The notes below the pieces were generated by a model that saw only the letters and a list, made by a program, of their open reading frames with translations, was not told the DNA's origin and made no database searches. This document shows positions 1 to 12,359 of a stretch of DNA of 12,359 bases, in pieces. The stretch is from contig BBVC01000017.1 of the NCBI GenBank assembly GCA_001192655.1, positions 1-12,359 on the forward strand. The letters run 5' to 3'. This DNA comes from Caedimonas varicaedens (lineage in GTDB: Bacteria > Pseudomonadota > Alphaproteobacteria > Caedimonadales > Caedimonadaceae). How positions within the stretch are numbered: the first letter of the stretch is position 1; every line of letters starts with the position of its first letter. Made by a program: the position numbers and the translations under genes.

Positions 1-219
1 AGCTATAGAAAAAATAGCTCCAAGCCTATAAAGAGTTGCAGCCGACATTTTTGAATGGCCTTGCTCATATTTGTGAATTTGTTGATGGGAAACACCCGCT
101 CGAAGAGACAAATCTGCTAGCGTCCACCCAACATGTTTTCTGAAATTCCTCAGTTTTTGACCTAAATGCATGTCTATTGCATCAACCCGTGATTCTAAGG
201 GCGGACAGGGTTTCTTCAT
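1..219 (-). CDS. XRE-family (Cro/C1-type) helix-turn-helix transcriptional regulator, N-terminal 73 codons only; the gene runs off the left window edge
   Basis: Not in the ORF track because no stop lies inside the window. My reverse-strand translation from ATG (complement of 217-219) is MKKPCPPLESRVDAIDMHLGQKLRNFRKHVGWTLADLSLRAGVSHQQIHKYEQGHSKMSAATLYRLGAIFSIA. The segment LGQKLRxxRxxxGWTxxDLSxxxGVSxxQIxKYEQG is the classic HTH_3/XRE pattern. An alternative start is Met17. Confidence 0.7.
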   Translation of the reverse strand, partial: MKKPCPPLESRVDAIDMHLGQKLRNFRKHVGWTLADLSLRAGVSHQQIHKYEQGHSKMSAATLYRLGAIFSIA

Positions 220-433
220 AGAGAAAATTTTCCATGTAAATTAAAACTTAAAATTTCGGATTCTATTAGCTAAACCACTAACATCTTCTATTCTAGGCAT
301 ATTTTAAATTATAAAGCGATAGAAAAATGTTACAGTTTTTCAACCAGAGAAAGATATTCTGGTTTGTTTATTGCTATTTATTTCTGAGAACTCATGAGAA
401 GTTCTTGAATAGAAAGGAAAAAATAGTTTTCCT

Positions 434-1843
434 CTAGGTTTGGAGCATTCTTTTTAATAAATCCAGGTCTTCTGTTAGAGAAGCATCTTTCTCCTTAAGC
501 TCTTCGACTTTTTTGACAGCATGCATAACAGTCGTATGATCACGTCCTCCGAATTTACGCCCAATCTCAGGCAAAGACATGGATGTCAACTGCTTGGCAA
601 GAAACATTGCAATTTGACGGGGACGCGCAACCGAACGCAAGCGACGCGGTGAGTGCATGTCTGCCAGCTTTACATTAAAATGCTCGGCGACTTTCTTTTG
701 AATTTCATCCACCGAAATACGCCGATCATTCGCACGCAATAAATCCCTGAGGACATCTGTTGCCGATTCAATCGTAATCTCTCGCCCAACAAGCATGGAA
801 TGCGCAACAATACGATTAAGAGCGCCTTCCAGTTCCCGTACATTTGACGTGATTTTATGCGCCAGAAACTCAAGAACCTTCAGTGGAACTTCTCGCCCTA
901 TTTGTTCGGTTTTGGACTGTAAAATACCCAGGCGTAACTCATAGGTCATAGGATGAATATCAGCCACAAGCCCCCAGCCCAGACGAGAACGCATGCGCTC
1001 TTCCAAACCTTCCAGATCGGAAGGAGATTTATCAGCTGAAATAATGACTTGATGATTCTGATCAACCAGCGCATTAAAAGTATGAAAGAATTCTTCTTGC
1101 GTTGATTCCTTGCCGCTAATGAACTGGAAATCATCAATCATCAAAACATCAACAGAACGAAACTGCTCTTTAAAAGCCATTGTATCCTTAAAACGTAAGG
1201 CTTTTACAAAAAGATACATAAATTTTTCAGCCGAAAGATAAATAACGCGCCGTTGCGGATAGGATTTACAAATATGCCATGCAATGGCATGCATAAGATG
1301 GGTTTTACCTAATCCTACCCCTCCGTACAAGAAAAGCGGATTAAAGGTCACTTTATCTGCTTCGGCGACCCGACGTGCAGCAGCATGAGCCAACTCATTG
1401 GATTTTCCCACAACAAAAGCCTCAAAGGTATAACGAGGTTCAAGACGAGAGCCAATAACTTGAATATTTCGATCTTCGGGTTCAGCTTGATCTTTGATTC
1501 TTGCTTCTGCACTTTCAACAGGGGAAGTTCCATTAAATGTTGAATTGGGTGTAACAATTAAATCAAGCGCCAAAATACGAGCATCAAAACGTTGAAGAAT
1601 TTCGAGCATTTTTTGAGAAAAATGTGACTGGATCCAGTCACGCCTAAAACGTGTGGGGGCTATAACAATCAGTCGACCAGAAATAAATTCGCCAAAGGTT
1701 AGGGGTGAAAGCCAACTTTTAAAGGTAGCATCACCAAACTCTTGTGAAAAAAGAGAGCGTGCATTTTCCCAGCATGCCGCCATCACTGACCCCAGTTCTG
1801 GATTCGATTCTATTTGAAGCGAGGTCACAGGCGACACTGACAT
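434..1843 (-). CDS. dnaA: Chromosomal replication initiator protein DnaA
   Basis: 469-aa ORF. It has Walker A GGVGLGKTHL, Walker B VLMIDDFQF, the AAA+ sensor/box VII region RSRLGWGLV, and the C-terminal DnaA signature IAMFLAKQLTSMSLPEIGRKFGGRDHTTVMHAVKKV. Its N-terminus has a typical domain-I pattern (FKSWLSPL...LIVIAPTRFRRDWIQSHF). Confidence 0.97.
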   Translation of the reverse strand: MSVSPVTSLQIESNPELGSVMAACWENARSLFSQEFGDATFKSWLSPLTFGEFISGRLIVIAPTRFRRDWIQSHFSQKMLEILQRFDARILALDLIVTPNSTFNGTSPVESAEARIKDQAEPEDRNIQVIGSRLEPRYTFEAFVVGKSNELAHAAARRVAEADKVTFNPLFLYGGVGLGKTHLMHAIAWHICKSYPQRRVIYLSAEKFMYLFVKALRFKDTMAFKEQFRSVDVLMIDDFQFISGKESTQEEFFHTFNALVDQNHQVIISADKSPSDLEGLEERMRSRLGWGLVADIHPMTYELRLGILQSKTEQIGREVPLKVLEFLAHKITSNVRELEGALNRIVAHSMLVGREITIESATDVLRDLLRANDRRISVDEIQKKVAEHFNVKLADMHSPRRLRSVARPRQIAMFLAKQLTSMSLPEIGRKFGGRDHTTVMHAVKKVEELKEKDASLTEDLDLLKRMLQT

Positions 1844-1982
1844 GGCAAGCCCACTTTTATTCTTTCGTTATATTTCCCCACAAATTTCTTAAATCTAAAG
1901 GGATTGCAATCAAAAACTATTGTTCAATAATTTCTTAACGAAAAGAGTGCAATTTGCCTTTTTTAATTTAATGGAAAGGTTT

Positions 1983-2243
1983 TTACAAAGCATTTATACG
2001 CGAAGCAAGTCGAGAAACTTTGCGCGATGCTGTATTTAAATGCAACACACCCTTACTCACACCGCGCATGATTTCAGGTTGAGCAATTTGCAAAGCCTTC
2101 TGGGCAACAGACTTGTCACCTGTACGAATAGCCTCTTCCACCTTCCGCACAAAAGTACGAACACGCATGATACGGGAATGATTGCGCGCTGTCTTCAGTA
2201 CTGATTGGCGCACACGTTTTTTAGCTGACTCAATATTTGCCAT
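1983..2243 (-). CDS. rpsT: 30S ribosomal protein S20
   Basis: 86-aa basic protein starting [14 protein letters not shown], the canonical S20 N-terminus. An AGGA Shine-Dalgarno sits just upstream on the minus strand. rpsT directly upstream of dnaA in the same orientation is a common alphaproteobacterial arrangement. Confidence 0.95.
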
Positions 2244-2280
2244 AATAATCCTTCTGCAACACTATTCAAAGCTAGGGTTG

Positions 2281-2309
2281 GTTATACACGAGTGTACGAA
2301 ACAGGTCAA
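2281..2309 (-). promoter_or_regulatory. Putative sigma70-type promoter for rpsT (-35 TTGACC, 17-nt spacer, -10 TATAAC)
   Basis: The minus strand reads TTGACC (2309-2304), then a 17-nt spacer, then TATAAC (2286-2281), about 38 nt upstream of the rpsT ATG. This is motif recognition only. Confidence 0.55.
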
Positions 2310-2438
2310 CCAGATGCTTTTAACATTCTTAAATTTTTAGTCTTCAGATGCAGGGTGGTGGGCGCTACACCATTTTCTGGACATCTGAACCCGCACTCAG
2401 CCTCACAGTCAAGTCTTAATTTTACACTCAATCAGGCA

Positions 2439-2460
2439 ATTCGTCATAAATTCGTCATAA
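2439..2460. repeat. Perfect tandem direct repeat, 2 x 11 bp (ATTCGTCATAA), about 110 bp upstream of the integrase start
   Basis: Read directly: attcgtcataa at 2439-2449 and again at 2450-2460. The period is one helical turn. The function is unknown; it could be an arm-type or operator site. Confidence 0.85.
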
Positions 2461-2572
2461 ACTGCCGAAGACTTTTTCAAAAGAATTGTTTTATTCCAGT
2501 GCTTTGGGAACTTTTCCTACATCATAATTTCGCCATAATCTTACGCAAAGAGACCTTGTGGAGGAATATCGT

Positions 2573-3754
2573 ATGAATCGTCAGAAACTCACCAATACCA
2601 TGATTGAAAAAGCTCAACCCAACGGCAAGGTTTATGCCTTGGCCGACTCTGTGGTTCCCGGTCTTCTGGTGTTTATTAATCCGTGTGGCACGAAAACGTT
2701 TTGTCTTCGTTTACAGAACTTCAGAAAAAAATTGGGCGTCTATCCTTATGACAAGATTCAGTCTGCCCGACAAAAAGGCATTGAATGCCATTCAGAACAT
2801 TTACAGGAGATCCGCATGAAAAATCAGCGCAAAGACGCGAACCTGACCCTATCCGTCCATAAACTCGTCGAGGAATACCTTGAGTTTAAGAAAAGCTCTT
2901 TGTCGGAGAAAACGTGGAAAGAATATGCCTATACTTGGAACAAGTGCGGACGAGATAAATTAGGTGACCTCTTTATCCCCGACCTCACCGATGCCCATGT
3001 GAACCAACTCTTTATTCAGCTCAAGGATACGTACTCTCATACGGAAACCCTGAAAATTATTCTTCTGGCAGCTTTTAAATATGGCAAACAGAAAGGCTAT
3101 CCTGTGGCTGTTTTGGATGGAGAAAGCTGGATACGTTATAAGCGACCTGTGAAGGAGCGGTATTTAACGTCAGGAGAACTCAGCATCTTTTCTGAGCTTA
3201 TGAAAGAACGCAAGGCGCGTTCTGTGACCTATGGCAAACTCCCTCAGCAAATTATCGCCATGGAGCTCCTTTTATATACAGGGTGTCGATGTTCCGAAAT
3301 TCTGGAGCTTAAATGGTCGGATGTTTTTTTCAAGGAAGGGTATATCCAGCTTTGGAAGACCAAGACGCGCAAGGGACGATTGGTTCCTTTATCGGATAAA
3401 ATTCGATCTTTGCTGACGGAAGCCCGTCAGTTTGAAAGTGGAGATTATGTTTTTACCTCGGTGACGGATGCCGACAAGCCCATCTCTTATAATACCTTTC
3501 AGACGGTTTGGTACAACTTGATGAAAGAGGGAAACTTTAACCAAGAGGGCGTTGAGCGCCTTCGGATTCACTCTCTGCGTCATACCTTTATTACGGCGGC
3601 TAATCGAAGCGGCATTTCCCCCTGGACACTGAAAGCGCTTGTGGGTCATTCCAACGGCTCTTGTGTGACGGGCGTTTACATCCACCATAATTTACAAGAA
3701 TTGACTCAAGCTCAGACGTCTATTATTGACGCCTTGCAGAAAGGGCAATATTGA
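2573..3754 (+). CDS. int: Tyrosine recombinase / phage-type (P4-like) integrase
   Basis: The ORF is open from 2558 (GTG), but ATG 2573 follows GGAGGA (2560-2565) at 7-nt spacing. The N-terminal arm-binding-type region is KLTNTMIEKAQPNGKVYALADSVVPGLLVFINPCGTKTFCLR. Catalytic motifs are YTGCRCSEILELKW (box I Arg), HSLRHTF (H-x-x-R), LVGHS, and TGVYIHH (Tyr nucleophile). Confidence 0.92.
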   Translation: MNRQKLTNTMIEKAQPNGKVYALADSVVPGLLVFINPCGTKTFCLRLQNFRKKLGVYPYDKIQSARQKGIECHSEHLQEIRMKNQRKDANLTLSVHKLVEEYLEFKKSSLSEKTWKEYAYTWNKCGRDKLGDLFIPDLTDAHVNQLFIQLKDTYSHTETLKIILLAAFKYGKQKGYPVAVLDGESWIRYKRPVKERYLTSGELSIFSELMKERKARSVTYGKLPQQIIAMELLLYTGCRCSEILELKWSDVFFKEGYIQLWKTKTRKGRLVPLSDKIRSLLTEARQFESGDYVFTSVTDADKPISYNTFQTVWYNLMKEGNFNQEGVERLRIHSLRHTFITAANRSGISPWTLKALVGHSNGSCVTGVYIHHNLQELTQAQTSIIDALQKGQY

Positions 3755-3766
3755 GATGCCCTTTTT
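3742..3766 (+). terminator. Weak candidate intrinsic terminator overlapping the integrase stop codon
   Basis: AGGGCA (3742-3747), a 9-nt loop, TGCCCT (3757-3762), with T5 at 3762-3766. The stem is short, so confidence is low. Confidence 0.35.
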
Positions 3767-3826
3767 CAACCTTTCTGTATCGCTCTTTTTTACCGGAAGA
3801 CAGGATAATCTCTCTGCGTTTGCTCT

Positions 3827-3852
3827 CTGCTTTTTCCCAGGGCAAAAAGCAG
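3827..3852. promoter_or_regulatory. Palindrome/hairpin CTGCTTTTT-N8-AAAAAGCAG, 44 bp upstream of the rep-like gene; candidate operator
   Basis: Perfect 9-bp inverted arms at 3827-3835 and 3844-3852. The spacer CCCAGGGC is itself partly self-complementary. No T-tract follows on either strand, so it is unlikely to be a terminator. Confidence 0.35.
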
Positions 3853-3895
3853 GACGAAAGAGGGACGTGTTGTCTTCACAGAAAGGCAGGGTGTC

Positions 3896-6070
3896 ATGAC
3901 CTTTGTGCCGCGTTCTCTCAAGCGCGCTGTTTTACGGGAAGAGTTTGTGGCTCTGACGGGGGATGCTTTTCAGGCGATTATTCTCAACCAGTTTATCTAC
4001 TGGGTGCAGAAAGTTTCTGACTTTGATGATTTTATTCGGGAAGAGCAAGCGCGGAATCCTGATTGCAACGTCTCTTTACGGCATGGGTGGATTTATAAAA
4101 AAGCCCAGGAGATGATCGACGAGACCATGCTGCAGATGTCCGATATTACCATGAGACGAATGATTAAGGCTCTTGTGGAAAAGGGCTGGATTGAGGAACG
4201 TCCTAATCCTGACAATCGATGGAACAAGGTTCTTCAGTATCGTCCTGATCTGAAGAAGATCCAGCATGATCTTTATTCTCTGGGATATGCCTTACCCGGA
4301 TTCCCTCTTTTACAGCCTGTTTCGCCCTCTGAAGCCTCGAACCTTCAAAATGAAGTCTCGAACCTTCAAAATGAAGCTTCGAACCTTCAAAAATCGAGTT
4401 TCATATTAAAGGATTCAGAGACTACAGCAGAGATTACAGCAGAGAGGAACGCTGACACGCCCGCGGATGTTTCAAAAGCCATGATCCATACCTGGAATCG
4501 TGTTTTGTGTCCCCCTGTTTTGGTTCAGCTGACAACGGAAAGGTCTCAGCGCCTTCAGGCTTTGTTGCAGGAGCATTTTGAGAACAAGCTAGACCTGTGG
4601 TCATCGTTTTGCCAGGAAATCACCCGCAGTTCGTTTCTCATGGGCAAGGGTCAGCGGGGATGGCGTGCGGGACTGGACTGGGTTTTAATCCCTGCTAATT
4701 TTCAAAAAATACGGGAAGGCAATTACCGGGATGCAGATCCTTCTCCTGACGGCTCAGGAGAAGAAAAGCTGTCATCGGAAGAACTCAAGCTCAAGGTGGA
4801 TGCCCATCTTGAAAGCCTTGAGGATCCTCTGTCCCGACAATTTTGTCGTGGGCTTTTGCGCCATCTTCGCGGGGACAAGTTTTTATTCTGGTTTGGACAG
4901 GCATCTTGGGGCGGATGGGATTGTGGAGAGCTTGTGTTGTCTTTTCCGTCAAAAGCCGCCCGAGATTACGTGGAGCGTCATTTTAGCTCGGAGATCGGTG
5001 TTGCCGCACGCTCTGTGTGTCCTGACCTCAAAAGCCTGAGTCTCACCGTTCAGCAAACAATCCAGCACTCTCAACTCCCTGTATCTCCTGCTTTTTCCTT
5101 GCCCTCACCCGCCACGGGAGATCAAAACCAAGGAAAAAATATTTCTTCCTCTCACGGCTTGAGAGCCGTTGAGGTTCCTCACAGCCAGCTGCCAAGTCTC
5201 ACCACAGAGGGGGAATTTGATCTGTCGCAGCAGAGCTTGGCGGAATCTGACCTCCAAGAGATAAATCCTCAGGGAAACGGTGAAGATCGAGAGACTCAAT
5301 TCTCCAGATCAACATCATCCCCTTTGAAGGGATCCCATACGTCTCCCCCAAACACGCAAGCTCTGGAATTTGCAGAAGATTGCTTGCCCGTGAGCGATAA
5401 GGCCTCTCAACCCTTCTTGTCTGCTTTGCAGACCGGAGAGCATGGCAAAGAAAGGCTTGTGAGAGATGATGCTTTGCTTGGGAGAATTTTCTCATGGGAT
5501 GATGGTACCTCTCCTGTCCAAGAGGGGGTGCGTTCTCCTGCTCCCACCACTTTACCCTGGACTTCTGCGGAAGATCAGGCAGACTCGTTGTTGACGCCCT
5601 GCTTTGTCTCGGGAGAGCAACCTGTTTCCCCGACACATGCTGCTCCCTTGTCTTTACACCGTCATGCTGTTCCGTGCGCAGACTCTCTTGGAGAGAATGC
5701 GTCAGGAAATGCCCGACAAACATGCCCCACGACATCCTCTGTCCTCTCTCAAGAATCCCGTCATCTTTGTTCGCCAAGGAGGATGCCTGTGATCCGTGAC
5801 GAATCCCGTCACGTCTCTTCCTTATCAGGGAAGATAAAACCTTCTGCCAGGGAAGAAGGCCTGCCTTTTGTGCAGGACTCTTACGTTGACAGAAACGGGC
5901 GTGACCCATTTTTAAGGGTGTCGTCCGAAGAGCGCACTCATTCCGTTCATTCGTCACCTTTATCCCTCCCTTCTGTCCAAGAGAATCCCTGGAAACGGCA
6001 TGTGACGGGATTACTCGCCGCTTGCTTGCCTTCTTCTGCCAACCCTCTTATGGAAAGGAATCTGTCATGA
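3896..6070 (+). CDS. Multi-domain replication-initiator-like protein: N-terminal winged-helix-like region, heptad repeats, a phage/plasmid replication-organizer-like middle segment, a DnaA-domain-I-like segment, and a long disordered Ser/Pro-rich tail
   Basis: An uninterrupted 724-codon ORF, too long to arise by chance. aa 1-135 contain ...MSDITMRRMIKALVEKGWIEER (wHTH-like). aa 190-278 end in FLMGKGQRGWRAGLDWVLIPANFQKIREGNY. aa 310-386 (GDKFLFWF...GELVLSFPSKAARDYVERHFSSEI...LSLTV) align by eye with the N-terminus of the host DnaA in this window (GDATFKSWL...GRLIVIAPTRFRRDWIQSHFSQKM...LDLIV). The product name is inferred. Confidence 0.75.
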   Translation: MTFVPRSLKRAVLREEFVALTGDAFQAIILNQFIYWVQKVSDFDDFIREEQARNPDCNVSLRHGWIYKKAQEMIDETMLQMSDITMRRMIKALVEKGWIEERPNPDNRWNKVLQYRPDLKKIQHDLYSLGYALPGFPLLQPVSPSEASNLQNEVSNLQNEASNLQKSSFILKDSETTAEITAERNADTPADVSKAMIHTWNRVLCPPVLVQLTTERSQRLQALLQEHFENKLDLWSSFCQEITRSSFLMGKGQRGWRAGLDWVLIPANFQKIREGNYRDADPSPDGSGEEKLSSEELKLKVDAHLESLEDPLSRQFCRGLLRHLRGDKFLFWFGQASWGGWDCGELVLSFPSKAARDYVERHFSSEIGVAARSVCPDLKSLSLTVQQTIQHSQLPVSPAFSLPSPATGDQNQGKNISSSHGLRAVEVPHSQLPSLTTEGEFDLSQQSLAESDLQEINPQGNGEDRETQFSRSTSSPLKGSHTSPPNTQALEFAEDCLPVSDKASQPFLSALQTGEHGKERLVRDDALLGRIFSWDDGTSPVQEGVRSPAPTTLPWTSAEDQADSLLTPCFVSGEQPVSPTHAAPLSLHRHAVPCADSLGENASGNARQTCPTTSSVLSQESRHLCSPRRMPVIRDESRHVSSLSGKIKPSAREEGLPFVQDSYVDRNGRDPFLRVSSEERTHSVHSSPLSLPSVQENPWKRHVTGLLAACLPSSANPLMERNLS
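4331..4393. repeat. Three tandem 21-bp direct repeats (GAAGyyTCGAACCTTCAAAAw) inside the rep-like CDS; iteron-like
   Basis: Units lie at 4331-4351, 4352-4372 and 4373-4393. The units differ at positions 5-6 (cc/tc/ct), and the final base of unit 3 is a rather than t. They encode (E)ASNLQN / (E)VSNLQN / (E)ASNLQK. The 21-bp period equals two helical turns. A locally AT-rich stretch follows (aaaaatcgagtttcatattaaagg). Confidence 0.9.
4423..4445. repeat. Second short tandem repeat, 2 x 11 bp (TACAGCAGAGA) with a 12-bp period, 30 bp downstream of the 21-bp repeats
   Basis: tacagcagaga is at 4423-4433 and again at 4435-4445. It encodes TAEITAER. Confidence 0.8.
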
Positions 6071-6468
6071 GTCTCAACCGCATTTGTCTTTTAGGCCATG
6101 TGGGAAAAAATCCCCAATTTTATCAAACATCCATCGGTGACGCTTACGCCCGTTTTTCGTTAGCAACGCAGGAATCCTGGAAGGATGCCCAGGGAAACAA
6201 GCAAACCCGCACCCAGTGGCATTCTGTGGCGGTGTTTTCTCAAGGTCTCGTGGAGATTGCCCGACAATACCTGAACAAGGGCGCTTATGTCTTTCTGGAG
6301 GGGATGCTCCATTATCGTCAAGTCCTCACCGATGACGGACGGGAATATCCCGTTGCAGAAATCCTGCTTAAAAATCCACGCAGTGTTTTACGTATTCTCC
6401 AGCCCGGCAAGACAGTTGCATCTGTCCCCGAGGAGCATTCCACAGAAGAGGCCTGTCATGATGCTTAA
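6067..6468 (+). CDS. ssb: Single-stranded DNA-binding protein (short form, no canonical acidic C-terminal tip)
   Basis: ATG 6067 overlaps the stop of the upstream gene (ATGA). The N-terminus MSLNRICLLGHVGKNPQFYQTSIGDAYARFSLATQESWKD...TQWHSVAVF...ARQYLNKGAYVFLEGML is a typical SSB OB-fold pattern. The protein is 133 aa and ends ...EEHSTEEACHDA. Confidence 0.85.
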   Translation: MSLNRICLLGHVGKNPQFYQTSIGDAYARFSLATQESWKDAQGNKQTRTQWHSVAVFSQGLVEIARQYLNKGAYVFLEGMLHYRQVLTDDGREYPVAEILLKNPRSVLRILQPGKTVASVPEEHSTEEACHDA

Positions 6469-6609
6469 CACGCGAGACCAAGAACTCTCATTTGTTTCAG
6501 ATTCAGGGGCTTTTGCCCTGTCCTCTCCTTTGCGCGAACGGTACGCGCGAAGAACAGGCGTGCTGGCTTTTCCATTCCGTCACACGCCGTTTGACCTCCC
6601 TGTAAACTT

Positions 6610-6643
6610 GAGTGAAAGACGTGATCGTCTTTCACTCCTTTTT
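6610..6643 (+). terminator. Candidate rho-independent terminator downstream of ssb
   Basis: A 12-bp perfect stem, GAGTGAAAGACG (6610-6621) paired with CGTCTTTCACTC (6626-6637), has a 4-nt loop TGAT. It is followed by C then TTTTT (6639-6643). Confidence 0.55.
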
Positions 6644-6706
6644 CAAGGAAGGAAAAACGTCCTGCCCGCAGGATACCTTGGTGGATTATCTCTTTTTCAA
6701 GGAAGG
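6638..6706. repeat. Two copies of a 15-bp direct repeat CTTTTTCAAGGAAGG, 54 bp apart, upstream of the first methyltransferase
   Basis: The copies are at 6638-6652 and 6692-6706. The second copy supplies the AGGAAGG Shine-Dalgarno for ATG 6715. The first copy overlaps the terminator T-tract. Confidence 0.8.
6660..6673. promoter_or_regulatory. 14-bp palindrome TCCTGC-CC-GCAGGA between the two 15-bp repeats; candidate operator
   Basis: Read directly. It has 6-bp inverted arms and lies 42 bp upstream of the methyltransferase ATG. No function can be assigned from sequence alone. Confidence 0.3.
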
Positions 6707-6714
6707 CAGAACCC

Positions 6715-7890
6715 ATGACCATGTCTGATTCCCTGCCTCAACGGGGTGGTTCTGCAATGCCTTTCTCTCCGGGGAAACCCTTTTCCCTGATTTCTCTTTT
6801 TTCCGGTGTGGGGGGCATGGACAGGGGATTTGAAAAAGCAGGCTTTAACATCCTCTGGGCGAACGACCGGGATCAAACTGTGATACCCTCGTATACGTCT
6901 TTCTTTCCCTATACCGTTTTTGACAGCCGTTCCCTCCGGGATATTTCTGGAACAGAACTTCCCAAAGCAGCTGGCGTTATTGGCGGGCCACCCTGTCAAT
7001 CATGGAGTGCGGGGGGTGCGCGCAGGGGAATTCATGACCCTCAAGGTCAGCTTTTTGAGGACTACCTCCGCGTCCTTCATCACGTTCAACCCCTGTTCTT
7101 TGTGGCAGAAAACGTCCCAGGACTGATTCAGGGTAACAACAGAGCGTTCTTTCACCAGATGCTTCAGAGGATGGAACAGGAAGGGTACCTGGTGACTTGG
7201 AAAGTCGTGAATGCTCATGATTATGGCGTTCCCCAAGACAGGAGGCGGGTCTTCATCGTGGGGTATCATCACTCCCTGAATAAAGGATTTGTCTTTCCTC
7301 CTCCCCTGTCGTGCAGACCCACTTTAAGAAACGCTATTTTTGACCTCCGACGACTGAAGATCGGCGCTTCTCGTAAAGTTGCTAACCATGATCTTTTTGT
7401 CTCCGGTTATTCCCCTCGTTTCATGAGCCGAAACCGCGTGCGTCCGTGGCACAAACCCTCCTTTACCATTCTGGCGTCTGCGCGCTTTATCCCCCTTCAT
7501 CCCCAATCCCCTGTGATGGTTTCAGGCAAAGAGGGAAAGACGAAGCAATTTGCCCCAGGTCATGAACATCTCTATCGCCGTTTAACAGTACGGGAATGCG
7601 CCCGCATCCAGACCTTTCCCGATGATTGTCATTTTATCTACACCCATGTCAGACACGGCTACCGCATGGTGGGGAATGCCGTTCCTGTAGAACTGGCTTT
7701 TCATCTGGCCAGAGCGATTCGGACAGATCTGGAACAATATCAACACACGGAACAAAAAGAGGCCGTTTGCCAAACGCAGCACCCCTTCACCACAGAGGCG
7801 CGTCCTGATGTTTTACCGGAACGCTTCGAGAACTCTGGCATCATCTCCACCAACACTTCTTCTCAAACAACCCAAAGAGAGGACGCATGA
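6715..7890 (+). CDS. DNA (cytosine-5)-methyltransferase, M.HaeIII/M.NgoPII-like
   Basis: All C5-MTase motifs are present: I LFSGVGGMDRGF, IV GGPPCQSWS, VI FVAENVPGL, VIII QDRRRVFIVG, IX RRLTVRECARIQTFPD, and X GNAVPVELA. The variable region FMSRNRVRPWHKPSFTILASARFIPLHPQSPVM closely resembles my recollection of M.HaeIII. Confidence 0.93.
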   Translation: MTMSDSLPQRGGSAMPFSPGKPFSLISLFSGVGGMDRGFEKAGFNILWANDRDQTVIPSYTSFFPYTVFDSRSLRDISGTELPKAAGVIGGPPCQSWSAGGARRGIHDPQGQLFEDYLRVLHHVQPLFFVAENVPGLIQGNNRAFFHQMLQRMEQEGYLVTWKVVNAHDYGVPQDRRRVFIVGYHHSLNKGFVFPPPLSCRPTLRNAIFDLRRLKIGASRKVANHDLFVSGYSPRFMSRNRVRPWHKPSFTILASARFIPLHPQSPVMVSGKEGKTKQFAPGHEHLYRRLTVRECARIQTFPDDCHFIYTHVRHGYRMVGNAVPVELAFHLARAIRTDLEQYQHTEQKEAVCQTQHPFTTEARPDVLPERFENSGIISTNTSSQTTQREDA

Positions 7891-9023
7891 TGCCCCTGAA
7901 TCCTCACAGTCCTTTCACGTTCATCGATCTGTTTGCCGGTATCGGGGGCATGCGCCAAGGGTTTGAAGAAAAAGGCGGACGCTGTGTGTTGGCTTGCGAG
8001 AAAGATCCTCACGCCCAAACCACCTATGATGCCAATTATGCCTGTGAGGATCATCCTGTCGTGGGTGATATCACGCTTCTCTCTCCCCAGGAGATTCCGC
8101 CTCACGATCTTTTGTTGGCAGGGTTTCCCTGTCAGCCCTTTTCTCAGGCGGGACTACCTTCCCGTCAACGTCTGGGCAAACACACCGGTTTTGCCTGTCC
8201 TTCTCAGGGGTCGCTGTTTTTTGAGATCGCGCGTGTTCTCCAGGTTCATCGTCCCCGAGCCTTTTTACTGGAGAATGTGAAGAATCTTCTCACCCATGAT
8301 CAGGGACGCACGTGGGGTCTTCTTCTGCAAACCTTGTGCGCTGATCTGGGGTACTCTGTCCAAACCCGTGTTCTCAATGCCCGCTTTTGGGTTCCCCAAC
8401 ACAGAGAGCGGGTCTTTATCGTCGGATTTGCCCAGGAAACAGAGTTTGATTTTTCAGCCCTGACCATTCCCTCGATGGATCCTCTGCCGTGCCTTCAGGA
8501 TATTCTTCATCGTGAAGATGGCTCCCAGGAAGCTGAAGCGCCCTATACCCAGGGCAAGAAAGCCAAGGTTTCAGAACGGTATACCCTGTCTGACCGGTTA
8601 TGGTCTTCCCTTCAGCGTCATGCCCGCAAACACCGAGAGAAAGGTCATGGCTTTGGGTATCACTTGACCCCTCGAGAGGGGGTTGCCCACACGCTGTCTG
8701 CCCGTTACGGCAAAGACGGCTCTGAAATCCTCATCCCTCAACCGGGCAAAAACCCCCGACGCCTGACACCGCGGGAATGTGCGCGCCTTATGGGATTTGA
8801 TGCGCCCAAAGAGAGCCGGTTTCGCATTCCCGTTTCAGATACTCAAGCCTACCGGCAGTTTGGCAATGCCGTGGTGGCGCCTGTGGCGGGAGCCATTGCC
8901 TCTCATATGGCGCCATGGATTCAGAGGGGGAAGGCAAACCATGAGCCTTTCTCATCACCGCAAGAAGAAAAACCTTTGTCTTGTCCCGCGTCTTTCTCTT
9001 CTTCTCAGGAGTATTTTTCATGA
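7887..9023 (+). CDS. dcm: DNA (cytosine-5)-methyltransferase, Dcm/M.EcoRII-like
   Basis: The start overlaps the upstream stop (ATGA). Motifs are I LFAGIGGMRQGF, IV GFPCQPFSQAG, VI LLENVKNL, VIII PQHRERVFIVGF, RRLTPRECARLMGF, and X QFGNAVVAPV. The segments HTGFACPSQGSLFF, KHREKGHGFGYHL, TLSARYGKDGSEILI and FRIPVSDTQAYRQFGN match my recollection of E. coli Dcm almost block for block. Confidence 0.93.
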   Translation: MMPLNPHSPFTFIDLFAGIGGMRQGFEEKGGRCVLACEKDPHAQTTYDANYACEDHPVVGDITLLSPQEIPPHDLLLAGFPCQPFSQAGLPSRQRLGKHTGFACPSQGSLFFEIARVLQVHRPRAFLLENVKNLLTHDQGRTWGLLLQTLCADLGYSVQTRVLNARFWVPQHRERVFIVGFAQETEFDFSALTIPSMDPLPCLQDILHREDGSQEAEAPYTQGKKAKVSERYTLSDRLWSSLQRHARKHREKGHGFGYHLTPREGVAHTLSARYGKDGSEILIPQPGKNPRRLTPRECARLMGFDAPKESRFRIPVSDTQAYRQFGNAVVAPVAGAIASHMAPWIQRGKANHEPFSSPQEEKPLSCPASFSSSQEYFS

Positions 9024-9325
9024 ATTCGACGTTTCCCTCCCTGACCTTTCTTCTGTTTCGTACGTGTGTGTCAGAACCGCAAAGAGTTATTTCTTCCTGC
9101 GTCATTCTGGTGACGGCTGTGGCGGCCGGTGTCGTTTATGCAGGCGTTCCCGTTCTCGTGGGCTTTTTGCTCTCTCTGACGGTGCTGCTTGTGATCGTGA
9201 ACATCCTTTCTTCTTCTGTGTCAACCCTGACAGAACAGCAGGACAAGGTTCTCAAGTCTGTTTTGCTCCCTCTGCTTTATCTTTCCCCCTTTCTTGTTTC
9301 AAGGAGAATGCGTGATGAACCGTAA
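9020..9325 (+). CDS. Small hypothetical membrane protein (about 101 aa, predicted 2-TM hairpin) directly preceding traL
   Basis: ATG 9020 overlaps the M2 stop (ATGA) and follows AGGAG (9007-9011) at 8-nt spacing. It has a continuous hydrophobic core, VISSCVILVTAVAAGVVYAGVPVLVGFLLSLTVLLVIVNIL. No motif was recognised. Confidence 0.6.
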   Translation: MNSTFPSLTFLLFRTCVSEPQRVISSCVILVTAVAAGVVYAGVPVLVGFLLSLTVLLVIVNILSSSVSTLTEQQDKVLKSVLLPLLYLSPFLVSRRMRDEP

Positions 9326-9614
9326 AGAACACCGTATTTATCAATATCTCTCGGAACCCCTGAGATTGATGGGACTCACCGTGGACGAACTTGTTCTGGG
9401 CGGCGGGGGTCTGCTGGGCTGTTTGTTTGCGGACAGCTTTCTGGTCAAGACGGGGTGCGGGATTGTAGGCATCGGGGGCGTCTTTGCCCTCAAGAAGTTT
9501 AAAAAGAGCGTCTCGGGATTTTCTCTGGGTTCTTTTCTTCATTGGTATGGGGGCATTATGCCCGGACGACCCTTTGCCTGGCCACCTTCTCACAAAAGGT
9601 TCTGGCTGTCATGA
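9315..9614 (+). CDS. traL: F-type conjugative transfer system protein TraL
   Basis: ATG 9315 follows AAGGAGA (9301-9307). The 99-aa protein matches the F TraL pattern: YQYLSEPLRLMGLTVDELV (compare YRFPETL...GLPLDEL), KKFKKSVSGFSLGSFLHWY (compare KKLKKGRGSSWLRDLIYWY), and the C-terminal P.S.KRFW. Confidence 0.85.
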   Translation: MNRKEHRIYQYLSEPLRLMGLTVDELVLGGGGLLGCLFADSFLVKTGCGIVGIGGVFALKKFKKSVSGFSLGSFLHWYGGIMPGRPFAWPPSHKRFWLS

Positions 9615-10171
9615 ATCTGAAACACTTTTCCCATACCCTGTCACGGATGATCAAACAGCGCAACTTTTCAGCCTTGGTCACCGTTGTGTTGCTGGCCAGC
9701 AATCTCTTGCTCTGCGTCAAGGTGGTGAATCAAGACGATCACTGGGTCATTATCCCCTGGCCGGAAACAGACCGCCGTCTTCCCTTGAGTCGTCACAATC
9801 TCACCGATCGGTATCTCATTGATTGGGCAGATGGCTTGACCAGTCGTCTGTTGACCATGAATCCCCAAACAGCGGATCAGCGTCTTTATGAGTTTCTGCT
9901 CATCACCGAAAGCTCGGGTACCATCGAGGCCAAACTCAAAAAACAGGTCGAAACTCTGAAGAGCGAGAACATCAGCACGGCTTTTTATCCCCGAGAGTAT
10001 GCCGTGAAGAAAGACGCCCGTCAGGTCTGGGTCACAGGGGATTTCCATACCTTCTTCGGCAAGGACAAGAATCCGGTCATTCAAAAGAGAACAGTGGTCT
10101 TGACCTATAGCACCAATGGCAAGGGATGCATTCTCGTGAAACACTTTTTTTATGAGGGAGAACATGACTAA
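9611..10171 (+). CDS. traE: F-type conjugative transfer system protein TraE
   Basis: ATG 9611 overlaps the traL stop (ATGA). It is 186 aa with an N-terminal TM segment (FSALVTVVLLASNLLLCV). The C-terminal block ISTAFYPREYAVKKDARQVWVTGDFHTFFGKDKNP parallels F TraE (SAFFQTS..V....GRVEIRGVLKTWIGDSKP). Size and gene order fit. Confidence 0.85.
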   Translation: MNLKHFSHTLSRMIKQRNFSALVTVVLLASNLLLCVKVVNQDDHWVIIPWPETDRRLPLSRHNLTDRYLIDWADGLTSRLLTMNPQTADQRLYEFLLITESSGTIEAKLKKQVETLKSENISTAFYPREYAVKKDARQVWVTGDFHTFFGKDKNPVIQKRTVVLTYSTNGKGCILVKHFFYEGEHD

Positions 10172-11114
10172 AACAGATATTTTTTTACAGATTCTCTTCC
10201 CCCGGAGACGCAAGCTTGAGGGAAGGGTGAGGAACGACCGCGCTTCTGTAGGGTGGATAAGAAATCTCCCCCATGGTCGCAAGCGTCAACGATTTTCCCT
10301 GGGAAAGTTCAGAACCGCAGGAAGAAACATGGCTCTTGTGATGCTCATGGGATTGATGCCCGTTTATGGGGCTGTTCCCCTGAATGATACGGCGGTGATG
10401 GACGTCAACATCTCCCGCAAGGGATTGACCCGTCTGTCGGTCAAAGGGGACGGGATTCAGGATATTTTTGTCTATCCCGTGATATCGGGAGAGGTGGCTC
10501 TGCAGGATGCGGTTCAGCTTCACAAGAGCGGTCATGTCTTTATGGCGCCCGAGGGGATCAAGGAGCCTTTTTATCTCACCGTGATCACCCAAAAAGGACA
10601 CGTTCAGGATTTAAAAATCTCTCCTATGACCCAACAGAGCGTTCCCCTGATTCTGACTCTTCCTGAATCTCCCCAAGACCCTCATGACGCTCTTCAGCAA
10701 GAACGGAACGTTCTGGAGAAATATCTTCTGTCTGCCCTTCAGGGCATTCCGCCCAGAGGATTTACACAACTCTCTCTCTCGGACGCCTCATCTCGCCAGA
10801 TCGGGAATCTTGCCGTGACGCCCCTCCATCTCTACGGGTCAGACCGATATCTCCTGAGTGTGTGTGATCTGGAGAACACAGGGGAGCAAGACCTGACCCT
10901 GATGGCCGAGAGTTTTCTGTCGTCTTCTGATTTGGCGGTGGTGTTCGAGCGTCCCGTTCTGACGCCTCAGAGCAAAATCCGTATGGTGATTGTCAGCCCT
11001 CGTCACGAGGGTCTACCTGTTCTTTCAGACGACAACCCTGTTCTGACCGAACCTTTATCACCCTCACCGTCACCATCATCCTCACCCCCAACAATAAAAG
11101 GAGACCCTGAATGA
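10164..11114 (+). CDS. traK: F-type conjugative transfer system protein TraK (secretin-like/VirB9-analogue); start uncertain
   Basis: The frame is open from 10152. ATG 10164 follows GAGGGAG and overlaps the traE end. ATG 10329 follows AGGAAG and would give 261 aa beginning at the signal-like MALVMLMGLMPVYGA. The body (VNISRKGLTRLSVKGDGIQDIFVYP ... DLAVVFERPVLTPQSKIRMVIV) fits the TraK pattern and its position after traE. Confidence 0.75.
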   Translation: MTKTDIFLQILFPRRRKLEGRVRNDRASVGWIRNLPHGRKRQRFSLGKFRTAGRNMALVMLMGLMPVYGAVPLNDTAVMDVNISRKGLTRLSVKGDGIQDIFVYPVISGEVALQDAVQLHKSGHVFMAPEGIKEPFYLTVITQKGHVQDLKISPMTQQSVPLILTLPESPQDPHDALQQERNVLEKYLLSALQGIPPRGFTQLSLSDASSRQIGNLAVTPLHLYGSDRYLLSVCDLENTGEQDLTLMAESFLSSSDLAVVFERPVLTPQSKIRMVIVSPRHEGLPVLSDDNPVLTEPLSPSPSPSSSPPTIKGDPE

Positions 11115-11207
11115 TCTTTGCTCTTGTTCATTTTGACCGCACAGAATCTTTATCACCCCCCACACCAAAAGGAGACCCTGAATGATGTTTTCTCTTGTTC
11201 ATTTTGA
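11096..11207. repeat. Two 41-bp direct repeats (39/41 identical, 71-bp period), each carrying AAGGAG, 7 nt, then ATG and the first 9 codons of an ORF
   Basis: Copy 1 (11096-11136) is aaaaggagaccctgaatgatctttgctcttgttcattttga. Copy 2 (11167-11207) is aaaaggagaccctgaatgatgttttctcttgttcattttga. The flanking motif cTTTATCAcc recurs at about 11053, 11147 and 11218. Confidence 0.9.
11111..11185 (+). CDS. Candidate 24-aa mini-ORF (MIFALVHFDRTESLSPPTPKGDPE) created by the junction duplication
   Basis: There is a perfect SD (AAGGAG 11098-11103) 7 nt before ATG 11111. The ATG overlaps the traK stop (ATGA), and its own stop overlaps the next ATG (ATGA). Its N-terminus is paralogous to that of the next ORF, and its C-terminus (KGDPE) matches the TraK C-terminus. 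Translation is unproven. Confidence 0.35.
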   Translation: MIFALVHFDRTESLSPPTPKGDPE

Positions 11208-11625
11208 GAGAAAAAAACCTTTATCAACGTCATCTGCAACACACAAAGAAGACGTCCTGATGCTCTCTGCTTTTACCCCTGATAGAAAGGAATCCATGAT
11301 GAAACAGCAACTTTCCCCCACCCTTCTTCCCTTGTTCAGAAAACACAAACTGTCCATGATCCTGGGCGCTTATGCTCTGGCGACCTTGACCAGTTTCTGG
11401 CTCTCGGGCGAGGCCTTTGCCACCAAGATTGAGGATCAGCTGGAGGCGGTTCACAAACTCACCACCGGCGGGGTTGTTAAAACAGGCATGGGAGTGGCCA
11501 CCATTGGGGGAGCCGTGGTGGCGGTGATGAAGCAATCCCCCGGTCTGGCCGCAGTGGTGGCAGGCATCGGGATTGCCTTTTCCTATTACATGGGCTGGCT
11601 TAATAAATATGACTGGTCAAAATAA
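11182..11625 (+). CDS. Putative conjugative propilin (TraA/VirB2-like architecture) with a long leader
   Basis: A perfect SD (AAGGAG 11169-11174) sits 7 nt before ATG 11182; an alternative start is ATG 11296. There is a signal-like segment KHKLSMILGAYALATLTSFWLSGEAFA followed by TK. The predicted mature part is about 67 aa, with a hydrophilic head, two Gly/Ala/Val-rich hydrophobic helices (GMGVATIGGAVVAVM and GLAAVVAGIGIAFSYYMGWL) and a basic loop between them. This matches F-pilin in size and layout. The call rests on architecture, not sequence identity. Confidence 0.6.
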   Translation: MMFSLVHFERKKPLSTSSATHKEDVLMLSAFTPDRKESMMKQQLSPTLLPLFRKHKLSMILGAYALATLTSFWLSGEAFATKIEDQLEAVHKLTTGGVVKTGMGVATIGGAVVAVMKQSPGLAAVVAGIGIAFSYYMGWLNKYDWSK

Positions 11626-12359
11626 TGAAGAAACTGCTCTCTCGTCTCACCGCGTCAACGCCTGACCCCGGGCGGATGCGCTTTCAGCAAATCGCTCTGG
11701 TGATGGGTTTGGTCATCCTGAGCCTTTTGTTGGGGAAAATTCTGCTGACCGGTTCGTCGGAAGTCTTGAGAGAAGAAAAAGAAGAAGAACGCAAGGAGAG
11801 CGTTTCTCTCAACACGCCCTTTGAAGCGGTCAATCCTCGGGACATCTGGGTGAATCGTGTGCAAACCCAGGCCGAAGAGGCCAAAGGAGAAGCGCGGGCA
11901 GTTCGGGAAGAGAACACGCTTTTAAGCCAGAAAGTAGACGCTTTGGAGAAATTGTTTCAAAGCGGTTCTCATGCGGGAGGAGAAAAACCATCTTTGAACA
12001 TCCCTCCTTCTTCTGACCTACCCCTTCTTGACAAGGACACAAGACCCCCTCAAAAAGCCCCTCCGCTGTCTGTTCCCGAGATTCCTTCTTCTCCCAACAA
12101 TCCCCCTTTATCGGAGGGTTCTCTTCAGGGAGAAGATCACCTGCTGGGGTCGGCTTCTTCCTCCAGAATTCTTCAGGTGAGCTTGCAGGAGAATCTGCGG
12201 GGGCTGCTTAAAAATACAGAGAATTACGTGCCGGCGGGTTCTTACGCTAGGGCTGTTCTGACCTCGGGCGTGGTCGCCTCCACCGCTCTTCAGGCGTCCA
12301 GTCAGCCCCAACCTGTTCTTTTACGTCTGGTGGATGACGGACATCTTCCCCGGGTGTTT
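11625..12359 (+). CDS. traB: F-type conjugative transfer system protein TraB (VirB10-like), N-terminal 245 codons; runs off the right window edge
   Basis: Not in the ORF track because there is no stop in the window. ATG 11625 overlaps the upstream TAA (TAATG). My translation is open to the window end: MKKLLSRLTAS...IALVMGLVILSLLLGKILL (TM), a coiled-coil-like segment EEAKGEARAVREENTLLSQKVDALEKL, a Pro-rich linker, then NYVPAGSYARAVLTSGVVASTALQASSQPQPVLLRLVD. The last block parallels F TraB (YIPSGTFAKAMLIEGADANAS...PMQLRL). Confidence 0.85.
   Translation, partial: MKKLLSRLTASTPDPGRMRFQQIALVMGLVILSLLLGKILLTGSSEVLREEKEEERKESVSLNTPFEAVNPRDIWVNRVQTQAEEAKGEARAVREENTLLSQKVDALEKLFQSGSHAGGEKPSLNIPPSSDLPLLDKDTRPPQKAPPLSVPEIPSSPNNPPLSEGSLQGEDHLLGSASSSRILQVSLQENLRGLLKNTENYVPAGSYARAVLTSGVVASTALQASSQPQPVLLRLVDDGHLPRVF

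What the first reader, a model, noticed from the sequence alone, without database searches (positions are those of the whole stretch)
3896..5053. The island initiator-like protein carries a DnaA-domain-I-like module and sits next to the host dnaA
aa 310-386 of the 724-aa protein (nt 4823-5053) show the DnaA N-terminal domain pattern. They can be aligned by eye with the host DnaA encoded 2 kb away: GDKFLFWF against GDATFKSWL, GELVLSFPSKAARDYVERHFSSEI against GRLIVIAPTRFRRDWIQSHFSQKM, and LSLTV against LDLIV. DnaA domain I mediates self-oligomerisation and contacts with the DnaB helicase and DiaA/HobA-type partners. The island protein lacks any AAA+ or DnaA-box-binding domain and instead has an N-terminal winged-helix-like domain. 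It also has a middle segment ending FLMGK..GW.AGLDWVL.P.NF.KIREGNY, which is reminiscent of phage/plasmid replisome-organizer proteins. A plausible model is an element-specific origin binder that uses a DnaA-domain-I mimic to recruit the host helicase, or to titrate host DnaA partners.
Basis: partly seen in the sequence, partly recalled or inferred. Interest (0 to 1): 0.72.

Follow-up and report, generated by a model that had tools for sequence, protein, structure and literature searches.

The report
Mobile-element replication initiator with DnaA domain I
The 724-residue island protein is a phage/plasmid-type replication initiator whose origin repeats lie inside its own gene and which carries a real but diverged copy of the DnaA N-terminal domain, a combination that is common on mobile elements, while its position next to the host dnaA is an accident of insertion.

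Summary
Residues ~311-386 of the 724-aa protein (nt 3896-6070) are a DnaA domain-I-like module. Evidence: Pfam DnaA_N at 23.7-27.8 bits (cut-off 24.6), a family profile that hits solved DnaA domain I structures, BLASTP against the neighbouring host DnaA (E 2e-6), and an AlphaFold model (pLDDT 89) whose best PDB matches are DnaA domain I and then DciA.

Residues 1-285 are a complete phage-type O/DnaD-like initiator: a winged helix plus a helical domain. Residues 387-724 are a disordered tail.

I also found three 21-bp dyad repeats (4330-4392) plus 12-nt repeats inside the gene's linker. They are conserved at the same place in more than 20 homologues, so the origin probably sits in the initiator gene, as in phage lambda.

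The same int-rep-ssb-methylase-tra module is inserted at other chromosomal sites elsewhere, so adjacency to dnaA means nothing. Full-length homologues sit on all four plasmids of Ca. Paracaedimonas acanthamoebae. Of 78 sampled proteins carrying this domain, only 9 are true DnaA and about 30 share this architecture. Rickettsia plasmid DnaA-like proteins (DALPs) are an already described analogue.

Helicase recruitment is plausible but untested, and the E. coli Trp6 and Phe46 equivalents are lost here. Verdict: a new variant of a known kind, of moderate interest.

The parts
3896..6070 (+). Gene for the 724-aa initiator-like protein (stop included). Its TGA overlaps the ssb ATG (ATGA at 6067-6070).
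   Evidence: ORF. Homologues at 71-76% identity (P0001-P0005) and down to 32%. The gene has the same position in related elements.
3938..4279 (+). N-terminal winged-helix domain (aa 15-128), the presumed iteron-binding domain.
   Evidence: AF2 pLDDT 80-94 with a helix-helix-strand-strand pattern. phrog_22444 E 6e-24; replication-initiation and DnaD-like PHROGs 6493, 9773, 428 and 270. Weak MarR hits. Foldseek wHTH hits.
4310..4459 (+). Coding sequence for the disordered linker (aa 139-188), which contains the repeats.
   Evidence: AF2 pLDDT 29-40.
4330..4392 (.). Three tandem 21-bp dyad-symmetric repeats, TGAAG-YY-TCGA-AC-CTTCA-AAA. Putative iterons of the element's origin.
   Evidence: TRF score 112. 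3 matches against 0.01 expected. 21-bp repeats at the same gene position in more than 20 homologues, with lineage-specific arms around a TTCGAA centre. DNA identity to the distant homologue L042 is 86-90% here against 49% gene-wide.
4416..4445 (.). 2.5 copies of a 12-nt repeat, CAGAGAYTACAG, just after a locally A+T-rich stretch. A possible unwinding or second binding element.
   Evidence: Similar 12-13-nt ACAGAGAATACA repeats follow the 21-mers in many homologues. GC is 0.33-0.38 at 4340-4440 against 0.50 for the gene.
4460..4735 (+). Middle helical domain (aa 189-280) with the FLMGKGxxGW..LDW....N..K..EGNY motif. This is the C-terminal module of phage O-like/DnaD-like replication proteins.
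   Evidence: phrog_10469 E 2e-17, phrog_19658 E 1e-14, phrog_345 E 2e-13. tblastn hits to phage 'replication protein O', 'replisome organizer' and 'primosomal protein I'. BFVD Foldseek hits spanning about 300 columns. No Pfam or PDB sequence hit.
4775..5053 (+). DnaA domain-I-like (KH-like) module, aa 294-386. The Pfam-matched core is aa 315-372 (nt 4838-5011).
5054..6067 (+). Fast-evolving Pro/Ser-rich tail (aa 387-724), probably disordered, with a conserved last ~30 residues (PWK..V.GLL..CLPSS....ERNLS).
   Evidence: Tail length and sequence vary among close homologues while the end motif is kept. No family hits. pLDDT is below 50 from aa 388 to the end of the 400-aa model. Residues beyond 400 were not modelled, so disorder there is inferred from composition and variability.
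6067..6468 (+). Element-encoded SSB, translationally coupled to the initiator gene.
   Evidence: Pfam SSB E 1.3e-24. The same 4-nt overlap occurs in L034 and L035, and ssb lies adjacent in L043.
2558..3754 (+). Tyrosine integrase of the element.
   Evidence: Phage_integrase E 1e-29 and Arm-DNA-bind_3.
2356..2380 (.). Approximate left end of the element, where homology to the L035/L036 copies begins.
   Evidence: GC rises from about 0.40 (host) to about 0.50.
9294..11114 (+). traL, traE and traK, the start of the F-type type IV secretion operon of the element.
   Evidence: Pfam TraL, TraE, TraK_N and TraK_C.
1592..1777 (-). Domain I (aa 23-84) of the host chromosomal DnaA, shown for comparison. 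Not part of the element.
   Evidence: Pfam DnaA_N E 4.8e-15 with Bac_DnaA and Bac_DnaA_C in the same protein. 72% identical to Ca. Nucleicultrix DnaA and 71% to Ca. Paracaedimonas DnaA.

Best explanation
The gene encodes the replication initiator of an integrative conjugative element (tyrosine integrase plus F-type T4SS, resembling the Rickettsiales RAGE elements). The host is a Holosporales-like alphaproteobacterium.

Proposed mechanism:
1. Dimers of the N-terminal winged helix bind three 21-bp dyad iterons that lie inside the initiator's own coding sequence, in the part that encodes a disordered linker. This is the arrangement of phage lambda O and ori-lambda.
2. The adjacent A+T-richer stretch with 12-nt repeats is where the duplex opens.
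3. The O/DnaD-type helical domain and the appended DnaA domain-I-like KH module supply the protein-protein contacts, and possibly weak ssDNA contacts, that assemble the complex and bring in the host replicative helicase DnaB. The module thus takes over the job that domain I has in DnaA, or that a separate lambda-P/DnaC-type adaptor has in phages.
4. The translationally coupled SSB covers the unwound DNA.
5. The result is that the excised circular element, or a plasmid form, can replicate on its own.

Status of each step:
- Shown: the domain identities, the iterons and their conservation, and the gene contexts.
- Inferred: iteron binding, autonomous replication, and above all the partner of the DnaA-like module.
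For: Domain I homology and fold.

Aa 1-285 is a full phage-type initiator: PHROG 'replication initiation O-like', 'DnaD-like helicase loader' and 'replication initiation protein' families at E 1e-10 to 1e-24. Foldseek hits to phage replication initiators and replisome organizers cover about 300 columns. tblastn hits phage O, replisome-organizer and primosomal proteins.

Intragenic iterons: 3 x 21 bp at 4330-4392. Equivalent 21-bp dyad repeats at the same place in more than 20 homologous genes, with different arms per lineage. The iteron/12-mer stretch is the best conserved DNA of the gene against a 49%-identical homologue, although it encodes a disordered linker. There is a local GC dip.

Replicon context: intact full-length homologues (484-486 aa, DnaA_N E 1.9e-10) on all four plasmids of Ca. 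Paracaedimonas acanthamoebae. A split copy lies upstream of traL-C on the Rickettsiales Ac37b plasmid. ssb is coupled or adjacent. No P/DnaC-like loader gene follows the initiator in the window.

Precedent: Rickettsia plasmid DnaA-like proteins carry a C-terminal DnaA_N, and the dnaA-like plus parA region supports autonomous replication of shuttle vectors (PMC4316617, PMC3244465).

Background on domain I: it contacts DnaB in E. coli, and DciA, a helicase loader, has the same KH-like fold (PMC5448010; DciA structures rank 4-5 and 13).
Against: - No experiment exists on any member of this family.
- In the window's clade the residues equivalent to E. coli DnaA Trp6 and Phe46 are Ser and Ala, and Glu21 is Lys. 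The E. coli DnaB/DiaA contact surface and the dimer patch are therefore not conserved. More distant homologues keep Trp and Phe.
- In the branch found in Alphaproteobacteria MAGs the third domain has diverged beyond Pfam detection, so its function tolerates much change.
- Whether the element carries its own helicase or loader further downstream is unknown, because the window ends in the tra operon.
- The Paracaedimonas plasmids may have other replication genes that I did not exclude.
- The repeats could also serve as operators for autoregulation.
Confidence: 0.65

Rival explanations
1. The DnaA domain-I-like module is a decoy. It binds host proteins that normally dock on DnaA domain I (DnaB, DiaA/HobA-type factors, or DnaA domain I itself). 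It thereby delays or redirects chromosomal initiation in favour of the element, rather than building the element's own replisome.
For: The module is a true homologue of domain I. Domain I is a hub for regulators, and a prophage protein (YfdR) is known to target it (PMC5448010).
Against: The module is covalently tied to a complete origin-binding initiator with intragenic iterons. It also occurs in the candidate initiators of plasmids. It is only 29% identical to the host domain and lacks the Trp6 and Phe46 equivalents. The same fusion is found across many unrelated hosts, which fits a constructive role better than a host-specific decoy.
Confidence: 0.1
2. The protein is mainly a winged-helix transcription factor (JGI annotates close homologues as MarR family). 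It controls the downstream ssb-methylase-tra genes, and the 21-bp dyad repeats are operators. In this reading the DnaA-like domain is only an oligomerisation module.
For: Weak MarR/HTH Pfam hits and the JGI names. The gene always lies just upstream of the tra operon. Dyad-symmetric sites are typical operators.
Against: Much stronger matches to replication-initiator families over both the N-terminal and middle domains. The repeats lie inside the coding sequence, not in a promoter. The protein sits on plasmids, and ssb is coupled. Autoregulation by iteron-binding initiators is common, so this role may coexist with initiation rather than replace it.
Confidence: 0.1
3. The module works through nucleic acid rather than protein contacts. 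As a KH-like fold related to DciA, it binds the single-stranded DNA exposed next to the iterons and stabilises the open complex or guides the helicase onto it.
For: DciA structures are among the best fold matches (8a3v, 7ykm). E. coli domain I binds ssDNA weakly and DciA's DUF721 binds ssDNA (PMC5448010, PMC12547741). The protein-contact residues are lost in this clade.
Against: No sequence match to DUF721 in Pfam. ssDNA binding by DnaA domain I is weak and of unknown relevance (PMC5448010). This is a variant of the main explanation rather than an alternative to replication.
Confidence: 0.15

Closest known systems
DnaA domain I (Pfam DnaA_N, PF11638; structures 2E0G, 4TPS, 2WP0, 2JMP)
   Same: Homologous sequence and the same predicted alpha-alpha-beta-beta-alpha-beta KH-like fold. 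The invariant Trp (E. coli W25) and Pro43 are kept.
   Different: The module is not at the N-terminus of an AAA+ initiator. It is preceded by an extra helix and by an O/DnaD-type initiator, and followed by a 340-aa disordered tail. The Trp6, Glu21 and Phe46 equivalents are not kept in this clade.
Rickettsia plasmid DnaA-like proteins (DALP; e.g. pRPR WP_012737730, pRAM18/pRAM32 dnaA-like), and the DnaA_N genes of Orientia RAGE and Megaira/Torix plasmids
   Same: Non-AAA+ proteins of plasmids or conjugative elements in intracellular alphaproteobacteria that carry a DnaA_N domain. They are linked to autonomous replication and associated with F-type tra genes (PMC4316617, PMC3244465, PMC10732058, PMC9098888).
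   Different: Only the DnaA_N domain is shared. BLASTP similarity is limited to 44 aa at E 0.046, there are no PHROG hits on DALP, and the middle-domain profile does not match DALP. DALP has the domain at its very C-terminus and is paired with parA. Here the gene sits in an integrase-bearing element and is paired with ssb.
Phage lambda O-type and DnaD-like replisome organizers (PHROGs 345, 19658, 10469, 6493, 428, 270)
   Same: N-terminal winged helix plus C-terminal helical domain. The origin repeats lie inside the initiator gene in the linker-coding part. That lambda has this arrangement is established knowledge; for this family.
   Different: An extra DnaA domain-I-like module and a long tail. 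No P/DnaC-type partner gene follows. None of the PHROG families covers the DnaA-like part (protein 4).
DciA (DUF721) helicase loader/operator
   Same: KH-like fold resembling DnaA domain I. It is among the best structural matches and is the loader type expected in alphaproteobacteria (PMC9825169, PMC8216460).
   Different: No sequence-level match to DUF721. DciA is a small stand-alone chromosomal protein with a disordered DnaB-binding tail.

Membership tests
DnaA_N domain family (PF11638) | Score at or above Pfam's gathering cut-off (24.6 bits) | tested here: met
   23.7 bits on the 724-aa protein (just below), 25.4 on aa 1-400, 27.8 on the domain alone. Relatives reach 40.7 bits, and 11 of 11 members match. 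This is a marginal pass for this sequence and a clear pass for the family.
DnaA_N domain family (PF11638) | KH-like alpha-alpha-beta-beta-alpha-beta fold of DnaA domain I | tested here: met
   AF2 domain model at pLDDT 88.9. The top Foldseek PDB hits are 4tps and 2e0g, with 2wp0 and 2jmp in the list, at TM up to 0.77. This is a prediction, not an experiment.
DnaA_N domain family (PF11638) | Functional residues of E. coli domain I: Trp6 (dimer), Glu21 and Phe46 (DnaB/DiaA) | tested here: not met
   Ser313, Lys328 and Ala353 at the aligned positions. Trp and Phe are kept in the Paracaedimonas, Ac37b and DALP homologues and in the host DnaA. These residues are not universal even among DnaA proteins (PMC5448010).
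Chromosomal initiator DnaA | AAA+ domain III (Bac_DnaA) and DnaA-box-binding domain IV (Bac_DnaA_C) | tested here: not met
   No such hits at E up to 1. The host DnaA in the same window has both.
Rickettsia DALP | Homology over the N-terminal part, not only over DnaA_N | tested here: not met
   BLASTP and hhalign against the pRPR DALP find only the DnaA_N segment.
Lambda O-like / DnaD-like replisome organizers | N-terminal winged-helix origin-binding domain homologous to these families | tested here: met
   PHROGs 6493, 9773, 428 and 270 at E 1e-4 to 1e-10, and phrog_22444 at 6e-24. BFVD Foldseek E down to 1e-8.
Lambda O-like / DnaD-like replisome organizers | Conserved C-terminal helical domain | tested here: met
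   PHROGs 10469, 19658, 345, 5810 and 22470 at E 1e-10 to 2e-17 on aa 186-309. tblastn to phage O, replisome-organizer and primosomal proteins.
Lambda O-like / DnaD-like replisome organizers | Iterons (origin) bound by the protein, often inside its own gene | tested here: inconclusive
   Repeats of the right kind are present and conserved. Binding and origin activity cannot be tested with these tools.
Lambda O-like / DnaD-like replisome organizers | Adjacent helicase-loader or adaptor gene (lambda P, DnaC/DnaI-like or DnaB-like) | tested here: not met
   The next genes are ssb, a small ORF and two C5 methyltransferases. Downstream of 12359 is unknown.
Iteron-plasmid Rep proteins (Rep_3 / RepA / pi / TrfA type) | Match to the Rep_3-type tandem winged-helix families | tested here: not met
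   No such Pfam or NCBIfam hit at E up to 1.
DciA (DUF721) | Sequence match to DUF721 | tested here: not met
   There is a fold resemblance only. Pfam lists no DUF721 hit.
RAGE-like integrative conjugative element | Integrase plus F-type T4SS genes in one island with a distinct composition | tested here: met
   int, traL, traE, traK and a pilin-like gene. GC 0.50 against 0.40 for the host. The same module occurs at three different chromosomal sites. The right end and the relaxase were not seen because the window ends.

The most novel reading that the evidence does not exclude
Fusing DnaA domain I to an O/DnaD-type origin binder may be a general and so far undescribed way for plasmids and conjugative elements to do without a lambda-P/DnaC-type adaptor. 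On this reading the initiator itself presents the surface that the host DnaB (with DciA) recognises on DnaA. Hundreds of mobile-element initiator families in DciA-type bacteria would then load the host helicase the way oriC does. Such proteins would give a minimal, separable system for studying DnaA-domain-I-dependent helicase loading.
Probability: 0.3. Interest if true: 0.6.

Novelty: new variant of a known kind. Interest (0 to 1): 0.4.

Why it matters
It shows how one class of conjugative elements and plasmids of intracellular alphaproteobacteria probably replicates. The initiator is of the lambda O type, carries its origin inside its own gene, and has an appended DnaA domain I.

If that domain really recruits the host helicase, these proteins would be simple tools to dissect helicase loading in bacteria that use DciA rather than DnaC.

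The gene plus its internal iterons would also be a candidate minimal replicon for building vectors for Holosporales and Rickettsiales-like symbionts, as the DALP/parA region already is for Rickettsia.

The work also removes a misleading lead, namely the proximity to dnaA.

Tried and rejected
- tRNA scan of the window found none. Rfam at E up to 0.1 on 1800-6600 found nothing.
- The exact-sequence look-up of the 724-aa protein found it is not on record.
- Promoter and terminator consensus scans on 2200-6600 gave no more hits than shuffled sequence.
- The third large protein search, with a middle-plus-DnaA_N profile (A10), returned only 8 proteins and no Orientia or Rickettsia links. Cluster look-ups gave no organism names.
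- The middle-domain profile had no significant hit against PDB sequences or against Pfam.
- Homology to the Rickettsia DALP beyond DnaA_N was rejected.
- The idea that the island's domain was recently captured from the host dnaA was rejected. It is only 29% identical to the host, and the Paracaedimonas plasmid homologue aligns to this DnaA at about the same significance (21% identity over 68 aa, E 6e-6).
- The idea that adjacency to dnaA is functional was rejected because related elements sit at other insertion sites.
- NC_007110 (R. felis pRF) is not in the plasmid collection.
- I did not check whether the Paracaedimonas plasmids have other replication genes.
Full report
**Layout of the window.** The window holds host genes and then an inserted element.
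- The host genes are dnaA (434-1843, minus strand) and rpsT (1983-2243, minus strand).
- The element runs: tyrosine integrase (2558-3754), the 724-aa protein (3896-6070), ssb (6067-6468, start overlapping the previous stop), two C5 cytosine methyltransferases (6715-7890 and 7887-9023), then traL, traE, traK and a pilin-like gene.
- GC rises from about 0.40 to about 0.50-0.54 across the junction.
- Homology to two other copies of the element starts at about 2356.
- The host DnaA is 72% identical to that of Ca. Nucleicultrix amoebiphila and 71% to that of Ca. Paracaedimonas acanthamoebae. The host is therefore a Holosporales-like alphaproteobacterium.

All quoted peptides are present and the coordinates are right.
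- Pfam DnaA_N matches aa 315-372 with E 4e-5 at 23.7 bits, just under the 24.6 cut-off. It scores 25.4 bits on aa 1-400 and 27.8 bits on the excised domain.
- All 11 family members tested match DnaA_N, best E 2.8e-9.
- A profile of the domain finds solved DnaA domain I chains: 4tps_B at E 4.4e-4, plus 8btg, 2z4r and 2e0g.
- An AlphaFold2 model of aa 290-392 has mean pLDDT 88.9 and pTM 0.76. It shows one extra N-terminal helix followed by helix-helix-strand-strand-helix-strand.
- Its best PDB matches by Foldseek are DnaA domain I of B. subtilis and E. coli (TM 0.63/0.77, rmsd 2.0 A over 75 columns). Next come V. cholerae DciA, then H. pylori and M. genitalium DnaA domain I and D. radiodurans DciA.
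- The model of aa 1-400 gave the same top hits.

**The rest of the protein.**
- In the 400-aa model, aa 15-128 form a winged helix, aa 139-188 are disordered, aa 189-275 are helical, aa 294-386 are the DnaA-like module, and confidence falls below 50 from aa 388 on.
- PHROGs place aa 6-160 in phage replication-initiator and DnaD-like loader families (E 1e-4 to 6e-24). They place aa 186-285 in the C-terminal part of 'replication initiation O-like', 'replication initiation protein' and 'DnaD-like helicase loader' families (E 1e-10 to 2e-17). No PHROG covers the DnaA-like part.
- Foldseek against viral models aligns about 300 columns to phage replication initiators, replisome organizers and DnaD-like proteins.
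- tblastn finds phage 'replication protein O', 'replisome organizer' and 'primosomal protein I' for aa ~170-280 only.
- The middle domain has no Pfam or PDB sequence match.
- No AAA+ or DnaA domain IV is present.
- The tail (aa 387-724) varies in length and sequence even among 75%-identical homologues, but it ends in a conserved motif.

- Nucleotides 4330-4392 are three tandem 21-bp units, TGAAG(C/T)(C/T)TCGAACCTTCAAAA (TRF score 112; 3 matches against 0.01 expected). Each is a dyad centred on TTCGAA.
- They are followed at 4416-4445 by 2.5 copies of CAGAGAYTACAG. The repeats lie in a stretch of GC 0.33-0.38, in a gene of GC 0.50.
- They encode the disordered linker (SNLQNE x3).
- TRF on the homologous genes of more than 20 loci finds 2-6 copies of a 21-bp (or 42-bp) unit at the same position. 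The arms differ by lineage: TTTACATTCGAATGTAAA, TGAAAC.TCGA.GTTTCA, TTGCTTCGAACGAAAG. All are dyads around TCGA, and most are followed by 12-13-nt ACAGAGAATACA repeats.
- The Paracaedimonas and Ac37b plasmid genes have two copies at 21-bp spacing.
- Against the distant homologue L042 (49% DNA identity overall), the repeat region is 86-90% identical, the best conserved DNA in the gene. This points to selection on the DNA itself.
- The arrangement matches phage lambda, whose origin iterons lie inside the O gene between the parts encoding its two domains (established knowledge).

**Context elsewhere.**
- The same int-rep-ssb-methylase-methylase-tra module lies next to ybaB/recR and tRNA-Val in L034, and next to a peptidase gene in L035. 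Adjacency to dnaA is therefore an accident of insertion.
- More distant homologues also sit directly upstream of traL-E-K-B-C, often with ssb.
- Intact full-length homologues (484-486 aa; DnaA_N E 1.9e-10) are on all four plasmids of Ca. Paracaedimonas acanthamoebae.
- On the plasmid of Rickettsiales bacterium Ac37b the protein is split into two ORFs just upstream of the tra operon.
- In Alphaproteobacteria MAGs the third domain has diverged beyond Pfam detection (4 of 25 proteins match). It still aligns to the window's domain by profile-profile comparison (probability 79.5%, E 1.5e-5).

**How common the domain is outside DnaA.**
- An exhaustive HMMER search with the domain profile found 1572 cluster representatives at E up to 0.001. 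In most of the best 150, the domain sits at the C-terminal end of 200-570-aa proteins or in small stand-alone proteins.
- Of 78 hits scanned, 77 match DnaA_N and only 9 have the DnaA ATPase domain.
- About 30 of the 78 match the same O-like/DnaD-like PHROG families as the window protein. The fusion is therefore widespread and not confined to ICEs.

**What the literature already describes.**
- The only protein shared by all Rickettsia plasmids is a 'DnaA-like protein' with a variable body and a C-terminal DnaA_N domain (PMC4316617).
- The dnaA-like plus parA region supports autonomous replication of shuttle vectors (PMC3244465).
- Orientia RAGE elements carry 10-23 DnaA_N genes (PMC10732058), and Torix Rickettsia and Megaira plasmids have them too (PMC9098888).
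- The pRPR DALP (779 aa, annotated 'DnaA N-terminal domain-containing protein', DnaA_N E 2.8e-13) shares only that domain with the window protein.

**Residue-level comparison.**
- E. coli Trp25 and Pro43 are conserved (W332, P350).
- Trp6, needed for domain I self-association, is Ser313. Phe46, which with Glu21 contacts DnaB and DiaA (PMC5448010), is Ala353. Glu21 is Lys328.
- The Paracaedimonas, Ac37b and DALP homologues and the host DnaA keep the Trp and the Phe.
- So the window's clade has a diverged surface, and a direct copy of the E. coli contacts cannot be assumed.

**Interpretation.**
- The best reading (about 0.65) is an element-encoded, lambda O-type, iteron-binding replication initiator. 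Its appended DnaA domain-I-like module provides assembly contacts, helicase-recruitment contacts, or both, and SSB is made from the coupled downstream gene.
- The absence of a P/DnaC-type gene after the initiator fits the idea that the module substitutes for such an adaptor, but this is inference.
- Rivals are a decoy of host DnaA partners (0.1), a mainly transcriptional role (0.1) and an ssDNA-binding role of the KH fold (0.15, a variant of the main model).

**Verdict.** The kind of protein is already known in outline (DALPs, and database entries named 'DnaA N-terminal domain-containing protein'). The O-like chassis with intragenic iterons in a RAGE-like element of a Holosporales-like host is a new, uncharacterised variant.

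Noticed in passing
window 4330-4392 and 4416-4445; same gene position in L001-L020, L034, L035, L037-L039: 21-bp dyad tandem repeats (putative iterons), followed by 12-13-nt repeats, lie inside the initiator gene's linker-coding part. They are conserved in position across the family, with lineage-specific arms around a TTCGAA centre.
   Followed up: yes
window 2356-2557: The element's left end starts with TGGTGGGCGCTACACCA, which looks like a tRNA 3' end although no tRNA gene is present. Upstream of int lie paired (T/C)CATAA-type repeats: AATTCGTCATA x2.2 at 2438-2461 and TTCGCCATAAT at 2529-2539. These also occur in L035/L036 and may be arm-type recombinase sites. The L034 copy abuts tRNA-Val.
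   Followed up: partly
window 6067-6468: The element's SSB starts inside the initiator's stop codon (ATGA). It ends in ...PEEHSTEEACHDA, which does not look like the usual acidic D-D-D-I-P-F tip (recalled from memory, not tested).
   Followed up: no
window 5054-6067: The 340-aa Pro/Ser-rich tail evolves very fast, but its last ~30 residues (PWK..V.GLL..CLPSS....ERNLS) are conserved among close homologues. This could be a short docking motif. A 252-aa reverse-strand ORF (5199-5957) overlaps the tail and is probably spurious.
   Followed up: partly
window 6715-9023: Two full-length C5 cytosine methyltransferase genes lie in tandem with a 4-nt overlap. They are conserved in L035/L036 and broken into fragments in L034.
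   Followed up: no
L039 4432-5609 (Rickettsiales bacterium Ac37b plasmid): Here the initiator is split into two overlapping ORFs. One encodes the winged helix and the other encodes the middle domain plus DnaA_N. Several MAG loci (e.g. L004, L005, L010) also seem to have the N-terminal part in another frame. This may be a frameshift or a natural two-gene form.
   Followed up: partly
P0187 (569 aa): This protein has five matched stretches of the DnaA_N-like profile, so it carries tandem DnaA domain-I-like repeats. Many 74-160-aa stand-alone DnaA_N proteins also turned up.
   Followed up: no
L042 versus window 4340-4444: An element whose initiator is only about 50% identical keeps nearly the same iteron and 12-mer sequences (86-90% identity). 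The two elements might therefore share origin specificity or incompatibility.
   Followed up: partly

Follow-up and report, generated by a model that had tools for sequence, protein, structure and literature searches.

In phage lambda, the replication origin occupies the linker-coding part of its own initiator gene: the lambda record places four 18-bp dyad-symmetric iterons at 39034-39118 within O (38686-39585), spaced about 20-24 bp and followed by an A/T-rich stretch, and O itself has an N-terminal DNA-binding domain and a C-terminal loader-recruiting part. The gp38 protein of phage SPP1 likewise binds direct repeats in its own gene, beside an A/T-rich unwinding element, at oriL (PMC6316719). 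Among plasmids, the RepA_N initiators (e.g., pSK41 Rep and pLS32 RepN) bind repeats central in rep through an N-terminal winged helix; the stretch with the repeats codes for a linker that can be dispensed with, and host specificity resides in the C-terminal domain (PMC5703833, PMC4490491). SGI1, an integrated mobile element with int, Rep, iterons and A/T-rich regions, replicates after excision (PMC7433901), and RAGE combines an integrase, F-type tra genes and a gene with a DnaA N-terminal domain in intracellular Alphaproteobacteria (PMC10732058).

The window analysed here, a stretch of 12,359 nucleotides from Caedimonas varicaedens (contig BBVC01000017.1), contains a rep-like initiator gene at 3896..6070 (+ strand), and nucleotides 4316-4495, approximately, are probably an intragenic iteron replication origin (oriV), built like lambda O/ori, SPP1 gene 38/oriL and pSK41 rep. 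The gene was recognised from its open reading frame and translation, from PHROG matches and from an AlphaFold2 model with a mean pLDDT of 80. Its 724-residue product consists, in order, of a winged-helix N-terminal domain, a disordered linker, a helical O-like/DnaD-like domain, a DnaA-domain-I-like module and a long Ser/Pro-rich tail of 340 residues. A word index yielded 56 homologues of the gene, and 1394 cluster representatives match the N-terminal domain.

The N-terminal domain (residues 1-140; 3896..4315, + strand), which is the presumed iteron binder, is modelled with a pLDDT of about 90 as helices and a beta-wing. It has a generic MarR-type look: its Foldseek matches are MarR/MecI winged helices, the Pfam MarR match is weak and below threshold, and a profile search against PDB sequences gave MarR matches only, all sub-threshold. 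The domain matches phrog_22444 (4e-23), its family is absent from Pfam, and it shares 44-51% identity with the N-termini of those Bacillus plasmid proteins that have the same repeats. In comparison with RepA_N, the same tripartite layout with origin repeats central in rep is found, and the C-terminal parts again follow the host, differing between Bacillus and Alphaproteobacteria. Membership of RepA_N by sequence was nonetheless rejected: no PF06970 match was obtained at E values up to 1-10 for the window protein and 8 homologues, and hhalign to pSK41 Rep gave a probability of 0.1%. The Foldseek top 50 include no RepA_N or DnaD N-terminal-domain structure. There was no match to Rep_3, the initiator family of the classical iteron plasmids (F, pSC101, R6K, RK2), and pBMB165 of B. 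thuringiensis, considered as a Bacillus replicon with iterons, carries a pAMbeta1-type replicon and is irrelevant.

The helical middle domain (residues about 189-280; 4460..4735, + strand) has its relatives among phage proteins of the O-like, DnaD-like helicase-loader and replisome-organiser kinds. Its PHROG matches are phrog_345 (4.5e-18), phrog_19658 (5.7e-18) and phrog_10469 (2e-17), and its tblastn matches include Pseudomonas phage 'primosomal protein I / replication protein O' as well as replisome organisers of Clostridium and Ruminococcus phages. The window protein and lambda O have phrog_345, phrog_9773 and phrog_5810 as common matches; direct homology to lambda O was not detected by hhalign (probability 0.6%), nor does the window protein match Pfam Phage_rep_O. 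A likeness to SPP1 gp38/oriL and to lactococcal-type organisers is seen in matches of the middle domain to phage proteins labelled 'replisome organizer' and 'DnaD-like helicase loader', gp38 itself being likened by description. The DnaA-domain-I-like module (residues about 294-385; 4775..5050, + strand) was recognised by Pfam, where the isolated segment scores 27.8 bits against DnaA_N and exceeds the gathering score of 24.6, and by Foldseek, which matches it to the DnaA domain I structures 4tps (TM 0.74-0.76) and 2e0g.

Residues 141-187 (nt 4316-4456), between confident AlphaFold2 domains, are predicted to be disordered (pLDDT about 30), and it is in this interdomain linker, as the initial annotation had stated, that the repeats lie. 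The three 21-bp direct repeats that it described are real and non-random: Tandem Repeats Finder places a 21-bp unit in 3.0 copies at 4330-4392 (score 112, 92% matches), and the self-match at period 21 reaches 39/42 at 4329, whereas 300 simulations of the window under a first-order Markov model gave 26 at most. Three exact copies of the 14-mer TCGAACCTTCAAAA start at 4337, 4358 and 4379; the rest of the window has no other, even at 3 mismatches, and no further copy of the iteron. Each 21-bp unit contains an 18-bp near-palindrome, TGAAGnnTCGAAnCTTCA, a feature that goes beyond the initial description. The first iteron lies at 4330..4347 (TGAAGCC-TCGA-ACCTTCA, complementary in 5/7 arm pairs), the second, 21 bp further on, at 4351..4368 (TGAAGTC-TCGA-ACCTTCA, 5/7), and the third at 4372..4389 (TGAAGCT-TCGA-ACCTTCA, 6/7). 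In the orthologue alignment the third is the best-conserved copy, with TCG AAC CTT CAA almost invariant.

The iterons are directly adjoined by the least stable duplex of the gene. The locally AT-rich stretch reported after the repeats is found at 4385..4424, with 70% A+T, and is a candidate unwinding region: as the least stable 40-bp duplex of the 2.2-kb gene, it has a nearest-neighbour dG of -45.6 kcal/mol, whereas the gene averages -55.0 +/- 3.1, and within the window it ranks at the 98th percentile. The third codon positions of its TTC ATA TTA AAG GAT are conserved in the orthologue alignment. A second repeat, described as having a unit of 11 bp, is present at 4415..4450, but its period is 12 bp. 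Tandem Repeats Finder gives 2.5 copies of a 12-bp unit at 4416-4445, and the units read TCAGAGACTACA (4415-4426), GCAGAGATTACA (4427-4438) and a degenerate GCAGAGAGGAAC (4439-4450), a motif conserved family-wide. A scan for DnaA boxes gave none above chance, its one 1-mismatch match (4174-4182) lying inside a conserved coding motif. No promoter was predicted in a scan of 3600-4800, which returned one terminator-like site, within the shuffle range. The missing DnaA box and promoter, together with the generic MarR-type N-terminal domain, count against reading the array as an origin.

Codon usage and motif placement show that selection acts on the repeats as DNA, over and above the needs of the peptide. 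Among 8 orthologues, which are not phylogenetically independent, the same codon is used in 148/163 same-residue comparisons (91%) across nt 4331-4447, against 415/754 (55%) in the N-terminal domain (Fisher P = 5e-20) and 54% in the other flanking domain, whereas amino-acid identity is lower in this region (0.62 vs 0.82). Successive 20-codon blocks in 4316-4495 have same-codon fractions of 0.82, 0.91 and 1.00, compared with 0.37-0.65 elsewhere in the gene. This zone of conserved synonymous sites delimits the proposed origin module (4316..4495); the DNA-level constraint suggested for the 14-nt core is therefore borne out, yet over a wider zone than was noted. A comparison of homologues had been recommended in order to see whether the heptads are kept with scrambled codons or lost; the codons are unscrambled, and among 95 family proteins with a linker repeat, 92 have a period of 7 or 14 residues. 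Across phyla, the Ser codon TCG makes up 36/131 Ser codons in the linker zone vs 38/452 elsewhere (P = 1e-7). In 17 lineages with N-terminal-domain identity below 70%, TCGAA was counted 32 times, while resampling of synonymous codons gives an expectation of 7.7 +/- 2.6 and reached 32 in 0/5000 resamples. The GAG:GAA ratio is 16:2 in the 12-mer units vs 173:367 in the remainder of the genes, counted without the anchor unit, as the anchor motif itself excludes GAA.

The association of the motifs with the N-terminal domain is strict: among all fetched loci, 37/38 double-motif matches lie at most 450 nt downstream of it, and ACAGAGAYTACW units are found 3' of the iterons from Bacillus to Thermosynechococcus and alphaproteobacterial MAGs. 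Reading frame, on the other hand, varies. At two loci (L010 and L005) the motif recurs at 22-23-bp spacing in differing reading frames, and at L001 the 12-mer is translated in another frame as NRDY, not TETT. At L030 the 12-mer block is intergenic, 5' of a gene whose linker has no repeats, and at L053 non-coding 21-bp repeats and 12-mers, with stop codons in all frames, come after a gene that encodes the N-terminal domain alone.

The TCGA centre of the palindrome is kept from Bacillus plasmids to Alphaproteobacteria, and the iteron arms covary, as in TGAAGGT/ACCTTCA, TGACGCT/AGCGTCA, TCAACAT/ATGTTGA and TGCACCT/AGGTGGA. Complementary arm pairs amount to 165/336 against a null of 138 +/- 6, and 0/1000 codon resamples reached 165; complementarity is 7/7 in L005, L036/L037 and L041, and 5-6/7 in the window iterons. 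Dyad symmetry, an invariant TCGA centre and covarying arms are as expected from a dimeric binding protein. By contrast, they do not fit the view that the repeats are mere low-complexity heptad linker (xSNLQNE), driven by slippage and with no DNA-level function. That view agrees with the predicted disorder of the segment and with the repeat copy number, which differs from 2 to 3 among close relatives. However, conservation relative to the folded domains is higher at synonymous sites and lower at the residue level, TCG and TCGAA are in excess across phyla, the motif is found out of frame and in non-coding DNA, and the dyad symmetry is greater than the peptide imposes. On sequence grounds this explanation is already contradicted, and we consider it extremely improbable.

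Inter-lineage arm covariation is also expected of stems, i.e., of 18-bp palindromes that act as hairpins in single-stranded nucleic acid. On the transferred strand these could serve as a single-strand origin or as a signal for priming; alternatively, they could be mRNA stem-loops pacing translation between domains. Such roles would suit the adjacent ssb, the known single-strand origin of ICEBs1 (PMC4595007) and the RNA folding of 4316-4495, which modestly beats shuffles (z = -2.15). Yet it is the 4-nt centre, the loop of such a hairpin, that is invariant, and the mismatched arm positions of the window iterons pair C/C or C/A, with no G-T wobbles. Moreover, every lineage has the units as direct repeats with a 21-22-bp phasing, the units accompany the winged-helix domain even when non-coding and also on non-mobilizable plasmids, and no Rfam family matched in the window. 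Hairpins are thus a quite unlikely explanation.

The reading of 4316-4495 as an origin inside its initiator gene draws on the real and non-random repeat, with at least three direct repeats located between DNA-binding and recruiting domains of their own gene, on the synonymous constraint, and on a cross-phylum motif that is kept out of frame and in non-coding DNA. It further draws on dyad-symmetric, covarying iterons beside an easily melted A/T-rich region, on the replication-protein-like parts and plasmid-borne homologues, on the 7/14-residue period as a family rule, and on the precedents of lambda O, SPP1 gene 38/oriL, pSK41 rep and SGI1. From these features we infer binding, melting, helicase recruitment and actual replication. 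Dimers of the N-terminal winged helix would bind the three dyad-symmetric 18-bp iterons TGAAGnnTCGAAnCTTCA, whose 21-bp spacing, about two helical turns, would place them on one DNA face. Strain from the nucleoprotein complex would open the A/T-rich 4385-4424 together with the 12-mer block 4415-4450. Recruitment of the host helicase or loader would fall to the O-like/DnaD-like middle domain and the DnaA-domain-I-like module, and the translationally coupled SSB would coat the opened strands. After excision, the integrative conjugative element would replicate as a plasmid in theta mode. The peptide encoded by the proposed origin would, according to the structural model, probably be merely a disordered tether between domains.

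A tyrosine integrase gene (2558..3754, + strand; Pfam Phage_integrase, 1.1e-29, and Arm-DNA-bind_3) marks the left end of the element. An integrase is found directly 5' of the orthologous rep-like gene at several differing chromosomal sites, and relatives of the element adjoin recR, an adh_short gene or a peptidase M15 gene. On the other side of the rep-like gene lies ssb (6067..6468, + strand; Pfam SSB, 1.9e-24, and TIGR00621), the ATG of which overlaps the rep stop codon (ATGA); direct rep-ssb succession is kept in at least 17 alphaproteobacterial loci. The traL, traE and traK genes of an F-type type IV secretion system, a conjugation module recognised by Pfam and NCBIfam, occupy 9294..11114 (+ strand), and the window ends within the tra region. 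A methylase gene is also among the rep-like gene's neighbours, with ssb and F-type tra. An integrase and an F-type secretion system are hence joined in one block at varied chromosomal sites, as in RAGE-like F-type integrative conjugative elements; no tRNA gene or tRNA target was found within the window. Homologues of the rep-like gene are also carried by large Bacillus plasmids, by all four Paracaedimonas plasmids and by one ParA-linked contig, and some of the homologue-bearing plasmids are typed non-mobilizable. A Bacillus plasmid homologue lies at 90371-91840 of NZ_CP061871. At some loci an extra N-terminal-domain-only paralogue, which could act as a regulator, lies upstream.

The window element shares with RAGE an integrase, F-type tra and a gene with a DnaA_N domain. 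In RAGE, however, that gene is at the far end of the element, whereas the window gene directly follows int, and the DnaA of the window host is nearer those of Nucleicultrix and Paracaedimonas than of Rickettsiales, unlike RAGE hosts. We found no report in the literature of iterons inside the RAGE DnaA_N gene. SGI1 differs in having an intergenic oriV 3' of rep and a RepA_C-type Rep, and in being mobilisable, not self-conjugative.

Identical iterons are found on 3/4 co-resident Paracaedimonas plasmids, which is awkward for classical iteron-based incompatibility and counts against a simple scheme with distinct iterons on each plasmid. This suggests the module may be a repeated transfer-associated cassette, not each plasmid's main replicon. 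The rep-like gene of Alphaproteobacteria comes first in a conserved rep-ssb-tra block, and may therefore act in the processing of conjugative DNA or in recipient establishment. Both observations weigh against the origin reading and favour one in which the repeats are winged-helix binding sites but no origin, with replication starting elsewhere, e.g., by rolling circle from oriT. The sites could then serve in autoregulation, copy-number or incompatibility control, a transcriptional roadblock in their own gene, or a conjugative-processing or establishment complex. This would be in line with the upstream paralogue as a possible regulator and with other integrative conjugative elements that replicate by oriT and relaxase, such as ICEBs1 (PMC3542172, PMC4595007). 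Against it, the sites are invariably accompanied by an A/T-rich stretch and the 12-mer module, typical of unwinding elements, the loader-like and DnaA-domain-I-like parts in the same protein would be superfluous for a regulator, and homologues are present on plasmids typed non-mobilizable. We regard binding without an origin as rather unlikely.

For the proposed origin within its initiator gene, the likeness to lambda O/ori that had been proposed initially holds at the level of architecture: a location in the linker-coding part of the gene, several 18-bp dyad-symmetric iterons at comparable spacing followed by an A/T-rich stretch, and flanking DNA-binding and loader-recruiting parts. The two differ in that lambda has four iterons vs three in the window, of unrelated sequence, and the window protein adds the 12-mer block, the DnaA-domain-I-like module and the 340-residue tail. 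Besides, the window system is part of a conjugative element rather than a phage, and lacks a partner gene like lambda P, being followed by ssb instead. In comparison with SPP1, adjacent loader or helicase genes are missing, and a DnaA_N-like module and an F-type conjugative element are found.

We tentatively extend this reading to an initiator family that may span several phyla, with about 1,400 clusters at 50% identity, and carry its own origin in the gene. TCGA-centred palindromic iterons, an A/T-rich spacer and ACAGAGATTACA 12-mers would form its fixed module, which would have remained recognisable across Bacillus megaplasmids, the conjugative elements of amoeba-symbiont-like Alphaproteobacteria and a cyanobacterial MAG contig. 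The alphaproteobacterial branch, with its fused DnaA-domain-I module, may take over from DnaA by recruiting the replicative helicase itself. If so, such 'integrative' elements would be true plasmids after excision, which may help explain their amplification in intracellular bacteria. The persistence and amplification of these elements are poorly understood, and shuttle vectors and genetic tools are scarce for these bacteria; the locus offers a candidate oriV/Rep pair for the F-type conjugative elements found in intracellular Alphaproteobacteria (RAGE-like elements, Holosporales-like hosts). The analysis also defines a sizeable putative replicon family whose members are labelled 'MarR family regulator' or 'hypothetical protein' in databases. 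It takes in what are probably the replicons of Bacillus subtilis-group plasmids of 136-155 kb from fermented foods.

The array is, in addition, an example of dual coding, in which a putative protein-binding DNA array dictates the sequence of a disordered linker (the xSNLQNE heptads), and built-in controls come from the copies of this motif that are out of frame or non-coding. Read off the alignments, a G+C-rich cluster, ACGCCCGCGG, lies 3' of the 12-mers at 4456..4465. In relatives it appears as CGCGCG and occupies varying codon phases.

The repeats within the rep-like gene (3896-6070, plus strand; 724 residues) are best read, on sequence comparison, as a putative oriV of the iteron type, placed in the stretch of its own initiator gene that codes for the linker. 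Tandem Repeats Finder returned a 21-bp unit in 3.0 copies at 4330-4392 and a 12-bp unit in 2.5 copies at 4416-4445. Self-match at period 21 is 39/42, against a maximum of 26 over 300 Markov simulations, and the 14-mer TCGAACCTTCAAAA occurs exactly three times, with no copy elsewhere in the window. The three near-identical direct repeats described in the initial annotation are therefore real, as is its second repeat, although the period of the latter is 12 bp and not 11 bp. The AT-rich stretch it placed after the 21-bp repeats is also borne out: 4385-4424, between the two repeat sets, is the least stable 40-bp duplex in the whole gene. A further correction to that description is that every 21-bp unit holds an 18-bp near-palindrome, here called an iteron (TGAAGCC-TCGA-ACCTTCA, TGAAGTC-TCGA-ACCTTCA and TGAAGCT-TCGA-ACCTTCA at 4330-4347, 4351-4368 and 4372-4389), with 5-6 of seven arm pairs complementary.

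The linker repeats are under selection at the DNA level. Codons of unchanged residues were scored for codon identity between the window and seven orthologues: codons 146-184 (nt 4331-4447) kept the same codon in 91% of cases (148/163) at an amino-acid identity of 0.62, against 55% in the N-terminal domain, where identity is 0.82, and 54% in the middle domain (linker repeats versus N-terminal domain, Fisher P = 5e-20). Synonymous constraint extends from about 4316 to 4495. The proposal of an origin within the initiator gene was open to refutation by homologues with scrambled codons or no repeats, and it survives this comparison. DNA of 50 related loci was fetched for the repeat conservation tests, from which 17 lineages with N-terminal-domain identity below 70% formed a distant set. 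Their linkers hold 2-8 repeats, each of about 21-22 bp, and the serine codon TCG accounts for 36/131 Ser codons in the linkers versus 38/452 in the remainder of the genes (P = 1e-7). TCGAA was observed 32 times in these linkers, against 7.7 +/- 2.6 expected with the peptide fixed and codons resampled by each gene's own usage (0/5000 resamples as high).

The repeats also leave the reading frame. TCGAAGnTAAA recurs every 22-23 bp in frames 0, 1 and 0 at locus L010, CATTCGAATGT recurs in frames 1 and 0 at L005, and the first 12-bp repeat (12-mer) of L001 encodes Asn-Arg-Asp-Tyr and not Thr-Glu-Thr-Thr. At L053 a 155-residue gene encodes the N-terminal domain alone; past its stop at 1152 lie about 4.5 non-coding 21-bp repeats with stops in all three frames, then CAGAGATTACAACAAAGACTA. 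At L030 a family gene has a repeat-less linker, and some 600 bp upstream of it, between genes, stand the 12-mer block and other repeats. Across the family, 95/184 proteins carry a repeat within 90 residues past the N-terminal domain, with a period of 7 or 14 residues in 92 of the 95, whereas shuffled segments yielded one repeat. Given the codon conservation, the TCG and TCGAA excess, the other frames, the non-coding copies and the family-wide period, an explanation at the peptide level only is rejected.

The common iteron design is an 18-bp palindrome centred on TCGA. Bacillus plasmids carry TGAAGTA-TCGA-AACTTCA; in other lineages the arms differ and the palindromes are perfect (TGAAGGT/ACCTTCA, TGACGCT/AGCGTCA and TCAACAT/ATGTTGA) or near-perfect (TGCACCT/AGGTGGA and TTTTCCT/ACGAAAA). 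Complementary arm pairs number 165/336, versus 138 +/- 6 under codon resampling (0/1000 as high). This combination of invariant centre and covarying arms is consistent with a dimeric binding protein, and arm type follows the putative recognition-helix sequence (MRRIIK, MRKYLK, MRRYLxF), a correspondence confounded with phylogeny. Covariation could be accounted for if the palindromes acted as hairpins (a single-strand origin or mRNA), but such a model leaves unexplained the invariant "loop", the 21-22-bp direct-repeat phasing and why the repeats are so strictly tied to the winged-helix domain. The predicted RNA fold has only a weak edge over shuffled sequences (z = -2.15), and Rfam gave no match.

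Past the iterons, the module continues with an A/T-rich spacer, two to five 12-mers (ACAGAGAYTACW) and, in Alphaproteobacteria, a CGCGCG cluster. The 12-mers are kept in Bacillus, Savagea, Sarcina, Thermosynechococcus and alphaproteobacterial MAGs, with Glu codons GAG:GAA at 16:2 versus 173:367 in the gene remainder (P = 1.5e-6). Of 38 occurrences of the double 12-mer pattern over all fetched loci, 37 share the strand of an N-terminal domain and lie at most 450 nt downstream of it; this zone comprises only 2.6% of the searched sequence. The G+C cluster 3' of the 12-mers (4456-4465 in the window; also L003, L005, L009-L012, L014 and L039) occurs in alphaproteobacterial genes and the Thermosynechococcus gene in varying codon phase (RARE, TRED and ACE peptides).

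An AlphaFold2 model of the 724-residue protein, built with 53 homologues (mean pLDDT 80), has a confident winged-helix domain (residues 9-130), a disordered segment with pLDDT of about 30 (141-187, nt 4316-4456), a helical domain (189-280) and an alpha/beta module (294-385). The repeats thus fall, as first suggested, in the linker after the N-terminal DNA-binding-like domain, whose fold resembles MarR/MecI winged helices (Foldseek) and for which a Pfam scan found no family above threshold. The alpha/beta module matches DnaA domain I (Foldseek: 4tps, TM 0.74-0.76; 2e0g) and, scanned alone, Pfam DnaA_N at 27.8 bits versus a threshold of 24.6. PHROGs matches (phrog_345 "replication initiation O-like", 4.5e-18, residues 68-282; phrog_19658 "replication initiation protein", 5.7e-18; phrog_10469 "DnaD-like helicase loader", 2e-17, residues 174-284; phrog_22444, unknown function, 4e-23, residues 6-153) place it among phage replication proteins. 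By tblastn, the middle domain matches Pseudomonas phage "primosomal protein I / replication protein O" and Clostridium and Ruminococcus phage replisome organisers. The Ser/Pro-rich tail (the last 340 residues or so; 5051-6067) gave no match in a domain search and varies in length among orthologues (whole proteins of 417-673 residues), its final 30 or so residues being conserved (NPWK...CLPSS...MERNLS). A 252-residue antisense ORF opposite the tail (5199-5957) is probably spurious. At the putative origin, N-terminal-domain dimers would bind the phased palindromes, the adjoining low-stability region and 12-mers would open, the O-like/DnaD-like and DnaA-domain-I-like parts would recruit the helicase or its loader, and SSB would come from the translationally coupled downstream gene.

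The architecture itself is already known; here it occurs in a sizeable family with an unusual domain fusion. The proposed likeness to lambda O/ori holds for the architecture, since lambda also has dyad-symmetric 18-bp iterons (four) and an A/T-rich stretch within gene O. Direct comparison of lambda O with the window protein detected no homology; because both match phrog_345, phrog_9773 and phrog_5810, the evidence points to a remote, mosaic relationship. SPP1 gene 38/oriL is similarly an origin within a gene (PMC6316719). Intragenic origins are also common to the RepA_N replicons of pSK41 and pLS32, with four Rep boxes central in rep, a dispensable encoded linker and a host-specific C-terminal domain (PMC5703833, PMC4490491); sequence searches ruled out RepA_N membership of the window protein. 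SGI1 is a precedent for an integrated element with an iteron origin (PMC7433901), and genes with a DnaA_N domain are present in the related RAGE elements of Orientia (PMC10732058).

Searched by phmmer with the N-terminal domain, a set of 1.84 billion cluster representatives yielded 1394 proteins at E <= 1e-3, with 1107 at the stricter cut-off of E <= 1e-10. No replication function is assigned to the family by Pfam, NCBIfam or the source annotations examined; its putative origin module is conserved across phyla. Members lie on 136-155-kb Bacillus subtilis-group plasmids, annotated "hypothetical protein", and on plasmids of Alicyclobacillus, Vagococcus, Peribacillus, Priestia and B. cereus-group bacteria. 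The protein is modular, given that in Bacillus its C-terminal part is similar to that of Planococcus "replication initiator protein A". In Alphaproteobacteria, ssb and then tra genes directly follow the rep-like gene at 17 loci or more. The local order of genes is the same on all four co-resident plasmids of Ca. Paracaedimonas acanthamoebae (L047-L050, CP008937-CP008940), each of which has a full-length homologue; on three the iterons are identical (TCGAACGTCAAAAAT / TCGAATGTTAAAAAA), which is unexpected if iterons set incompatibility. Both this identity and the rep-ssb-tra linkage favour the main rival, namely genuine binding sites that serve regulation or conjugation-linked DNA processing and not initiation; an origin remains the better-supported reading.

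A 50% identical relative, P0008 (L039 626-5674 / L040), has lost the TCGA repeats from its linker and retained the 12-mers. In its plasmid-like context, parA and the genes of a second DnaA_N-domain protein (402 residues) and of a LysR-type regulator precede the rep-like gene, which tra genes follow. Several alphaproteobacterial loci have a short gene of 128-161 residues immediately before the full-length one (L004 1513-1974; L008 6001-6447; L009 4497-4949; L012 1581-1964; L015 1630-2013; L029 6001-6483). It encodes a diverged winged-helix N-terminal domain only (36-41% identity) and could be a competitor or regulator at the same sites.

The module here sits on a conjugative element whose host is, by its DnaA, an uncultured alphaproteobacterium close to two amoeba symbionts: identity is 72% to the DnaA of Candidatus Nucleicultrix amoebiphila and 71% to the Ca. 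Paracaedimonas acanthamoebae protein. Chromosomal dnaA (434-1843) and rpsT (1983-2243), both on the minus strand, precede a plus-strand block of tyrosine integrase (2558-3754), rep-like gene, ssb, whose start codon and the stop codon of rep share the ATGA at 6067-6070, two adjacent, overlapping C5 cytosine methyltransferase genes (391 and 378 residues; 6715-9023), traL, traE and traK of an F-type secretion system, and a pilin-like gene just after traK (11182-11625). Close relatives of the 724-residue protein (72-76% identity) lie in the int-rep-ssb-methylase-tra order too, and their blocks (L035, L036, L044) adjoin recR, a short-chain dehydrogenase gene or a peptidase M15 gene; since the same order adjoins differing chromosomal genes, the block is classed, by gene order, as an integrative conjugative element. 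The window element is inserted beside dnaA and rpsT (2243-2558). As the window has no tRNA gene and the relatives have differing neighbours, the integrase seems to accept several target sites other than tRNA genes.

A 13-bp direct repeat at 3810-3834 (CTCTCTGCGTTTG, 1.9 copies) could be a regulatory site; it lies in the 141 bp separating integrase and rep start, for which promoter prediction gave no sigma-70-like site. The methyltransferase pair between ssb and tra is kept in close relatives, with no restriction enzyme gene evident in the window. A 71-bp tandem duplication at 11082-11226 (2.0 copies, 85% matches) copies the start of the pilin-like gene (ribosome-binding site and first codons), giving two near-identical tandem gene starts.
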